Source: Candidatus Poribacteria bacterium (GTDB taxonomy: Bacteria; Poribacteria; WGA-4E; WGA-3G). Taken from it: DNA of 64,000 bases. A model generated the notes under the pieces. It had not been told where the DNA came from and searched no databases. It worked only from the letters and a program-made list of their open reading frames with translations. Numbering within the stretch: position 1 is the stretch's first letter; each line of letters begins with the position of its first letter. The translations under genes and the position numbers were made by a program. The stretch covers positions 1,120,001 through 1,184,000 of the forward strand of contig CAXXUA010000004.1 in NCBI GenBank assembly GCA_963663765.2. Direction: 5' to 3'. This document shows, in pieces, positions 1 through 64,000 of this stretch.

Positions 1-358
1 GTGAATCTACATGTGATTGTGAACGTATCGGTTGGTCTAAAACGGGACCGGGTAAGAATCGAAACTGAGCACCCATCGGGGCAAGCGGTGTCAAAATATC
101 TTTATATACAATAATAGCGTCTACACCAATACGTTTGGGTAGAAGCGAGACTTTCACTACCAACTCTATATCAGAATCCGACATCGGGGCAGGACAGGTT
201 CGGAACAAACGTTCTAATGGAAGGTTACACTTTGCTCTAATCTCGCGGTACTGTGGGTCTGATCTGCCAGCTTGCCGCATCATCCATACAGGTACACGCT
301 CTACTGGTAGACATCTCGCCGCACGAAGAAGTAAATCATTTTTCAATTGTTGTGCCAC
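1..358 (-). CDS. hemE: Uroporphyrinogen decarboxylase, 5' part (runs off the window)
   Basis: Hand translation from GTG at 358: VAQQLKNDLLLRAARCLPVERVPVWMMRQAGRSDPQYREIR...VDAIIVYKDILTPLAPMG. Contains the UROD signature PVWxMRQAGR. Not in the ORF track. Confidence 0.9.
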   Translation of the reverse strand, partial: MAQQLKNDLLLRAARCLPVERVPVWMMRQAGRSDPQYREIRAKCNLPLERLFRTCPAPMSDSDIELVVKVSLLPKRIGVDAIIVYKDILTPLAPMGAQFRFLPGPVLDQPIRSQSHVDS

Positions 359-403
359 TTTAATTAAGAAATTTACGGGATAAAACTACTACACACCCTT
401 GCA

Positions 404-1324
404 TTAACGCTGACGATTCACAAAATATATACCCAATGCTACTAATCCTGTACCTGTTAGAGAACCAAATGAAAGTGTTTCATCTGGGTACAAGTTGCTA
501 AACAATACACCCGATAATTGACTAAATAAAACGCCTGAAACCGGCATTAGGAAAGAAAAAACAACTAATTTACTCGCCTTGTATTTTCTAAGTACCGATG
601 TCAATATCAAAAAACAGAAACCAGTAACTATCCAACCTTGATATAACAGACCCACACTACTCAACAGTGTCCATTCGATCCTTTGTCCACGCTCAAAGAG
701 GAAACTTATGAACAAAAGACATGGAATGCTTATACCTAACAACCAAACAAGCAAGCGATACGGGTAAATATCCTGAACAAATACCTTTGTCAATGTAATA
801 CGGAGACCTAATGAACACGATGAAAGCACGACAATTAGGTCACCCATGAGTGTCATACTACCACCCCGAAGAGTCGGAACAAGGATAACCAAAACGCCTG
901 CAAATGCCGTCAGCATGCCCGTTGTCTTTCCCAGAGTGAGTCGATCCCCCGGTAGCAAGAAATGTCCAAATAGAACAGTAAACAACGGATAAAGTGATAA
1001 TAATATCGTTGAACGAGTAGCACTTGTCAGATTCGTGCCAACGTTCAATGTAATGTAATGTAAGATGTAAAGTACAGCAATTATCAGCAAACGAGGGAAT
1101 TCTTTAACACGCAACCGCATTGAAATCCCATAATAAAATCCAATACCACCCACAACTACTATACCTAATATACAACGTAAAAGCGCCATCCTTATCGGTG
1201 GAAAACCTTGCAAGCCAGTTTTAACCGCAAGCGACCCTCCACCGATAAGGGAAACAACAAAAAGAACGAGGACTATCGTCTTACCAGAAGGATCTTCGTT
1301 CCTGATTTCTTTTTCTATCTTCAT
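404..1324 (-). CDS. DMT/EamA family transporter
   Basis: About 10 hydrophobic helices in two EamA-like halves. Start moved to MKIEKE at 1324 because the longer ORF begins inside a MITE. Confidence 0.85.
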   Translation of the reverse strand: MKIEKEIRNEDPSGKTIVLVLFVVSLIGGGSLAVKTGLQGFPPIRMALLRCILGIVVVGGIGFYYGISMRLRVKEFPRLLIIAVLYILHYITLNVGTNLTSATRSTILLSLYPLFTVLFGHFLLPGDRLTLGKTTGMLTAFAGVLVILVPTLRGGSMTLMGDLIVVLSSCSLGLRITLTKVFVQDIYPYRLLVWLLGISIPCLLFISFLFERGQRIEWTLLSSVGLLYQGWIVTGFCFLILTSVLRKYKASKLVVFSFLMPVSGVLFSQLSGVLFSNLYPDETLSFGSLTGTGLVALGIYFVNRQR

Positions 1325-1341
1325 TGTCTGTGTCTTATTAA

Positions 1342-1503
1342 CAGGACTTACGCACACAACGGTAGGCGGTGAATGCCTAAAGAAGGATGCGCGTATGGCA
1401 TGCTCCATGATTCATACCGTTGATTTGGTGCTTTGTAGGCGGGGAATGCCAAAATGCATTCCCCGCCTACAAAGCACGCCTACCGTTGGGTGCGTAAGTC
1501 CTG
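1342..1503. mobile_element. MITE, CAGGACTTACGCA-TIR family, with REP-like cargo
   Basis: Perfect TIRs CAGGACTTACGCA / TGCGTAAGTCCTG enclose GTAGGCG...GTGCTTTGT hairpins. Confidence 0.8.
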
Positions 1504-1511
1504 ATAATATA

Positions 1512-1856
1512 TTATTGTGATAAACCCCTCTTTTTTCGACGTTCAATAAAATGTCTTAACTTCACAAAACTTTTTACGTTTTTCATAATTCTGCCGCTTT
1601 CCCGCTCCTCAAGATAGAGCAAAAAACCCATAACATATAGACTCACCAGAAACAGCAGAAATCCAATTACACACTGTGCCATTGCCCGATAGTTTAGTAT
1701 CAAACCAAGGTAAGGGGTGACAGTTACATCCTCAATCGTCACAGCATCTGGATTCTGCTCTGGCCAATCTATTGAAACAAATTCACCCCAACCTGTTATG
1801 CCAAGCGACAAAAATACTATTGATAACGCAAATACTAAAAAAAACGGGATACCCAT
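1512..1856 (-). CDS. Hypothetical membrane protein (2 TM)
   Basis: 114-aa ORF with two hydrophobic segments, 13 bp downstream of the dehydrogenase gene. Confidence 0.6.
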   Translation of the reverse strand: MGIPFFLVFALSIVFLSLGITGWGEFVSIDWPEQNPDAVTIEDVTVTPYLGLILNYRAMAQCVIGFLLFLVSLYVMGFLLYLEERESGRIMKNVKSFVKLRHFIERRKKRGLSQ

Positions 1857-1869
1857 GATAGAATCTGAC

Positions 1870-2940
1870 TTATGAAGAGACCTTTATCAAACCTTTAGTG
1901 CAGCTATCTTCACGATTTCGCACCTTTGTAATGCCATCAACAAGCGATTCAAGTGGAAATTCGTGACTGATAATTTTGTCCATGTTTACATCACCACTGG
2001 AAATGAGGTCAACCGCCTCTTCCCATGTATTCGGTGCTAACCATGAGAACCTGATAGTCTTGTCCATAAGAATAGTATCAAGGATGGGAACTTGCATCAC
2101 ATCTTTGTCACCAGGAAGTCCAAAGATAACAACAGTAGCATGCCGACCCGTAACTTCCAATGCAGTGTGAATCGCTTCAAGCGAACTTGTAGCAGTAATG
2201 GCACGGTCAGCTAATTCTCCATCGTTCAACTCCTGAATAGTCGCACCAAGGTCTTCAACGTAGTGTGGTGAATCTGTATCACTGACGTTGACAACCACAT
2301 CAGCACCAAGTTCTTTCCCACAATCCAAACGATAATCACGCGTGCCAACTAACAGTACGTTCTTCAAACCGCGACTTTTCAAAACCTGTACCATCATCAA
2401 ACCGATTGGTCCAGGTCCGAAGACAACAGCTGTTTGTCCCTCTTCCGCGTTGAGATTGTTAACAGCATACAATCCACATGCAAGCGGTTCCGTAAGCGCG
2501 CCTTGGTCATACGTAACATTTTCGGGTAATTTGACTGCCCAACGGTAATCAGAGACAGCGTATTCCGCGAATCCACCATCTACACTAACACCTAAAATAC
2601 GTTTTTCTGGACAAAGGTTGGACAACCCTTTTTGACTCCAGAAAGAATTCGGATTGGATTGAACAGGATTGACGACAACTCTATCGCCAACCTTAAACCC
2701 ACCTGATTTTCTGGCTTCTCCTCCAACCTCAACGACCTCACCAGTAAATTCGTGCCCGAGGACAAGTGGTCCCTTCCCATCATCCGTTTCCAGTGAACTA
2801 TTGCCGTAATAGTATGCAACATCCGAACCACAGATACCCACTGACCGCACCTGAACTAACAGATCATTGTCACCAGCCGAAGGCACGGGTCGATCTTCAA
2901 GAGTCATTGATTCCGGTTCATAGAAAATTTGAGATTTCAT
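1870..2940 (-). CDS. Zinc-dependent medium-chain dehydrogenase (sorbitol/threonine dehydrogenase-like)
   Basis: GICGSD and GHE catalytic-zinc motifs, GALTEPLAC, Rossmann GPGPIG; AGGAGG RBS before MKSQ. Confidence 0.9.
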   Translation of the reverse strand: MKSQIFYEPESMTLEDRPVPSAGDNDLLVQVRSVGICGSDVAYYYGNSSLETDDGKGPLVLGHEFTGEVVEVGGEARKSGGFKVGDRVVVNPVQSNPNSFWSQKGLSNLCPEKRILGVSVDGGFAEYAVSDYRWAVKLPENVTYDQGALTEPLACGLYAVNNLNAEEGQTAVVFGPGPIGLMMVQVLKSRGLKNVLLVGTRDYRLDCGKELGADVVVNVSDTDSPHYVEDLGATIQELNDGELADRAITATSSLEAIHTALEVTGRHATVVIFGLPGDKDVMQVPILDTILMDKTIRFSWLAPNTWEEAVDLISSGDVNMDKIISHEFPLESLVDGITKVRNREDSCTKGLIKVSS

Positions 2941-3018
2941 TATATACCTCCTTAACAAAATGAATACTGGTTAGTTTATCATACCAACGTTTAATTTACA
3001 ATGGAATTTGTGTTCTGG

Positions 3019-3171
3019 AAAGGATATTCAGTTTCCTAATTTTTGGATTATTCAAAAAAGAAACCCCCGGTAGGAGCGACCCGGGGAATGCTATTTAGCA
3101 TTCATACCGTTGATTTGCCGGTCGCGATTTTCACAGAAAACGACTAAAATGCCAAAAACTAAATAACCCTG
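3019..3171. mobile_element. MITE, CAGGGTTATT-TIR family (degenerate left end), with REP-A cargo
   Basis: Right end AACTAAATAACCCTG; 9-bp TSD GTGTTCTGG on both sides. Confidence 0.8.
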
Positions 3172-3394
3172 GTGTTCTGGGGTGTGTAAAGTTATTTGCA
3201 CGGTGTTGCCAGAAACTTTGCACACTCAATATGGTTGAGAACTGCTATCGACTTTGCTAAACTTTAGACACGTTTATCGCTAACAGCATCATTTCTCAAA
3301 GAGAATGGTAGCGATTCCAACTCAACCCACTCATCAACGATGGTTGCGAAGCTAATAAACATCAGCATTCCAGCTATCCTATGGTCATTTGATA

Positions 3395-6300
3395 CTATTT
3401 TAGAATCAACATCTTCCGCGTTGCAGTAAAGTTCCCAGTGTCTAATGTATAGAAATAGATACCGCTTGCAACCGACTCACCTACAGTGTTTTTACCATCC
3501 CAATGCGCTGCACGGCTACGACTCTGATAGATACCTGCAGCTTGATGTCCTAATGTCAATGTCCGAACAACTGTACCATTCGCAGCATAGATCGTCAAAG
3601 TGACCTTTGCAGGTTTCGCAAGGTGATACGGTATCCACGTCTCTGGGTTGAACGGATTCGGATAGTTCGCAAGGAGTGCTGTCTTTGCAGGAAGCAATGA
3701 TGCTAATAGTTTTTGAAGATTAGCAATACCATGTTGGAATGCTAAGGATCCGTCATTTTCAAGTTGTGCTTGGTCTATCCATGCTTGTATCAATTCAGGT
3801 GTTAATTCACTAATACTTACTACTAATATATTAGGTGCGGCAGCATCAGTATTTGCCGATGGGTCTGTTGTCTCCCCAAAGTGGCTTGCTACAATAATCA
3901 GGTCTTGAATATTGATCTCACCATCACGGTTTACATCTGTTCTTAGGTTTGCTGACTCACCTGAACCAAAATCTCTTGCTACGAGAACCAGATCCGCGAT
4001 ACTTATACGTCCATCTTGATTCACATCCCACGCGGGATATTCTCCTACAGTGATTGTAATATTTGGAGGAACAGTTGGGATGATTTCGCCACTAATAGAA
4101 CTAAACTCAGAATTTTCCAGTGTCACTTGTGTTTCACCACCTGCTTTTGCCTTGAATGTCACCGAAAGCAGTGTACCTGTGCCACTAACACCACTTTCAG
4201 CAATCCGCGCCGAATACAGATTTGTGATTAAACCCTCTGTGTTATCTATCGTGCCAGGTTGGAAGAAGGTTTCTCTACCTTCTGATTTCAAGAAATCCCC
4301 TTCGGTCACTTCAACTGCTTCAAGGATATTCGGATCAAACGATATGCCCCCTTGCCATCCTGCTAAGTCTGTAACCATTTCTGCGTTAAGGTTTAACGTG
4401 AAAGTATCACCAACGAGAAGGTTATCTGTCTCGGTTGCAGAAAATGTGAACCCGACACCTGGGGGTATCACTGTATACTCTGTCCCTTCTTCAAATCCAA
4501 AATAACCTTCAAATCGGTCTGGATATATGTAATTGTCAATTGCCACTAATAAAATATTAGATCCTTGCTGCAAGGTGACAGGTAAATAATATTCATAATC
4601 ATGTATATCACTTCCATTGTAACTTAGATCTTCTCGGATCAACCTCCCATTTAACCATATTTTGTAATTCCCCTCAGCCCCTACAAACATATTTGTGTTT
4701 TGTTCCTGTGGTGAATATATTACTATAGAACCGTAGACAACAGTATAGCGAACTGCGGGTTTGTCAATAGCATTTAGCATTTCTGTAATATTACCTCTAT
4801 TCGTGGTAGAGATACTATGAGTTATCCATTGGTTAGTCCCGACTGCTTCACCTTCCGTTGCACCATTGGTAGCGATCTCAGTTTCCGTTACGGAACCGCC
4901 AGTCATTTCTGCCAACAAATCTACATTGCTGTCAAGCCGTTTTCTTTGGATTGACAGCCATAACCAGGGACCTTCAATTTTCGGTCCTCCTACCGAAGCA
5001 CCAGGATTATTTAACCAATCTATATGTGTATGCTCACGTAACCCGTTTAAAGGAGATATGTCAGAAATAAGATTATCGCGTAGGATTAATATTTCCAAGT
5101 TGATTAGTCCAACAAGGTGTGATACGTCTAAGATCGTATTTCGGTGAAGTCTAAGTTGAGTCAAACTTGTTAATCCTGCTAACGGCGATACATCGGATAT
5201 CAACCTATTGTCGTATAGATTTAGATACTTTAACTTGGTTAATCCAGCGAGTGGTTTTAGATCAGATATTGAATCGTGGTGGAAGTCCAGACGTTCCAAG
5301 TTGATTAGTCCTGAAACAGGGGAGGCATCAGATATTTCTCTATTGCCACCGACTTCCAAATGTGTCAATCCTGTTAACCCTGCCAGCGGTGAAATGTCTT
5401 GTATGCCGCAGGCGTAAAACGTCAGTTTGTTTAAACTAGTTATCCCTGCCAGGGGTGTCAAATCCAAACTCCCAATTAACTTTCTGTTTGCATCTGTTGG
5501 GGTGTGTCCAAAGTCTAACCATCTCAGTTTTGTCAATCCTGCAAGTGGAGATAAATTGGATATAGGCGTTTCCCAAACACCTAAACCTACAAGATTTGTC
5601 AATTCTGAAAGTGGCGAAATGTCAGAAACAGGATTTTTTGAAATCCACAGCTCTTCCAAATTTATTGCGTACTCAATTCCTGTTAAATCTTTAATGTCCC
5701 TGTTACTTGCCCTTAGGATTGTTAATGTTTCTATTTCTTGCTTTGTAATTGGTACAAGGACATCCGTAGCAACCTTGCCAAGAGTCTCTGCAATTACCGC
5801 GCGAAGGTTCGGGTCGGGTATACCTACTTCTCCAAAAATTATATTTGTACTTTTGGATAGTTCCGCTAAAGGTGAAAAATCAGTTATAGGATTGTTAGTG
5901 AGTTTTAACCATTTAAGATTGGTTAAGTCTGCTAATAGTGATACATCTGAAATGTTATTTCGTTCAAGATTTAACCGTTCCAAACCTATTAGATTCTTTA
6001 AAAATGAGATATCTGAAATCTCACTATTGATAATATACATTTCTTTCAAACTTGTTAATTTTTCCAAAGGTGTTAGATCCGATTTCCCACCTCCCAAAAT
6101 TTCTAATTTTGTTAATTTTGGTAAGTTTGTTAGAGGGGATAAATCAGGAACTGGAGCACCGGAACTCCAGTAGTTAAAACTTTCTAAGTTACTCAATTCT
6201 GATATAGGAGACAAGTCGCCAGACTCCTCATAACTCATCCTTAGCCAGTTAAGATTCTTCATACCGATAAGGGGTTGGATGCTTGAAATCGGATTATCAT

Positions 6301-8353
6301 AAACAGACAGTCCACGTAAGTTCGTTAATCCACCAAGTGGTGAGAGGTCCGTTATCTCATTCCCATATATACCAAGCACCCCTAAATTTGTTAATCCCGC
6401 AAGTGCTGATATATCTGTTATCTCATTATCTGCCAACCATAACCCATCCATCTGTGTTAATCCCGCAACTGGAGAAATATCGGTAATCATATTTTTTCGA
6501 ATGTGCAAACTTCGCAAATTAATTGCATATTCAAGTCCTATAATATCGCTAATACCCATTTCTTCTGCATTAAGGTCAATAAGCGTAGCCATATCCTCCA
6601 CAGTAATCACATCATCCACTGCTTTGCCAAGTGCTTCCTCAATTGCTGCACGAAGGTTCGGATCGGGAATATTAACGGGAGCACCGGGTATAGGTTCTGG
6701 TATCGGTTCAATACTCTCAATCATATTCAACTCAGCAAGCACTGTGTCAAAGTTAGAAGTCCATGCATCACGTTTCACAGTTCCACCATCTACGACCAGC
6801 ACACCTAATAAATTCTGTAAGGTCGTATTCTTACTAATTATTTCAAGGAACGCGTCCGTTTCTAACCCAACCGTAGCAGCGGCTTGTGATGCACTGAGCG
6901 GACCCTGAAACACTTCATGGAATCGCTGGACTGGCTCAATACCACCGAACACACCACCTGCTGCTTCAAGTGCTGTCCTGTAACGTTGCGTATCTTCGTC
7001 AAGGAGGTTATCCATCACCGTTTTTTCCACATAGAGGTTTAATACACGTTCTTTGTTAAATGGCGGGTTCTCAACTTGTTCAACAACAGCCCGCACTTCG
7101 TCCTCGAATGTCTTCATGCCTTCCGTGTGGCACCCGATGCACGAAAGACCGTTCCGCACTGCGGGATCATTTGCAGCAGGATCTGAAACAATCTCTGTCG
7201 GTGCAACATCAAGCCGGGTACCGACACCATCTATAAGAAAATATGCCTGCAACCCATTTGGTAGGTTAAAGATAATTTCACCACCATCATGTGTGAAATC
7301 AAGCGGATGTGTAAAGATATTCTGTGAATCCGCACTTCCAGCAAAGTCGTAACTTTTCCAGTATGCACCATGCTGAGAGATGTGACGTTCAACGATGCGG
7401 TTATGTCTTGAAACACCTGAATCGTTGAAACCTGCGCGCCAAACGCGTTTTCCTGGGGCATTCTGCAGGTTTTCAATAACTGAGACGTTAAGAGCTGTCT
7501 CTAATTCACGGTCTGTTCCGGGAAGATCGAGAATATCGTTGTAGAGAGGTGGCAATGAAGCTGTCGCCAGAAACCAATCCACCTGCACAAACGGTACTTC
7601 ACAGTTCATATTTTGCTGTAACGTTGTAAGTTTCTCTTGTAGGTGTGTCTGTGTTGGCACGTCGAATGTCATTTGATAAGGATATGCTTGCTCAATCCGA
7701 GTCCATGCTTCGTTTCTGATATCCCATTCATAATCGCGTAGATCAATGTAGTAAACGGTTTCTGTTGCGTCAATAGGTTGCGGTTTAACAACATTGCGTC
7801 CCCAAGAGAGGCTGTTTATCAGCTTTGAGAGTGCGCGCCGATATGCGTTGAGTGCTTCAGTCGTTTCACCAGCATTATAGAGATGCGTCAACATAAAATA
7901 GCGTGCAAACGATCTGTCATGTTGGGAAAGAGAATTAACGTGGTTTTCAATCGTCTCAAGTATTGTATCCGTGGTAATGAAATAGGGTTTAGGTCTTGGT
8001 GCAGCGTTCCAATCGGGTGCACCTGCGGCAATCCATTGACGTATCGTCTCAATCGCTTCGGGGGCAAGCGGCGGTTGACTGAGTGGCATCCGTTTGGCAA
8101 TGTTCGTTTCGATGAGCCGTTGATAGAACACGGAATCACTTGGGTTTCCAGGGATGACTGTGCCACCTTCAATAAGTTCTTTGTATTCAATGATGAGTGA
8201 TTCCCGGTAGGATCCGTTTTCACCGTGGCATATTAGGCATGACTGCTCAAAAATTGCATAAGCCTCCTGAGCTAAATTCTGCTGTGCATTGACGTTTGCT
8301 ATAACAATGAAAAACAATAGAATACTGAGTATTTTAATCCTTTGAATATGCAT
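3395..8353 (-). CDS. Secreted multidomain protein: planctomycete-type cytochrome c region, internalin-like LRRs, cohesin, dockerin/EF-hand, and FlgD-Ig/T9SS-type C-terminal domain
   Basis: Signal peptide; two CxxCH motifs (CLICH, CIGCH); two IPDPNLRA caps each followed by 22-aa LRRs; cohesin-like region (FDPNILEAVEVTEGDFL...GTLLSVTFKAK); DVNQDGRISIADL / DVNRDGEINIQDL; C-terminus NYPNPFNPETWIPY...SGIYFYTL...RKMLILK. Confidence 0.85.
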   Translation of the reverse strand: MHIQRIKILSILLFFIVIANVNAQQNLAQEAYAIFEQSCLICHGENGSYRESLIIEYKELIEGGTVIPGNPSDSVFYQRLIETNIAKRMPLSQPPLAPEAIETIRQWIAAGAPDWNAAPRPKPYFITTDTILETIENHVNSLSQHDRSFARYFMLTHLYNAGETTEALNAYRRALSKLINSLSWGRNVVKPQPIDATETVYYIDLRDYEWDIRNEAWTRIEQAYPYQMTFDVPTQTHLQEKLTTLQQNMNCEVPFVQVDWFLATASLPPLYNDILDLPGTDRELETALNVSVIENLQNAPGKRVWRAGFNDSGVSRHNRIVERHISQHGAYWKSYDFAGSADSQNIFTHPLDFTHDGGEIIFNLPNGLQAYFLIDGVGTRLDVAPTEIVSDPAANDPAVRNGLSCIGCHTEGMKTFEDEVRAVVEQVENPPFNKERVLNLYVEKTVMDNLLDEDTQRYRTALEAAGGVFGGIEPVQRFHEVFQGPLSASQAAATVGLETDAFLEIISKNTTLQNLLGVLVVDGGTVKRDAWTSNFDTVLAELNMIESIEPIPEPIPGAPVNIPDPNLRAAIEEALGKAVDDVITVEDMATLIDLNAEEMGISDIIGLEYAINLRSLHIRKNMITDISPVAGLTQMDGLWLADNEITDISALAGLTNLGVLGIYGNEITDLSPLGGLTNLRGLSVYDNPISSIQPLIGMKNLNWLRMSYEESGDLSPISELSNLESFNYWSSGAPVPDLSPLTNLPKLTKLEILGGGKSDLTPLEKLTSLKEMYIINSEISDISFLKNLIGLERLNLERNNISDVSLLADLTNLKWLKLTNNPITDFSPLAELSKSTNIIFGEVGIPDPNLRAVIAETLGKVATDVLVPITKQEIETLTILRASNRDIKDLTGIEYAINLEELWISKNPVSDISPLSELTNLVGLGVWETPISNLSPLAGLTKLRWLDFGHTPTDANRKLIGSLDLTPLAGITSLNKLTFYACGIQDISPLAGLTGLTHLEVGGNREISDASPVSGLINLERLDFHHDSISDLKPLAGLTKLKYLNLYDNRLISDVSPLAGLTSLTQLRLHRNTILDVSHLVGLINLEILILRDNLISDISPLNGLREHTHIDWLNNPGASVGGPKIEGPWLWLSIQRKRLDSNVDLLAEMTGGSVTETEIATNGATEGEAVGTNQWITHSISTTNRGNITEMLNAIDKPAVRYTVVYGSIVIYSPQEQNTNMFVGAEGNYKIWLNGRLIREDLSYNGSDIHDYEYYLPVTLQQGSNILLVAIDNYIYPDRFEGYFGFEEGTEYTVIPPGVGFTFSATETDNLLVGDTFTLNLNAEMVTDLAGWQGGISFDPNILEAVEVTEGDFLKSEGRETFFQPGTIDNTEGLITNLYSARIAESGVSGTGTLLSVTFKAKAGGETQVTLENSEFSSISGEIIPTVPPNITITVGEYPAWDVNQDGRISIADLVLVARDFGSGESANLRTDVNRDGEINIQDLIIVASHFGETTDPSANTDAAAPNILVVSISELTPELIQAWIDQAQLENDGSLAFQHGIANLQKLLASLLPAKTALLANYPNPFNPETWIPYHLAKPAKVTLTIYAANGTVVRTLTLGHQAAGIYQSRSRAAHWDGKNTVGESVASGIYFYTLDTGNFTATRKMLILK

Positions 8354-8461
8354 CACTATATTTCGCCTTCCCACTGAAAATTATAGATTTTATTCTGTCT
8401 TTTTTTAATACCTATAGAATATCTCATTGATATGTACTTGTCAAGTAACCAATCAACAAGG

Positions 8462-9076
8462 CAGGGTTATTTAGTTTTAGGTTTTTTTGATGAGTATTTG
8501 CTATAACGTTAATTTTATGTGTTGCCATCTTGTCCATGTCTTTAGTCCCGTAGGGACGATATGTTTATAGAAAAATGTTATCTACTTCTCTTGAGTTCCG
8601 TAGGAACGGCATATAAGAATAAACATATCGTCCCTACGGGACTAAAGAACTGGGAAGGTCACTCGTTTTCTATAAACATATCGTCCCTATGGGACTAAAT
8701 GGTTCTTTCGGCAATTAATTTTAGCATAAAATAAAAGTCTATTGCTGAAGAATCCAGTAGTCATCCGTTTAAGTAGGAGATCATCAATGGAAACATATTA
8801 TAAATACATAGCAAGAAAACCACTAAAGACCGATGTTCAGGTTTCAATAATCTAAAATTGATGTATAAGGTGCAGTTAGGAAACTGCATTTGGGTATTAA
8901 CTTTCAGTAAATCTCAATAACAGAAAACTTTTAAAACTGACAGGACTTACGCAGTTTTCATGATCCAATTAAGAATTAAGACGAAAACGATGTAATTTTC
9001 AGCATTTTTTAGGTTTCCGGCGCGCTTACAAAGCACGCCTACCGTTGGGTGCGTAAGTCCTGACTGAATAACCCTG
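8462..9076. mobile_element. MITE, CAGGGTTATT-TIR family, with REP-B cargo and a nested CAGGACTTACGCA MITE (8941-9062)
   Basis: 9-bp TSD TCAACAAGG. The nested element sits in the right TIR with 5-bp TSD ACTGA. Confidence 0.85.
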
Positions 9077-9295
9077 TCAACAAGGGGGTATGTAATTATC
9101 CTTACATTTGTCTGAACTAGGATTTTCAGGATTAGTAGATTTCCAGGATTACCCCATCAATGTTTATTGCTGAAGATTGGCTCAATGCACATCAGAAATC
9201 CTTGAAAAGAAAAATCCTGAAAATCTACTAATCTTGAATATCTTGGTTCTGACACATACTGAAACTTTACACACCTTTTATTTGACCAATCCGAT

Positions 9296-10147
9296 TCAAA
9301 AAATAGATTGTAGAGACAAAAACAGATACCGACTACAAAATTCACCCAGAAAAACCGTTATGATCGCAATGAATAGAAAACCTGTTGCCGCACGCGTAGC
9401 ACCGACTTCATCCTTCGCAACTGATTTTGGACGCAAACAGTCCCATGATATAAAATACACAAGCAGTGTAGCCGCAAACCCAATTCCTATTCGCATCCAA
9501 ATTAAGAGTTCAGAATGAAAGCTAAACGGTTCAGTATATTGGGTTTGCATCCTGAATATCATACCCATACAAAAAAGTATGATCATTCCGACCAGCGAAC
9601 ATAGTAGTAATGTGTTATACCTTCTCAGATAATGCACAGGTAATTCAGGCGTAACAAGGTACCAGTGACCAAACCACATGCCTGATTGAACTGCTCCCAA
9701 TAAGATCGCAGACATAAGAAACTGTAAAGGTAATAGGTATTGTGCGCCCGGGAATTGGACATCTGGTAAATAAGACAAAGCACTGAAAACGACCCCAACA
9801 ACCCCACTCACGACTGCAAAATAGAAAAATATCTGTGTAAATACCGGGGTTTTAAACCACAAACTTAGTGTATAAGCGATGACAGCATTTACAAAACTCA
9901 AAACGAAAACAGATTCATAGTTCGGTGCGGATCCAAAAAAATTCAAGAATGTAATAGGTTGTTCATGCAGGTACAGATTAGCACAACGGGCTAAGCTACC
10001 CACAAGCAGATAGATACCTCCCATCAACCGATAAAAGTTCGCACCAACCAAACCTTTCGGAATGAGGACCAAAACCGCTAACCCACCTACAGCAAGTTGA
10101 CTGAAAACAAGGTAAAAAATTTCTACGAGAATGAAATCTTCAAACAT
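9296..10147 (-). CDS. Polytopic membrane protein of unknown function (GHWYL motif)
   Basis: 283 aa, about 8 TM helices, GMWFGHWYLV segment. Confidence 0.7.
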   Translation of the reverse strand: MFEDFILVEIFYLVFSQLAVGGLAVLVLIPKGLVGANFYRLMGGIYLLVGSLARCANLYLHEQPITFLNFFGSAPNYESVFVLSFVNAVIAYTLSLWFKTPVFTQIFFYFAVVSGVVGVVFSALSYLPDVQFPGAQYLLPLQFLMSAILLGAVQSGMWFGHWYLVTPELPVHYLRRYNTLLLCSLVGMIILFCMGMIFRMQTQYTEPFSFHSELLIWMRIGIGFAATLLVYFISWDCLRPKSVAKDEVGATRAATGFLFIAIITVFLGEFCSRYLFLSLQSIF

Positions 10148-10216
10148 ATTTTACGTCATTTATACAAGACAACCCCATTACAGTTCAAGACCATAACGGG
10201 GTTGTGTATTTGTGTG

Positions 10217-10381
10217 CAGGACTTACGCACCCAACGGTAGGCGTGCTTTGTAGGCGGGGAATGCCAAAAGGCATTCATACCGTTGATTTCTTGATTTGGC
10301 GCTGGAAGCATAAATAATGTTGAAAATTACATCATTTTCATCACAATTCTTGATTAAATCATGAAAACTGCGTAAGTCCTG
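10217..10381. mobile_element. MITE, CAGGACTTACGCA-TIR family
   Basis: TIRs CAGGACTTACGCA / TGCGTAAGTCCTG; body shared with copies near 8941, 39315, 45540 and 59295. Confidence 0.8.
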
Positions 10382-10429
10382 TGTACGTTTTAAAATATCT
10401 TCCTTCATTGTATGAAGGTGATAGTTACG

Positions 10430-10828
10430 CTATAGAATTTCGACGACGGCACCGATGGCTTCAAGCTGCTCTTTGGTTTTCTCAGCATCTTCTTTGCTGA
10501 CACCCTCTTGGATGACAACAGGCGCAGATTCTACCTTCTCTTTTGCTTCCTTCAAACCGAGACCTGTTATGGAACGTACCTCTTTAATAACAGGAATTTT
10601 CTGTCCGCCGATCTCTTTGAGTTGGACATCAAATTCGGTTTTCTCTGCAGCTTCCTCTGCTTCCCCTTCTGGTGCTGCACCTACTGCTGGTACTGCCCCC
10701 GCCACTGCCATCGCAGGCATTGCAGAAGCACTCACACCGAATTTATCTTCCAGTGCTTTTACCAAATCAGAAAGTTCCAGAACCGTCATGCCACCTATTT
10801 CTTCTATCATTTTTTCTATATCTGCCAT
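10430..10828 (-). CDS. rplL: 50S ribosomal protein L7/L12
   Basis: [20 protein letters not shown]...KTEFDV...[16 protein letters not shown]. Confidence 0.98.
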
Positions 10829-10861
10829 TGTTACTTCCTTTCTTATATAAAATAGTTTTGC

Positions 10862-11422
10862 CTATTCGGCTGTTTTTTTCTGTTCAGCGATCTGTGTCAA
10901 CACAGATGACACCTGACCAATTGTATTACTAAGTACATTCACAAAACTTGTCATTGGAGAACCATTCTTCAAGACGCCAACCAGACCATACAACGGCGCA
11001 CTGATTCCCCCAACAACCTGTCCAATCAATACCTCTTGCGAAGGCATATCCTTCAGGGCTTTCACACCGTTCGCGTCAACAACTTGCGAACCGAGAATCC
11101 CAGCTTTGATCTGTAAACTCTCATGGTCTTCAATAAAATCAAACAGTATTTTGGTGATAGTCGCAGGATCATCACTCGCTGCAAGTGCGGTGTTACCTAT
11201 TAAATAGGGCGCAAGTCCATCAATTTCTTTTTCTTGTGCAACAACATTAATTAACGTATTTTTGAAGACTTTATATTGGATATTCGCGGCACGCAATTGC
11301 TGACGTAATTCATTCACTTCAGTCACGTTCAATCCTTTAAAATCAGCTAAAAGAATAACATCTGAGTTTTCAAAAATCTCGCGAATCTGTCCTACCTGCT
11401 GAACATTCGCTTCATTCGGCAT
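10862..11422 (-). CDS. rplJ: 50S ribosomal protein L10
   Basis: ADFKGLNV..NELRQQLR..KVFKNTL; lies between rplA and rplL. Confidence 0.96.
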   Translation of the reverse strand: MPNEANVQQVGQIREIFENSDVILLADFKGLNVTEVNELRQQLRAANIQYKVFKNTLINVVAQEKEIDGLAPYLIGNTALAASDDPATITKILFDFIEDHESLQIKAGILGSQVVDANGVKALKDMPSQEVLIGQVVGGISAPLYGLVGVLKNGSPMTSFVNVLSNTIGQVSSVLTQIAEQKKTAE

Positions 11423-11554
11423 AAGTTAACTCCTTTCACATCTTGACAACTCCATTCAGAAATAGAAAAACCCCCAGAAAACTGGAGGTCTGACCAAACT
11501 ACGGTAGTCAAAAATCAAACTTCTTGCAATTGCAGGAAGTAACTTTTAACTATA

Positions 11555-11601
11555 CCCGAGTCTCGGTAGGCAATTAAGCCAAAGCTCCTACTTTCTTCAA
11601 C
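11555..11601 (-). promoter_or_regulatory. Ribosomal protein L10 leader (autoregulatory RNA core)
   Basis: Minus strand GAAGAAAGTAGGAGC...TTAATTGCCTACCGAG in the rplA-rplJ spacer resembles the L10_leader core. Confidence 0.7.
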
Positions 11602-11691
11602 TCTATTCTGTTGGATGGAATTTGTCGTTTAGTTCCTTTATTTATTATTCACTACGAATAGTGAAATGTCATACATGTTAAAATCCATGAC

Positions 11692-12390
11692 TTACAAAAA
11701 TTGCTGCGGATCAATTCGGATACCTGCACCCATCGTAGCGGATATTGAAACACTCCGAAGATAACGACCTTTTGTAGAAGCGGGTCGGGCATTTACCAGC
11801 ACATCCATAACAGTGGTAAGGTTATCCTTAATTTGCCCCTCTTCAAATGAGGTCTTGCCAATCGGCACATGAACGATGCCTGAAGTCCGTTCCACACGAT
11901 ACTCAATCTGTCCAGCTTTGATGCTCTGTAACGTGTCAGAAATATCCATTGTGACGGTGCCAGCCTTGGGATTAGGCATTAACCCACGCGGTCCCAAGAT
12001 TCTTCCCAACTTCGGCATGATACTCCGCATCAAGTCAGGTGTTGCAATTGTCGCATCAAAGTCAAGCCAACCATCAACAATTTTATCTACCAAGTCATCC
12101 GTTCCAACGAAGTCCGCTCCTGCTTCCTCCGCTTCACGTGCTTTGTCTCCTTCTGCAAACACCGCAACACGAACTGATTTACCAGTGCCGTGCGGAAGCG
12201 ATACTGTGCCTCGGATATTCTCCTCCGCTTTACGCGGATCCACACCCAGACGAGAGGCTAAATCAACTGTTTCATCAAACTTCGCAGTACTTGTCTTTTT
12301 CAATAGTGAAACAGCTTCATCAACAGAGTATAAACTGAGTCCGTCAACCTGCTCTTGAAATTCACTATATCGTTTACCTTTTTTCGCCAT
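11692..12390 (-). CDS. rplA: 50S ribosomal protein L1
   Basis: KFDETVD..LGVDPRK..RGTVSLPHGTGK; LGRILGPRGLMPNPKAGTVT. Confidence 0.98.
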   Translation of the reverse strand: MAKKGKRYSEFQEQVDGLSLYSVDEAVSLLKKTSTAKFDETVDLASRLGVDPRKAEENIRGTVSLPHGTGKSVRVAVFAEGDKAREAEEAGADFVGTDDLVDKIVDGWLDFDATIATPDLMRSIMPKLGRILGPRGLMPNPKAGTVTMDISDTLQSIKAGQIEYRVERTSGIVHVPIGKTSFEEGQIKDNLTTVMDVLVNARPASTKGRYLRSVSISATMGAGIRIDPQQFL

Positions 12391-12432
12391 ATTCCTCTCC
12401 AACTAATATCATTTATACAACTCAAAATTGTA

Positions 12433-12855
12433 TCATTGAATTGTTAAGCCCATACTCTTTGCTGTTCCCTCAACCATACGCATCGCTGCTTCTAAATCTG
12501 TCGTATTGAGATCAGGCAATTTCGTTTCGGCGATCTCTCGTATCTGATCTCTATTTATTGTTGCTACCTTGTTCCGATTTGGTTCGCCTGAACCTTTTGC
12601 TATTTTCGCTGCTGTTTTGAGTAACACCGCCGCCGGCGGAGATTTGACTACAAATGTAAAGGAACGATCACTATAGCATGTAATGATTGTCGTTACAATC
12701 ATACCGCTCTGTTGTTGTGTCTGGGCATTGAAGGATTTGATAAATTCCTGCAGGTTAATCATATAAGGCGCAAGACTCGGTCCAACCGGTGGTTGCGGCG
12801 TCGCCTGTCCAGATACCAATTGAAGTTTGACTTCACCTGCTACTTTTTTTGCCAT
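12433..12855 (-). CDS. rplK: 50S ribosomal protein L11
   Basis: PPVGPSL..FN..T; [18 protein letters not shown]; GTAKSMG. Confidence 0.98.
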
Positions 12856-12884
12856 GTGTTAATTACTCCATATCTTCCAAAATA

Positions 12885-13457
12885 TTATAACCTTTCAACT
12901 CCCATGAAACCTAATTCAAGTGGCGTTGAACGTCCAAAAATTGTTATTGATAAATTCAATCGTTGACGTTGTGTATCAATCGCAAGTATCTCCGCTGTGA
13001 AAGAACTGAAAGGTCCTTCAATCACGCGAACTTTATCACCAACAGAATAAGTTATCTCAGGAATCGGTACATCTTCCTCAACCGTTGAACTTTCTAACAT
13101 ACGTTCTACATCTTCTGCACTGAGTGGACTCGGATTTGCGTTTCCCAGAAAATTCATGACACCCGGTGTCTCTTGAACAAATGCCCAACTCCTCTGACCA
13201 ATGTAATTTTCTACATGCGGTCCAATCTGATGCAAAGAGTTGATGAGCACATATCCCGGATACGTCGGTCCACTTCTCACTTTACGCTTACCATCTTCAT
13301 TCTTTACGGTCGTTGAAATAGGAACAGACACCTGCAAAATCTCCTCCTGCAGTTCCTTATCGGTATCAGAATCTGATGAAAGCCGCCTCTCAAGTGCAGT
13401 CTGTATTTTCTTTTCATGTCCAGTGTAGACCTGAACAATGTACCAATAACCAGTCAT
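12885..13457 (-). CDS. nusG: Transcription termination/antitermination factor NusG
   Basis: WYIVQVYTGHEKK, YPGYVLI, TPGVMNFLG; KOW domain GDKVRVIEGPF..F; IFGRSTPLEL. Confidence 0.96.
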   Translation of the reverse strand: MTGYWYIVQVYTGHEKKIQTALERRLSSDSDTDKELQEEILQVSVPISTTVKNEDGKRKVRSGPTYPGYVLINSLHQIGPHVENYIGQRSWAFVQETPGVMNFLGNANPSPLSAEDVERMLESSTVEEDVPIPEITYSVGDKVRVIEGPFSSFTAEILAIDTQRQRLNLSITIFGRSTPLELGFMGVERL

Positions 13458-13495
13458 GGATGATTCCCAAAATATAAAACAAATCGTTATTTAAT

Positions 13496-13870
13496 TTAGC
13501 GAAGAAAAAGCTCTCTTAAAAAGGACATACCAAAACCACTAAGTGTATCCGCGGGCTTAATAACGTAGTTACTCACAAGAACAACTAATAAAGGTATGCA
13601 GGCGATCAATGTATAATGTACTCTTCGGTTTTCAAAATCTTTACCAAGAAAGAATACTGCTAAAGGAATCACAATCAAAATCAAGTTGGCAGGCCAATCC
13701 CAAACCGGACTGACTGAACTACCATCTACTAACCACAGGAACACGCCTAACATCGCACTTGCAATTAACACTACAATCGTGCTACCGCGAACCTGTTCCA
13801 TGTCAGGTTTAGATACCTTTTGCCATTCTAAATGAATATTCTGAATATAGTTTCTTATACGTGCTATCAT
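13496..13870 (-). CDS. secE: Preprotein translocase subunit SecE (C-terminally extended)
   Basis: EWQKVSKP..E...STIVV...VD motif; canonical position between tRNA-Trp and nusG. Confidence 0.85.
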   Translation of the reverse strand: MIARIRNYIQNIHLEWQKVSKPDMEQVRGSTIVVLIASAMLGVFLWLVDGSSVSPVWDWPANLILIVIPLAVFFLGKDFENRRVHYTLIACIPLLVVLVSNYVIKPADTLSGFGMSFLRELFLR

Positions 13871-13881
13871 ATTTACTAAGG

Positions 13882-13955
13882 CAGGCCAGGAGGGATTCGA
13901 ACCCCCAACATCCGGTTTTGGAGACCGGCGCTCTACCAGTTGGAGCTACTGGCCT
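13882..13955 (-). tRNA. tRNA-Trp(CCA)
   Basis: AGGCCAGTAGCTCCAACTGGTAGAGCGCCGGTCTCCAAAACCGG...GGTTCGAATCC cloverleaf. Confidence 0.96.
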
Positions 13956-13966
13956 GTGGTATAAAA

Positions 13967-14119
13967 TTACCTTGTCTCCTTATGGAGTGTATGTTTCCGA
14001 CAGAAACGACAATACTTCTTGCGTTCATATCGATCCTGCTGTGTCCGACGATTACGCGTCGTAATATAATTGCGCCGCTTGCAATCATCACATGCTAAAG
14101 TTACAATGTCTCTGGGCAT
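13967..14119 (-). CDS. rpmG: 50S ribosomal protein L33 (zinc-binding type)
   Basis: Hand translation [50 protein letters not shown]; below the ORF-track size cutoff. Confidence 0.95.
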
Positions 14120-14150
14120 CGTTTTTTACCCCCCTTCTTAATATCAGTGA

Positions 14151-14223
<73 letters not shown>

Positions 14224-14240
14224 AAACGTCCTAAGGTACA

Positions 14241-14313
14241 AGCGGGAGACGGGATTCGAACCCGCGACGCATGGCTTGGAAGGCCAATGCTCTACCAGCT
14301 GAGCTACTCCCGC
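14241..14313 (-). tRNA. tRNA-Gly(TCC)
   Basis: GCGGGAGTAGCTCAGCTGGTAGAGCATTGGCCTTCCAAGCCA...GGTTCGAATCCCGTCTCCCGCT. Confidence 0.95.
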
Positions 14314-14325
14314 AGAAAAAACCAA

Positions 14326-14407
14326 TGGGGGCGGACGGATTCGAACCGCCGTAGGCATAGCCAACAGATTTACAGTCTGCCCTTTTTGACCGCTCAAGCA
14401 CACCCCC
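14326..14407 (-). tRNA. tRNA-Tyr(GTA)
   Basis: GGGGGTGTGCTTGAGCGGTCAAAAAGGGCAGACTGTAAATCTG, long variable arm, GGTTCGAATCC. Confidence 0.95.
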
Positions 14408-14415
14408 AAAATAGA

Positions 14416-14487
14416 AGCTGACGAGAGGAATCGAACCTCCAACCTAGTGATTACAAATCACTCGCTCTACCGTTGAGCCACGTCAGC
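14416..14487 (-). tRNA. tRNA-Thr(TGT)
   Basis: GCTGACGTGGCTCAACGGTAGAGCGAGTGATTTGTAATCACT...GGTTCGATTCC. Confidence 0.95.
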
Positions 14488-14512
14488 ATTCAACCTTGTC
14501 TCTCTTCTATTA

Positions 14513-14965
14513 GTGATACTCACGACGAATAAAGTCGTGTGCTTCTTTGAAACACATAACTCTCCTCTGTGTGATTCCTGCTTCCGTCTCTCGTGCCTCT
14601 ATACTGAACTGCGCGAGGTCTTACTCGGACTCCAAAAGCGTTTATGCTCTCGGTATATCCTACCGCGAGGTAAAAGATTGATACGCACTCTGTATCTTAA
14701 TTTCCTTGATAATATAGCGTCTTGGGCGATGATGTCTACCGCAACTTGTCCCTCTGGGGATCCGCCAAGTTTTACTATAGGCACACTTCCCATAACTACG
14801 GTGCCAGTGGACTGCCTACTTGTTCGCAGTGTGGACTTCGGTTCGACATACGTTATTTCGCATTACGTTACAGAGCCTTGCTTGTCTCAAATAATTAAAA
14901 TACTCCCGCACGAGTTTACATTATTAGACCCAAGCCTAAAGACTTGGGATTGTCAGATAATTCCC
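14513..14965 (-). mobile_element. Non-autonomous IS200/IS605 derivative (PATE-like) with a TnpB omegaRNA-like right end
   Basis: Left-end hairpin CAAT-CCCAAGTCTTTAGGCTTGGG shortly after TGAA. Right end GAAG-CACACGACTTTATTCGTCGTGAGTA-TCAC. Internal GGTAGGATATACCG..AACGCTTTTGGAG..GTAAGACC..GAAGCAGGAA resembles tnpB 3' ends. No intact ORF, no TIRs. Confidence 0.7.
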
Positions 14966-15182
14966 TTCATAAAACGGGTAACACCTCAAACTCTATTGAG
15001 GTAAGACCTACGCACAAAACGGTAAGCACACTTTGTGTAAGCACACTGAAAACTGCGTAAATCCTATGAGGTAATTCAATATTCACCCCTTTAAGTATAC
15101 AAACTAAATTCACTATTGTCAAAAAAATATCTGATATGGATTGTCTATCGCAGCTGCGTAACAATTATCCCGTTCTTCAAAA

Positions 15183-15638
15183 TTATCCTGATTCTGTTGG
15201 TTCGGACTCAGAATCACCGTCATTGTTTTCCGATTCAGCAGTTTCAGACTCATCAGCAGTTTCAGACTCATCATCAGTTTCAGACTCATCAGCAGTTTCA
15301 GACTCATCAGCAGTTTCAGCCGCACTGTCACCAGAATCATCTCCACTATCTTCTACAGATTGTTCACCGTAAAGTTCAACTAAGTGATCCTCGCTATCAG
15401 ATTCAGAGGTAAAGAGTGCTGGTACTTCTTCCTGCGAAACTTTCGGATCAACCACATTATACGACAATTCTCCTGAAGACAACTCTTCTGTTGCTACAGT
15501 AATAGGTTTCTGATTCTGAGCGAAACCTGCTCCTAAAAGTTGGTCATTTAATGAACGCGCACGTTTTGCAATAACGTTTACTGCCAAATATTTATTCGGC
15601 ACATGCTTTATCAAATCTTCAAGGTAGACAATTGCCAT
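15183..15638 (-). CDS. rpoZ: RNA polymerase omega subunit with acidic repeat tail
   Basis: NKYLAVNVIAKRARSL...KPITVATEELSSGEL; GGAG RBS before MAIVY; tail of 18-bp (ADESET) repeats. Confidence 0.88.
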   Translation of the reverse strand: MAIVYLEDLIKHVPNKYLAVNVIAKRARSLNDQLLGAGFAQNQKPITVATEELSSGELSYNVVDPKVSQEEVPALFTSESDSEDHLVELYGEQSVEDSGDDSGDSAAETADESETADESETDDESETADESETAESENNDGDSESEPTESG

Positions 15639-15681
15639 TTGTATACTCCAATATGATTTTTTATGCATTACTCGTTGTATA

Positions 15682-15710
15682 ATTATACCAAAATTCTTGC
15701 TTGAAGTCAA
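15682..15710 (-). promoter_or_regulatory. Sigma70 promoter for rpoZ
   Basis: TTGACT-17-TATAAT with TG extension on the minus strand. Confidence 0.7.
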
Positions 15711-15718
15711 ATTAAATT

Positions 15719-15747
15719 TTGACATCTTCTCGGTTAAATGGTAGAAT
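15719..15747 (+). promoter_or_regulatory. Sigma70 promoter for mqnC (back-to-back with the rpoZ promoter)
   Basis: TTGACA-17-TAGAAT with TG extension. Confidence 0.7.
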
Positions 15748-15784
15748 TGTAAAGACTAAAACTTCACAATTACAAGGAAATTAA

Positions 15785-16858
15785 ATGGGAATGCACAATA
15801 ACGTTAAATATATCTTGGAAAAAGCACTTGATGGGAAACGTTTAGACTTTGATGACGCACTAACCCTCTTTAAAAGTCATGATCTCCTTCCTTTAGGTCA
15901 TGCCGCTGATACTATCCGACAAAGAAAACACCCAGAAGGATACATTACTTATATTATAGATAGAAACATAAACTATACAAATTGGTGTTATGTTGATTGC
16001 GATTTCTGTGCATTTTATCGCCACCGAAAAGACCCCGATGCCTATGTAATGGAACGCGATCAACTCGGACAAAAAATACAAGAAACACTGGAGTTAGGCG
16101 GTGAACTCATTCTTATGCAAGGTGGACTCCACCCAAAACTCAAATTGGAGTGGTATGAAGATCTACTCCGATGGATAAAAGCGAACTACAAAATTCATAT
16201 ACACGGATTTTCTCCGCCAGAATTAGATTGGTTCGCCAAAATCAACAAAATGCCTTTACGTGAGATGCTCACACGACTACGTGATGCTGGTCTGGATTCT
16301 ATACCCGGAGGTGGAGCGGAAATCTTAACGGATCGCTCGCGGAACATCATCAGTCCTAAGAAATGCACCGCAGAGGAATGGCTTGAAGTGATGCGGCAAG
16401 GACACTACGTCAACCTCAAATCCAGTGCTACCATGATGTATGGACACGTAGAAAGTTACACAGAACGTGTTGAACATCTAATGAAATTGCGCGACCTGCA
16501 AGATGAAACAGGCGGATTCACAGCGTTTATCTGTTGGTCATTTCAACCCAGCAACACCGAACTTGCACACATCCCACCCGCAGGAAGTTACGAATACCTC
16601 AAAACATTAGCAATCTCACGCTTATTCTTAGATAACATTGATAACTTCCAATCATCGTGGGTTACACAAGGTCCCAAAATCGGACAACTCTCATTAAAGT
16701 TCGGAGCAAATGACATGGGAGGAACGATGATTGAAGAAAACGTCGTCAGCAAAGCAGGCACAGTTTATTGCATGCCAATTGAAGAAATAGAACGAACTAT
16801 CGCAGAATTGGGATATGTTCCAAAACGAAGAAACTTTTTCTATGACATTCTCAATTAA
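15785..16858 (+). CDS. mqnC: Cyclic dehypoxanthinyl futalosine synthase (radical SAM)
   Basis: YIIDRNINYTNWCYVDCDFCAFYR, SIPGGGAEIL, GGFTAFICWSFQP, SWVTQG, GANDMGGTMIEENVV. Confidence 0.92.
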   Translation: MGMHNNVKYILEKALDGKRLDFDDALTLFKSHDLLPLGHAADTIRQRKHPEGYITYIIDRNINYTNWCYVDCDFCAFYRHRKDPDAYVMERDQLGQKIQETLELGGELILMQGGLHPKLKLEWYEDLLRWIKANYKIHIHGFSPPELDWFAKINKMPLREMLTRLRDAGLDSIPGGGAEILTDRSRNIISPKKCTAEEWLEVMRQGHYVNLKSSATMMYGHVESYTERVEHLMKLRDLQDETGGFTAFICWSFQPSNTELAHIPPAGSYEYLKTLAISRLFLDNIDNFQSSWVTQGPKIGQLSLKFGANDMGGTMIEENVVSKAGTVYCMPIEEIERTIAELGYVPKRRNFFYDILN

Positions 16859-18933
16859 CGATAGTCCTCATGAATCCAAACATTCGCTGCTAACGCCTTT
16901 TTCCTTGCACCAAGCCAATTAACATACGCATCACTTTTCTTACTATCAAGAAGTGTCTTATAACGTTTAACCTTCTGCGTAGGATCCATTTGGTACTCTT
17001 CAAAATCCGGTTCTACACGTTCAACTAATTCTATAATATAAGTTGAAGAATCCTCAGCAAATGGTCCCCTCACATCCCCAACAGACATTGTAAACGCAGC
17101 TAACATCACACCTCTCGCGTACCCCATACCAGAAATATAAGTACTTCCTGCCACAAGACCAAAAAGGTTGCTCTCTTGAACAGTCTTTTCAGCAATTGAT
17201 GTGCCTTCAGGTGCTATATACTTTTTGATTAACGCCTCCAATGACACACCTTCTGTCCGTTGATCTATCAACTTCTGAGCATCTGCGAAAGCACGCTCTT
17301 TTGACTTCTCTCGTTCAACATCGTCTATCACTTGTCGCTTAACATCTTCAAACTCAGGAATGCCTGGTGCTTTCTTACCAAGAAGCGTCACAACAAAAAT
17401 GGCAGAAACTTCATTTGTGTATCTTGCTTTCGTCTCAATAGTGTTTGTAACGCCTACCTCCATGTCAAAAACTTCCTCTAACAATCCTCTGTAAAGTGTA
17501 CTTGATATTACTGGCGGAATATCTACGCCATCTTTACTGAAAAAACCCGTTTCACCAGATTCAAGCGATAGATCCTTATATTTATCAAGTCCAATAGCAG
17601 TCTCATAATCCGCAACCTCAATCTCAAAAATCAAATCTTTCGCTACGGCTTCTGCTCCATCCACACCATCTATCTGGACCAGTTTATCCTTAATATCGCT
17701 TTCTACTACTGGGAAAGGTGTCACTAAGGCTGGTTGCTTTTCTTCCAATTGGATAATGTGATACCCGAATTTGCTTTCAACAAGATCACTTACTTCACCC
17801 GGTTGTAATACATCAAAACACGCTTCTGCAAAAGGCTTTACCGCATATCCGCGATCAAAATATTTACCCTCTGGCAAATGATCATAACTTCTACCCAACG
17901 CACCACCATCAACCGCACTACTATCCTCTGAATGCTTCTCAGCAAGGTCAGCAAATGTTGTACCTGCAGCCATTTCTTCTTTTACAGTTTTGAGTAGTTC
18001 TTCCGCAGCCGCTTTTGTTTCCGTTTTTTGTTCATCGGTGGCATCGTCTGGGAACTTTTTCAAAATATGTCGTGCTTTGACTAATTCAGGGTTCATGAAG
18101 ATGTTCTGATTATTTGTGTAATACTGTTCAATAGTTGCCTGTGTAACAAAATGCTCAGGATTAACATTGATATAACGGATATTTACCTGCTCTTCGGTTG
18201 CATAGTCTTCCTTGTTTTCTTGGAAGTACTTATCAATCTCTGCTTTGTTTTCTTGGAAGTACTTATCAATATCTACATCCTCTACATCCTCTACATCCTC
18301 TACATCCTCTACATCCTCTACATCCTCTACATCCTCTACATCCTCTACATCCTCTACATCCTCTACATCCTCTGCATCAAAGGTTTTTTCGTAATCGCTG
18401 TGTCGAAATTCAATGAATTTCACCTTTGCTTTGTTCGCCTCAAGTTGATAATCCTGTTCCGCTTCAGTGTCAGTAACTAATTCAAGGCTTTGGATACCAT
18501 CTCGTAGTGAAGACGTACTGAGTTGATATCTATAGAAATCCAGCACATCAGGTCCGAATTGATTATATGTTAATACCCGGTTTTCATCACTTCGGATATA
18601 ATGCATTACCTCAGAATCGGTGATATTCGCACTACCTTCAATGATCCTTGTTATATAACTATTAATTAATTGCTTTTGTATCGCTTTCCGATCTGGTTCC
18701 GCACCAAACCTTGGGTTCTGTTGCTGTTGGCGTACTACTTGTGAAATACGATCTTCAAAAACCCTTCTTGTAACTTCCAATGTGTCAAGCTTGAGTACAA
18801 CTTCGTCTTCAGTTCCCGTATTCTGTTGACCACCAGAACCACCATACAACATTATGGTACCAATAATGAAGACAACAGCAATTATCCACATAAATATCTG
18901 TGCTATGAATTTTTCACGTAGAAAAATAATCAT
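16855..18933 (-). CDS. PpiD/SurA-like membrane-anchored peptidyl-prolyl isomerase chaperone
   Basis: N-terminal anchor and SurA-N-like region; parvulin motifs VKARHIL, FADLAEKHSED, VSDLVESKFGYHIIQL. Confidence 0.85.
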   Translation of the reverse strand: MIIFLREKFIAQIFMWIIAVVFIIGTIMLYGGSGGQQNTGTEDEVVLKLDTLEVTRRVFEDRISQVVRQQQQNPRFGAEPDRKAIQKQLINSYITRIIEGSANITDSEVMHYIRSDENRVLTYNQFGPDVLDFYRYQLSTSSLRDGIQSLELVTDTEAEQDYQLEANKAKVKFIEFRHSDYEKTFDAEDVEDVEDVEDVEDVEDVEDVEDVEDVEDVEDVDIDKYFQENKAEIDKYFQENKEDYATEEQVNIRYINVNPEHFVTQATIEQYYTNNQNIFMNPELVKARHILKKFPDDATDEQKTETKAAAEELLKTVKEEMAAGTTFADLAEKHSEDSSAVDGGALGRSYDHLPEGKYFDRGYAVKPFAEACFDVLQPGEVSDLVESKFGYHIIQLEEKQPALVTPFPVVESDIKDKLVQIDGVDGAEAVAKDLIFEIEVADYETAIGLDKYKDLSLESGETGFFSKDGVDIPPVISSTLYRGLLEEVFDMEVGVTNTIETKARYTNEVSAIFVVTLLGKKAPGIPEFEDVKRQVIDDVEREKSKERAFADAQKLIDQRTEGVSLEALIKKYIAPEGTSIAEKTVQESNLFGLVAGSTYISGMGYARGVMLAAFTMSVGDVRGPFAEDSSTYIIELVERVEPDFEEYQMDPTQKVKRYKTLLDSKKSDAYVNWLGARKKALAANVWIHEDYR
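18272..18370. repeat. In-frame VNTR, 11 x 9 bp (TCTACATCC), encoding (EDV)n
   Basis: Perfect tandem units read directly; adjacent duplication encodes IDKYFQENK twice. Confidence 0.95.
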
Positions 18934-19140
18934 TCGTAACGTTTTCTCCTCAATTTGTTTTATCCTGCGTTAAATGATACCCTATTACAACGCATTTTTC
19001 AATATTTTTTTGTTACAATGTTGAATTTTGAGAATAAATCCACTTTTTCTAAAAAGGAGAGCAAGTGAGGGTTATCTTCATTCCCCTCACTTGCGGGGTT
19101 GTTCGGGGGTATAAAAAGGCAAGCACCCAATACAGATGCT

Positions 19141-19922
19141 TGACCTATTGGTAGGAGCGACCTCCCGGTCGCGACAGTAAGGATACAATAAACAGAAAAC
19201 GCGGAATGTGTTTATTATACATCATTACCCTATTGGTAGGAGCGACCTCCCGGTCGCGACAGTAAGGATACAATGAATCAAAACGGACGCGACAAGCAGG
19301 TCGATCCTACCAACGCAGGACACGGTCGCGACCGGGAGGTCGCTCCTACCAGTGCAAGTGTGTAATTAATTCCATAATTTACCATAAATAACCCTGGGAT
19401 TGATGGACGTGTAACGACTTGGCAGATGTGTTGACAAAATCGCAGCTTACGCGGATAAAACAGGAACCTTACGCATTATGTCTGAATCACACAGGAAACA
19501 GAAAACGCGGAATGTGTTGATTATACATCATTACCCTATTGGTAGGAGCGACCTCCCGGTCGCGACAGTAAGGATACAATAAACAGAAAACGCGGAATGT
19601 GTTTATTATACATCATTACCCTATTGGTAGGAGCGACCTCCCGGTCGCGACAGTAAGGATACAATGAATCAAAACGGACGCGACAAGCAGGTCGATCCTA
19701 CCAACGCAGGACACGGTCGCGACCGGGAGGTCGCTCCTACCAACGCAGGACACGGTCGCGACCGGGAGGTCGCTCCTACCAACGTAGGACACGGTCGCGA
19801 CCGGGAGGTCGCTCCTACCAACGTAGGACACGGTCGCGACCGGGAGGTCGCTCCTACCAACGCAGGGCACGGTCGCGATTTTCTCAGGAAACAGCTAAAA
19901 TGCCTAAAACTAAATAACCCTG
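19141..19922. repeat. REP-A cluster (GGTAGGAGCGACCTCCCGGTCGCGA) including 39-bp tandem units and MITE ends
   Basis: Many direct and inverted copies; AATAACCCTG ends near 19396 and 19922. Confidence 0.9.
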
Positions 19923-19929
19923 GATAAAC

Positions 19930-20142
19930 CTAGGAGACCTTGGCGTGGTAATAGAGAAGTGTTAGATGAGTTACTGTGGGTGTTGCGAACAGGAGATCCC
20001 TGGCGGGATTTACCAGAAAAGAATCCACCCTATCAAACCTATCATCGTCGTTTTCAGCAATGGTCAGCTGAAAATTATTTAGGTTTTGTACTTCTTGCTT
20101 GCATACGTTATGTCACTAAAATATTTATGAGATACGCTGTAG
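19930..20142 (+). pseudogene. Internally deleted IS5-family transposase remnant
   Basis: LWVLRTGDPWRDLPE..PPYQTYHRRFQQW fused directly to C-terminal NYLGFVLLAC; end GAGATACGCTGTAG. Confidence 0.75.
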
Positions 20143-20281
20143 ATGTTTCTGAGTTTCATCGTTAGAACTTCCTCGAATGCTGTAGGACACGCACTTTTCC
20201 TTGACGTAGACGTTTACTTTCTTGAATCAAGACTGTCCAAAAACTACGGAGCTCCTCCTGTTGCTTCCATAACACCTCTAA

Positions 20282-20656
20282 CTATGCCCAACCCGTTTTC
20301 CGGTCTATATTACCAGTCCTCAGATCAGTAAGAACTGTCTTTTGTGCTTCTCCTAATGCTTCACTCTGCTTCCCATATTTCGTTGTTAATGCATGTAATT
20401 TTAGATCCGCTTTATGAAATTGAGCAATCAGTTGAAATGTGTCATCTGAAGAGTAATTTGCAAGTGCAGCATCAGTCGGAATTGTAATGGTATCCAAAAT
20501 GTCAATTTTACCCAACCCCTCTAAATAATTCTCAACAGTGAGAGTTTCAACATTCCCATTCTGCTGTTCGTTTTCATCTACTATCCAATAAACGCAAATG
20601 CCGATAAACACAATAACAAGGACGCCCAGTGCTCCGTAAAATGTTTTATTAGTCAT
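20282..20656 (-). CDS. Hypothetical membrane-anchored protein (possibly truncated)
   Basis: AAGGAG RBS, N-terminal TM segment. Confidence 0.55.
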   Translation of the reverse strand: MTNKTFYGALGVLVIVFIGICVYWIVDENEQQNGNVETLTVENYLEGLGKIDILDTITIPTDAALANYSSDDTFQLIAQFHKADLKLHALTTKYGKQSEALGEAQKTVLTDLRTGNIDRKTGWA

Positions 20657-20827
20657 TGTGTTTCTCCTTTATATTAAAGTGTTAACTTTCCGCCTATATT
20701 TAACAAAAACTTTGTAATGACAAAGTTAGAGACCGTCGGTGCGCCTAATCTAATTAGGAAACTACCCCGATGTAATCCGTCAATAGGATTATTCAGATTT
20801 CCTAATGATCAAATTTTCCAAAATGAA

Positions 20828-21069
20828 ACCCCGCTGGTAGGAGCGACCTCCCGGTCGCGACCGTACACCCCGCTGGTAGGAGCAACCTCCCGGTCACGAC
20901 CGTACACCCCGCTGGTAGGAGCAACCTCCCGGTCGCGACCGTACACCCCGCTGGTAGGAGCAACCTACCAGTCGCGACCGTACACCCCGCTGGTAGGAGC
21001 AACCTCCCGGTCGCGACCGTTTTGATTCATTGTATCCTTACGGTCGCGACCAGGAGGTCGCTCCTACCA
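20828..21069. repeat. REP-A tandem array (5 x 39 bp) plus one inverted copy
   Basis: ACCCCGCTGGTAGGAGCAACCTCCCGGTCGCGACCGTAC units. Confidence 0.9.
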
Positions 21070-21312
21070 AGAGGATAATGATGCAAAAAGAGGATAATGA
21101 TGCAAAAAAACACATTCCGCGTTTTCTGTGTCCTCTGTGATTCAGACATAATACGTAAGGTTCCTGTTTTATTCGAGTAATCCGTGATTCTGACAACACA
21201 TCTGCCAAAAACTTTACACACATGTAATCACCTCGGCTTGTAAATTTCTTACTTCTCTTGTAATTATAGCAAATTGTGTAAAAAAAGCCAATAAAAAAAG
21301 TTTGTAAAACAC

Positions 21313-21341
21313 TTGCATTTCATTCTGTTTTAACATATAAT
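21313..21341 (+). promoter_or_regulatory. Sigma70 promoter for the glycosylase gene
   Basis: TTGCAT-17-TATAAT about 10 nt before the ATG. Confidence 0.6.
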
Positions 21342-21351
21342 TTGTGAAAGC

Positions 21352-22275
21352 ATGCCGATGAAAACAACGGAATTCATTGATATAAGTCTATTACGCATAC
21401 AGAATGTGCCGGATTTTAGCCTGAAATACACTTTAGAATCTGGACAGTCATTTCGATGGAATTTGGTGAAGGACGCATATTACGGTGTCGTTGAAGAACA
21501 GATACTCAAAATACACCAACGTCATGATACCTTAATCATAGGAAGTTCTAAGCAACAAGATGAAACATCTTTCACATCACACCTGAGACATTATCTTGAT
21601 TTAGAACGCGAATTGGCAAATATCTTATCTGCAGTAAAAGTTGATGATTATATTGAACGTGCAATCAATAAATTCTGGGGGATGCGTATACTAAACCAAG
21701 AACTATGGGAAACTATAGCATCATTTATCCTATCACAAAACAACAATATAGCACGTATCCGAGGTATTATCCGGAGACTTGCCGAACGTTTCGGTGAAAG
21801 ATTAGAATTAGATGGTTATGTAGACTACACTTTTCCAACACCGCACATACTTGCTGATGCTGGAATTGATGAGATCTTTTCATGCGGAACAGGATATCGT
21901 GCAAAGTATCTCTGGAATTCTGCGAACAACATAGTCAATGGAAAATTAGTTCTTGATAATCTTAAACAAATGCAATACAATGATGCAAAACAGGAATTGA
22001 TGAAACTTGAAGGAGTTGGTGAAAAAGTTGCTGATTGTATCTGCCTCTTTTCACTTGGACACCTAACAGCATTACCTGTTGATGTGTGGATAAAACGTAT
22101 TTTTGAAAGCATTTATCTACGCAAACGCGCAACGTATCGCGAAATTCAAGAATTTGCAAGAAACTATTTCGGACAATATGTCGGGTATGCTCAACAATAT
22201 CTATTTCACTACGCTCAAAACCAACAAAACTGGGCAGATGATGAACATCTTGCATTAATCAAAAAGATAAAATAA
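21352..22275 (+). CDS. 8-oxoguanine DNA glycosylase (OGG1-like, HhH-GPD family)
   Basis: TLESGQSFRW, SFILSQNNNIARI, HhH motif LEGVGEKVADC, PVDVW, GYAQQYLF. Confidence 0.9.
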   Translation: MPMKTTEFIDISLLRIQNVPDFSLKYTLESGQSFRWNLVKDAYYGVVEEQILKIHQRHDTLIIGSSKQQDETSFTSHLRHYLDLERELANILSAVKVDDYIERAINKFWGMRILNQELWETIASFILSQNNNIARIRGIIRRLAERFGERLELDGYVDYTFPTPHILADAGIDEIFSCGTGYRAKYLWNSANNIVNGKLVLDNLKQMQYNDAKQELMKLEGVGEKVADCICLFSLGHLTALPVDVWIKRIFESIYLRKRATYREIQEFARNYFGQYVGYAQQYLFHYAQNQQNWADDEHLALIKKIK

Positions 22276-22328
22276 TCATAAAATAGTAATATCAATAAAA
22301 CGTTACGATGGGAATAGATTCAACTAAA

Positions 22329-22629
22329 CCTATTGGCGTAGACTTAAGAGAAAAATGTTGTCTTTCTCTTGTGGAAGGGTTTTGTAACCCCCAATGATAC
22401 AATGATACAGGATTAAAATTGCTAATTCGGGGTTGAAAAACCCTCCCAAAAGAAAGTTACTCCTTAAGTTTACACCAAGTTTACACCTAATGAAGTTTGA
22501 CAATCAAAATCGGTAGTTGAATTCGTAGGGGTTGGGTTCCCCAACCCGTTTGGTTTTTGAGTTTGCGTAGATCTTGTGTGGAAACCACGCACCTACGAAT
22601 ACACAACTTGAACGTCAAAACTCATTAGG
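22329..22629. mobile_element. Composite of CCTA-ended MITEs with REP-D and REP-E cargo
   Basis: TIR pair CCTAATGAAGTTTGAC / GTCAAAACTCATTAGG; flanked by direct repeat ATAGATTCAACTAAA. Confidence 0.6.
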
Positions 22630-22764
22630 GATAGATTCAACTAAACACATCATTATTATTCAAAAACATCATCTATAGAATACACAACATTACAAGAAAA
22701 TACTGTGTATTTGAAAAGTGAATTATATTAGATGAATTATGTTAAATGTTTATAGGAGGATTCA

Positions 22765-23121
22765 ATGTCTGAAAATACCGGAAAAAATGTAGTATCTCTT
22801 TTAGAAGAACATGTTGACCTTGCTATCTCTACCGTCAATAAACTGAGAGATGAAATAGTACAACATGAGACCGAAATTGCACGTCTCAACAGTGAAGTTG
22901 TACAACGTGATGCAAAAATTCAAGAACTTGAAAATGACCTAAGCGAGTTGAAGGATTCATCCGAATTTGCAAGGTTAGCAACAGAAGAGGAACGTGAAGG
23001 CATCCGTAAACAACTCGAAGGCTTAATGGCAGGTCTCACAGAACCTGGTGCAACATCAGAAAGCACTGATGATGCAAATGAAAAATCCGAGGCTGAGGTA
23101 ATGTTTAAGGCTACAAACTAA
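22765..23121 (+). CDS. Coiled-coil protein, ZapB-like
   Basis: LLEEHVDLAISTVNKLRDE...heptads...IRKQLEGLM; strong RBS. ZapB similarity is by pattern only. Confidence 0.6.
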   Translation: MSENTGKNVVSLLEEHVDLAISTVNKLRDEIVQHETEIARLNSEVVQRDAKIQELENDLSELKDSSEFARLATEEEREGIRKQLEGLMAGLTEPGATSESTDDANEKSEAEVMFKATN

Positions 23122-23146
23122 CCATAACATACCAAAGTAAATACTT

Positions 23147-24277
23147 GTGCGAGTTTTAGTCATTTCTCATTCATATATAATGAAACCATATCGGAGGAAG
23201 TTTAATCTCATCGCATCAAATACAGATGTAAGAATGTCCGTAATTACACCTGACCGTTGGTTTGAAAGTATTCAAGAAATCAAATTCGAACCCGAGAATG
23301 ATACACACTGTGAAGAGTTAGCTTGTCCAATAAGGTTTTCTGGATATGGCAGTCGGTTTTATTATCGCAATGGAATAGCACAACACTTCAAGAATTTTCA
23401 ACCTGACATTATCCATCTTGAAGAGGAACCTTGGAGCCTCAATGCATTCCAGATTGTCCGACTGAAACGAAAATACTGTCCAAACAGCAAGTTCATCTTT
23501 CGCACATCTCTTAGCATCCCATCTAAGCAACGATTCGGACCTTTACCCGTTTGGATCGAAAAGCAAGTTTTTAGCGAAACCGATGTCGCTTTTCCTCTCA
23601 GTGAAAATGCTGGTAAAATCCTAAAACAGAAAGGTTATCTCGGAACACAGATTCCCTTTCCAAACGGTGTTGACATATCGTTGTTTCAGAAACGGGATAT
23701 GAACCAACTCAAAACTTCTCTCGGACTTGCTGATAGTTTTGTCATCGGTTATATCGGTAGACTAATTCAGATGAAAGGTGTTGATACGCTTATTGAAGCA
23801 GCTGCATCCCTAAACTTCCCCTATAAAATATTGATCGTTGGTCAGGGTGAAGACAAACCAAAATTTCTTGAGATTGCAGAAACACATCAAATCGCGGATC
23901 ATATCGTATGGATAGATGTCGTCCCTCCCGAAGAAGTTCCCGATTATCTCAACTGCATGGATACCCTTGTTTTGCCCTCCCGCACAACACCAGAATGGGT
24001 TGAGTTTTTCGGCAGAGTTCTAATTGAGGGTATGGCGTGTGAAGTACCCGTCATCGGGTCAGATTCAGGGGAAATCCCACAAGTCATTGGTGATGCAGGT
24101 TTAGTCTTTCCAGAAGATGATGCGACATCTTTAGCAGAAAAGATAAACCAGATAGCAACAAATCACACACTACGCGAAGCACTTACACAGCGCGGGCTAA
24201 AAAGAGTTCAACTTTTTACATGGGAAACAATAGCACAAAACACCTATGAAGTTTATCAAGATCTATTAGCAGAATAA
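23147..24277 (+). CDS. Glycosyltransferase family 4
   Basis: PNGVD, IGYIGRL..KGV, EFFGRVLIEGMACEVPVIGSDSGEIP. Confidence 0.92.
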   Translation: MRVLVISHSYIMKPYRRKFNLIASNTDVRMSVITPDRWFESIQEIKFEPENDTHCEELACPIRFSGYGSRFYYRNGIAQHFKNFQPDIIHLEEEPWSLNAFQIVRLKRKYCPNSKFIFRTSLSIPSKQRFGPLPVWIEKQVFSETDVAFPLSENAGKILKQKGYLGTQIPFPNGVDISLFQKRDMNQLKTSLGLADSFVIGYIGRLIQMKGVDTLIEAAASLNFPYKILIVGQGEDKPKFLEIAETHQIADHIVWIDVVPPEEVPDYLNCMDTLVLPSRTTPEWVEFFGRVLIEGMACEVPVIGSDSGEIPQVIGDAGLVFPEDDATSLAEKINQIATNHTLREALTQRGLKRVQLFTWETIAQNTYEVYQDLLAE

Positions 24278-24342
24278 CTACTGACTATGTATGTTGAATC
24301 GCATGTGAAATAAAATGGGTTAATAGAAGAGATTGGAAGGAA

Positions 24343-24425
24343 TGCCCCCGACTGGACTCGAACCAGCATGCCAACTAAGGCACAGGTCCTTAACCTGCTG
24401 TGTATACCAATTCCACCACAGGGGC
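24343..24425 (-). tRNA. tRNA-Leu(AAG)
   Basis: GCCCCTGTGGTGGAATTGGTATACACA-GCAGG-TTAAGGA-CCTGT, long variable arm, GCTGGTTCGAGTCCAGT-CGGGGGCA; anticodon at 24391-24389. Confidence 0.9.
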
Positions 24426-24434
24426 ATTTAAACT

Positions 24435-24463
24435 ATTATACTTCTGAACAAGCAGAAAGTCAA
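24435..24463 (-). promoter_or_regulatory. Sigma70 promoter of tRNA-Leu
   Basis: TTGACT-17-TATAAT ending 9 nt before the tRNA 5' end. Confidence 0.75.
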
Positions 24464-24506
24464 ATATTTTGCAGAAATTGGCAAAGGAATCCAATTGTTG
24501 AAATGT

Positions 24507-25197
24507 ACTCTTGTAGGAGAGGTTTTCAACCCTGATTTCCACCTCTTCTGTAGGTGGGGTAGGGATTTTAACATCTTGTGGGAGGGGTTTTCAACCCCGA
24601 CAGAAGCCAAACGCGCTTCTGACGTTGATTTGGATTTTATGTGCATTTCCACTCAAATCGGGGTTGAAAACCACTCTCACAAAAGAAAATGCAAACAATA
24701 TTTTCTTAAGTTGACACCTATGGGTACTTTGTAAGCGCACCCCGACGGTAAGCGGGGAATGCCTAAATGGCATTCATACCGCTGATCTGGTGCTTTGTAA
24801 GCGCACCCCCGATGGTAGACGTGCTTTGTAAGCGCGCACCCGATGGTAGACGTGCTTTGTAAGCGCACCCCCGATGGTAGGCGTGCTTTGTAAGCGCGCA
24901 CCGATGGTAGACGTGCTTTGTAAGCGCGCACCGATGGTACGCGTGCTTTGTAAGCGCGCACCGATGGTAGGCGTGCTTTGTAAGCGCGCTCTTGGGACTT
25001 GATGTACCAGCGCGCTTACAAAGCACGCCTACCAGGGTAGGTTAGATAAAATTACCTAATTTATTTTTTAATCTTCATATAAGGGGGTTAGGGGGGTTAA
25101 AAAGTCGCTATTTCAGTTATTTAACCCCCTAAATCCACCTTATCAGTGGGACTTTAAGAGGCAATGTGGAAGTCATAACTATTTATCAAACTCACGT
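24507..25197. repeat. Mixed REP-D (GGGAGGGGTTTTCAACCCCGA) and REP-C (GTAGGCGTGCTTTGTAAGCGC) cluster ending in an IS982-type end
   Basis: About 30-bp tandem REP-C units at 24790-24990; TTATCAAACTCACGT at about 25183-25197 is identical to the IS982 right TIR. Confidence 0.8.
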
Positions 25198-25269
25198 TAC
25201 GTTTAGTTGTCATCGGTTTGATTTCCATTAGTTTGATAGCTGCTATAGGTTTCTATACGACCGATAGAT

Positions 25270-25769
25270 TTCACAGAGTTGTTCGTATTAGTGCATCAAA
25301 ACTGATGCAGCATAATTGATCGGATGCTTACTGTGCTAACAATACCTATGGAAACAAATCCATCCGTGTCACAGGTCAAATCAAGCGTATTGAGAAGGAA
25401 GAATTGGTCTATTTAGGATTAACTAATCAATTCAAAACAACCGTCGTGCTTCGGGGAATTGACGGGGACCTGATGGTGTCTAGTGAAGATCTTATTGAGC
25501 TATATACAAGGAGAAATAATCCTTCCAGTGTTCCAAGACGCAAAAAACGAAATACTTATGAAGTGCTTTGTTTATTTGATCGAGATCAAACATATTCACT
25601 ACGCTATCTTAATACGGGTGATTTTGTGGAAATACGCGGGAACGTTGTATCTAATAGTTTAGGCAAGTATAACAATATATTATACGGTTTAGATATTGCG
25701 AAGTGTGTTTTGAAAAACCACCGTCCCAACAGCGAGGACATAGACGATGCAAGCATTAGTACCGATTGA
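25270..25769 (+). pseudogene. Degraded OB-fold (tRNA_anti-like) protein
   Basis: The frame upstream of ORF 25404 reads VRISASKLMQHN*SDAYCANNTYGNKSIRVTGQIKRI; 5' end appears lost at the repeat cluster. Confidence 0.4.
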
Positions 25770-26068
25770 TACAGGAACAGCATTACAACACACCATTGAC
25801 AATAAACTGTGAATTAGCATCGCGTGTGACACGCTATTGCTAAAATCCAGACTCGCATATCAGCAGGTGTGGAGACAACTTGATGAAGTCATATCCGAAT
25901 TTCAGTTATGGCTTCAATTCAAGAAAACTCTTGTCTATTTTTGCACATAAGCCACTTAAGAAATATCAGTTTTAAACTTTTTTGGAATATAATCGTCTAA
26001 CGTAACATAAATCCTTTTAGGATCATACCATAAACCTTGAGGATCATACACATTGAGACAGGATACAG

Positions 26069-26323
26069 ATGCAAAACCCTAACCCAGCATTTGAACAACT
26101 TCTCTCCAGTACACTTGACAGAGAAGTCCGTTTTGACGCATATTCAAAAGCACTATACAGCACAGATGCAAGTCTATACAAAATAGAACACATCGGTGTC
26201 GTAATTCACAAGCACAAACAAGATGTCATAAACACAATCCAGATCGATGCTGAACACAAAATCTCTATACTTCCCCGCGGTGGAGGAACGAGTCTCGCCG
26301 AACAGTGTGAATGTAGATACTGA
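26069..26323 (+). pseudogene. Truncated, diverged 5' duplicate of the FAD oxidoreductase at 33047
   Basis: MQNPNPAFEQLLSSTLDREVRFDAYSKALYSTDASLY...PRGGGTSLA matches the N-terminus of 33047; about 200 bp upstream is also homologous. Confidence 0.9.
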
Positions 26324-26351
26324 GTGGACTGACCTTCGTTTATACAAAGCA

Positions 26352-26610
26352 ATGATAAACCAAGACCCCAACATTCACCACGGAGCAACAGTGTTTACCG
26401 GCACCCGTGTTCCTATATAGTCACTGATTGATCATAAAAAAGCAGGAGACAGCCTTTATGACTTTCTTGAGGGCTTCCCTTCTGTTTCACGAGAACATGC
26501 AATCGCATTCTTAGAATTCGCATTGACAACAGCAATTGAGACATACGCACAACAAGATAGGAAAACAAAGTGACATGCACGTTCTATTTGACGAAAACAT
26601 AAACTGCTGA
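26352..26610 (+). pseudogene. Decayed DUF433 antitoxin plus the start of a DUF5615/PIN-like toxin
   Basis: MINQDPNIHHGATVFTGTRVPI*SLIDHKKAGDSLYDFLEGFPSVSREHA (in-frame TAG at 26418), then MHVLFDENINC*. Confidence 0.75.
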
Positions 26611-26701
26611 TTAGTCCGATATAATAAAATGCGACCAAATTAAAAAATGAAATAAAATTCAAATCATACAAAAACATACACATAATACAAAGAGGTTTAC
26701 C

Positions 26702-29700
26702 ATGATATTCAAAAGTTTTTCTCTGACAATAATTACAATTTTAACTTTCTTACTCCCGGGTTTCGCGCAGGAACCGGAATTTCAAGATTATACTGTGAAA
26801 CTCATCTACTTTCTTCCAAAAGACCGTGAACCTCAGAAAGATATAGATGCTAAAATTGATAAGTTAATTAAAAACGTTCAGAAATTTTATGCAGACGAAA
26901 TGGAACGGCACGGATTCGGTAGAAAAACGTTTCAGTTTGAGACAGATGAAGCTGGCAATGCTGTAGTACATCATTTGATAGGTGAACACAATGACGAGCG
27001 TTACCTGAATGCTTCATGGATGACGTGGAGACCAATTTATAAAAAGTTTAAACGATCAAATACTGTCTTTTTCAATGTTATTGATTTCAGTAGTCAACGA
27101 ACCCGCCCAGGGAGTTGTGGAGAGGGACAAGGTGGATTAGACGGTGGACAAGTGCTAATTCCTGCTTCAGGCATCTGTTTTACTCTTGACGTTGCTGCGC
27201 ATGAACTTGGACACGCTTTCGGGTTACCGCACGACTGGCGCAGCGGTTCGCATATTATGTCTTATGGTCCAAGACGAAACAGAATCTCTTTCTGTGCAGC
27301 GCAATGGTTAGATGTTCACCCGTTCTTCAACACCGACCAAATCGACACATTGAAGACAACTTCTAAAACACCGCCAGAGATTAAGATTCTGAAAGTTATA
27401 GAGTACCCATCAAATCTCTTTCACACATATTTTAGGCTGACTGATGCTGATGGACTCCATCACGCACAGATGCAAACCCGATCAACACAACGCTCAGGTT
27501 TGTCAATGCACGGATGTCTAAACCTAAACGGCGAAAGTCATTTAATTCGCTTCACAACTTCCGGGACAGAAATTCTGCTTACCGCTCTTGATGTCCATGG
27601 GAATGTTTCACCGAAGTGGATCACGTTTAAAGATACGAAACCAAACATCAAATTAAATATTTATTCTGGGAATGATAGTGGGAAAGATGGTTTAATCGGG
27701 CATTGGACTTTTGATGAAGTTCAAGATACATTTGCATTTAATTCAAGTGGAAATGGCAACAACGCAATACTTAGCGACGGAGCTGTGTTACAACTTAATA
27801 GCGGAAAAATTGGAGGTGCATTGAGACTTAATGGTAGACATAGTGCCTTTATACCTAATGGAAAGAATCTCATCAATGGCCTTAAAACCTTTACAATAGT
27901 CTTTTGGGTAAAATCAGATACAGTTGACACCGACAAAGGCTTTATTTTCCCCAAAAACCCTAACGACAAAGATGAAATATTTTCCATACGTTACGATGCT
28001 AAGGGAAATGAAGGTGGCGGTACTAATGTTGTCAAAGCAGGCATAACAACAACAGGTGGAGTTCAAACTTATGAGAGTGCAAGCGATGTGCAAACTACCG
28101 AGTGGCAACACATCGCACTAACTTGGCAAAGCGGTCAGGAATTAACTCTCTACATTAACGGGGTGCTTGATAATCCTACATTTAATTCTCCAGCAACTGA
28201 AGGTGAAATAATAGGTGCCGAAACGTTGATTATCGGTAGGGGTTGTAAAGACAAAAGTGGATCCTTCAATGGCTTGATTGATGATGTCCATCTCTATAAT
28301 AGGGTTTTGAGCAAGAAGGAAATTGCTGAGTTATCTCAAATCAACGTAAACGCTGATCCTGTTTATGACGTTGCTTTAGCAGGAGTAGCAGATATAAGCC
28401 CAGAGCATATAGATGAAAGCAAAGATGTAAAGTTTCTTTTTACAGTTACGAATACTGGTAATACAGAAGATACGGTAAAATTAAAAATGTTTGGCAATGC
28501 AGGCGGAACACTGAGTCAACTTTCGGAATCACTTGCTCCTCACACTTCTTCATTAGTGACATTAACAATTGATGGTGCATCGCTTACCACTGCAGGAGAA
28601 CGTGTGGCAATAGTCACAGCTATTTCGGAAGGTGACAACACAAAGACCGCTCAAATCAATGCAAGAGTCTCGATACCACCTGTTTATGGTTTCACTTTAA
28701 CGGGTGTTGGAAAAATGACAAATGAGGTAGTAAACACAAGCCAAGATGTAGAGTATACCTTGAAAGTTACAAACACCGGTAATACTGAGGATACAATAAA
28801 ATTAACAACATCTGGTATAGATAACGCTACATTGAGTGAAACATCCCTTCTGCTTGACACAAAGGCTTCAACTACAGTGAAGTTGACTTTGCCCAAGGCT
28901 TCACTTGATACTGATACAGATTATATTGTCAAAGTTACGGCTACTTCAACAGGTGATAACACAATAACCTCACGTTTGACCACTATTACAACAGTTCATG
29001 CCAATTCTGATCCTATTATTGATCTAAAAGATGGGTTAGTAGGACATTGGACGTTTGATGAGGAAGCCGGAAACACTGCATCTGATATGAGCGGAAACCA
29101 AAACAACGCAACGATCCACTCAATAGGTAACATTTGGAAACCAAACAGCGGGAAAATTAATGGAGCATTACAACTTGATGGTAGAAGTGATGGTGCTTCT
29201 GTCCCAAACGGAGGTAATCTCATCAACTCACTTGAAGCTTTTACCATAGCCTTTTGGGTAAAATTAGATGAAATTGGCACGCCGCAGCCTCATCTTCCAG
29301 AGAATTTAACGATCCCCTTTTGGAAAAAATTTGCGAAAGTTGACACTGACAACGGTTGCATTTTTTCGCCTAAAAACACCTATGATAAAGATGGCGTATT
29401 CACAATACGTTACGATACTAACGGAAATAAAGGTGGCGGCAGCAATGTTATCACAGCTTCTATTACAACAATAGGAGGTGTCCAAAAATATGAGAGTACA
29501 AGCAACATACAAACCACAGAATGGCAACATATCGCTTTAGTAAGGCATAGTGGACGAGAACTCGCACTATACATCAACGGTGTGCTTGATCAACCTACGT
29601 TCAATAGTCCCTCAACACAAGGTGAAGTTATAGGAGCAGAACAACTAATAATCGGTAGAGGTGGTAAGGACACGATTAGTGCTCTTAAAGGACTTATTGA

Positions 29701-29761
29701 TGATGTTCGACTCTATGACAGAGCATTGAGTAGTAGTGAAATTACCAACTTGATGAAATAA
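26702..29761 (+). CDS. Secreted metzincin-type metallopeptidase with two LamG domains and two Ig-like repeats
   Basis: Signal peptide; HELGHAFGLPH plus Met-turn IMSY; two GHWTFDE...WQHIAL...IDDVxLY LamG domains; two VTNTGNTEDT repeats. Confidence 0.85.
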   Translation: MIFKSFSLTIITILTFLLPGFAQEPEFQDYTVKLIYFLPKDREPQKDIDAKIDKLIKNVQKFYADEMERHGFGRKTFQFETDEAGNAVVHHLIGEHNDERYLNASWMTWRPIYKKFKRSNTVFFNVIDFSSQRTRPGSCGEGQGGLDGGQVLIPASGICFTLDVAAHELGHAFGLPHDWRSGSHIMSYGPRRNRISFCAAQWLDVHPFFNTDQIDTLKTTSKTPPEIKILKVIEYPSNLFHTYFRLTDADGLHHAQMQTRSTQRSGLSMHGCLNLNGESHLIRFTTSGTEILLTALDVHGNVSPKWITFKDTKPNIKLNIYSGNDSGKDGLIGHWTFDEVQDTFAFNSSGNGNNAILSDGAVLQLNSGKIGGALRLNGRHSAFIPNGKNLINGLKTFTIVFWVKSDTVDTDKGFIFPKNPNDKDEIFSIRYDAKGNEGGGTNVVKAGITTTGGVQTYESASDVQTTEWQHIALTWQSGQELTLYINGVLDNPTFNSPATEGEIIGAETLIIGRGCKDKSGSFNGLIDDVHLYNRVLSKKEIAELSQINVNADPVYDVALAGVADISPEHIDESKDVKFLFTVTNTGNTEDTVKLKMFGNAGGTLSQLSESLAPHTSSLVTLTIDGASLTTAGERVAIVTAISEGDNTKTAQINARVSIPPVYGFTLTGVGKMTNEVVNTSQDVEYTLKVTNTGNTEDTIKLTTSGIDNATLSETSLLLDTKASTTVKLTLPKASLDTDTDYIVKVTATSTGDNTITSRLTTITTVHANSDPIIDLKDGLVGHWTFDEEAGNTASDMSGNQNNATIHSIGNIWKPNSGKINGALQLDGRSDGASVPNGGNLINSLEAFTIAFWVKLDEIGTPQPHLPENLTIPFWKKFAKVDTDNGCIFSPKNTYDKDGVFTIRYDTNGNKGGGSNVITASITTIGGVQKYESTSNIQTTEWQHIALVRHSGRELALYINGVLDQPTFNSPSTQGEVIGAEQLIIGRGGKDTISALKGLIDDVRLYDRALSSSEITNLMK

Positions 29762-30134
29762 TTATGTATAGTAACGTAAGTTGCTACCTATAAGGTTTAG
29801 ACGAATAAACACCGTTTATTATAGAGTATAATACACTTTTCGGTAGTATTTGTAGCACAAACTTTTAGTTTGTGCATCCTTAGAACGCAAACTGAAAGTT
29901 CACGCTACAAATGCGTACTGGCTCAATGCCAAAACCACCTTCTTGGTGAAATAATTATGTATAGTAACGCAAGTTGCTACCTATAAGGTTTAGACGAATA
30001 AACACCGTTTATTATAGAGTATAATACACTTTTCGGTAGTATTTGTAGCACAAACTTTTAGTTTGTGCATCCTTAGAACGCAAACTGAAAGTTCACGCTA
30101 CAAATGCGTACTGGCTCAATGCCAAAACCACCTT
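29754..30134. repeat. Tandem duplication (period 193 bp) carrying TGTAGCACAAACTTTTAGTTTGTGC hairpins
   Basis: Two near-identical units; the unit start includes the last codons and stop of the LamG gene. Confidence 0.85.
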
Positions 30135-30817
30135 TGGGATTTAGTATGAAACCACATCAGATTCCAAAATTGCTTATACCGAGTTCACGTTAATTTTAAT
30201 GCATTTTAAATGGAGAATAAACTGATGATAAATCCCAAAGAACTCGCGAAAACAGGCTTAATTCTGCTTGAAGAACCTGTCCTCGCCATTTTATTTATTG
30301 CAATAAGTAGTTTTGGACTTGCAAAAATCCCTTAAGACTCATCAGGCACACTGGATGTCTCCAAACCCTCTGCATCATGATTCAGTTCGTTCTTAGCAAT
30401 ATGGTGTGACAATGTTTCTGACAAATAATGGCTTACAAGACTCAGTTCTTCTAAATGCTCACTTTCAGATAAAGCAGGTTTCAAAAGAGCATTACTGTCT
30501 TTGTCAAATCCATTATCTTCAATACTTTTGCCATAGATTTTCTACTATCCATCATCGCATACTTTCATTGACAAACTTATCAAAAATGCTGTTATTGCTC
30601 CTATAGTTATACTTATAGCACGCCTCTGCCACATACAAGGGAGTGTATTCTGTTTGGTAATGGTGGTGACTACCATACCACGCCCGTTTTAGTAGACCCC
30701 AAAACCCCTCAATCGTGTTTGTATGGACATCTCCATCAACAAATTGCTCCTCGTGATTGATGATGTGATGTTGTAACTCTTTTCCAAGCGTCAGATACGC
30801 TTTATATTCTTATGTTA

Positions 30818-31831
30818 ACGTGAGTTTGATAATTAAAAACTGGTAAATAGAGAACCCCTTTGTTATTATGAAGTATACCAAATACTTACATAAGGAGTTC
30901 TCTGATGGATATCATAACACTTTTCTGTATAATTGACGATTTTTTTCTTGCGTATCTACAATATCAAGCAAAACACCAGTTGCCAGAAATACCCGGGACA
31001 AGCAATACCCGTGGCAGACCCAGGTGTCTTCATCCTAGCGAAGTTATGACGATACTTATTTATTTTCATCAACATAAGTGTAAAAACTTCAAAACCTATT
31101 ATCAAGAGCATGTCTGTAGCAACCTCCGTTGGGCGTTTCCAAACCTTGTCAGCTATAGTCGGTTTGTGCAGCTTGCACAAGAGGTTTTGATGCCGTTGTC
31201 TATTCTTCTAAACACCCGTTTCGGTGAATGTAATGGGACTTCCTTCATTGACTCAACGCCACTTCCAGTTTGCCATAATCGTCGGATTTCAGCGCATCGT
31301 GTCTTCGCTGATGGGGCAGAACGATCCAAAACCTCTATGGGATGGTTCTACGGGTTCAAACTGCATCTCGTCATCAATGATCAAGGTGAGCTGCTGTCTG
31401 TTATGGTGACACCCGGAAATACGGATGACCGGAAACCTGTGCCACAGTTGACCAAAGGCCTATTTGGCAAACTTTATGCCGATAAAGGATATATCGACAA
31501 AAAGTTGCGGGATAAACTGCGGGAAGAGGGTGTGTCACTCGTTTACAAAGTGCGCAAGAACATGAAACCCGAACCCTTGTCTGATGCTGACGCAGAACTC
31601 CTGAAAAAACGGATGCTCATTGAGTCGGTGAATAAAGAACTCAAAACTCAGACAGAGATCCAACATACACGGCATAGAAGTTATGCTAACTTCCAAGTCA
31701 ATACAGTTGCTGCCTTGATCGCTTATACCTATTTGAAGAAAAAACCCTCACTCAAACACAAAGAACTCAAGGAAATTAATTATCCATACCCAATGATATG
31801 TAACAACTAAAACTATTTATCAAACTCACGT
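30818..31831 (+). mobile_element. IS982-family element (complete)
   Basis: TIR ACGTGAGTTTGATAA / TTATCAAACTCACGT; 7-bp TSD TATGTTA. Confidence 0.92.
30905..31810 (+). CDS. IS982-family transposase
   Basis: LFCIIDDF, SYSRFV, IDSTPLPVC, GWFYGFKLHL, ADKGYI, KRMLIESV. Confidence 0.93.
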   Translation: MDIITLFCIIDDFFLAYLQYQAKHQLPEIPGTSNTRGRPRCLHPSEVMTILIYFHQHKCKNFKTYYQEHVCSNLRWAFPNLVSYSRFVQLAQEVLMPLSILLNTRFGECNGTSFIDSTPLPVCHNRRISAHRVFADGAERSKTSMGWFYGFKLHLVINDQGELLSVMVTPGNTDDRKPVPQLTKGLFGKLYADKGYIDKKLRDKLREEGVSLVYKVRKNMKPEPLSDADAELLKKRMLIESVNKELKTQTEIQHTRHRSYANFQVNTVAALIAYTYLKKKPSLKHKELKEINYPYPMICNN

Positions 31832-32477
31832 TATGTTATCAACGCGGAGTCTTTCATATCCACAACACTCCGAATAAATTCCAGGATAGCACGTCCAGTC
31901 AGTTCTTTCGCCATCCTTGCTACATACTACCTTGCCACCGCGTTCAACTGCTCCCAGAATGGCAGTTTTTTCCGTGCCACGACCGCGTTTCGCAGGTTCT
32001 CTGTCCTCTTTTTTGTTCGCTTTGCGAGGTTTCCCACCGATATAGGTTTCATCTGCTTCAATGATACCTTGTAGCATCACACTATCCTTTGCCATTACAG
32101 AGCGAATGCACGTTTCTATACGCCATGCAGTCTTTTGATTCAAGTCTAAATCGCGTGCTAATTGATGACTGGATAGACTCTTCTTTGCATTTACCATTAA
32201 GGATATAGCAAGAAACCATTTTTGTAGAGGGATTTTTGCTCCATGGATCACTGTCTTGCATGTAACCTTGAATGTTGCCGTGCAATCATGATATTGCCAG
32301 CGTCAAATACGTCCCAATTCCGTTTCTGTCCGTTTCGCAACGTGTGTGCTATCACAATGTGGACACTTAGGCTCTGCGTTCCACCGAATCTTCTCTAAAT
32401 GCGAAATACATGCTTCTTGATCAGGAAACCGTTCCATTACTTTTAACAATCCATCAGAATACTCCTTGATTAGGAGT

Positions 32478-32597
32478 CAGGGTTATGCAGTTTTCCTAAT
32501 TTTTGGATTATTGATAAAGAAACCCCGCGGTAGGAGCGACCTCCCGGTCGCGATTTTCTCAGACAAAAGCTAAAATACCTAAAACTGAATAACCCTG
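32478..32597. mobile_element. 120-bp MITE, CAGGGTTAT-TIR family, with a single REP-A
   Basis: 9-bp TSD ATTAGGAGT; inserted just upstream of the IS1595 transposase RBS. Confidence 0.9.
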
Positions 32598-33046
32598 ATT
32601 AGGAGTTGCTTTTTCTGACAGATTTCTGATACAATGTTCAGATAAGATTTATCCGCTGAAAAAGCAACTCGCTTTTTCGGTTCTATTGGGGGGCTGACAC
32701 CCCCTAATTTCTTATCTTTATTGTATCATATAAACCCAGTCTTAGCAAGGGTTATTAGTATCTTTTCATATTTATTGAAAGTCCAAAACTACTTACTGCG
32801 TTATTTATTTAGCAATCGTATTTGACCGCTTCTTAAAGTGAAATGAAGGCACGGGTATCACTGGCGTGGAGACAACTTGATGATGTCATATCCGATTTTC
32901 AGATTGACTTCAGTTCAAGTAAACTCTTGTCTTTTGTAGCACATAAACCACATAAGAAATATCAGTCTTATACCATTTTTGCAATACTAACGTCTAACAT
33001 AAACATAACCCTTAGGATCATATATACACAATAGAACGGAAAACAG

Positions 33047-35980
33047 ATGCAAAACCCTGACCCAGCATTAGAACAACTTCTCTCCAATACACTTGACGGA
33101 GAAGTCCGTTTTGACGCATATTCAAAAGCACTATACAGCACAGATGCAAGCCTATACCAAATAGAACCCATCGGTGTCGTTGTTCCCAAGCACAAACAAG
33201 ATGTCATCAACACAATCCAGATCGCTGCTGAACACAAAATCCCTATACTGCCTCGCGGTGGTGGCACAAGTCTCGCCGGACAGTGTGTCGGCAGTGCAAT
33301 TGTCATAGACATGTCCAAATACATGAATCAGTTGATTGAAGTAAACGCTGCTGAACACTGGGCGCGCGTTGAACCGGGAATCGTTTTGGACGAATTAAAC
33401 CATCAACTCAAACCTCACGGACTCATGTATGCACCAGATGTCGCAACAAGTAGCCGTGCAAACGTCGGTGGCACTATCGGCAATAACTCCGCGGGTTCTC
33501 ACTCACTTATCTACGGTAAAACGATTGACCATGTGATGTCGTTAGACCTCGTTCTTGCAAATGGCGAGGAGATAACAGCAGCCCCCCTATCATTTCCTGA
33601 AGTCGCATCCAAAAAAGAGGGCGATTCATTAGAAGCACAAATCTATAGCGAACTTTGCCGAATATGTGATGAAAACGCTGAGGAAATCCGTGAACGCTAT
33701 CCCAGAATTCTACGTAGAGTCGCGGGGTATAATCTGGATGAATATGTAACAGATGCTGGCTCAAAAGAGGTTACACCCTACCGCAGAGATGGATGCGATG
33801 CACATCGTCCATTCAGTCTCGCGAAAATTGTCGTCGGATCCGAAGGCACACTCGCATCAATCGTTGAGGCAAAGGTAAATCTCGTTCCGGTTCCAAAAAT
33901 GACCTGCTTATGTGTTGTTCATTTCAAGACACTCATCGCTGCTATGGAGGCAATGCAACCCATCTTAGACTGCAATCCAACCGCAGTTGAACTCATCGAC
34001 AAATCAATTCTGGGAATGGCACAAGGATCTTTGGAATTCTCCAGATTAACAAGCTTTATTCAAGGCGAACCGGAAGCACTACTCGCAGTTGAATTTTACG
34101 GTGAAACTGATACTGAACTACACGAACAGATAGACCACCTTGAAAAAACCTTGAAAAACTCCGGATTTGGATATGCTTATGTCAGATGCTTTTCTGCTGA
34201 AGAAAAAGCACGTGTCTGGGAAACACGAAAAGCAGGACTCGGCTTACTCATGGGAATGAAAGGCGATGCAAAACCGATCGGCTTTGTGGAAGATGCTGCT
34301 GTCCCTATTAAAAACTTACCCGAATACGTCCGCAGATTCGATGAAATCGTCACACGACATGACACAACCGCCTCTTACTACGCACACGCAAGCGTCGGAT
34401 TGCTACACAACAGACCCGTAATCAATCTCAAATCCGAATCAGATATCCAAAAAATGCATAGCATCGCACGCGAAGTAAAAGACCTACTCTTAGACCTAAA
34501 CGGCGCAATGAGTGGGGAACATGGAGACGGACTCGTCCGAAGTGAATGGATTGAAAGCATGTTCGGACCTAAGATCTATCAAGCACTCCGTGAAGTCAAA
34601 AACGCATTTGACCCTGATCGGATTATGAACCCTGGCAAAATCATTGATCCACCCCCAATGACAGAAAACCTACGTTTCGGCGCAAAATACAATACAATCA
34701 AAATTGATACATACTTTGATTTCTCATCACAAGATGGCTTTGGAAGATCCATTGAGATGTGCAACGGAGTCGGTGCCTGCCGTAAAACATTGACAGGTAC
34801 CATGTGTCCCTCCTTCATCGCAACACGCGAAGAAGAACACTCAACACGCGGACGCGCAAACGCACTACGGTTGGTAATCTCCGGTGAATTACCTCACGCT
34901 GACTTAACAAGTCAACGCCTATATGATGTCCTTGACTTGTGCCTCGGCTGCAAAGCATGCAAAGCAGAATGTCCCTCCAATGTTGACATGGCGAAAATAA
35001 AATACGAAGTACTTGCACATTACCGAAAAGCAAACGGACTCCCGCTACGCAATAGACTTTTTGGTGAAATCGGTTCTCTTGCTGTTCTTGGTTCAACTTT
35101 CGCACCAATCTCAAATTGGGCAACAAATAACCCGTTTTCCAAGTGGATGGCAGAAAAACTGATGGGGATCGATCAACGCAGGGAGATGCCGACCTTTGTA
35201 CATCAAACCTTTGAAAAATGGTTCAGAAAACGAAAATCAACGCTCACTTCCGATAAAAAAGTAGTACTGTTTCACGACACCTTTTTGAACTATAGCGAAC
35301 CAAATATCGGCAAAGCAGCCATACACGTCTTAGAATCCGCTGGTTATGAAGTCATCTTACCAAAGAAAAAATGCTGTGGAAGACCGCTTATCTCGGAAGG
35401 CATGCTTGATAGAGCAATAGAAAACGCCAACCATAATATTGAACAACTCCACACTTATGTTGAAGCAGGAATACCAATCGTAGGATGTGAACCAAGTTGT
35501 ACCTCCGCTTTGACAGACGATTATGTTGATCTTATTGGAACAGCAAAAGCAAAACGCGTTGCTGAGTCTACTTATGCACTTGAGGAATTTCTACTTCAAG
35601 AGCATCAAAAAGGTGAACTCAAACTCACTTTTGAAACAGAACCACGTGATATTCTATTGCACGGACACTGTCATCAGCGTGCACTCTCTGGCATCAACCC
35701 AGTGTTGAACATGCTGGAATTACCAAACACACATAACGTCACAGTCATAGATTCCAGTTGCTGTGGTATGGCGGGTTCATTCGGTTACGAAAAATCACAT
35801 TACGATATCTCAATGAAGATCGGTGAACTACGACTCTTCCCACACATCCGCGAAAATACTGATAAATATACACTCACAGCGTCAGGTTTTTCCTGCAGAC
35901 ATCAAATGGAACACGGAACTGGAATCTTACCAAAACACCCTATTGAAGTGCTAAGTGAAGCACTCCAAACAAATACTTAA
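33047..35980 (+). CDS. FAD-binding / Fe-S / CCG-domain oxidoreductase (GlcD-GlcF fusion, YdiJ-like 2-hydroxyacid dehydrogenase)
   Basis: PRGGGTSLAGQ, GSEGTL, SGEHGDG, CNGVGAC, CLGCKACKAECP, CCGRP, HGHCHQ, CCGMAGSFG. Confidence 0.92.
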   Translation: MQNPDPALEQLLSNTLDGEVRFDAYSKALYSTDASLYQIEPIGVVVPKHKQDVINTIQIAAEHKIPILPRGGGTSLAGQCVGSAIVIDMSKYMNQLIEVNAAEHWARVEPGIVLDELNHQLKPHGLMYAPDVATSSRANVGGTIGNNSAGSHSLIYGKTIDHVMSLDLVLANGEEITAAPLSFPEVASKKEGDSLEAQIYSELCRICDENAEEIRERYPRILRRVAGYNLDEYVTDAGSKEVTPYRRDGCDAHRPFSLAKIVVGSEGTLASIVEAKVNLVPVPKMTCLCVVHFKTLIAAMEAMQPILDCNPTAVELIDKSILGMAQGSLEFSRLTSFIQGEPEALLAVEFYGETDTELHEQIDHLEKTLKNSGFGYAYVRCFSAEEKARVWETRKAGLGLLMGMKGDAKPIGFVEDAAVPIKNLPEYVRRFDEIVTRHDTTASYYAHASVGLLHNRPVINLKSESDIQKMHSIAREVKDLLLDLNGAMSGEHGDGLVRSEWIESMFGPKIYQALREVKNAFDPDRIMNPGKIIDPPPMTENLRFGAKYNTIKIDTYFDFSSQDGFGRSIEMCNGVGACRKTLTGTMCPSFIATREEEHSTRGRANALRLVISGELPHADLTSQRLYDVLDLCLGCKACKAECPSNVDMAKIKYEVLAHYRKANGLPLRNRLFGEIGSLAVLGSTFAPISNWATNNPFSKWMAEKLMGIDQRREMPTFVHQTFEKWFRKRKSTLTSDKKVVLFHDTFLNYSEPNIGKAAIHVLESAGYEVILPKKKCCGRPLISEGMLDRAIENANHNIEQLHTYVEAGIPIVGCEPSCTSALTDDYVDLIGTAKAKRVAESTYALEEFLLQEHQKGELKLTFETEPRDILLHGHCHQRALSGINPVLNMLELPNTHNVTVIDSSCCGMAGSFGYEKSHYDISMKIGELRLFPHIRENTDKYTLTASGFSCRHQMEHGTGILPKHPIEVLSEALQTNT

Positions 35981-36019
35981 ATTTAAGGAATTAATAGAAC
36001 GCTATACGCAGGATAAAAA

Positions 36020-37450
36020 ATGCAAAAAATATTTGAAAAACTCAATGATTTCAAAACAGTTGATCTGCCTGAAAAGCAGCTGCCTTTTTGGAAAATAGCT
36101 GGACCCGGTGCTATTTTAGTCGGACTCTCTATCGGAGCAGGTGAAATTGTAATTTGGCCCCTAATCGCTGCTGAATACGGTGGAAGCATGGTCTGGGCAG
36201 CTGTCCTCGGCGTTTTTCTACAACTCTGGATCAACTTTGAAGTCGGTAGATGGACAATAGCAACTGGTGAAACAGTATACACAGGTTACAGTCGTATATG
36301 GCGAGGATTCGCACCGCTCTTTATCTTACTCACTATTATTGGGTGGATCGCACCAGGTTGGGCACGCGCATCAGGACTCGCACTCAAGGCACTCCTAATC
36401 GGACCTGGCGGTTGGGGTTCAGATACCTTCTGGACAGTTGTTACATTCGCAGCTGTTGCATTAATCCTTTTCGGTCCCAAAATGGTCTACAACTCTGTAG
36501 AAAGATCAGTTGAACTGCTGGTCGCAATTGTTACAATTGGATTGATCATAGTCGTTATCGCCGTAGGTTCGCTTGATACATGGAAAGAATTGGGGGCTGG
36601 AATAATAAACGTCGGGCATGTAGCAGAAGGAATGAATATCAAGAGACTTTTTATTGCAGTGGTCTTCGCTGGCGCAGGAGGAACAGCAAACCTATTCTAT
36701 ACCTTCTATCTTCGAGACAAAGATATCGGTATGGGCGCACGGTTACCATCACTACGAAACCCACTACGCGGACGAGACGAAACTATACCTTCAACAGGAT
36801 ACCTATTTGAAGAAACACCTGAAAACCAGAAACGATTCGCTGCATGGTGGAAATACATAAAGCAGGACCAAATGCTATTCTTTTGGGCACTCAATACTGT
36901 CACTATGCTACTCTTCATTTTTGGTGCGCTGGCAGTCTTACACCCACAAGGTATCGTGCCACAACAAGGGCAACTTATCTATGACGAAGCAAACATACTA
37001 AAAGGTATCTGGGGAATGCCAGGACAATATATCTTTTTACTCGTCGGTGTGGCAACGCTTTTTGGTACACAACTCGCACTCGTAGATGGAGTCGGAAGAT
37101 CAATATCCGACATTATTTATACAAACTTTAAAGGCGCAAAAAAACGCACCCTAAGCTGGTGGTATCTGCTTGTAGTAGGTATTTGGATCGTCGCTGGATG
37201 TGTCATTACTTATGTAATGGAACAACTGAACGTAAGCGAACTCGGTTTCCTTTTCAGCGCAGCATATATGGGCGGATTTGCTATGGCTATTTATGTCCCA
37301 CTTACATTATATATGAATAGACGTTTCTTACCCAGTTTTGCCAAACCCAAAAAAATATCAACGACAATGATGTTGATCGCATCTGCTGTATATATCGGTT
37401 TTGCTATCGCAAGTATTATATGGGAAATTAACCGACTAATCGGAGGATAA
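36020..37450 (+). CDS. Nramp-related (APC superfamily) membrane transporter
   Basis: GPGAILVGLSIGAGE motif; about 11 TM helices. Confidence 0.75.
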   Translation: MQKIFEKLNDFKTVDLPEKQLPFWKIAGPGAILVGLSIGAGEIVIWPLIAAEYGGSMVWAAVLGVFLQLWINFEVGRWTIATGETVYTGYSRIWRGFAPLFILLTIIGWIAPGWARASGLALKALLIGPGGWGSDTFWTVVTFAAVALILFGPKMVYNSVERSVELLVAIVTIGLIIVVIAVGSLDTWKELGAGIINVGHVAEGMNIKRLFIAVVFAGAGGTANLFYTFYLRDKDIGMGARLPSLRNPLRGRDETIPSTGYLFEETPENQKRFAAWWKYIKQDQMLFFWALNTVTMLLFIFGALAVLHPQGIVPQQGQLIYDEANILKGIWGMPGQYIFLLVGVATLFGTQLALVDGVGRSISDIIYTNFKGAKKRTLSWWYLLVVGIWIVAGCVITYVMEQLNVSELGFLFSAAYMGGFAMAIYVPLTLYMNRRFLPSFAKPKKISTTMMLIASAVYIGFAIASIIWEINRLIGG

Positions 37451-37451
37451 A

Positions 37452-38273
37452 ATGGATAAGAATGCACAAATTGACTTTTTTCAGAAGGAAGGCTATCTCG
37501 TTGTTGAAAATCTATTGTCACCTGAAGATCTTAAAAAATGTCAAGAAGAGATTCAACTACTACATCAGTTTGCTGCAGGTCAGGAAACGGATGAAGAAAA
37601 GGAACGTGCTGATATCGCTCGCAGACACGTACAACGTGAACCTTTCGCAAAAGACGAAACGCAAGGGGACAAGCTGCCTGTACTGCGAAAAGCAGAAAAT
37701 ACACGCCAATACTCAGATGTGTTCAAGAACTTGGCACAACAACCAAACCTAATCGCAGTCCTCCAAAACCTTATTGGAGAAGACCTACTCCTATTTAGAA
37801 GCACGCTCATGTTCAAACCCGCTTTCCACGGTTCATCACACGGACTACACCAGGATTCAGCGTATTGGCCAATGGAACCACCAAGATTGGTAACGGTAAG
37901 TATCGCGCTAAACGATGCAACACCAGATAACGGTTGTTTCAAAGTCGTTCCACGCAGTCATTTATGGGGTGTACAAGAATGGGGGGCAATCGCACGAAAA
38001 CAAGATGCTGAACTCACCGAACATGATGAAGCCGCAAAACAACAAATAGATGTCCCACTTACCGCAGGCAGCGCACTGTTCTTCCATAGCCTCATGGTAC
38101 ACGGTTCCGGTCCAAACGCTTCACCCCGACCAAGAAATACAGCACTATACGCATATTTCTCACCAGAAGTCAGATATGTTACCAAAGACGGTAAAGGAGA
38201 GCGCTCATTCCCTGTCGTAGCAGGACTCGACGGAAAAACTGAACTCACTTTTGAAGCACAAAAAGCATCGTAG
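37452..38273 (+). CDS. Phytanoyl-CoA dioxygenase (PhyH) family Fe(II)/2OG dioxygenase
   Basis: GYLVVENLL, LHQDSAYW, NGCFKVVPRSH, FHSLMVHGSGPN..R. Confidence 0.92.
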   Translation: MDKNAQIDFFQKEGYLVVENLLSPEDLKKCQEEIQLLHQFAAGQETDEEKERADIARRHVQREPFAKDETQGDKLPVLRKAENTRQYSDVFKNLAQQPNLIAVLQNLIGEDLLLFRSTLMFKPAFHGSSHGLHQDSAYWPMEPPRLVTVSIALNDATPDNGCFKVVPRSHLWGVQEWGAIARKQDAELTEHDEAAKQQIDVPLTAGSALFFHSLMVHGSGPNASPRPRNTALYAYFSPEVRYVTKDGKGERSFPVVAGLDGKTELTFEAQKAS

Positions 38274-38504
38274 ATATACAATTACAAAAAATGGATGTGT
38301 ACATCCAATGCACACATCCATTCAATTCTACCGAAACTTAACAACCTCGTCAACGCTCAAAATCTATGATACCAGAGGCATTCAATTGTCACTATTCATC
38401 TTTGTGGGAGGGGTTTGTAACCCCGATTACTTGAGTAGAATCGGCTCCCGAGTCGCGAAAATCACCAAAATATTAGGAAAAATTCGCCAATTGAATGCAT
38501 CTGT

Positions 38505-39254
38505 CTATGATACAACAGTATTACGCAGAACACCAACACCCTCAATCTCAACTTCAACAACATCACCAGACTTCAAGGCAGTTGTCGTTCCCGGTGTCCC
38601 TGTAAATACAGCATCACCAGGTTCCAAAGTGATCGCTTGTGAGATGAAACTAACAATCACAGGCACAGGAAAAATAAGATCCCCAGTCGTCTGAGACTGC
38701 ACTACATCACCATTGATACGTGTCTCTAATTGCAGATCATTAAAATCAACATCGGTAGCAATCACCGGACCGATAGGTCCAAACGTATCAGATGCTTTCG
38801 CACGCCACCACTGTAAATCATTTTTTTGCCATGTCCGCGCACTCACGTCATTACCACAAGTAACACCTAAAATATTTTTTTCTGCTTCATCGGGAGTTGC
38901 TTTCTGCGTGCGTTCCCTAATTATCACAACCAATTCACCTTCTGCATGCACATCAGAATCACCTTCTGGCAGCACAATATCACCTTCAGGATCATTGATA
39001 CACGATGGCGTCTTGATAAAGATTTCTGGATTTTTCGGTTCAGACGCATCTCCTAAATGACTCCGATAATTCAAACCAACCGCTAATACCTTAGACGGCA
39101 TCGTCGGTGCAAGCAACTTTACATCCTCTAAAGCAACAGTATCTCCAGTCTCATTAAAATCAGTAAACGGACATGCATCTAACACACTTAAACGACTTCC
39201 TGAAACAATACCATAACCAATTTTTCCATTCAATTCGTATCGGGCTAATTTCAT
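38505..39254 (-). CDS. Fumarylacetoacetate hydrolase family protein
   Basis: VGLNYRSH, EGELVVII, GNDVSAR, KASDTFGPIGP, LEPGDAVFTGTPG. Confidence 0.93.
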   Translation of the reverse strand: MKLARYELNGKIGYGIVSGSRLSVLDACPFTDFNETGDTVALEDVKLLAPTMPSKVLAVGLNYRSHLGDASEPKNPEIFIKTPSCINDPEGDIVLPEGDSDVHAEGELVVIIRERTQKATPDEAEKNILGVTCGNDVSARTWQKNDLQWWRAKASDTFGPIGPVIATDVDFNDLQLETRINGDVVQSQTTGDLIFPVPVIVSFISQAITLEPGDAVFTGTPGTTTALKSGDVVEVEIEGVGVLRNTVVS

Positions 39255-39641
39255 AATAATTCCTCCAACATAATTGTTGCACGTATACACCATTTTGTCA
39301 ATCATTTTACAACAGAACTTACGTAAAAAACGGTAGACGGGGAATGCCTAAAGAAGCATGCGCGTATGGCATGCTCCATGATTCATACCGTTGATTTGGT
39401 GCTTTGTAAGCGCGCTGGATGTACAAATAATGTTGAAAATTACATCATTTTCATCACAATTCTTGATTAAATCATGAAAACTGCGTAAGTCCTGTTTAAG
39501 AAAAAATGTTGGTGGTTTCTCTTGTGGGAGGGGTTTGTAACCCCGATTATTCAGTATGAGCGACCAGTGGAATACCAAATGGCATTCATACCCGGGGAAT
39601 GCCTACCATCGGGTGAGCTCTTACAAAGCACACCAAATGAG

Positions 39642-40376
39642 CAGGGTTATTTAGTTTTAAGAGTTTTCTGTTATTGAGATTTACTGAAAGTTAATATCCA
39701 GTTTCGGTTTCCTAACCGAACTTTATGCATCAGTTTTAGATTATTGAAACATGAACATCGCTCTTTAGTCCCGTAGGGACGATATGTTTATAGAAAACGA
39801 ATACCCTCCACAGTTCTTTAGTCCCGTAGGGACGATATGTTTATTCTTCTATGTCGTTCCTACGGAACTCAAGTGGGGTGGAAAACATTTTCTATAAACA
39901 TATCGTCCCTAATGAAGATTAAAAAATACTTTGGGTAATTCTTCTAATCCGGCTACGGTAGGCGGGGAATGCCTAAATGGCATTCATACCGTTGATTTGG
40001 TGCTTTGTAAGCGCACCCCAACCGCAGGCGGGGAATGCCTAAATGGCATTCATACCGTTGATTTGGTGCTTTGTCCGCGCAACCCCCAACTACCCCCTAA
40101 CTGCAGGCGTGCTTTGTCCGCGCAACCCCCAACTGCCCCCTCACCTGCAGGCGTGCTTTCTCCGTGCACCCCGATTGTAGGCGTGATTTGTCCGCGCGCT
40201 GGCACATCAAGTCCCAAGAGCGCGCTTACAAAGCACGCCTACAATCTGAAAAATATTTATTACCCGATTAATAAATTAATCTTCATACGGGACTTAAGAA
40301 CTAGACAAGATGGTATCCCATAAAATTAACGACATAGCAAAATAATAACAAAAATATTGAAAACTAAATAACCCTG
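39642..40376. mobile_element. MITE, CAGGGTTATT-TIR family, with REP-B cargo and a nested REP-C cassette
   Basis: 9-bp TSD CCAAATGAG; the corresponding empty site is visible upstream of WD40 paralog 3 (about 43023). Confidence 0.85.
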
Positions 40377-40393
40377 CCAAATGAGACAAAAGA

Positions 40394-40422
40394 TTGACAT
40401 GTGTTCGTTTATGATATAATAT
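40394..40422 (+). promoter_or_regulatory. Sigma70 promoter of WD40 gene 1 (paralogous copy at 43041-43069)
   Basis: TTGACA followed by TGATATAATAT; the copy before gene 3 is TTGACA-17-TATTAT. Confidence 0.65.
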
Positions 40423-40453
40423 GTCCAAATATTACATACAAAAGGAGTTTATT

Positions 40454-41569
40454 ATGAAAAGAAGTTTAGTGATACTCAGCATTTTCCTCGCCATGATGCT
40501 CGTTGCGTGCGGTGGTGATGAGACCACCGCACCTGTAGAAGACGACCAAATGGTGATGGATGACGACCAAATGGTGATGGATGACGACCAAATGGTGATG
40601 GATGACGATAAAATGGTGATGGATGACGATAAAATGGATAACGACACACAAACACCCGTAGACCCACCACCAGAACCTGAAAGAACCTATTATGAAGGCA
40701 CACTTGTTGGGCATACGGATCGGGTCTTGAGCGTAGCGTTCAGTCCGGATGGCAACACAATCGCAAGTGGCAGTGTTGACCACTCCATCCGATTGTGGGA
40801 CACAAGCGATGGCAGACAGATACGTATACTATCAGGGCATACGGATTTTGTCAGAAACGTAGCGTTCAGTCCGGATGGTAGCACAATCGCAAGTGGCAGT
40901 CAGGATAATACCATCCGTTTGTGGAACACAAGCGATGGCACACATATCCGCACACTCACAGGGCATACGTTTTGGGTCACCAGCGTAGCGTTCAGTCCGG
41001 ATGGTAGCACAATCACAAGTGGTAGTCATGACGATACCATCCGTTTGTGGAACACAAGTGATGGCACACATATCCGCACCCTCACAGGGCATACGGATGG
41101 GGTCTACAGCGTAGCGTTCAGTCCTGATGGTAGCACAATCGCAAGTGGTAGTGCGGACGATACCATCCGTTTGTGGAACGCAAATGATGGCACCCATATC
41201 CGCACACTCTCAGGGCATACGAATTATGTCTGGAACGTAGCGTTCAGTCCGGATGGTAGCACAATCGCAAGTGGTAGTTGGGACAGAACCATCCGTTTGT
41301 GGAACCCAAGTGATGGCACCCATATCCGCACCCTCACAGGACATGCGAATCGGGTCATCAGCGTACCGTTTAGTCCTGATGGTAGCACACTCGCAAGTGG
41401 CAGTTTTGACCACTCCATCCGATTGTGGAACGCAAGTGATGGCACGCACATCCGCAGGCTCACAGGGCATACGGATTTTGTCCAGGGTGTCGCCTTCAGT
41501 CCGGATGGTAATGCCCTCGCCAGTGGAAGTTCGGACAACACCTTGCGCATGTGGGATGTTAGTGAGTGA
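40454..41569 (+). CDS. WD40-repeat lipoprotein, paralog 1
   Basis: Lipobox LVAC-GG, expanded DDDQMVM linker, seven 42-aa WD40 repeats. Confidence 0.92.
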   Translation: MKRSLVILSIFLAMMLVACGGDETTAPVEDDQMVMDDDQMVMDDDQMVMDDDKMVMDDDKMDNDTQTPVDPPPEPERTYYEGTLVGHTDRVLSVAFSPDGNTIASGSVDHSIRLWDTSDGRQIRILSGHTDFVRNVAFSPDGSTIASGSQDNTIRLWNTSDGTHIRTLTGHTFWVTSVAFSPDGSTITSGSHDDTIRLWNTSDGTHIRTLTGHTDGVYSVAFSPDGSTIASGSADDTIRLWNANDGTHIRTLSGHTNYVWNVAFSPDGSTIASGSWDRTIRLWNPSDGTHIRTLTGHANRVISVPFSPDGSTLASGSFDHSIRLWNASDGTHIRRLTGHTDFVQGVAFSPDGNALASGSSDNTLRMWDVSE

Positions 41570-41694
41570 TGTGGGTTATCTGAAGCAGGATTCACAAATC
41601 AAGAAATCAACGGTATGAATGCTATAAAGCATTCCTCATGATTTTCAGATGTGATGTAACATGTCCAAATATTACATCACAAAAGGAATTTATT

Positions 41695-42728
41695 ATGAAA
41701 AGAAGTTTATTGATACTCAGCATTTTCCTCGCCATGATGCTCGTTGCGTGCGGTGGTGATGAGACCACCACGCCTGTAGAAGACGACCAAATGGTGATGG
41801 ATGACGATAAAATGGATAACGGCACACAAACACCCGTAGACCCACCACCAGAACCTGAAAGAACCTATTATGAAGGCACACTTGTTGGGCATACGGGTGT
41901 TGTCTGGAGCGTAGCGTTTAGTCCGGATGGGAGCACAATCGCAAGTGGCAGTTGGGACAAAACTATTCGCCTGTGGGACACAAGTGATGGCACGCATATC
42001 CGCACACTCACTACGAGTAGGGTCTACAGCGTAGCGTTTAGTCCGGATGGGAGCACAATCGCAAGTGGCGGTACGGACAGTACCATCCGTTTGTGGAACG
42101 CAAGTGATGGCACACATATCCGCACACTCACTACGGATTTTGTCAGGTGCGTAGCATTTAGTCCGGATGGGAGCACCCTCGCAAGTGGCGGGGGGACAGA
42201 ACCATCCGTTTGTGGAACCCAAGTGATGGCATGCATATCCGCACGTTCACAGGGCATACGGATGAAGTCTGGAGCGTATCGTTTAGTCCGGATGGTAACA
42301 CCCTCGCAAGTGTCAGTCGGGACAGAACCGTTCGTTTGTGGAACGCAAATGATGGCACACATATCCGCACACTCACAGGACATACGAATACTGTCGTCAG
42401 CGTAGCGTTTAGTCCGGATGGTAGCACAATCGCAAGTGGTAGTCATGACAATACCGTCCGTTTGTGGAACGCAAGTGATGGCACACATATCCGCACACTC
42501 ACTACGAATTGGGTCTTAAGCGTAGCGTTTAGTCCGGATGGTAGCACAATCGCAAGTGGTAGTCATGACAGTACCATCCGTTTGTGGAACGCAAAAGATG
42601 GCACGCATCTCCGCACACTCACAGGGAATACGAGTTCGGTCCAAAGCGTAGCGTTTAGTCCGGATGGTAATGCCCTCGCAAGTGGTAGTTGGGACAACAC
42701 CGTGCGTCTTTGGGATGTTAGTGAGTGA
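41695..42728 (+). pseudogene. WD40-repeat lipoprotein, paralog 2, frameshifted in a G6 run (42190-42195)
   Basis: ORFs 41638-42405 and 42210-42728 join if one G is added (GGC GGG GGG GAC AGA ACC). Confidence 0.85.
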
Positions 42729-43100
42729 TGTTGGTTATCTGAACCAGGATTTTCAGGATTAGCAGATTTCCAGGATTATGAGTTTGGTTGGTTATGGTGC
42801 TAATCACAAGTAAGCCTAAACGCACATCATATATACCTGGATTTTGTCCGAACCAGGATTCACAGGATTACCAGATTTTCAGGATTATGAGTTCGGTGCA
42901 GTGTGATCCTATCCAAAAGTAAGCATAAACGCACATCATATATACCAGGATGTGGTAAATCCTGGTAATCTGGCAATCCTGAAAATCCTGGTTCAGACAA
43001 GAGGGCGCGCGGACAAAGCACACCAAATGAGACAAAACAATTGACATGTTTTCGTTTGTGATGTATTATGTCCAAATATTACACATAAAAGGAGTTTATT

Positions 43101-44153
43101 ATGAAAAGAAACTTATTGATACTCAGCATATTCCTCGCCATGATGCTCGTTGCGTGCGGTGGTGATGAGACCACCACGCCTATAGAAGACGACCAAATGG
43201 TGATGGATGACGACAAAATGGATAACGGCACACAAACACCCGTAGACCCACCACCAGAACCTGAAAGAACCTATTATGAAGGCACACTTGTTGGGCATAC
43301 GCATGTTGTCTACAGCGTAGCGTTTAGTCCGGATGGGAGCACAATCGCAAGTGGCAGTTGGGACAAAACTATTCGCCTGTGGGACACAAGTGATGGCACG
43401 CATATCCGCACACTCACAGGACATACGATTTCGGTCTTAAGCGTAGCGTTTAGTCCGGATGGTAGCACCCTCGCAAGTGGAAGTGTGAACGGAACCGTTC
43501 GTGTGTGGGACACAAACAGTGGGACAAATATCGGCACGCTAACAGGACATACGCTTTGGGTCCACAGCGTAGCGTTTAGTCCTGATGGTAGCACCATCGC
43601 CAGTGGGAGTATGGACAAAACCATCCGTTTGTGGAATGCAAGCAACGGCACACATATCCGCACACTCACAGGGCATACGTCGCAAGTCACCAGCGTAGCG
43701 TTCAGTCCTGATGGTAGCACCCTCGCAAGTGGTAGTAGAGACCACACTATCCGTTTGTGGAACGCAAATAACGGTACGCACATCCGCACACTCACAGGGC
43801 ATACGTTTTGGGTCAACAGCGTAACGTTTAGTCCGGATGGTAGCACCCTCGCAAGTGGAAGTGATGACGATACCATCCGTTTGTGGAACGCAAATAACGG
43901 CACGCATATCCGAACACTCACAGGGCATACGGATGTTGTCAACAGCGTTGTTTTCAGTCCTGATGGTAGCACCCTCGCAAGTGGAAGTTGGGACAACACT
44001 ATCCGTTTGTGGAACGCAAGCGACGGCACGCATATCCGAACACTCACAGGGCATACGCATTATGTCAGAAGCGTAGCGTTCAGTCCGGATGGTAATGCCC
44101 TCGCAAGTGGTAGTTGGGACAACACCGTGCGTCTGTGGGATGTTAGTGAGTGA
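43101..44153 (+). CDS. WD40-repeat lipoprotein, paralog 3
   Basis: Same leader, seven WD40 repeats, ends WDVSE. Confidence 0.92.
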
Positions 44154-44323
44154 TGTTGGTTATCTGAACCAGGATGGACAAATCAAGAAATCAACGGTAT
44201 GAATCATGGCGAATGCCATACGCGCATTCGCCCAAAACAACGGTATGAATGCTATAAAGCATTCCTCATGATTTTCAGAGGTAATGTAACATGTCCATAT
44301 ATTATATACAAAAGGAGTTTATT

Positions 44324-45376
44324 ATGAAAAGAAGTTTAGTGATACTCAGCATATTCCTCGCTATGATGCTCGTTGCGTGCGGTGGTGATGAGACCACCAC
44401 GCCTATAGAAGACGACAAAATGGTGATGGATGACGACCAAATGGATAACGGCACACAAACACCCGTAGACCCACCACCAGAACCTGAAAGAACCTATTAT
44501 GAAGGCACACTTGTTGGGCATACGGATATTGTCATCAGCGTGGCGTTTAGTCCGGATGGCAATACCCTTGCGAGTGGAAGTTATGACGATACTATTCGCC
44601 TGTGGGACACAAGCGACGGCAGACCGATACGTATATTATCTGGGCATACAAATAATGTCACCAGCGTATCGTTTAGTCCTGATGGTAGCACCATCGCAAG
44701 TGGCAGTCAGGACAATACCGTTCGCGTGTGGGACACAAACAGTGGAACAAATATCGGCACTCTCACAGGGCATACGTTTGCTGTCACCAGCGTATCGTTT
44801 AGTCCTGATGGTAGCACCATCGCAAGTGGCAGTTGGGACGACACCATCCGATTGTGGAACGCAAGTAACGGCACACATATCCGCACGTTCACAGAGCATA
44901 CGAATAATGTCACCAGCGTATCGTTTAGTCCTGATGGTAGCACCATCGCAAGTGGAAGTGCGGACAAGTCAGTCCGTTTGTGGAACGCAAACTTTGGCAC
45001 ACATATCCGCAGGCTCACAGGGCATACGACCTTGGTCAGCAGCGTATCGTTTAGTCCTGATGGTAGCACCATCGCAAGTTGTAGTTATGACGATACCATC
45101 CGTTTGTGGAACGCAAGTAACGGCAACCATATCCGCACGTTCACAGGGCATACGCATGATGTCATAAGCGTAGCGTTTAGTCCAGATGAGAGCACCCTTG
45201 CGAGTGGAAGTTCGGACGACACCATCCGATTGTGGAACTCAAATGACGGCACGCATATCCGCACACTCACAGGGCATACGAGTAATGTCACCAGCGTATC
45301 GTTTAGTCCAGATGGTAATGCCCTCGCAAGTGGAAGTTGGGGCAACACCGTGCGTCTGTGGGATGTTAGTGAGTGA
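44324..45376 (+). CDS. WD40-repeat lipoprotein, paralog 4
   Basis: Same leader, seven WD40 repeats, ends WDVSE. Confidence 0.92.
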
Positions 45377-46522
45377 TGTTGGTTATCTGAACCAGGATTT
45401 ACAAATCAAGAAATCAACGGTATGAATGCTATAAAGCATTCCCCCAAATCAACGGTATGAATCATGGCGAATGCCATACGCGCATTCGCCATGATTCATA
45501 CCGTTGATTTCTTGATTTCTTGATTTCTTGATTTGGTGCTTTGTAAGCGCGTTGGATGCACAAATAATGTTGAAAATTACATCATTTTCATCACAATTCT
45601 TGATTAAATCATGAAAACTGCGTAAGTCCTGTTTAAGAAAAAATGTTAGTGTTTCTCTTGTGGGAGGGGTTTGTAACCCCGATTATACAGGTTTCAATTT
45701 GCTAAATCGAGGTTGAAAACCCCTCACACAAAAGGTCAAAATCCTTAAATTGACGCTTATGGTTGAAGGGATTTTCAACGCCAACCAGAAATCCGTCACA
45801 AACAAAAACACATCTATCATGTAAACCAACATCATACATCAAAGACACCTTCAATGTTTTCATTTCTTTCACCGTCCTCTGCGATTCAGTCAATGTAACA
45901 ATCAACCATCAGATTACCAATAGCCAATCCCCAAATCTATAGTATATCTATTGGAAATCCCAATAAACAAACCTAAAAAAACCATCCATATCACCACATC
46001 ATCAAATATAATATTAACGAGTTGTGCTAAATAACTATATGTTAATCATTGTTTCACAGAAGCATGACGTTTTGCTGGTGTCCTTCATAGTTTGAAACGA
46101 TCTTCAGTCCCGTAGGGACGATATGTTTATAGAAAACGTCATACGTACATCCTCTTTAGTCCCGTAGGGACGATATGTGTGCATTATAAACCTAATATCT
46201 GTAAAAACTTTCAAAACAATTGGTTAACTGGCACAAGTCTTAATGAGACAAGATTTATTTGAATTGGTATAATCATACAGTAAACTACCTTCTAACTCTA
46301 TTCAATCAATCCTAAAGTTTGATACTCCCGTGCAACTTCTGTTCTACGCTTCGAACCAACTGACTGATTCTCGGTGGGCTGAGTTTCAACATTTTATCAA
46401 TATCACAATTTGACATATATTCGCGAATGTGGACGAAAACCTCTTGTTCACGTGGAGTCAGTTTTCATGAGAACCGCGCATCTGCGCGGTTCCCGTTATA
46501 AACAGCACGGTAATAATAACTA

Positions 46523-47323
46523 TAGTTTGGACAATTTTTTTCCAACATGTTTTGATAAGAAATTGGTGCACCGCTTATGTTACCAAATCAAGACATAATG
46601 ACCAAAACTCAGGGTTATTTAGTTTTAGGTTTTTTTGATGATTATTTGCTATAACGTTAATTTTATGTGTTGCCATCTTGTCCATGTCTTTAGTCCCGTA
46701 GGGACGATATGTTTATAGATAAATGTTATCTACTCCTCTTGAGTTCCGTAGGAACGGCATATAAGAATAAACATATCGTCCCTACGGGACTAAAGAGCTG
46801 GGAAGGTCACTCGTTTTCTATAAACATATCGTCCCTACGGGACTAAAGAGCTGGGAAGGTCACTCGTTTTCTATAAACATATCGTCCCTACGGGACTAAA
46901 GAGCTGGGAAGGTCACTCGTTTTCTATAAACATATCGTCCCTACCAAATCAACGCCAATGGGCCAAATCAACGGTATGAATGCCATTAAGGCATTCCCCG
47001 TATGGCATTTGTCGGGACTAAAGAGCGATGTTCAGGTTTCAATAATCTAAAATTGATGTATAAGGTGCAGTTAGGAAACTGCATTTGGGTATTAACTTTC
47101 AGTAAATCGAAATAACAGAAAGCTTTTAAAACTGAATAACCCTGACCAAAACGGAACTTTCTTTGCTGCAGCGGAGCAATATGTTTATAGTCACATTGTC
47201 AGCCAACATAGCACTCCGCTGGAGCACATCATTTTCTCCAGTTTCACAAATATACGAAACTCGTAGAAAAATAGACGTTCTGTTGAATAATCAACTTCTA
47301 CAAGATGAAAATTGTCCAAACTA
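46523..47323. mobile_element. MITE with TAGTTTGGACAATTT TIRs containing a nested CAGGGTTATT MITE (46610-47144)
   Basis: TAGTTTGGACAATTT / AAATTGTCCAAACTA. The nested element has TSD ACCAAAAC(T/G) and a tandem amplification of a roughly 58-bp REP-B unit. Confidence 0.75.
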
Positions 47324-48572
47324 GTAGATAGTCCATTCTAATTGTTCGGGTATAGATGTTTTAATCGTACGCGTGCATCGTCCGTTGTAAATTGCCAGTT
47401 TACCTGCTTTTGCTCTGCATTTCGCCGTTTTTGCCAGGCTTGTGTCTCTCTATGGAGTGTCTCTATATCTGGGATACGCCGACACAAACATTGACGCGTA
47501 AGGACACTCAGTTCTATTTCCGCTATATTCAACCAACTTCCATGTACTGGCGTATGCACGATTTCTAAACGCTTACGCAACCTATTTGCTTCCTCATCTC
47601 CAAACACTTTATTGAGCGTCGAAAGTTTGTGTATATTCAGGTTGTCACAAACTAAAATCACACTTTTTGCTGATGAGTAGTCCTGATCCAATAGTATTTT
47701 TACTTCTTCTGCCCAATCCTCTGCCTTTCTGCGCGTCCGAACAGACACACGCCTCCATCCCGATAATGCTTCTGTGAATAGGAAGATATTTGCCGTGCCT
47801 TTGCGTTTATACTCATTATCTACACGCTTGACTTGCCCCGGTTTCACAGGATGCGGATCCCGAACATCATCCCTAAGCGTGACAGATTGTTCGTCCATGT
47901 TCACAACAGGTATTTCTGTATCTAAAGGTTTCTGGTAAAGATCAAGCACTTCTTCCATCGACTTTACAAACTCAGCATCTTTTTCAGGGGGAATCACCCA
48001 CTGTTGCTGAAGGTGCGGCTTCAAAGCGTTTTTTTTAGTGTCTGTCTTACCGTTTCTGGAGAAATGCTTTCCACGATTTCAAGTCTTACCAATTCTGACG
48101 CAAGTAGGCGTAAAGTCCATTTAGCAGCACCTTCGGGAGGTTCGCTACAACTCAGTGCTATCAAGCGTGCTTCAGCTTCACCATCAAGTTTACGAGGTGT
48201 GGGAGGATGCTCTCGCTTAGCACGAAATAAGACACGAGAAAAACCACCTACAGCAAAACGCTTACGCACTTTCGCGACTGTCCTATCAGTGCACTCATAC
48301 GCTTCAGCTATTTTCCCATCAGTCCAACCGGGACCATTGACATCTGATTTCAGCAAAATATGAGCATTCCTTATCTTATACGCCTCTTTTTTACCTGTGT
48401 TTATACAATCTAACAACTCCTGCCGCTCCGAATCAGTGAGTTTTACAACATATTTCTTAGTCAAGGTTGTGTTCCTCCTTAAGTTTTGCTATACTATAAG
48501 AGAAAAACTCTTGTTTGTCAAGATACTAAGAAACAAAAAAATAAATACAAACTTTTAGTATGGACTATCTAC
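47324..48572 (-). mobile_element. IS630-family element, copy 1
   Basis: TIR GTAGATAGTCCAT / ATGGACTATCTAC with TA flanks. Confidence 0.92.
47338..48464 (-). CDS. IS630 transposase (HTH ORF plus DDE ORF, probably joined by programmed frameshift)
   Basis: ORFs 48021-48464 and 47338-48024 overlap just after an A8 tract (CTAAAAAAAACGCTTTGAAGCCG); MDE, DNLNIH and HGSWLNIAEIE motifs. Confidence 0.9.
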
Positions 48573-48590
48573 TAGAGTAATAATCTACTA

Positions 48591-49839
48591 GTAGATAGTC
48601 CATTCTAATTGTTCGGGTATAGATGTTTTAATCGTACGCGTGCATCGTCCGTTGTAAATTGCCAGTTTACCTGCTTTTGCTCTGCATTTCGCCGTTTTTG
48701 CCAGGCTTGTGTCTCTCTATGGAGTGTCTCTATATCTGGGATACGCCGACACAAACATTGACGCGTAAGGACACTCAGTTCTATTTCCGCTATATTCAAC
48801 CAACTTCCATGTACTGGCGTATGCACGATTTCTAAACGCTTACGCAACCTATTTGCTTCCTCATCTCCAAACACTTTATTGAGCGTCGAAAGTTTGTGTA
48901 TATTCAGGTTGTCACAAACTAAAATCACACTTTTTGCTGATGAGTAGTCCTGATCCAATAGTATTTTTACTTCTTCTGCCCAATCCTCTGCCTTTCTGCG
49001 CGTCCGAACAGACACACGCCTCCATCCCGATAATGCTTCTGTGAATAGGAAGATATTTGCCGTGCCTTTGCGTTTATACTCATTATCTACACGCTTGACT
49101 TGCCCCGGTTTCACAGGATGCGGATCCCGAACATCATCCCTAAGCGTGACAGATTGTTCGTCCATGTTCACAACAGGTATTTCTGTATCTAAAGGTTTCT
49201 GGTAAAGATCAAGCACTTCTTCCATCGACTTTACAAACTCAGCATCTTTTTCAGGGGGAATCACCCACTGTTGCTGAAGGTGCGGCTTCAAAGCGTTTTT
49301 TTTAGTGTCTGTCTTACCGTTTCTGGAGAAATGCTTTCCACGATTTCAAGTCTTACCAATTCTGACGCAAGTAGGCGTAAAGTCCATTTAGCAGCACCTT
49401 CGGGAGGTTCGCTACAACTCAGTGCTATCAAGCGTGCTTCAGCTTCACCATCAAGTTTACGAGGTGTGGGAGGATGCTCTCGCTTAGCACGAAATAAGAC
49501 ACGAGAAAAACCACCTTCAGCAAAACGCTTACGCACTTTCGCGACTGTCCTATCAGTGCACTCATACGCTTCAGCTATTTTCCCATCAGTCCAACCGGGA
49601 CCATTGACATCTGATTTCAGCAAAATATGAGCATTCCTTATCTTATACGCCTCTTTTTTACCTGTGTTTATACAATCTAACAACTCCTGCCGCTCCGAAT
49701 CAGTGAGTTTTACAACATATTTCTTAGTCAAGGTTGTGTTCCTCCTTAAGTTTTGCTATACTATAAGAGAAAAACTCTTGTTTGTCAAGATACTAAGAAA
49801 CAAAAAAATAAATACAAACTTTTAGTATGGACTATCTAC
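48591..49839 (-). mobile_element. IS630-family element, copy 2 (tandem)
   Basis: Near-identical to copy 1; one visible substitution (RFAV vs RFAE). Confidence 0.9.
48605..49731 (-). CDS. IS630 transposase, copy 2
   Basis: Same two-ORF structure and motifs as copy 1. Confidence 0.9.
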
Positions 49840-49884
49840 TAGAGTAATAATAAGAAAAACGCAAAAATAGTTCTTCATATCAAA

Positions 49885-50649
49885 TCACTCCTTTGATAAA
49901 TTTAAAAATTCATAGGGATCAATACCCCCATCAGGATATGTGTAAATTTTGAAGTGACTTGGTATATCATCTTCTGAAAGGCTACCCTTTGTTATGTCAT
50001 CAAAACCATCGTCTGGATGTCCCGTAGAACGAGCAACATATCTTTTAACACGACCAAACAGATTTTTCCGTGTTTCCCATTCAACGTAACGGACACCCTC
50101 TATGATCGGATAAATGAGTCCATTTCGTTTATAAGTTACTCCTTCAGCTCGTATACCTTGTTGGTATAACTTAACTCGAACACGAGCGAGTAACTCATGA
50201 TGAGGCATCTTTGACATATTCTCCCAGAAAATATTCACCTTATCCTTTGGAACACGCATCTCCTCTGGAATTTCTGGATAGGGTCCAAAGCCATTTGGTG
50301 ACACTGAGACTTTTGCATCCGTTGCGGTTTCCGTTGGTGTTTCAGATTGCTGTTGTTCTGCCGTTTCCGTATTACTTTCAGCTTCAGTGGTTACTTCTGT
50401 TATAGGTTTCCTTGCAGTTGGTGTCGCGCTTTCTGCAGGTACTATATCCATAGTACCTTCCGTCACGCTGTCCGTATCGGAGACTTTTTTGGCTACCTCC
50501 GATTGGCGCAGCCGTTTTTCTGGCTCAGCCGCTGCCTTTTTCTCATCTGCTATATCGTGCTGATACCACAATACGCACGCAACAGCAAACACAATCAGGC
50601 AGACAATACCACCGAGTAACCATTTGTTGGTGAGAATACCACGATACAT
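49885..50649 (-). CDS. Hypothetical membrane-anchored protein
   Basis: AGGAGG RBS before MYRGILTNKW; one TM segment, T/E-rich linker, SPNGFGPYPEIP domain. The longer ORF start lies inside a MITE. Confidence 0.75.
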   Translation of the reverse strand: MYRGILTNKWLLGGIVCLIVFAVACVLWYQHDIADEKKAAAEPEKRLRQSEVAKKVSDTDSVTEGTMDIVPAESATPTARKPITEVTTEAESNTETAEQQQSETPTETATDAKVSVSPNGFGPYPEIPEEMRVPKDKVNIFWENMSKMPHHELLARVRVKLYQQGIRAEGVTYKRNGLIYPIIEGVRYVEWETRKNLFGRVKRYVARSTGHPDDGFDDITKGSLSEDDIPSHFKIYTYPDGGIDPYEFLNLSKE

Positions 50650-50705
50650 CGTAAACCTCCTTCTGTTGTATGAAAATAATAAAACAACCACGCCAAAAGA
50701 AATAT

Positions 50706-51932
50706 CAAGGTTATTCAGTGTTCCTAATAATCGAATTTTGCAAATTGAAACCCCACGGTAGGAGCGACCTCCCGGTTGCGATTTTCTCAAGAAACGAGTA
50801 AAATGGGTAAAACTGAATAACCCTGGCAAAATATAGATTTGCTGGCAATTTTAAACAATTATAACGTGAGTTTCATAAATTATACCAATTCAAATAAATC
50901 TTGCCTCATTAAGGAATTCTACTGTTTACTGGCAGGGGGCTACTCTCTTCGGTAGGAGCGACCTCCCGGTCGCGATTTTCTCAAGAAACGAGTAAAATGG
51001 GTAAAACTGAATAACCCTGGCAAAATATCAAGGATATTCAGTTTTCCTAATTTTTGGATTTTTCAAAAAAGAAACCACACGGTAGGAGCGACCTCCCGGT
51101 CGCGATTTTCTCAGAAAACGACTAAAATGCCTCAGACTAAATAACCCTGCGAAAAACAAGGATATTCAGTTTTAGGTATTATTGATATTATTTTACTATG
51201 ACGTTAATTTATGCGTTGTCATCTTGTTTTCTCTTTAGTCTCGTAGAGACGATATGTTTATAGATAAGTGTTATCCACCCCTCATGAGTTCCGTAGGAAC
51301 GGCATAGAAGAATAACCATTTCGTCCATACGGGACTAAAGACAGATGTACAGGTATCAATAATCTAAAATTGATGCATAAGGTGCAGTTAGGAAACCTTA
51401 TCTACAGCAATTATATATTAACTTTCAGTAAATCTTAATAATAGAAGACTATTAAAACTGAATAACCCTAACGAAAAAACCACCGGCATTCAATTGTCAC
51501 TTGAATTTCTGGTGGGAGGGTCTGTAACCCCGACATCCCTCGGTAGGAGCGACCTCCCGGTCGCGATTTTCTCAGAAAACGACTAAAATGCCTAAAACTG
51601 AATAACCCTGCCAACAGGCCAGGGTTATTCAGTTTAAAGAATCTATCGTTAAACCAGTTAACTTTGGGTTAATATTAGTGATTATATACGATTCTTATGG
51701 TATTCTTAATTTTTGTCTGAACAAGGATTTTTAGGATTAATAGATTATCAAGATTTTTCTCATCAGATCCTATTCCAAAAGAGGGCATAAACACATATCA
51801 AAAACCCTTGACGAGGTAAATCCTGGAAATCTGCTAATCCTGAAAATCCTGGTTCAGACAAAAAATAAACTAACTCAAGGATTAACGACTGTGATAGAAT
51901 TTACTCAATAAATTGAAAACTGAATAACCCTG
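50706..51932. mobile_element. Stack of at least six CAGGGTTATT-family MITE units or ends with REP-A, REP-B or REP-F cargo
   Basis: AATAACCCT(G/A) ends near 50825, 51019, 51148, 51470, 51610 and 51932. Confidence 0.8.
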
Positions 51933-52053
51933 TAAAAAATCCATTTTGTTGTTTTTTTGGAAATTTCACAAATTCAGAATATCGCTATAAACCCACATCA
52001 CGACACAAACGAGAACACTTCTAAAAAAACACAAAAAACAACTAAAATATTTC

Positions 52054-52620
52054 CAATACCTTCGCCATTTTGAGTGCTTCAGTTGAATGAGTATATAGTG
52101 TTGATCTACCATTGCTCTGTGATATTGTTAGGATTACATAAATAAAAATAACTTCAGGTTTTCGTTGAAGTATTTTTAATTATCATAGCGTCTAATTTGA
52201 CGATAGAATCTGACAGAATAATTTATATGCACAATCTGGAAGAATGTGCTACAACTACACGCACAATCTGGAAGAATGTGCTACAACTACACGCACAATC
52301 TGGAAGAATGTGCTACAACTGACCGCACAATCTGGAAGAATGTGCTACAACTGACCGCACAATCTGGAAGAATGTGCTACAACTACACGCACAATCTGGA
52401 AGAATGTGCTACAACTGACCGCACAATCTGGAAGAATGTGCTACAACTACACGCACAATCTGGAAGAATGTGCTACAACTGACCGCACAATCTGGAAGAA
52501 TGTGCTACAACTACACGCACAATCTGGAAGAATGTGCTACAACTGACCGCACAATCTGGAAGAATGTGCTACATCTGACGACACAATCTGACAGAATGTC
52601 TATTATTGGCGAAGGTATTG
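52054..52620. mobile_element. MITE with CAATACCTTCGCCA TIRs carrying a 32-bp tandem array
   Basis: Perfect 14-bp TIRs; 6-bp TSD TATTTC. Confidence 0.8.
52229..52580. repeat. 11 x 32-bp tandem array GCACAATCTGGAAGAATGTGCTACAACT[ACAC/GACC]
   Basis: Read directly; last unit slightly degenerate; no unique spacers. Confidence 0.95.
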
Positions 52621-52800
52621 TATTTCACAATACTGTAAAAAAGAACGGGATCTAATGCACCAACTCAAAAATCATCGAAATCCGAGTAATCTGTGTAATC
52701 CGTGATTCTGCACAAATATCCGAGAAATCCGAGAAATCCGAGTAATCAAAAAGAATATCAAAGAGACATATATCAAAAAATCTTAATGTAAACCCTACTT

Positions 52801-55800
52801 ATGTTTTTACGTTATAACACTAATACATACACAAACTATTCCACGGAGTGTTCCCTCTTGTACCCAAAGTCCGGACATAGATATATTTTTCTGTTTATCC
52901 TCACGTGTTGTTGCCTATTTCTTATCCAACCAGCCCTAACAGCAGATAAAGTTGAAACAGACCCGCCTCAACAAGAAACTACTGATCCGACTAAGGTTGA
53001 AAATCCATTTAAAAAGAAACCCAAAAAAGATACTTGGCATACAAGTGACCCCAAAAAAGATACAAAAGATGACCCATCAACAGATGAAGAAATAGACACA
53101 GAAATCCCAATACGCCGTCAGATACTGATACCCTACTTAGAAACCCTTAAACGTTGGAGATACCCTCCCAACCTTGGTGACCTGTCGGAACTATACGACT
53201 GGAAACCGCGCCCTAAATCCGAAACAAAAGGAATTGATCTACCAATGGATTCAAACCTGCGCATTACAGGTTATCAATCCGTAACAATTGAAGTCAATAA
53301 AACCCACTATTTCGGTGAAGGGGATTTAAACCGCTACGGTGGCTACAACTATGGCAGCTATGGAAACTACGGGTCAGGACTTGATCTCGGATTGAATTCC
53401 TCTTATGGATATGAAGATTTCGGCTATAGTAGTGGGTTCGGTAGTGGTGCTGGCAACTACGGATCATCTTATGGAAGCGGTTACAGTAGCTACGGTGGTG
53501 TTCCACGCTCAACCGGTATAAACATCCGACAACAACAGAAAATAGGTTTGCACGGACGGGTAGGGGAACGCACGCATATAGAAGTAGACTACAATGCAGG
53601 AGATACTTATGGCGGCGGATATGGAAGTTCAAGCAGTTTCGGTGGATATGGACTCGGCGGTGCAAAAGAACAAAAAATAAGAGTTTGGTATGAAGGAAAA
53701 CCAGACAGTTTCATCAAAACAATTTCTTTCGGTGACATCACTCTTAGCCTACCAAATACACGTTTCTTAAATATCAACCGCAACCTTTTCGGTCTTGAAG
53801 GTGTATTTGAATACAAAAATACACGCATGACACTTTTCGGCTCACGGAGTAGGGGTGTCCGAGAAGTCAGAACATTCCGCGGACAATCGCGCAGAGCAAG
53901 TTTTGGCTACGGTCCGCGCGGCATTCAGATCGCAGATTCAAACTATGTAAAAAATAGATTCTACCTCGTCCATAAAGGTGAAGACAACTTTATACACGAT
54001 GCATACTTGCCAATTAAAGCTGGTAGTGTAGAAATCTATATTGATGATAGCGTAGTCGGAAATAACCAAGGCGGGATTCTTACCAGTCAAGGATACTTCA
54101 ACCCGCAGTTCCCAGGGCAAGACTACAACATTGACTATCAAACAGGTGAAATTGAATTCCTTTCACCAATCTCCACAAGCTATACAATCATTGTCGCTTA
54201 TGAATATCTGGGCGATGGTGGCGGAACCATCGGTAATCCCGGAAACGTATTCGTAGATGAAAACAATGACGGCACTATTGATGAAGAAGGAGAAGAAATC
54301 GGTTATGTAGTACTAAAAGCAAAGGGGTTTCGCGGCACTGCTGCCGCTCACGTCTACAGTCTCGGAAACAGAAATATCAATCCGCGCGACTTTCAACTGA
54401 CTATCATCCGACAAGGAGAAAGTGAAACCTTTGAGACCGAAACTGGTCCCGTACCATACATCGAAATCTTTGGTTTAGACCAAAACAGAGACGGGATTAT
54501 TGACCCTGATTTTATTGACTATGACAGAGGATTACTACGGTTCCCAGATTTAAATCCTTTTCAAATAAACGACCCACAACACCCATTTTACCAATACAGA
54601 GATGATCTCAATAACGATGATATTTACCTCGAATCTCTCCGTAGCACTGACCAAATCTACACTATCGTCGCAGATTATGCATACCAATCAGAGACATACA
54701 ACGTCGGTCTGTTTGTAATTCCAAATAGCGAAACCGTACGACTAAACGGTAGACTCCTCACACGAGACACCGATTATATGATGATTTACGAAGTCGGTAC
54801 CATCCGGTTTTTCACTGAACTGGATGAATTTGATGAAATCGTCGTGGAATTTGAAAAAACCCCTTTCGGCGGCGGAACACAGCAATCAGTTGTAGGCGTT
54901 TGGTTAGATTACACACACAAACCTAAACCAAAATCGGAAAAAGAACAGAATCTTGAGGATAGATTCAATCGTTTAGGCGGATTTCAATCTCCACAAACCG
55001 GGTTTGACAATACTTCAAACATTGACCCTTTTTCTGAAAGATTTTCTAATACTGGAACGCGTTCAGGTAGTAGTCTTGGAAATTTTGGAGTGGGTGGTAC
55101 TGGCTTCGGCGGCAGTGGAATCGGTGGAAGTGGATATAGTAGTTTTGGAGGTCTCGGGGGTCGTTCAAGAGCAGGAACGAGTTATTATGGTGGATATGGC
55201 GCTGGAACTACATATTTCAATCCCGTTTATCAAAAAGGTTTTAACATCTCAACAGGATACATCCTAACAACAGGACAGCAACCCACACAGATACCTAACG
55301 TCAACGAGGTACCCAACCGTTTACAAGCATTTAATATCAACACCAGCTTTGGAAGAGAATTCAACATCGCATGGTTGGTAAACCCATTACCTTTTGTCAA
55401 CCTTCATAGACTCCCGCTCTCAATAGACTTTAGTGGAGAATCCGCTTACTCACATAATAATCCAAATAGCGTTGGCGTGGCTCTGATTGATAGCATGGAA
55501 GGCGTGAAGCAGACCACAACAATTCCAACTATAAAATATAGCTGGAAACCGAGTAGTATCCCTCATGTCACTGAATCACAACAAACGAATTCAACAACAC
55601 ACATCTACCCTGTTTTACCGACTCAAGAGAATAGAGTACTCTTTAAAGTTGCACTAAAAGACAAAGAAGAGTCAGAAGCTGTCGGAAACTACATGCGAAA
55701 TAGAGACGTCCCCGCATCATCAATCCAACCACTTTCGCTTTCAACAGAAGAACGACTAATTATGGAAATCGGCTACGATTTTAATGACGTAATTGAAGAG

Positions 55801-58800
55801 TGGGGAGGCTTCTCAAACGGTCTCTCAAAATCAGGTGTAGACTATTCAGAACGCGGTTTTATAGAAATGTGGTTGCGAGTACAAGGTGATGAAGATGTAA
55901 CCCTATACCTCAACATCGGTGCCGTAAATGAAGACACGGACGAAGACCAACGACTTGACAGTGAAGACCTACCCCCAACTTTAGAGGATACAAACGGTGA
56001 CGGAATCATTGATGCACTTGACCTCGACATCGAAAATATACCAAATACTGACCGTGGAAATGGAAGATTGGATAAGGGGGAAGACGAAGGATGGCGATAC
56101 GATAGTCCGTTTCAAAACGAATTTTTCGGTGCTGGTAATCAAATCTTAGATAGTGAAGACCTAAACGGCGACGGTGTACTGGATAGTGTTGACGCATACT
56201 TTCAAATCGCAATCCCGCTCAATGAAATTCCAAATGAATGGATTAAAGGTAAAAACAGCAACGGTTGGACGTTCCTAAACATCCCACTAACTGAGTTTCT
56301 ACCCGAAGGTTCACGTTTTCCAAGCCTCGTCTTTGTACAGCATTTCCGTCTATGGCTCATGAAAAACCGACCCGGAAACGTCAAAGGCACTTTCCAATGG
56401 GCTTCAATAGAAATCGTTGGAAATAGATGGGAACAAGGCGTCGTTACAAAACCTATCTCTGATACTACAACATACCTCGCAAACAGTCAGGTCGTCCAAG
56501 ATACATTAGAAAAGTTTATCGTTGGAACAAAGGACAACTTCAGTTATGATGATTATCAAAGTGCATACCTTGAAATTGAAGACAATGAACTCTTCAGAAA
56601 ACTACACCCTTTCACAGCTTCCTCACTCGGTTTTCAAACACAGCAACAACGCGAACAAACACTTAGCTTAGAATACTATCTGTTTCCCGGTTCACACGGC
56701 ATCACTTCTAAGCAACTCAAAGGGTTTACGCAAAGCGAAGGACAAGACTTTAGCACACACGATACACTCCGACTCTGGTTGTATGGTGATAAAAGTGATA
56801 CAACTTTTGTGCTGCAACTCGCACCTAATGTGCGAACGGGTTACAGAAGTTCCTTTTATAGTACCGACCCATTCCTAAATCAACCGACACAAGAAGATGA
56901 TGTCAACATCTTTGAAAACCTCACCAATTACTACGAATACACAATACCGATTGACTTTGAAGGTTGGAAACTCATTGAAATTGACCTACGTGACAACAAA
57001 AGAAATGAATATCCAGACCATATTGAAGATCAAAATATTGACACAGATACAACACTCTCTTCACAATCATCACCCATAGAAAATGCACCTGATGGACATC
57101 CAGATGGTTTCGTAGTGCGCGGAACAGGAACAAGCACATCACAACTATCAATTAAAAATATAGGTGGGATCCTACTCGGAATCAGAAACGATACTAACCG
57201 AGAAATCAGTGGGGAACTCTGGGTAAACGAAATACATCTCGGTGATCCGCTTATACGAGCGGGTTGGGCGCGCCGTGGAAATATGTCTGTTTCCCTCGGA
57301 AGAATCGTCCGACTGCGCGGGGGTTACGCAAGCCAAGACAAAGACTTTGAAAGCGGTGCCGGTGAAATCGGACGACAACGCCTATCCTCACGAGGATATA
57401 GCACTACCAACAACGATTACAATATCAACGCAGATGTAACTATCTTTACATGGCTACCTATCCGATATTCCATACGCGAACAAGAATCTGAAACTGAAGC
57501 ACTACGAGGCAGCTACTCCTCGTTTATTAGCGGTAAAAGTGAAACTCATAACAGAGATATATCGGTACAATTCAACAAAAACCCATTGCCAAACCTCGGC
57601 TTCGCATATAACTATCAGGATTTTTGGAATGAAAGCCAAGGCACTCAGATTAGCCATCTCTATACCGGTACCTTTCGCTACACACTCGGTTCAAAACTCG
57701 GATTCAATCTGCAATATCGACACGAAGACATCATCGCACAACCCGAAACAGCAACAGATACCACCACAACTTCTACCTCCTTTTATAGCTACGGATACGG
57801 CAGAAACCGTGATGAAAAAACAGACAGCGGCTCCATATCTCTCAACATCAGTCCAATCAACGCATTCAGTCTAAATCCAAGCTACGACATTCGCAGAACT
57901 CTTGAAAGACGTAATTCAAACCAATTTTCAACTTCTTCTATTTTCAATAACACTTCCAATTCTAATTCTAACGTTGAAGCTGAAGCCAGTGAAGACATAC
58001 TCCCAGATTTCATCTTAGCTGAACGAGAACACAGAGTTTCCCTTACACCACGTCTAAATCGTGACCTACTCGGTTTACGTCCCACAGTAACAAGCCGTAT
58101 CAGTTTCAGAGAAAACTGGTTCACATCACAAAAGGACGCATCACTCAACGGAAATATCAGTCTCGGTTTGAACCTACGCATTCAGAAATGGTTCGGATGG
58201 CTATTTACTGAACCTGAACCAAAAGACACGCCAAAAGAAGGAACTACCAACACAACAACGCAAACACCGAAACTTGACAAACAGCAATTGGAAAAGCTAC
58301 GTGAAATGGGGATTGACGAAGCAAAAATCCAAGAACTAACTGAAGAACAAACCGATTGGATAAGTCGAGATAAAGCAGAAATGGATAAAAAGCAAATTAC
58401 CAATCCGACATTACAAGGACAAAATACCCCGCAACAACCCAAACAAGAAGGTATCCTGCAACGCACAATCAATACATTTACGATCAACACGAGTGCAAAC
58501 TTCAACGCCAGCGAGTTTTTCCGTCAGTTAGACTCTGGTCAGACCTTATTAGACATCTGGGAACTTGATCCAGACGCAGAGGAAAGAAGCAACTCAAATA
58601 GAAGCAGCCGATACGGCATACGCACATCAACTGATCCGCTAAAATGGCTCTCCTTCGGAACAAATGTCAGTTTCTCAGATAGTTTCCGTAAAAGTTATGC
58701 TACTACCTATACAACACAGGCAGAATCTTATGAAGCTGACATCAAATTAAATTCACAGCAAGCATCAAGTTTCCAACTGCGATATAGTTTCACAAAACGG

Positions 58801-59280
58801 CAAAATTCTAACCTTGATGTTACCCTCAGCGACAGTACCGCACACACACCTTCCATCAGTTGGTTACATAAATGGAATGATGAAACACGCACTTCATTAG
58901 GCATCCGCACAACCCTACGCGATCACTTACGAAGTGGTATTGAGAGCAACGCACTCATCATTTCACCTAACTTTAGCATTGACTATCGCTATCACACTGA
59001 AGGTGGCATCCGCATACCATTCTTCGGTAGAATTCCACTCAAGCACGACCTTGACCTAACCAATACCTTCTCTTTAGCTATGCGAAGAGAGAACTACGGT
59101 ATCAATAAAGAGGAACGATCCGAACGTTACGAGACAACCTTACGCGCAGGATACAAACTTAGCCAGCATCTCACTGCAAATCTTCATTTAGGTCTGAGTT
59201 ATAACCACGATCGCGTTGAGGAAGGAAGAGACTACCTCTCCATCGCAAGCGCACTCACGGTGAGAGGCGAATTTCAATAA
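52801..59280 (+). CDS. Giant outer-membrane protein, SprA/Sov-like (T9SS translocon family)
   Basis: 2159 aa; signal peptide (likely TTG start at 52858 after GGAG). SprA-like segments: ISFGDITLSLPNTRF..NRNLFG, SETVRLNGRLLTRDTDY.MIYEVGTI, IDSMEG, DSEDLNGDGVLD, GELWVNEIHL. Beta-strand-rich C-terminus ending GEFQ. Confidence 0.7.
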   Translation: MFLRYNTNTYTNYSTECSLLYPKSGHRYIFLFILTCCCLFLIQPALTADKVETDPPQQETTDPTKVENPFKKKPKKDTWHTSDPKKDTKDDPSTDEEIDTEIPIRRQILIPYLETLKRWRYPPNLGDLSELYDWKPRPKSETKGIDLPMDSNLRITGYQSVTIEVNKTHYFGEGDLNRYGGYNYGSYGNYGSGLDLGLNSSYGYEDFGYSSGFGSGAGNYGSSYGSGYSSYGGVPRSTGINIRQQQKIGLHGRVGERTHIEVDYNAGDTYGGGYGSSSSFGGYGLGGAKEQKIRVWYEGKPDSFIKTISFGDITLSLPNTRFLNINRNLFGLEGVFEYKNTRMTLFGSRSRGVREVRTFRGQSRRASFGYGPRGIQIADSNYVKNRFYLVHKGEDNFIHDAYLPIKAGSVEIYIDDSVVGNNQGGILTSQGYFNPQFPGQDYNIDYQTGEIEFLSPISTSYTIIVAYEYLGDGGGTIGNPGNVFVDENNDGTIDEEGEEIGYVVLKAKGFRGTAAAHVYSLGNRNINPRDFQLTIIRQGESETFETETGPVPYIEIFGLDQNRDGIIDPDFIDYDRGLLRFPDLNPFQINDPQHPFYQYRDDLNNDDIYLESLRSTDQIYTIVADYAYQSETYNVGLFVIPNSETVRLNGRLLTRDTDYMMIYEVGTIRFFTELDEFDEIVVEFEKTPFGGGTQQSVVGVWLDYTHKPKPKSEKEQNLEDRFNRLGGFQSPQTGFDNTSNIDPFSERFSNTGTRSGSSLGNFGVGGTGFGGSGIGGSGYSSFGGLGGRSRAGTSYYGGYGAGTTYFNPVYQKGFNISTGYILTTGQQPTQIPNVNEVPNRLQAFNINTSFGREFNIAWLVNPLPFVNLHRLPLSIDFSGESAYSHNNPNSVGVALIDSMEGVKQTTTIPTIKYSWKPSSIPHVTESQQTNSTTHIYPVLPTQENRVLFKVALKDKEESEAVGNYMRNRDVPASSIQPLSLSTEERLIMEIGYDFNDVIEEWGGFSNGLSKSGVDYSERGFIEMWLRVQGDEDVTLYLNIGAVNEDTDEDQRLDSEDLPPTLEDTNGDGIIDALDLDIENIPNTDRGNGRLDKGEDEGWRYDSPFQNEFFGAGNQILDSEDLNGDGVLDSVDAYFQIAIPLNEIPNEWIKGKNSNGWTFLNIPLTEFLPEGSRFPSLVFVQHFRLWLMKNRPGNVKGTFQWASIEIVGNRWEQGVVTKPISDTTTYLANSQVVQDTLEKFIVGTKDNFSYDDYQSAYLEIEDNELFRKLHPFTASSLGFQTQQQREQTLSLEYYLFPGSHGITSKQLKGFTQSEGQDFSTHDTLRLWLYGDKSDTTFVLQLAPNVRTGYRSSFYSTDPFLNQPTQEDDVNIFENLTNYYEYTIPIDFEGWKLIEIDLRDNKRNEYPDHIEDQNIDTDTTLSSQSSPIENAPDGHPDGFVVRGTGTSTSQLSIKNIGGILLGIRNDTNREISGELWVNEIHLGDPLIRAGWARRGNMSVSLGRIVRLRGGYASQDKDFESGAGEIGRQRLSSRGYSTTNNDYNINADVTIFTWLPIRYSIREQESETEALRGSYSSFISGKSETHNRDISVQFNKNPLPNLGFAYNYQDFWNESQGTQISHLYTGTFRYTLGSKLGFNLQYRHEDIIAQPETATDTTTTSTSFYSYGYGRNRDEKTDSGSISLNISPINAFSLNPSYDIRRTLERRNSNQFSTSSIFNNTSNSNSNVEAEASEDILPDFILAEREHRVSLTPRLNRDLLGLRPTVTSRISFRENWFTSQKDASLNGNISLGLNLRIQKWFGWLFTEPEPKDTPKEGTTNTTTQTPKLDKQQLEKLREMGIDEAKIQELTEEQTDWISRDKAEMDKKQITNPTLQGQNTPQQPKQEGILQRTINTFTINTSANFNASEFFRQLDSGQTLLDIWELDPDAEERSNSNRSSRYGIRTSTDPLKWLSFGTNVSFSDSFRKSYATTYTTQAESYEADIKLNSQQASSFQLRYSFTKRQNSNLDVTLSDSTAHTPSISWLHKWNDETRTSLGIRTTLRDHLRSGIESNALIISPNFSIDYRYHTEGGIRIPFFGRIPLKHDLDLTNTFSLAMRRENYGINKEERSERYETTLRAGYKLSQHLTANLHLGLSYNHDRVEEGRDYLSIASALTVRGEFQ

Positions 59281-59294
59281 TACAACAATATCAT

Positions 59295-59807
59295 CAGGAC
59301 TTATGCACCCAACTGCAGGCGGGGAATGCCATACGCGCATTCATACCCGGGGAATGCCTAAATGGCATTCATACCGTTGATTTTTTGATTTGGTGCTTTG
59401 TAAGCGCGCCCCTCAACTGCACACCAATTGCAGGCGTGCTTTGTAAGCGCGCCACCCAACTCCACACCCAACTGCAGGCGTGCTTTTCAAGCGCGCCACC
59501 CAACTGCACACTAATTGCAGGCGTGCTTTGTCCGCGCGCCCCGTCATCCCCAACTGCACACCAATTGCAGGCATGCTTTGTAAGCGCGCCCCTCAACTGC
59601 AGGCGTGCTTTTCAAGCGCGCCACCCAACTCCACCCAAATTGCAGCCGTGCTTTGTAAGCGCGCCCCTCAACTGCAGGCGTGCTTTGTAAGCGCGCCCCT
59701 CAACTGCAGGCGTGCTTTGTAAGCGCGCTGGAAACCGAAAAAATACTGAAAATTACATCATTTTCATCACAATTCTTGATTAATTCATGAAAACTGCGTA
59801 AGTCCTG
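59295..59807. mobile_element. CAGGACTTACGCA-family MITE with expanded REP-C array
   Basis: TIR pair; 5-bp TSD ATCAT; about 8 GCAGGCGTGCTTTGTAAGCGCGC-type units. Confidence 0.85.
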
Positions 59808-59820
59808 ATCATAAAACATT

Positions 59821-60282
59821 CTAATGACGTGAAACAGGTATCGTAAAATCAACACGCGTCGGAACACCAGATGATATAGGGAGCCACAAACGTCTTATAC
59901 CAAAAAGCCACTTAACCCCCTCAATCTCACTAATAATCTCTCTAAACTCACGATCATTCTCATATTTCGCTGTAATCTCAACATGGTATCCAACCAGGAT
60001 AACGTCATCAAAACGGTACTCACCTTGCGAATTCGTCAGGACAGGTTTGCACTGCTCAGAGGCATTAATTACATCAAAGGAAATCTCAACATTTTCAACT
60101 GGCTGCGGCACACCATCAGCATTTACCATGACAACTGTACCGTAAATCGTTCCTTTATAGTAACCACGCCAGACATCTGCACCAATACCCCACAGGTGAG
60201 ATACCAATATACCCACTAAAAAACCAACAACTGGCAGCCAACGATTATTCAAGATTGGATGAACAGGTTTATGCATTGCCAT
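59821..60282 (-). CDS. Membrane-anchored protein with carboxypeptidase-regulatory-like (beta-sandwich) domain
   Basis: TM segment followed by GTIYGTV...PVENVEI...TNSQGEYRF. Confidence 0.6.
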   Translation of the reverse strand: MAMHKPVHPILNNRWLPVVGFLVGILVSHLWGIGADVWRGYYKGTIYGTVVMVNADGVPQPVENVEISFDVINASEQCKPVLTNSQGEYRFDDVILVGYHVEITAKYENDREFREIISEIEGVKWLFGIRRLWLPISSGVPTRVDFTIPVSRH

Positions 60283-60690
60283 GGAATTCCTCACACAGAT
60301 GTAGTAGACAAACACAAATAACGAATAGTAACCGTATTGGTGAATTCCTAAACTCTATCTGCTATACACACGGATTCGTGACAAAATAGGTTTACGACTG
60401 TTGTCCTACATTATAGTAGAATCCGAAAATATATTGACACTCCGCGATAGGATCTCACATATCACGTTTGTAGGGGTTGGGTTACCCAACCCCATAAGCG
60501 TCAATTTAAGGATTTTCACCTCTTGTGGGAGGGGTTTTCAACCCCGAATTTATGCGCTTTTCCTCTCAAATCAAGGTTGAAAACCCCTCCCACAAGAAAA
60601 ATGACAACAATATTTTCTTAAATTGACGCCTATGGGGTAAGGTTACCCAACCCCATAGGCGTCAACTTAAGGATTTTCACCTCTTGTGGG

Positions 60691-62346
60691 CTTACTTTTA
60701 CCCATAAGTTTGATGTATTGAGTAAACATCTTCTTTTTTGTTGAGTTATGTCTGTTGTTTTGGTAAAGATGGTATAGTTTTCAAGTCAGTTCTAATATTC
60801 CTTGCATAGCAAAAGCAAATATGTTATGTTCAAAAGTGATATTTACAAAGTCGATAAACATTTATTACGCTTGTGCTATAGGAGTGAATGATGTCTTTAC
60901 ACAATCCTGAAAACGATCAAGAGTTATCTGCATCTTGGAGCCGTCAAGAGTTTGAAGGTCTTGATTTGGGAGATATGCGTCTCAATGAACGGCTGCTCAG
61001 CATTGCGGAGGCTTTAGAGGCACAACCCGGTTCGGCGATCAACGCTGCGTGTGGCGATTGGGCGTCAGTGAAGCAGCCTATCGTTTAATTGACAATGAAA
61101 AAGTCTCATCGGAAAAGATATTCAAACCGCATTTTGAAAGAACACTTGAACGGATGTGTAAAAATCGTCGTGTTTTTGCGATACAAGATACGACTTTTCT
61201 TAATTACACTGATCACCCAGCAACAGAGGGTTTAGGTTCAATCGGCACCAAGTCTCAACAGATTCAGGGACTTGTCAAACACACGACCCTCATTGTAAGT
61301 GATGCGGGTCTTCCGTTAGGGTGTCTGACAGATAAAGTTTGGGTTCGCGAACCCTCCGTTCAAAGTGCCCCTAAGTTCAGACCGCTCATAGAAAAAGAGA
61401 GCTACAAATGGATTGAGGCATTATCAGCGTTGCGTTCAGACACATTAGCAGATGTTGAGGTGATTTGTGTGTGTGATCGTGAAGCAGATATTTACGAGTT
61501 TTTCGTAGAGGCAAAAGAACTGCCTTTTGTGATACGCGCGGCTCAGGATCGTGTGGTTGCTGCTGATGTCGGTAAACTGAGTGATTTGGTGAGAAGTCAA
61601 CCTGTTATTGGCGAGATTACGGCACAAGTGCCAGTGCGTGCGTCTCAACCTGCTCGTGAGGCGACCTTGAGTGTCCATTTTACAACAGCGACGCTTCGCC
61701 CACCACATCGTTCACAAGCATCACGATCACAAGAGTTGCCTGCTGTAGATGTGTATCTTGTATGGGTAGTAGAGAAAAACCCGCCTGAGGGTGCTACGCC
61801 CTTGGAATGGCTTCTGATAACAAATGTAGAAGTGTCGGACTTCGCCGATGCGGTTGAAAGGATAAGCTGGTATCGCCAACGCTGGCACATTGAAGTTTAT
61901 TTTAAAGTGCTCAAATCTGGGATGAAGGCGGAGGCAGTTCGTTTGCAGACCAAAGACCGGCTTGAACGCTATATCGCATTGCTGAGTGTAATTGCGTGGC
62001 GACTTTACTGGCTGACCCACATCAATCGGCACTCACCGGATGTAGATTGCACGAGCGTGTTGACAGAGATAGAATGGCAAGCACTTTACTGTATAACGCA
62101 TAAGACCCAAATTTTACCCGAAAAAATACCGAGAGTGTCTGAAGTCGTTGTCTGGATTGCTAAACTCGGTGGATTTTTAGCACGCAAGTCCGATGGCAAT
62201 CCAGGGGTGACTGTAATCTGGCGAGGATGGAAAAGGCTTTCTGATATTGCTGCCACCTATGCTCTCTTTCAAGCGGCTGGACAAAACAATACCAGCTAAA
62301 CAACCTTGATAGACACTATAGCTGAAAACTTATGGGTAAAAGAAAG
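60691..62346 (+). mobile_element. IS4-family (IS50/Tn5-like) element inserted into a REP-D hairpin
   Basis: TIR CTTwCTTTTACCCATAAGTTT; 8-bp TSD CTTGTGGG; the flanks rejoin to CTTGTGGGAGGGGTTTTCAACCCC. Confidence 0.9.
60888..62299 (+). pseudogene. IS4/Tn5-like transposase with a 1-nt frameshift near 61072
   Basis: LGDMRLNERL..; one extra A would restore KAAYR; IQDTT, DREADIYE, YRQRWHIEVYFKVLKSG, LGGFLARKSDGNPG. Confidence 0.88.
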
Positions 62347-62669
62347 CTTGTGGGAGGGGTTTTCAACCCCGATTACTTAGTGCATTTCCGCTCAAATCGA
62401 GGTTGAAAACCCCTCCCACAAGAAAAATGACAACAATATTTTCTTAAATTGACGCCTATGGGGTAAGGTTACCCAACCCCTATGTGTCAACTTAGCGATT
62501 CATATTATTGTAGGACGGAAACCTTGAAATCCGGATTTTCTCACTCAAGGTAGACGTGCTTTGTAAGCGCACCCCCCAACTGCACTCCCCTGCAGGCGGG
62601 GAATGCCATACGCGCATTCATACCGTTGATTTGGTGCTTGTAAGCGCACCCCCCACTCACCCCGCACTC

Positions 62670-63029
62670 CAGGGTTATTTAGTTTTAGGTTTTTTTGATG
62701 ATTATTTGCTATAACGTTAATTTTATGTGTTGCCATCTTGTCCAGTTCTTTAGTCCCGTAGGGACGATATGTTTATAGAAAAATGTTATCTACTCCTCTT
62801 GAGTTCCGTAGGAACGGCATAGAAGAATAAACATATCGTCCCTACGGGACTAAAGAACTGGGAAGGGCGCTCGTTTTCTATAAACATATCGTCCCTACGG
62901 GACTAAAGACCGATGTTCAGGTTTCAATAATCTAAAATTGATGTATAAGGTGCAGTTAGGAAACTGCATTTGGGTATTAACTTTCAGTAAATCGAAATAA
63001 CAGAAAACTTTTAAAACTGAATAACCCTG
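62670..63029. mobile_element. CAGGGTTATT-family MITE with REP-B cargo, inserted into a REP-C array
   Basis: 9-bp TSD CCCGCACTC; near-identical to the copies at 8462 and 46610. Confidence 0.88.
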
Positions 63030-63407
63030 CCCGCACTCAACTGCAGGCGTGCTTTGTAAGCGCGCCTCCCACCTGCCCCCCAAATTGCAGGCGGGGAATG
63101 CCATACGCGCATTCATACCGTTGATTTGGTGCTTTGTAAGCGCGCCACCCAACTGCACCCAAATTGCAGGCGGGGAATGCCATACGCGCATTCATACCGT
63201 TGATTTGGTGCTTTGTAAGCGCACCCCTAACTGCAGACGTGCTTTGTAAGCGCGCCGTTGCCAATCCAGTGTTTATCGGCGAACTTACAAGCACGCCTAC
63301 CGAGATGGGGTATTTAGCACTTGACTTTTTCTTAAATTGACACCTATGGGTTTGGGTTACCCAACCCCTACGTTCCGTGTCGTATGTGCACATAATTACG
63401 AGTTTTA

Positions 63408-64000
63408 CTATAATTTTACTGCAGCTAACCCTTCTGAAAAATAAGAAGCGTAAAAAAATGTCGGTTCAATAACCCACTCACCACTTTTGTCAATATATCC
63501 ATACTTCTCATCAATTTTGACCGCCGCAAGTCCTTCATAAAAACCCTTGGCACCATCAAATCGTGGTTCAATAACAAGTGCACCAGATTTGTCGGCAAAC
63601 CCGTATTTGCCATTGACTTTGACAGAAACTAATCCATCAGAGAAATAAGGGTAAGACGTTTCAAAATCTAATTCAAGAACTTCCTGACCGGTTTTATCAA
63701 TAAACACATTTCTACCATCTGTAGTCTTAACATAGGCATACCCTTCAGAAAAGTCAAATGTCTCATTAAATTGTGGTTTGATGATTATTTCACCGGTTGT
63801 ATCAACATATCCACCATATCCTTCTTCTTTTTCATCCCAGACTTCAATTCGGCAAAAACCTTCTGAAAAACAAAAAGACATCGGTTCATCGCGTTTCATG
63901 AACACCCACTCACCCGCCGTATTGATAAAACCTTTGGTTGTTTCGGTCTGAACAGCGGCAAGACCATTGAAAAAACCACCAGCTTCACGAAAAGATAACG
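63408..64000 (-). CDS. WG-repeat (KWG-type) protein, 3' part
   Basis: Repeats of FSEGLAAVK..GKYGFIDKSG..VIEP.F type; the frame continues past the window edge. Confidence 0.85.
   Translation of the reverse strand, partial: LSFREAGGFFNGLAAVQTETTKGFINTAGEWVFMKRDEPMSFCFSEGFCRIEVWDEKEEGYGGYVDTTGEIIIKPQFNETFDFSEGYAYVKTTDGRNVFIDKTGQEVLELDFETSYPYFSDGLVSVKVNGKYGFADKSGALVIEPRFDGAKGFYEGLAAVKIDEKYGYIDKSGEWVIEPTFFYASYFSEGLAAVKL

What the first reader, a model, noticed from the sequence alone, without database searches (positions are those of the whole stretch)
14488..14965. Protein-free IS605 derivative keeping an omegaRNA-like scaffold in the tRNA operon leader, with a candidate 25-nt guide ending at tRNA +1
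Seen: on the minus strand, a left-end hairpin preceded by CAAT with TGAA 13 nt upstream, and a right-end hairpin preceded by GAAG and ending TCAC. Both fit the guide/cleavage tetranucleotide pairing known from IS608/ISDra2. The interior has only scraps of a TnpB C-terminus (SCGRHH...INLL), while the last ~165 nt resemble tnpB 3'-end omegaRNA scaffolds. Known: TnpB guides are the flank just 3' of the right end. Here that flank is TAATAGAAGAGAGACAAGGTTGAAT, followed immediately by tRNA-Thr(TGT). Inference: co-transcription with the tRNA operon and RNase P cleavage could release an abundant, defined trans-acting omegaRNA for a TnpB or TldR encoded elsewhere, targeting the empty allele (predicted TAM ending in TGAA) or another locus.
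Basis: partly seen in the sequence, partly recalled or inferred. Interest (0 to 1): 0.72.

Follow-up and report, generated by a model that had tools for sequence, protein, structure and literature searches.

The report
Gene-less transposon guide-RNA element before tRNAs
A 454-base, protein-free relative of a small transposon sits between the promoter and the first tRNA of an essential tRNA operon in a sponge-symbiont bacterium, keeps the guide-RNA scaffold used by a DNA-cutting enzyme encoded elsewhere in the genome, and also carries a conserved folded RNA module that matches no described family.

Summary
On the minus strand, a 454-bp protein-free IS200/IS605 element (a PATE, or "standalone omegaRNA" element) lies at 14966..14513. 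It is inserted after TGAA. A 25-nt flank separates its right end from tRNA-Thr(UGU) +1.

- **Cognate copies:** the genome (a Candidatus Poribacteria MAG) holds a second copy and four intact 1382-bp tnpB-only elements with the same ends.
- **Empty sites:** none of 23 same-genus genomes has the element here. The 10 loci I read keep the promoter directly upstream of the tRNA.
- **Co-transcription:** tRNA-Gly(UCC) and tRNA-Thr(GGU) are single-copy and lie downstream, so transcription must pass through the scaffold and flank. RNase P would then set a 3' end 25 nt past the scaffold.
- **Other targets:** no other genomic target for this guide exists.

This is a known kind. Standalone omegaRNAs acting in trans are in print, and this scan noted similar omegaRNA-tRNA cassettes in phage DNA.

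The interior is new. It is not tnpB debris but a 189-nt, 10-helix RNA domain with strong covariation. It has no Rfam match and occurs only in such elements in two Poribacteria genera. Its function is unknown. Expression as a discrete RNA is not shown.

The parts
15094..15122 (-). Sigma-70-type promoter of the tRNA operon (TTGACA-17-TATACT, preceded by a T run)
   Evidence: Matches 11 of 12 consensus positions. The same T-run plus TTGACA...TATACT motif stands upstream of tRNA-Thr in all 10 same-genus loci I read.
14972..15093 (-). Native leader between the promoter and the insertion point
   Evidence: It lies between the conserved promoter and the element. Relatives have leaders of about 25-120 nt with no element.
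14967..14970 (-). TGAA target site, the predicted TAM, abutting the left end
   Evidence: TGAA precedes 25 of 27 family copies.
14513..14966 (-). Protein-free IS200/IS605 element (PATE), 454 bp
   Evidence: Its ends are shared with 4 intact 1382-bp tnpB elements and a second 96-98% identical copy at contig C4:19645-20102. It is absent at this site in 23 same-genus genomes.
14930..14953 (-). Left-end subterminal hairpin with the preceding CAAT tetranucleotide
   Evidence: Read directly. The hairpin shows compensatory changes among copies (columns 24-44).
14705..14893 (-). PATE-specific structured RNA domain: 189 nt, 10 helices in two sub-domains closed by UUUGA/UCAAA
   Evidence: - No match to the parental tnpB element.
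- 96% of cells paired, 13 pairs with compensatory change, 0 of 500 shuffles as high, slid controls 36-43% paired.
- Many G-U pairs fit only this strand.
- No Rfam hit in 13 copies.
14672..14711 (-). Degraded remnant of the last ~13 codons of tnpB (YQxD..INL); it also forms the 3' strand of the domain's closing helix
   Evidence: Alignment to intact copies and weak tblastn traces.
14513..14671 (-). OmegaRNA-scaffold region plus right end, matched to the resident intact tnpB elements
   Evidence: - 93-94% identical to the 3' ends of intact copies.
- Stems are supported by covariation.
- Hairpin 1 differs from the parent by two compensatory pairs.
- One pair is broken in this copy only: U14635 opposite C14580.
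14521..14545 (-). Right-end subterminal hairpin with the preceding GAAG. The element then ends AGTATCAC at 14513.
   Evidence: Copies in genus g13 have GAAT...TCAA where this genus has GAAG...TCAC.
14488..14512 (-). 25-nt flank, the would-be guide. It is native tRNA leader sequence.
   Evidence: Homologous leader sequence precedes the tRNA in relatives that lack the element. No other TGAA-flanked match in the genome with up to 3 mismatches in 16 nt.
14151..14487 (-). tRNA-Thr(UGU), tRNA-Tyr(GUA), tRNA-Gly(UCC) and tRNA-Thr(GGU), spaced 7-17 nt apart
   Evidence: Gly(UCC) and Thr(GGU) are single-copy in the assembly.

Best explanation
This is a recent insertion of a non-autonomous IS200/IS605 element. 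Such elements are called PATEs, or 'standalone omegaRNA' elements. It sits in the leader of the thrU-tyrU-glyT-thrT-type tRNA operon of a Candidatus Poribacteria genome.

The element is a mosaic of three parts:
1. A left end.
2. A 189-nt structured RNA domain found only in this PATE lineage.
3. The roughly 200-nt omegaRNA scaffold and right end of the resident tnpB-only IS family. Four intact copies of that family each encode a 368-aa ISDra2-like TnpB.

The PATE has lost the -35 box that the parent carries behind its left end. It lies between the operon's only conserved promoter and single-copy tRNAs. So it is transcribed as part of the pre-tRNA (inferred).

RNase P cleavage at tRNA +1 would leave an RNA ending in the scaffold plus the 25-nt flank (inferred from established tRNA processing).

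Loaded in trans onto resident TnpB, that RNA would recognise only TGAA + TAATAGAAG.... This is the donor joint that TnpA excision would create. Cleaving it would let the element be copied back from a sister chromosome. This is the published selfish retention function, not a host function (inferred).

The extra domain most likely serves the PATE's own RNA. It may stabilise, insulate or process the trans-acting precursor. This step is the least certain.
For: **Identity and boundaries**
- Eight copies in the genome share the ends.
- There are four intact 368-aa TnpB ORFs.
- Pfam finds OrfB_IS605, Cas12f1-like_TNB and HTH_OrfB_IS605.
- The protein matches ISDra2 TnpB structures 8h1j and 8bf8 at E about 1e-45 over its full length.
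- Six Y1 transposase hits are in the genome.

**Recent mobility**
- Two copies in this genome are 96-98% identical.
- There are 18 copies in 5 of 40 genus genomes.
- The site is empty in 23 of 23 same-genus genomes with an informative match. I read 10 of those loci.

**Scaffold kept**
- The region is homologous to the parent's 3' end, and its stems are supported by covariation.

**Forced co-transcription**
- The conserved promoter lies upstream of the element.
- Gaps between the tRNAs are only 7-17 nt.
- tRNA-Gly(UCC) and tRNA-Thr(GGU) are single-copy.
- The parent's TTGACA behind the left end is absent in the PATE.
- Near-consensus promoter-like sites (11 of 12 or better) lie upstream and co-oriented at 5 of 24 distinct insertion sites. 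None was found in three control scans.
- A second, independent family member sits between a TTGACA-17-TATACT promoter and tRNA-Val in genome G117.

**Guide specificity**
- No other TGAA-flanked match exists in the genome.

**Concept in print**
- PMC10691335 passage and Meers et al. preprint passage.
Against: - No discrete RNA is shown. Only assembled contigs of RNA libraries were available. DNA can be present in such libraries, and none of them covers the flank or joins it to the scaffold.
- One RNA-library contig of a near-identical strain stops at 14538 next to adapter letters. That is 25 nt before the right end. If this is an RNA 3' end, that molecule lacks the guide.
- This copy has one broken pair (U14635 opposite C14580) in a 5-bp stem that is intact in the other 15 copies examined.
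- The insertion is specific to this species or strain. Nothing shows selection for it.
- Leader fragments released by RNase P are normally short-lived (established knowledge).
- The co-orientation with neighbouring genes could come from the known strand bias of IS200/IS605 insertion rather than from a need for host promoters.
Confidence: 0.6

Rival explanations
1. Inert passenger. The element is a tolerated insertion in a leader that is discarded anyway. Its RNA is made but degraded together with the leader, and it is never used by TnpB.
For: - The insertion is strain- or species-specific.
- One scaffold pair is broken in this copy.
- RNA-library contigs do not cover the flank.
- Leaders are normally degraded (established knowledge).
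Against: - All parts needed for trans use are present and intact elsewhere: four tnpB genes, 93-94% identical scaffolds, and a TGAA TAM.
- The family is actively spreading.
- Standalone omegaRNAs have been reported to work in trans (PMC10691335 passage).
Confidence: 0.25
2. IStron-like arrangement. The 189-nt domain is a ribozyme, self-cleaving or self-splicing. It would remove or trim the element at the RNA level, so that insertions in leaders and 5' UTRs do no harm, and it would free the omegaRNA 5' end.
For: - The architecture (left end, structured RNA, omegaRNA/right end) mirrors a mini-IStron (Zedaveinyte et al. preprint passages).
- Junction nucleotides are invariant between genera, while stems co-vary.
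- Copies lie in leaders and 5' UTRs.
Against: - No group I or other ribozyme family of Rfam matches at E up to 10 in 13 copies.
- The element follows an A and ends in C. Group I introns follow a U and end in G (established knowledge).
- No joined form appears in four laid runs. These are contigs only, so this is weak.
- One RNA-library contig spans the unspliced left junction.
Confidence: 0.1
3. Host-domesticated element. It would be either a purpose-built guide gene for a TnpB or TldR that acts on another locus, or a leader that regulates tRNA operon output.
For: It has a strong stable-RNA promoter and a defined 3' end. A second tRNA-leader case exists in G117.
Against: - The guide is simply the old leader, which is homologous in relatives without the element.
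- There is no other genomic target.
- The insertion is not conserved in any of 23 relatives.
- The cognate TnpBs align along their whole length with active ISDra2 TnpB, including the DRD...N motif region.
- TldR genes were not searched for.
Confidence: 0.03

Closest known systems
PATEs (palindrome-associated transposable elements) of IS200/IS605, including those that encode omegaRNAs. Sources: Dyall-Smith et al. 2011, PMC3119063, passages read; Meers et al. 2023 preprint 10.1101/2023.03.14.532601, passages read.
   Same: - No terminal inverted repeats.
- Subterminal hairpins at both ends.
- No target duplication.
- Too short for a transposase.
- Ends shared with resident IS605-type elements.
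- Carries an omegaRNA that needs a TnpB from another element.
   Different: It carries an extra 189-nt conserved structured domain that does not derive from the parent IS. Its right-end module has been exchanged to match the resident IS. It sits inside a tRNA-operon leader.
Standalone omegaRNAs of OMEGA systems that act in trans. Source: a statement in Altae-Tran et al. 2023, PMC10691335, passage read. The primary 2021 paper was not read.
   Same: A mobilised omegaRNA locus without effector or transposase, in the same genome as compatible effector-bearing loci.
   Different: Here the transcript is supplied by a tRNA promoter, and the guide's 3' end would be set by RNase P. Activity was not tested.
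IStrons: a group I intron fused to IS605/IS607 tnpB elements. Source: Zedaveinyte et al. preprint 10.1101/2023.11.20.567912, passages read.
   Same: A structured RNA module lies between the left end and the omegaRNA/right end. The engineered 'mini-IS' in that paper has the same layout.
   Different: The module here has no group I signature, is about 190 nt rather than several hundred, and its boundaries do not fit group I splice rules. No tnpB-bearing version with this module was found.
ISDra2 TnpB-omegaRNA (PDB 8h1j, 8bf8, 8exa)
   Same: The cognate TnpB is a full-length homologue (E about 1e-45). The scaffold overlaps the tnpB stop codon and the right end, and the guide is the 3' flank.
   Different: The TAM is TGAA rather than TTGAT (the ISDra2 TAM is recalled; the IStron passage mentions a similar TTGAT). 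The protein is 368 aa against 408 aa.

Membership tests
PATE (non-autonomous IS200/IS605 element) | Subterminal palindromes near both ends and no terminal inverted repeats | tested here: met
   The left-end hairpin is at 14949..14930 and the right-end hairpin at 14541..14521. Both have a CTTTAK-type loop. The ends do not form inverted repeats.
PATE (non-autonomous IS200/IS605 element) | Inserted next to a short target word, without target duplication | tested here: met
   TGAA lies 5' of 25 of 27 copies. The 3' flanks are unrelated and do not repeat TGAA.
PATE (non-autonomous IS200/IS605 element) | Too short to encode a transposase or TnpB | tested here: met
   The element is 454 bp. The listed ORFs inside it are a 64-aa sense ORF, a 31-aa sense ORF, and antisense ORFs of 44, 58 and 163 aa. 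Indels of 3, 5, 15 and 18 nt among copies break any common frame. tblastn with TnpB finds nothing within 1.5 kb of 15 copies in other genera.
PATE (non-autonomous IS200/IS605 element) | Ends related to those of a coding IS605-type element in the same genome | tested here: met
   Four 1382-bp tnpB elements share the left end (87-89%) and the right end (93-94%).
TnpB omegaRNA (standalone, trans-acting) | Scaffold homologous to the 3' end of tnpB plus the right end, ending at the transposon boundary | tested here: met
   PATE positions 261-459 align to parent positions 1181-1382 at 85%. Hairpin 1 spans the tnpB stop codon in the parent.
TnpB omegaRNA (standalone, trans-acting) | Conserved secondary structure of the scaffold | tested here: met
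   In the scaffold region (A2 columns 382-494), RNAalifold predicts 22 pairs, 6 of them with compensatory change. In this copy 17 of 18 applicable pairs are intact and one is U opposite C. No curated omegaRNA model matched, so the test rests on homology alone.
TnpB omegaRNA (standalone, trans-acting) | A compatible, apparently active TnpB in the same genome | tested here: met
   Four intact 368-aa ORFs, with Pfam domains, aligning over their full length to ISDra2 TnpB.
TnpB omegaRNA (standalone, trans-acting) | The RNA is expressed with its guide, is bound by TnpB, and directs TAM-dependent cleavage | not testable with these tools
   Only contigs of RNA libraries could be laid. They cover 14514..15189 in pieces but not the flank.
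IStron (group I intron in an IS605/IS607 element) | A recognisable group I intron core | tested here: not met
   No Rfam family matches inside the element at E up to 10, in the window or in 12 further copies.
IStron (group I intron in an IS605/IS607 element) | A spliced (joined) RNA form | tested here: inconclusive
   No joints appear in 4 laid runs, but these are contigs, which drop rare forms.
TldR-type domesticated guide | A nuclease-dead TnpB homologue with a fixed guide against a host promoter | not tested
   No search for TldR was made. The flank has no second target, and the four cognate TnpBs align through the C-terminal RuvC/zinc-finger region.

The most novel reading that the evidence does not exclude
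The 189-nt domain may be a new class of functional RNA that IS605 PATEs carry in place of tnpB. It could be a ribozyme, or a ligand- or protein-binding fold. It would be the counterpart of the group I intron of IStrons, and would process, protect or neutralise the transcript. On this reading, this PATE lineage lives by hijacking strong host promoters. These include tRNA operons, where RNase P would tailor the guide's 3' end.
Probability: 0.15. Interest if true: 0.8.

Novelty: new variant of a known kind. Interest (0 to 1): 0.5.

Why it matters

Two points go beyond that.

1. **Placement.** The position forces expression from a stable-RNA promoter, and host tRNA processing would give the guide a defined 3' end. 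A second, independent family member shows the same arrangement. By unchecked notes of this scan, so do phage elements. This suggests tRNA leaders are a favoured niche for such parasites of parasites.

2. **Cargo.** The element carries a strongly constrained 10-helix RNA domain that matches no described family and is absent from the protein-coding parent. If the domain has a catalytic or regulatory activity, it would be a second case, after IStrons, of a structured RNA co-opted by TnpB-dependent transposons. It would also be a candidate part for engineering guide-RNA expression.

Tried and rejected
**Known RNA families.** Rfam was run at gathering score on the whole window. It was also run at E up to 10 on 14300-15300 and on 12 other copies. 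Only tRNAs and chance hits came back.

**TnpB coding remnants in the interior.** tblastn found only a weak YQxD..INL trace. 'SCGRHH' is not supported.

**Antisense 153-aa ORF spanning the element.** It is open in the two copies of this genome. It is broken by indels in other copies, so I rejected it.

**Off-target search for the guide.** There is no TGAA-flanked match. A 17-of-20 look-alike present 13 times lies inside another multi-copy element. It is preceded by ATCACA, not TGAA, so it is chance.

**Internal promoter TAGACA-16-TATATT at 14738..14711.** It overlaps helices of the RNA domain. The C-to-A change that improves its -10 box is one half of a compensatory pair (U117-A185). I therefore treat it as probably fortuitous, though it is not excluded as a start site.

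**Wider searches for the domain.**
- An exact-pattern scan of one genome per species gave 24 stretches, all titled Candidatus Poribacteria, and all of those with both ends in the fetched stretch were copies already in hand.
- The metagenome scan gave one contig holding a 3'-truncated copy.
- The covariance model found 15 of 151 phylum genomes, all in one family.
- In this genome it found only the two PATE copies, even at E up to 10.
- No tnpB-bearing parent with the domain was found.

**RNA evidence.**
- Contigs of three metatranscriptome runs cover parts of the element.
- One contig spans 14538..15189 with 11 differences and ends at adapter letters.
- Another contig joins the right end to a different flank, so it comes from another copy.
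- No contig covers 14488..14513, and no joints were seen.
- These are contigs only and may include DNA. They are no evidence for or against a discrete RNA.

**Literature.** No paper in the held library linked Poribacteria with TnpB, IS605 or IS200, or named a Poribacteria RNA motif. None of the top 15 listed papers in the search for TnpB, PATE and tRNA describes a natural omegaRNA-tRNA cassette, judging from titles and abstract starts only. Supplements were closed. Extended Data on PATEs in Meers et al. and the primary 2021 OMEGA paper were not seen.

Full report
**The observation.** Read on the minus strand, the region is laid out as follows:
- TGAA at 14970..14967, 13 nt, CAAT, then a left-end hairpin at 14949..14930;
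- about 400 nt of interior;
- GAAG, then a right-end hairpin at 14541..14521, then AGTATCAC ending at 14513;
- the 25-nt flank TAATAGAAGAGAGACAAGGTTGAAT at 14512..14488;
- tRNA-Thr(UGU) at 14487..14416, then tRNA-Tyr, tRNA-Gly(UCC), tRNA-Thr(GGU), rpmG and tRNA-Trp.

**It is a real mobile element with exactly these boundaries.** A search of the window's own genome (6.35 Mb, 15 contigs) with the element gave 42 matches. These include:
- a second short copy at contig C4:19645-20102, 96-98% identical;
- four 1382-bp copies;
- a 653-bp deletion derivative;
- a 1778-bp broken copy;
- solo right ends.

All eight complete copies begin after (A/G/T)ATGAA with GGGAATT.... All end ...GAGTATCAC, and their flanks are unrelated beyond those points.

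Each 1382-bp copy has an intact 368-aa ORF. That ORF carries the Pfam domains OrfB_IS605, Cas12f1-like_TNB and HTH_OrfB_IS605. It aligns over its whole length with ISDra2 TnpB structures 8h1j and 8bf8 at E about 1e-45. The genome also has six Y1-transposase matches, four of them strong and open.

So a cognate TnpB with the same ends exists four times.

**The scaffold is retained.**
- PATE positions 261-459 align to positions 1181-1382 of the intact element at 85%. The last 158 nt are 93-94% identical.
- In the parent, the first hairpin of this region spans the tnpB stop codon. The PATE's version differs by two compensatory pairs (CGGUA/UACCG against CUGUC/GACAG).
- Across 16 copies from two genera, RNAalifold predicts four helices in this region, 22 pairs in all. 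Six of those pairs have compensatory change.
- In the window's copy, 17 of the 18 applicable pairs are intact. One is broken: U14635 opposite C14580, where every other copy has G-C or C-G.
- An RNA-library contig from a near-identical strain carries the intact G at that place (position 14635).
- No curated omegaRNA model exists among the Rfam hits. Membership therefore rests on homology to the 3' ends of intact tnpB elements, not on an independent model.

**The site, and why the RNA must be made.**
- A near-consensus promoter (TTGACA-17-TATACT, 11 of 12 positions) lies at 15122..15094, upstream of the element.
- In 23 of 24 same-genus genomes, the match to this operon starts at query position 891-913, just past the right end at 888. 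The 24th is cut by a contig end.
- I read 10 of those loci. All have the same T-run plus TTGACA...TATACT promoter, then 25 to about 120 nt, then the tRNA. None has the element.
- Their last 20-25 nt before the tRNA are homologous to the 'guide'. The guide is therefore simply the old leader.
- The gaps between the tRNAs are 7-17 nt.
- ARAGORN finds tRNA-Gly(UCC) and tRNA-Thr(GGU) only once in the 97.8%-complete assembly.
- Hence the operon must be transcribed either from the conserved promoter through the whole element or from within the element. In both cases the transcript passes through the right end and the flank.
- The PATE has also lost the TTGACA that the intact elements carry just behind the left-end hairpin. 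This fits dependence on outside promoters.
- RNase P cleavage at +1 is established biology and would give a 3' end at 14488.
- These steps are inferences. They were not observed.

**Direct RNA evidence is inconclusive.** Ten RNA-labelled runs hold part of the stretch. I laid three of them and one further run. All are assembled contigs.
- One 674-nt contig from a strain with 11 differences spans 14538..15189. That covers the promoter region, the leader, the left junction and most of the element. It ends at 14538 next to adapter letters.
- Another contig joins the right end to a different flank, so it comes from another copy.
- Nothing covers 14488..14513, and no joined (spliced or excised) form was seen.
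- DNA carry-over cannot be excluded.

**Target of the guide.** With up to 3 mismatches in the first 16 nt, no genomic site preceded by TGAA matches the flank. A 13-copy 17-of-20 look-alike lies inside another repeated element and follows ATCACA, so it is chance. The only sensible target is the donor joint TGAA|TAATAG... that excision would create. This is the published retention (homing) role of TnpB (Meers et al. preprint, passages).

**What is known.**
- PATEs are defined in Dyall-Smith et al. 2011 (passages).
- Altae-Tran et al. [quoted passage not shown]
- The core idea of the finding is therefore in print.
- Two unchecked notes of this scan (e1-5917372 and e1-5747154) describe promoter-omegaRNA-guide-tRNA or promoter-omegaRNA-guide-gene cassettes in phage DNA. 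The scan has thus met this arrangement before on other DNA.

**The interior is a separate, conserved structured RNA domain.**
- PATE positions about 55-260 have no DNA or protein-level match to the intact element.
- Yet among 17 copies from five species of the genus they are the best-conserved part. Between this copy and one from G020, the domain is 93% identical and the 3' part only 61%.
- A family-wide search found 72-79% identical versions in a second genus. These too lie in protein-free 430-500-bp elements, with TGAA and a similar left end. Their right end is different, ending GTCAA after a GAAT-preceded hairpin.
- With these copies I derived a 10-helix model for window 14893..14705.
- On 19 distinct sequences, 96% of cells pair, and 13 of 47 pairs show compensatory change. 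None of 500 shuffles reaches the observed values. Sliding the partners drops pairing to 36-43%.
- Frequent G-U pairs fit only the strand shared with tnpB and the tRNAs.
- Junction nucleotides are invariant between the genera.
- No Rfam family matches in 13 copies.
- A covariance model finds the domain in 15 of 151 sampled genomes of the phylum, all in one family (genera g1 and g13). In this genome it finds only the two PATE copies, even at E up to 10.
- An exact-pattern scan of one genome per prokaryote species hit only records titled Candidatus Poribacteria. This also names the organism.
- The metagenome scan added one 3'-truncated copy.
- No version of the domain linked to a tnpB gene was found.
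- Its function is unknown.
- It is not a group I intron by Rfam. By recalled splice rules it is also not one, because the element follows A and ends in C.

**Mosaic structure.**
- The copy in this genome shares its left end, domain and first hairpin with PATEs of other species.
- It shares its last ~158 nt with the resident tnpB family.
- Genus g13 and genome G024 carry the same backbone with two other right-end types.
- The PATE backbone thus appears to swap right-end/scaffold modules to match local partners (inference).
- Between the two main right-end types, the tetranucleotide before the hairpin and the terminal tetranucleotide change together: GAAG/TCAC against GAAT/TCAA. I did not test that rule itself.

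**Habit of sitting behind promoters.**
- Promoter-like sites matching 11 of 12 positions or better lie within 160 nt upstream, co-oriented, at 5 of 24 distinct insertion sites. Three orthologous duplicates were dropped.
- No such site was found in any of three control scans: upstream opposite strand, downstream same strand, downstream opposite strand.
- In G117 a family member lies 21 nt behind a TTGACA-17-TATACT promoter and 34 nt before tRNA-Val(UAC)-tRNA-Asp.
- Two tRNA-leader insertions among about 24 sites is more than intergenic chance would suggest. The count is post hoc, however. The co-orientation could also reflect the known strand bias of IS200/IS605 insertion.

**Verdict.** The reading as a protein-free IS605 derivative with an omegaRNA scaffold in a tRNA leader is correct. 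So are the predicted TAM, the empty site in relatives and the existence of a cognate TnpB. Use of the RNA is plausible but unshown, and the concept is already published. The part worth further work is the PATE-specific structured domain, together with the recurrent promoter and tRNA-leader placement.

Noticed in passing
L064 1376-1939 (genome G117, genus g13): A second, independent family member sits 21 nt behind a TTGACA-17-TATACT promoter. It ends (GTGTCAA at 1830) 34 nt before tRNA-Val(UAC), which is followed by tRNA-Asp. This is the same leader arrangement as in the window.
   Followed up: partly
window 14513-14671 compared with copies in G020/G003 and with contig C4:532142-533523: The PATE is a mosaic. 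Its left end, domain and hairpin 1 resemble PATEs of other species (domain 93% identical to a G020 copy). Its last ~158 nt match the resident tnpB family (93-94%) but are only about 60% identical to those other PATEs. Genus g13 and genome G024 carry the same backbone with other right-end types.
   Followed up: partly
window 14538: A metatranscriptome contig of a near-identical strain (11 differences) runs from 15189 to 14538 and there abuts sequencing-adapter letters. That is the foot of the penultimate hairpin, 25 nt before the right end. It could be a preferred RNA or cDNA end, or an artefact.
   Followed up: no
own genome, e.g. C5:293085-293171, C5:546493-546579, C13:578110-578196 (about 20 places): A second, more numerous repeat family matches 91 nt of the scaffold region at 75-77% identity. 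It is probably another tnpB element family with a related omegaRNA.
   Followed up: no
own genome, C13:154887-155539 and C4:53419-55196: A 653-bp internal-deletion derivative and a 1778-bp copy with a split tnpB ORF, both from the same IS family. These are stages between the intact element and protein-free forms.
   Followed up: partly
L139 (metagenome contig), around 1330-1800 of its reverse strand: A copy of the domain that lacks helix Pg and has lost the scaffold and right end. It lies directly upstream of a long, apparently membrane-protein ORF. I read it as a truncated remnant, not as a domesticated leader.
   Followed up: partly
L036 1353-1428 and 1502-1977 (genome G003): A PATE copy lies 74 nt from the 5' end of a divergently oriented tRNA-Ser(UGA) gene, in or near its promoter region.
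   Followed up: no
window 15183-15725 (minus strand) and 16855-18933 (minus strand): The ORF upstream of the promoter ends in an acidic tail of near-tandem ETADES/ETDDES repeats. The 692-aa ORF further on holds a run of ten DVE repeats. Both are low-complexity acidic inserts in otherwise ordinary-looking genes.
   Followed up: no
own genome, 13 places such as C5:354245 and C6:478483: A 13-copy repeat (another mobile element, apparently coding) contains a 20-mer that matches 17 of 20 positions of the tRNA leader 'guide'. It follows ATCACA, not TGAA. I judged it chance.
   Followed up: yes

Follow-up and report, generated by a model that had tools for sequence, protein, structure and literature searches.

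A gene-less IS605-type element with a covarying RNA domain in a tRNA operon leader of Candidatus Poribacteria

The insertion in the tRNA operon leader

We analysed a window of 64,000 nucleotides (the whole stretch of DNA under study) from a sponge-symbiotic Candidatus Poribacteria bacterium, whose genome comprises 6.35 Mb in 15 contigs. Along the minus strand of the locus lie, in order, an RpoZ-family gene (15725–15183; Pfam RNA_pol_Rpb6), a promoter, a leader, the motif TGAA, a 453-nt element, a 25-nt flank and tRNA-Thr(tgt). The promoter of the tRNA operon is sigma70-like (TTGACA-17-TATACT; 15094–15122; score, 11/12) and is followed by a presumably transcribed leader of 124 nt (14970–15093) that reaches to the insertion site. 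The TGAA (14966–14969), conserved target and predicted TAM, touches the left end of the element (LE; 14918–14965), which carries the DNA guide CAAT (14952–14949), 13 nt from the TGAA, and a hairpin (CCCAAG/CTTGGG; 14948–14929). The 247-nt interior (14671–14917) corresponds to a structured non-coding RNA domain with two multi-helix sub-domains, and the remainder (14513–14670), homologous to the 3' ends of resident tnpB genes, combines a TnpB omegaRNA scaffold with the right end (RE), where GAAG (14545–14542) abuts a hairpin (14541–14519) and TCAC (14516–14513) closes the element. The 25-nt flank (14488–14512) is at once a candidate guide and a remnant of the original tRNA leader; directly after it comes tRNA-Thr(tgt) (14487–14416), the first of four tRNA genes (Thr(tgt), Tyr(gta), Gly(tcc) and Thr(ggt); 14151–14487, minus strand), with L33, tRNA-Trp, SecE, NusG and L11 next. 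All of the sequence details reported in a first-pass annotation of this DNA (both hairpins, CAAT, TGAA, GAAG, TCAC, the flank and the tRNA) were recovered at their places.

The element is co-oriented (sense) with the operon in whose leader it lies. Three tRNA genes downstream of it (Gly(tcc), Thr(ggt) and Trp(cca)) occur only once in the genome and, given the promoter upstream, transcription has to cross the element or begin inside it. An internal promoter candidate (TAGACA-16-TATATT; 14738–14711) was rejected, being weakly kept in other copies, as was an antisense open frame of 152 codons over the element, which is open only in the two copies within genome G000 (longest frame elsewhere, 55–120 codons). 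The promoter core is conserved in 8 of the 39 congeners searched, approximately 40–100 nt upstream of tRNA-Thr(TGT), and in all eight the element is absent between promoter and tRNA, consistent with the proposed position in a tRNA operon leader. The flank is homologous to the 3' part of these element-free leaders. These congener leaders have diverged too far for the boundary of the empty site to be placed to the base.

Contigs assembled from RNA libraries (Logan contigs of four runs of one study, in which DNA carry-over is possible) cover the leader, LE and interior, and two of them bridge leader and element (X8, 14538–15189; X11, 14663–15443). Two runs have contigs that end at 14663, in one of them with adaptor letters. 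A contig of one run ends, also with adaptor letters, at 14538, ahead of the RE hairpin, so the guide may be missing from some transcripts. The RE–guide–tRNA junction of this locus is uncovered by contigs of the four runs, which has no bearing either way. Contigs starting at 14514 were set aside, as they belong to another copy with a different flank.

Several features of the surroundings were recorded in passing. Part of the leader (15002–15054) is 80–86% like two other stretches of the genome (C4:601984-602031 and C8:68206-68242), may be a small repeat and is absent from the congeners. The RpoZ-family protein ends in an acidic C-terminal repeat of ETADES units (15183–15330, minus strand), from which an RNA-library contig of a related strain differs by many small deletions, indicating that the repeat number varies between strains. 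A 692-aa ORF (16855–18933, minus strand) contains ten EDV repeats in the middle of the protein (EDVEDVEDV...). The genome also yields a second tRNA-Thr(tgt) call (C4:1012005–1012096) of 92 nt, a length unusual for a Thr tRNA; it may contain an intron or an atypical variable arm, or the call may be false.

Relationship to resident IS605 elements

Searching the genome with the element gave 46 matches. Four elements of 1381 nt carry a verified 368-aa ORF, and a fifth copy of this type has a full-length tblastn match (88% identity); further copies include one of 1778 nt with a broken tnpB and deletion derivatives of 652, 396 and 157 nt. A twin of the window element (458 nt) is 98% identical and has unrelated flanks, which indicates recent mobility. 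In ten copies in this genome the similarity runs from [A/T]TGAA to TCAC, with differing flanks beyond, and the same boundaries were found at 27 independent sites in 14 genomes (counted after dropping the orthologous duplicates L096, L098 and L079 and the truncated L084, which shares its flank with L071). Recurring in this way across copies with unrelated flanks, the boundaries are not a product of chance. The target motif precedes LE at all 27 sites (TGAA, with TGAG once and TTGAA once; the preceding base varies), in line with the predicted TAM ending in TGAA. The window LE is 87–89% identical to that of full-length elements of the same family (family A), and its hairpin pairs are kept in 25 copies (helix 1 of the model described below). 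The elements have subterminal imperfect hairpins at both ends and lack terminal inverted repeats and ORFs. They occupy many different sites, in each case 3' of a tetranucleotide of constant type and with no duplication of the target, as is characteristic of palindrome-associated transposable elements (PATEs). The first-pass description of a protein-free IS605 derivative is therefore borne out by exact ends in multiple copies and by the absence of a conserved frame.

In IS608, the cleavage site base-pairs with a tetranucleotide that precedes the hairpin (GAAT with TCAA in the IS608 scheme). Comparison by eye showed that the RE guide and cleavage tetranucleotides covary across subfamilies (GAAG/TCAC, GAAT/TCAA and GAAC/TCAG), their fourth positions changing as G-C, T-A and C-G, which is what the IS608 model predicts. 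The LE pairs, also read by eye, are CAAT/TGAA and AAAA/TTAT.

The 368-aa ORF matches the Pfam families OrfB_IS605, Cas12f1-like TNB and HTH_OrfB_IS605, and this resident TnpB aligns end to end with the solved ISDra2 TnpB structures (E = 3e-47). Its GIDVG, IETL and DRD motifs, which we take to be the RuvC motifs with their catalytic residues, are in place. A cognate tnpB with the same ends, which the first-pass annotation had expected elsewhere in the genome, is thus present in the 1381-nt elements; the TldR partner that it had offered as an option finds no counterpart in this TnpB, which keeps its RuvC motifs. The genome holds a second tnpB family (family B; approximately 20 further copies, 73–75% amino acid identity) and a third consisting of four tnpA+tnpB IS605 elements. 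Y1_Tnp has six matches in the genome, four of them strong and located in an IS605 family with TTAAC...TATGAC ends, whose hairpins have similar TTTAG loops; no Y1 TnpA was found in the genome within an element with ends matching those of the window element.

Other copies show variation of their own. L069 (C3:94400-96100, same genome) is a full-length chimera that joins a family-A LE and TnpB (88% identity) to a family-B scaffold and RE ending in TCAG, indicating that ends and guide-RNA modules recombine between families. L021 and L022 (G020:C1:181917-184159) are two short elements 1.3 kb apart in the same orientation. L076 and L079 (G131 and G117) have an insertion of approximately 30–60 nt in the LE hairpin and the target TGAG, not TGAA. 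Otherwise identical copies (L024, L032, L033 and L034, in G003, G020 and G013) show recurring GTA[A/T] to GTCC differences at unrelated positions, which could stem from systematic miscalling of bases at a modified motif or represent a true signature of mutation.

The last 158 nt of the element (14670–14513) share 93–94% identity with the 3' ends of full-length copies, the homology starting 15 nt before the tnpB stop, in agreement with the first-pass view that the last ~165 nt resemble an omegaRNA. Aligning 29 scaffold regions from several genomes yielded a consensus fold of 21 pairs, 10 of which show compensatory changes, and helices 11–14 of the whole-element model support the same scaffold. 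In the window copy one scaffold pair is lost through a G-to-T change at 14635; RNA-library contigs of related strains have G at this position. Judged by this homology, the element retains the omegaRNA scaffold of the resident TnpB family, with a predicted role as TnpB guide RNA. By eye in the alignment, ATCAATCTT..CTCGCGGTAGGA (compare ..INLRTLAVG followed by the stop) looks like a relic of the last tnpB codons. Of the TnpB C-terminal remnants proposed at first, these last few codons are what stands; the interior is a conserved RNA domain, and 'SCGRHH', read as a TnpB scrap, found no support in tblastn of the cognate TnpB against the element (best E = 0.77).

The 25-nt flank has no second match in the genome at up to 5 mismatches in 25. 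Its sole target is therefore the empty allele, as holds for every IS605 copy. By its sequence it is a homing guide of the usual kind rather than one put to a new use. Two targets had been suggested for it, the empty allele and another locus; the whole-genome search leaves the former, the guide matching its own flank only. The best other match (17/20) lies inside a 13-copy repeat, lacks TGAA, has mismatches at guide positions 2, 3 and 9, and was judged to be chance (approximately 0.35 such matches expected by our own arithmetic). The 20-mer of this repeat is preceded by ATCACA, and one copy lies within a tnpA–tnpB IS605 element at C5:354245.

A conserved interior RNA domain and insertion behind promoters

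The interior (14917–14671) is the best-conserved part of the element among 16 copies (80–98% identity), and no reading frame is conserved across them; one scaffold segment has 35–44% identity in 14 copies from other genomes. Searched against its own genome (nhmmer --max), the interior matched only the twin copy (next best, E = 0.11) and the cognate TnpB gave nothing better than E = 0.77 in tblastn; these searches led us to reject the reading of the interior as tnpB debris. A covariance model built on the interior core (R1; 14895–14718) had 31 matches in 14 of 151 Poribacteria genomes, representing 2 of 22 genera, and all matches that were examined lie within ORF-less elements of 430–481 nt. 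The same interior is joined to four types of RE and scaffold: family A ending in TCAC, a type with a UUCG-like hairpin ending in TCAC, a type ending in TCAA, and family B ending in TCAG. A 20-nt invariant block was found at 18 Poribacteria loci, plus one chance match in Arthrobacter, in a scan of genome contigs, and had no match in a scan of metagenomes. Conservation is mosaic, with a 32-nt invariant block adjoining diverged stretches in copies that are 72% alike.

A 14-helix model of the whole element was tested on a plain MAFFT alignment of 25 elements. Of its 62 pairs, 23 have changes on both sides (2–11 when partners are slid), 96.6% of cells are paired (34–49% with slid partners), and its covariation score was reached by none of 500 shuffles, in a test biased in the model's favour by a structure partly derived from the same sequences. 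Frequent G-U pairs assign the fold to the minus strand; it may instead serve the transposed single-stranded DNA. A long-range CUUGG/CCAAG stem (97.1% of cells paired) was preferred to the local hairpin AACUUG/CAAGUU (89.8%). A complementarity between AACCGAAGUC in the interior and GACUUCGGUU in the scaffold was rejected, as the latter does not covary with the interior; GACUUCGGUU is a covarying UUCG-type hairpin that is absent from the window type. Rfam gave no match over 14300–15300 (Intron_gpI to E = 10) or in five other copies (E = 1). The interior is thus a conserved multi-helix RNA domain that looks new and is found only in short ORF-less elements. As to its role, we can only guess at stabilization or processing of a precursor, or protection against Rho polarity.

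The sites of the family are distinctive in their promoter context. Counting same-strand sigma70-like promoters that match at 10 or more of 12 positions (thresholds picked after inspection of the data), a promoter ends 5–35 nt upstream at 7 of 27 sites and lies within 200 nt at 11. For random TGAA sites the corresponding counts are 35 and 179 of 3621, and for random TGAA sites outside long ORFs 17 (3%) and 50 of 547; family-B ends give 1 and 4 of 22, and other A-type ends 0 of 8 in both ranges. Promoters pointing inward from the RE side were found at 0 of 24 sites. Binomial tails are approximately 1e-5 (our own arithmetic, with post hoc thresholds). We read this as an enrichment of the short elements just behind host promoters, which looks new.

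Within this distribution, tRNA leaders account for 2 of the 27 sites, the remainder lying before protein genes or between genes. The second tRNA-leader copy (L059/L075) is 35 nt before tRNA-Val in another genus and is both independent and divergent. Several sites fall between a promoter and the Shine-Dalgarno sequence or ATG, or between cistrons. The body of a long ORF is interrupted at none of the 27 sites; where an insertion comes nearest to this, it replaces a few C-terminal codons. Among downstream ORFs of 198 aa or more, orientation agrees with that of the short element at 12 of 12 sites, compared with 9 of 13 full-length family-B sites; given the family-B figure, co-orientation is not special to the short family.

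Proposed explanation and comparison with known systems

We propose, with a probability of roughly 0.65, that the window element is an ORF-less, PATE-type IS200/IS605 element of a family so far confined to Poribacteria that relies on host transcription and on TnpB supplied in trans. It would have inserted 3' of TGAA into the tRNA operon leader, in sense orientation, as a unit of four parts: LE, a family-specific folded RNA domain of approximately 250 nt, the omegaRNA scaffold of the resident TnpB, and RE. Transcription from the operon promoter would read through the element and yield a precursor that carries, 3' of the scaffold, the 25-nt flank as guide. Resident TnpB, loaded with this RNA in trans, would cut the empty allele (TGAA+TAATAGAAGAGAGACAAG) after excision, and the element would be restored (homing or retention; Meers et al. 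2023). Short elements would then persist preferentially where a host promoter supplies transcription.

We would tentatively go further for the interior, on what is for now a minority bet: it may be a new functional RNA module (acting in processing, stabilization, TnpB loading or anti-polarity, or as an unrecognized ribozyme) that lets gene-less IS605 elements live in host leaders and operon spacers, with TnpB homing retaining only those copies that lie behind promoters. Such 'promoter-hitchhiking' PATEs would include the tRNA-leader copy as one instance.

A rather unlikely alternative, along the lines of the first-pass annotation, assigns the tRNA a part in making the guide RNA: by cleaving at tRNA +1, RNase P would define where an omegaRNA of approximately 175–190 nt, both abundant and discrete, ends on its 3' side, and the position in the tRNA leader would have been selected for this. 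The geometry fits, with RE ending 25 nt before tRNA +1 and a second, divergent copy (L059/L075) placed comparably before tRNA-Val in another genus. The contig ends at 14663 would also fit a 5' end approximately 150 nt before the end of RE, but may equally be an assembly-graph break at a repeat boundary. Against this alternative, tRNA leaders make up no more than 2 of the 27 sites, the RE–guide–tRNA junction does not appear among the RNA contigs, and TnpB guides are not known to need a defined 3' end.

The element might otherwise be an inert passenger, a mobilizable or decaying PATE tolerated in the leader, whose RNA has no function and whose conservation reflects recent spread. Copies in the g1 genus are indeed 80–98% alike, and the window copy has one broken scaffold pair. 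Such a passenger role sits poorly with the mosaic conservation (the 32-nt invariant block beside diverged stretches in copies 72% alike), with the many compensatory changes, with the occurrence of the same interior on four RE types and with the enrichment behind promoters, and we consider this explanation unlikely.

Improbable, in our judgement, is an IStron-like arrangement in which the interior is a self-splicing or self-cleaving ribozyme by which the element would be cut out of host transcripts, rendering leader insertions harmless. Group I introns are preceded by U at the 5' splice site and end in G; in this family A precedes LE, and the element ends in C (TCAC) or A (TCAA). A ribozyme would be consistent with the large covarying fold, the sense orientation within transcription units, the discrete contig ends and a GNRA-like loop on one hairpin, and ORF-less splicing IStrons and PATEs with IStron ends are described in the portion of that literature available to us (10.1101/2023.11.20.567912). 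However, Rfam shows no group I intron or ribozyme match (E = 10 for 14300–15300, E = 1 for five other copies), long-ORF bodies are interrupted at 0 of 27 sites, and contigs of the four RNA-library runs show no joint that skips the element.

That the element is a domesticated regulator, its guide directing a nuclease-dead TnpB relative of the TldR type to a host target, we regard as very improbable despite its promoter-proximal place in a core operon: the guide has no second match (the best, 17/20, lacks TGAA, is mismatched next to the TAM and lies inside another IS), the cognate TnpB is full length with RuvC motifs, and the flank is just what remains of the former leader.

While omegaRNA-bearing PATEs have been described before, the question raised here is what sustains a gene-less, promoter-less copy. 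If retention by TnpB requires a guide transcribed across the element's own RE, then host promoters would decide which copies survive, and the present family can test this. Covarying, present on four RE types and without an Rfam match, the interior is a candidate for a new RNA motif joined to a TnpB guide RNA. It might be relevant to guide biogenesis, or to the way in which insertion remains harmless in the leaders of essential operons such as this one, with its single-copy tRNAs and secE–nusG–L11.

Among known systems, ISDra2 and IS608 share with the window family a TnpB that aligns over its full length, a scaffold that overlaps the tnpB stop and RE, and the RE tetranucleotide scheme; the window element differs in having neither tnpA nor tnpB in cis, and its predicted TAM is TGAA rather than TTGAT or TTAC. 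TldR proteins are reportedly domesticated TnpB transcription factors, and a TnpB-type guide RNA next to a host promoter is common to both; the window guide, by contrast, is the element's own flank, with no nuclease-dead partner or separate target. IStrons, including ORF-less minimal forms, fuse a group I intron to an omegaRNA (10.1101/2023.11.20.567912) and, as far as the available part of that account goes, resemble the window family in uniting a large structured RNA with an omegaRNA in a transposon that lies in sense orientation in host transcripts; the window family, in contrast, lacks a group I intron signature, misfits the splice-site bases and avoids gene bodies. PATEs such as the ORF-less ISGst-type elements of Geobacillus stearothermophilus likewise show, in the sections of the literature consulted, hairpins at LE and RE; they lack an ORF, carry an omegaRNA at RE and insert 3' of a short conserved motif. 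In the excerpted text of Meers et al. 2023 (PMC10055086), PATEs 'often encode omegaRNAs' that are used in trans by the TnpB of other IS copies, and the core idea of the first-pass annotation, a PATE omegaRNA used in trans, is thus already in print. Relative to these PATEs, the window family adds a covarying RNA domain of approximately 250 nt between LE and the omegaRNA, and the enrichment near promoters; in the portions of the published texts searched (without supplements), we found no natural omegaRNA in a tRNA leader, no promoter-proximal PATE family and no added RNA domain of this kind. In principle, the element therefore looks like an ordinary PATE, whose structured RNA module and position behind promoters look new and testable.
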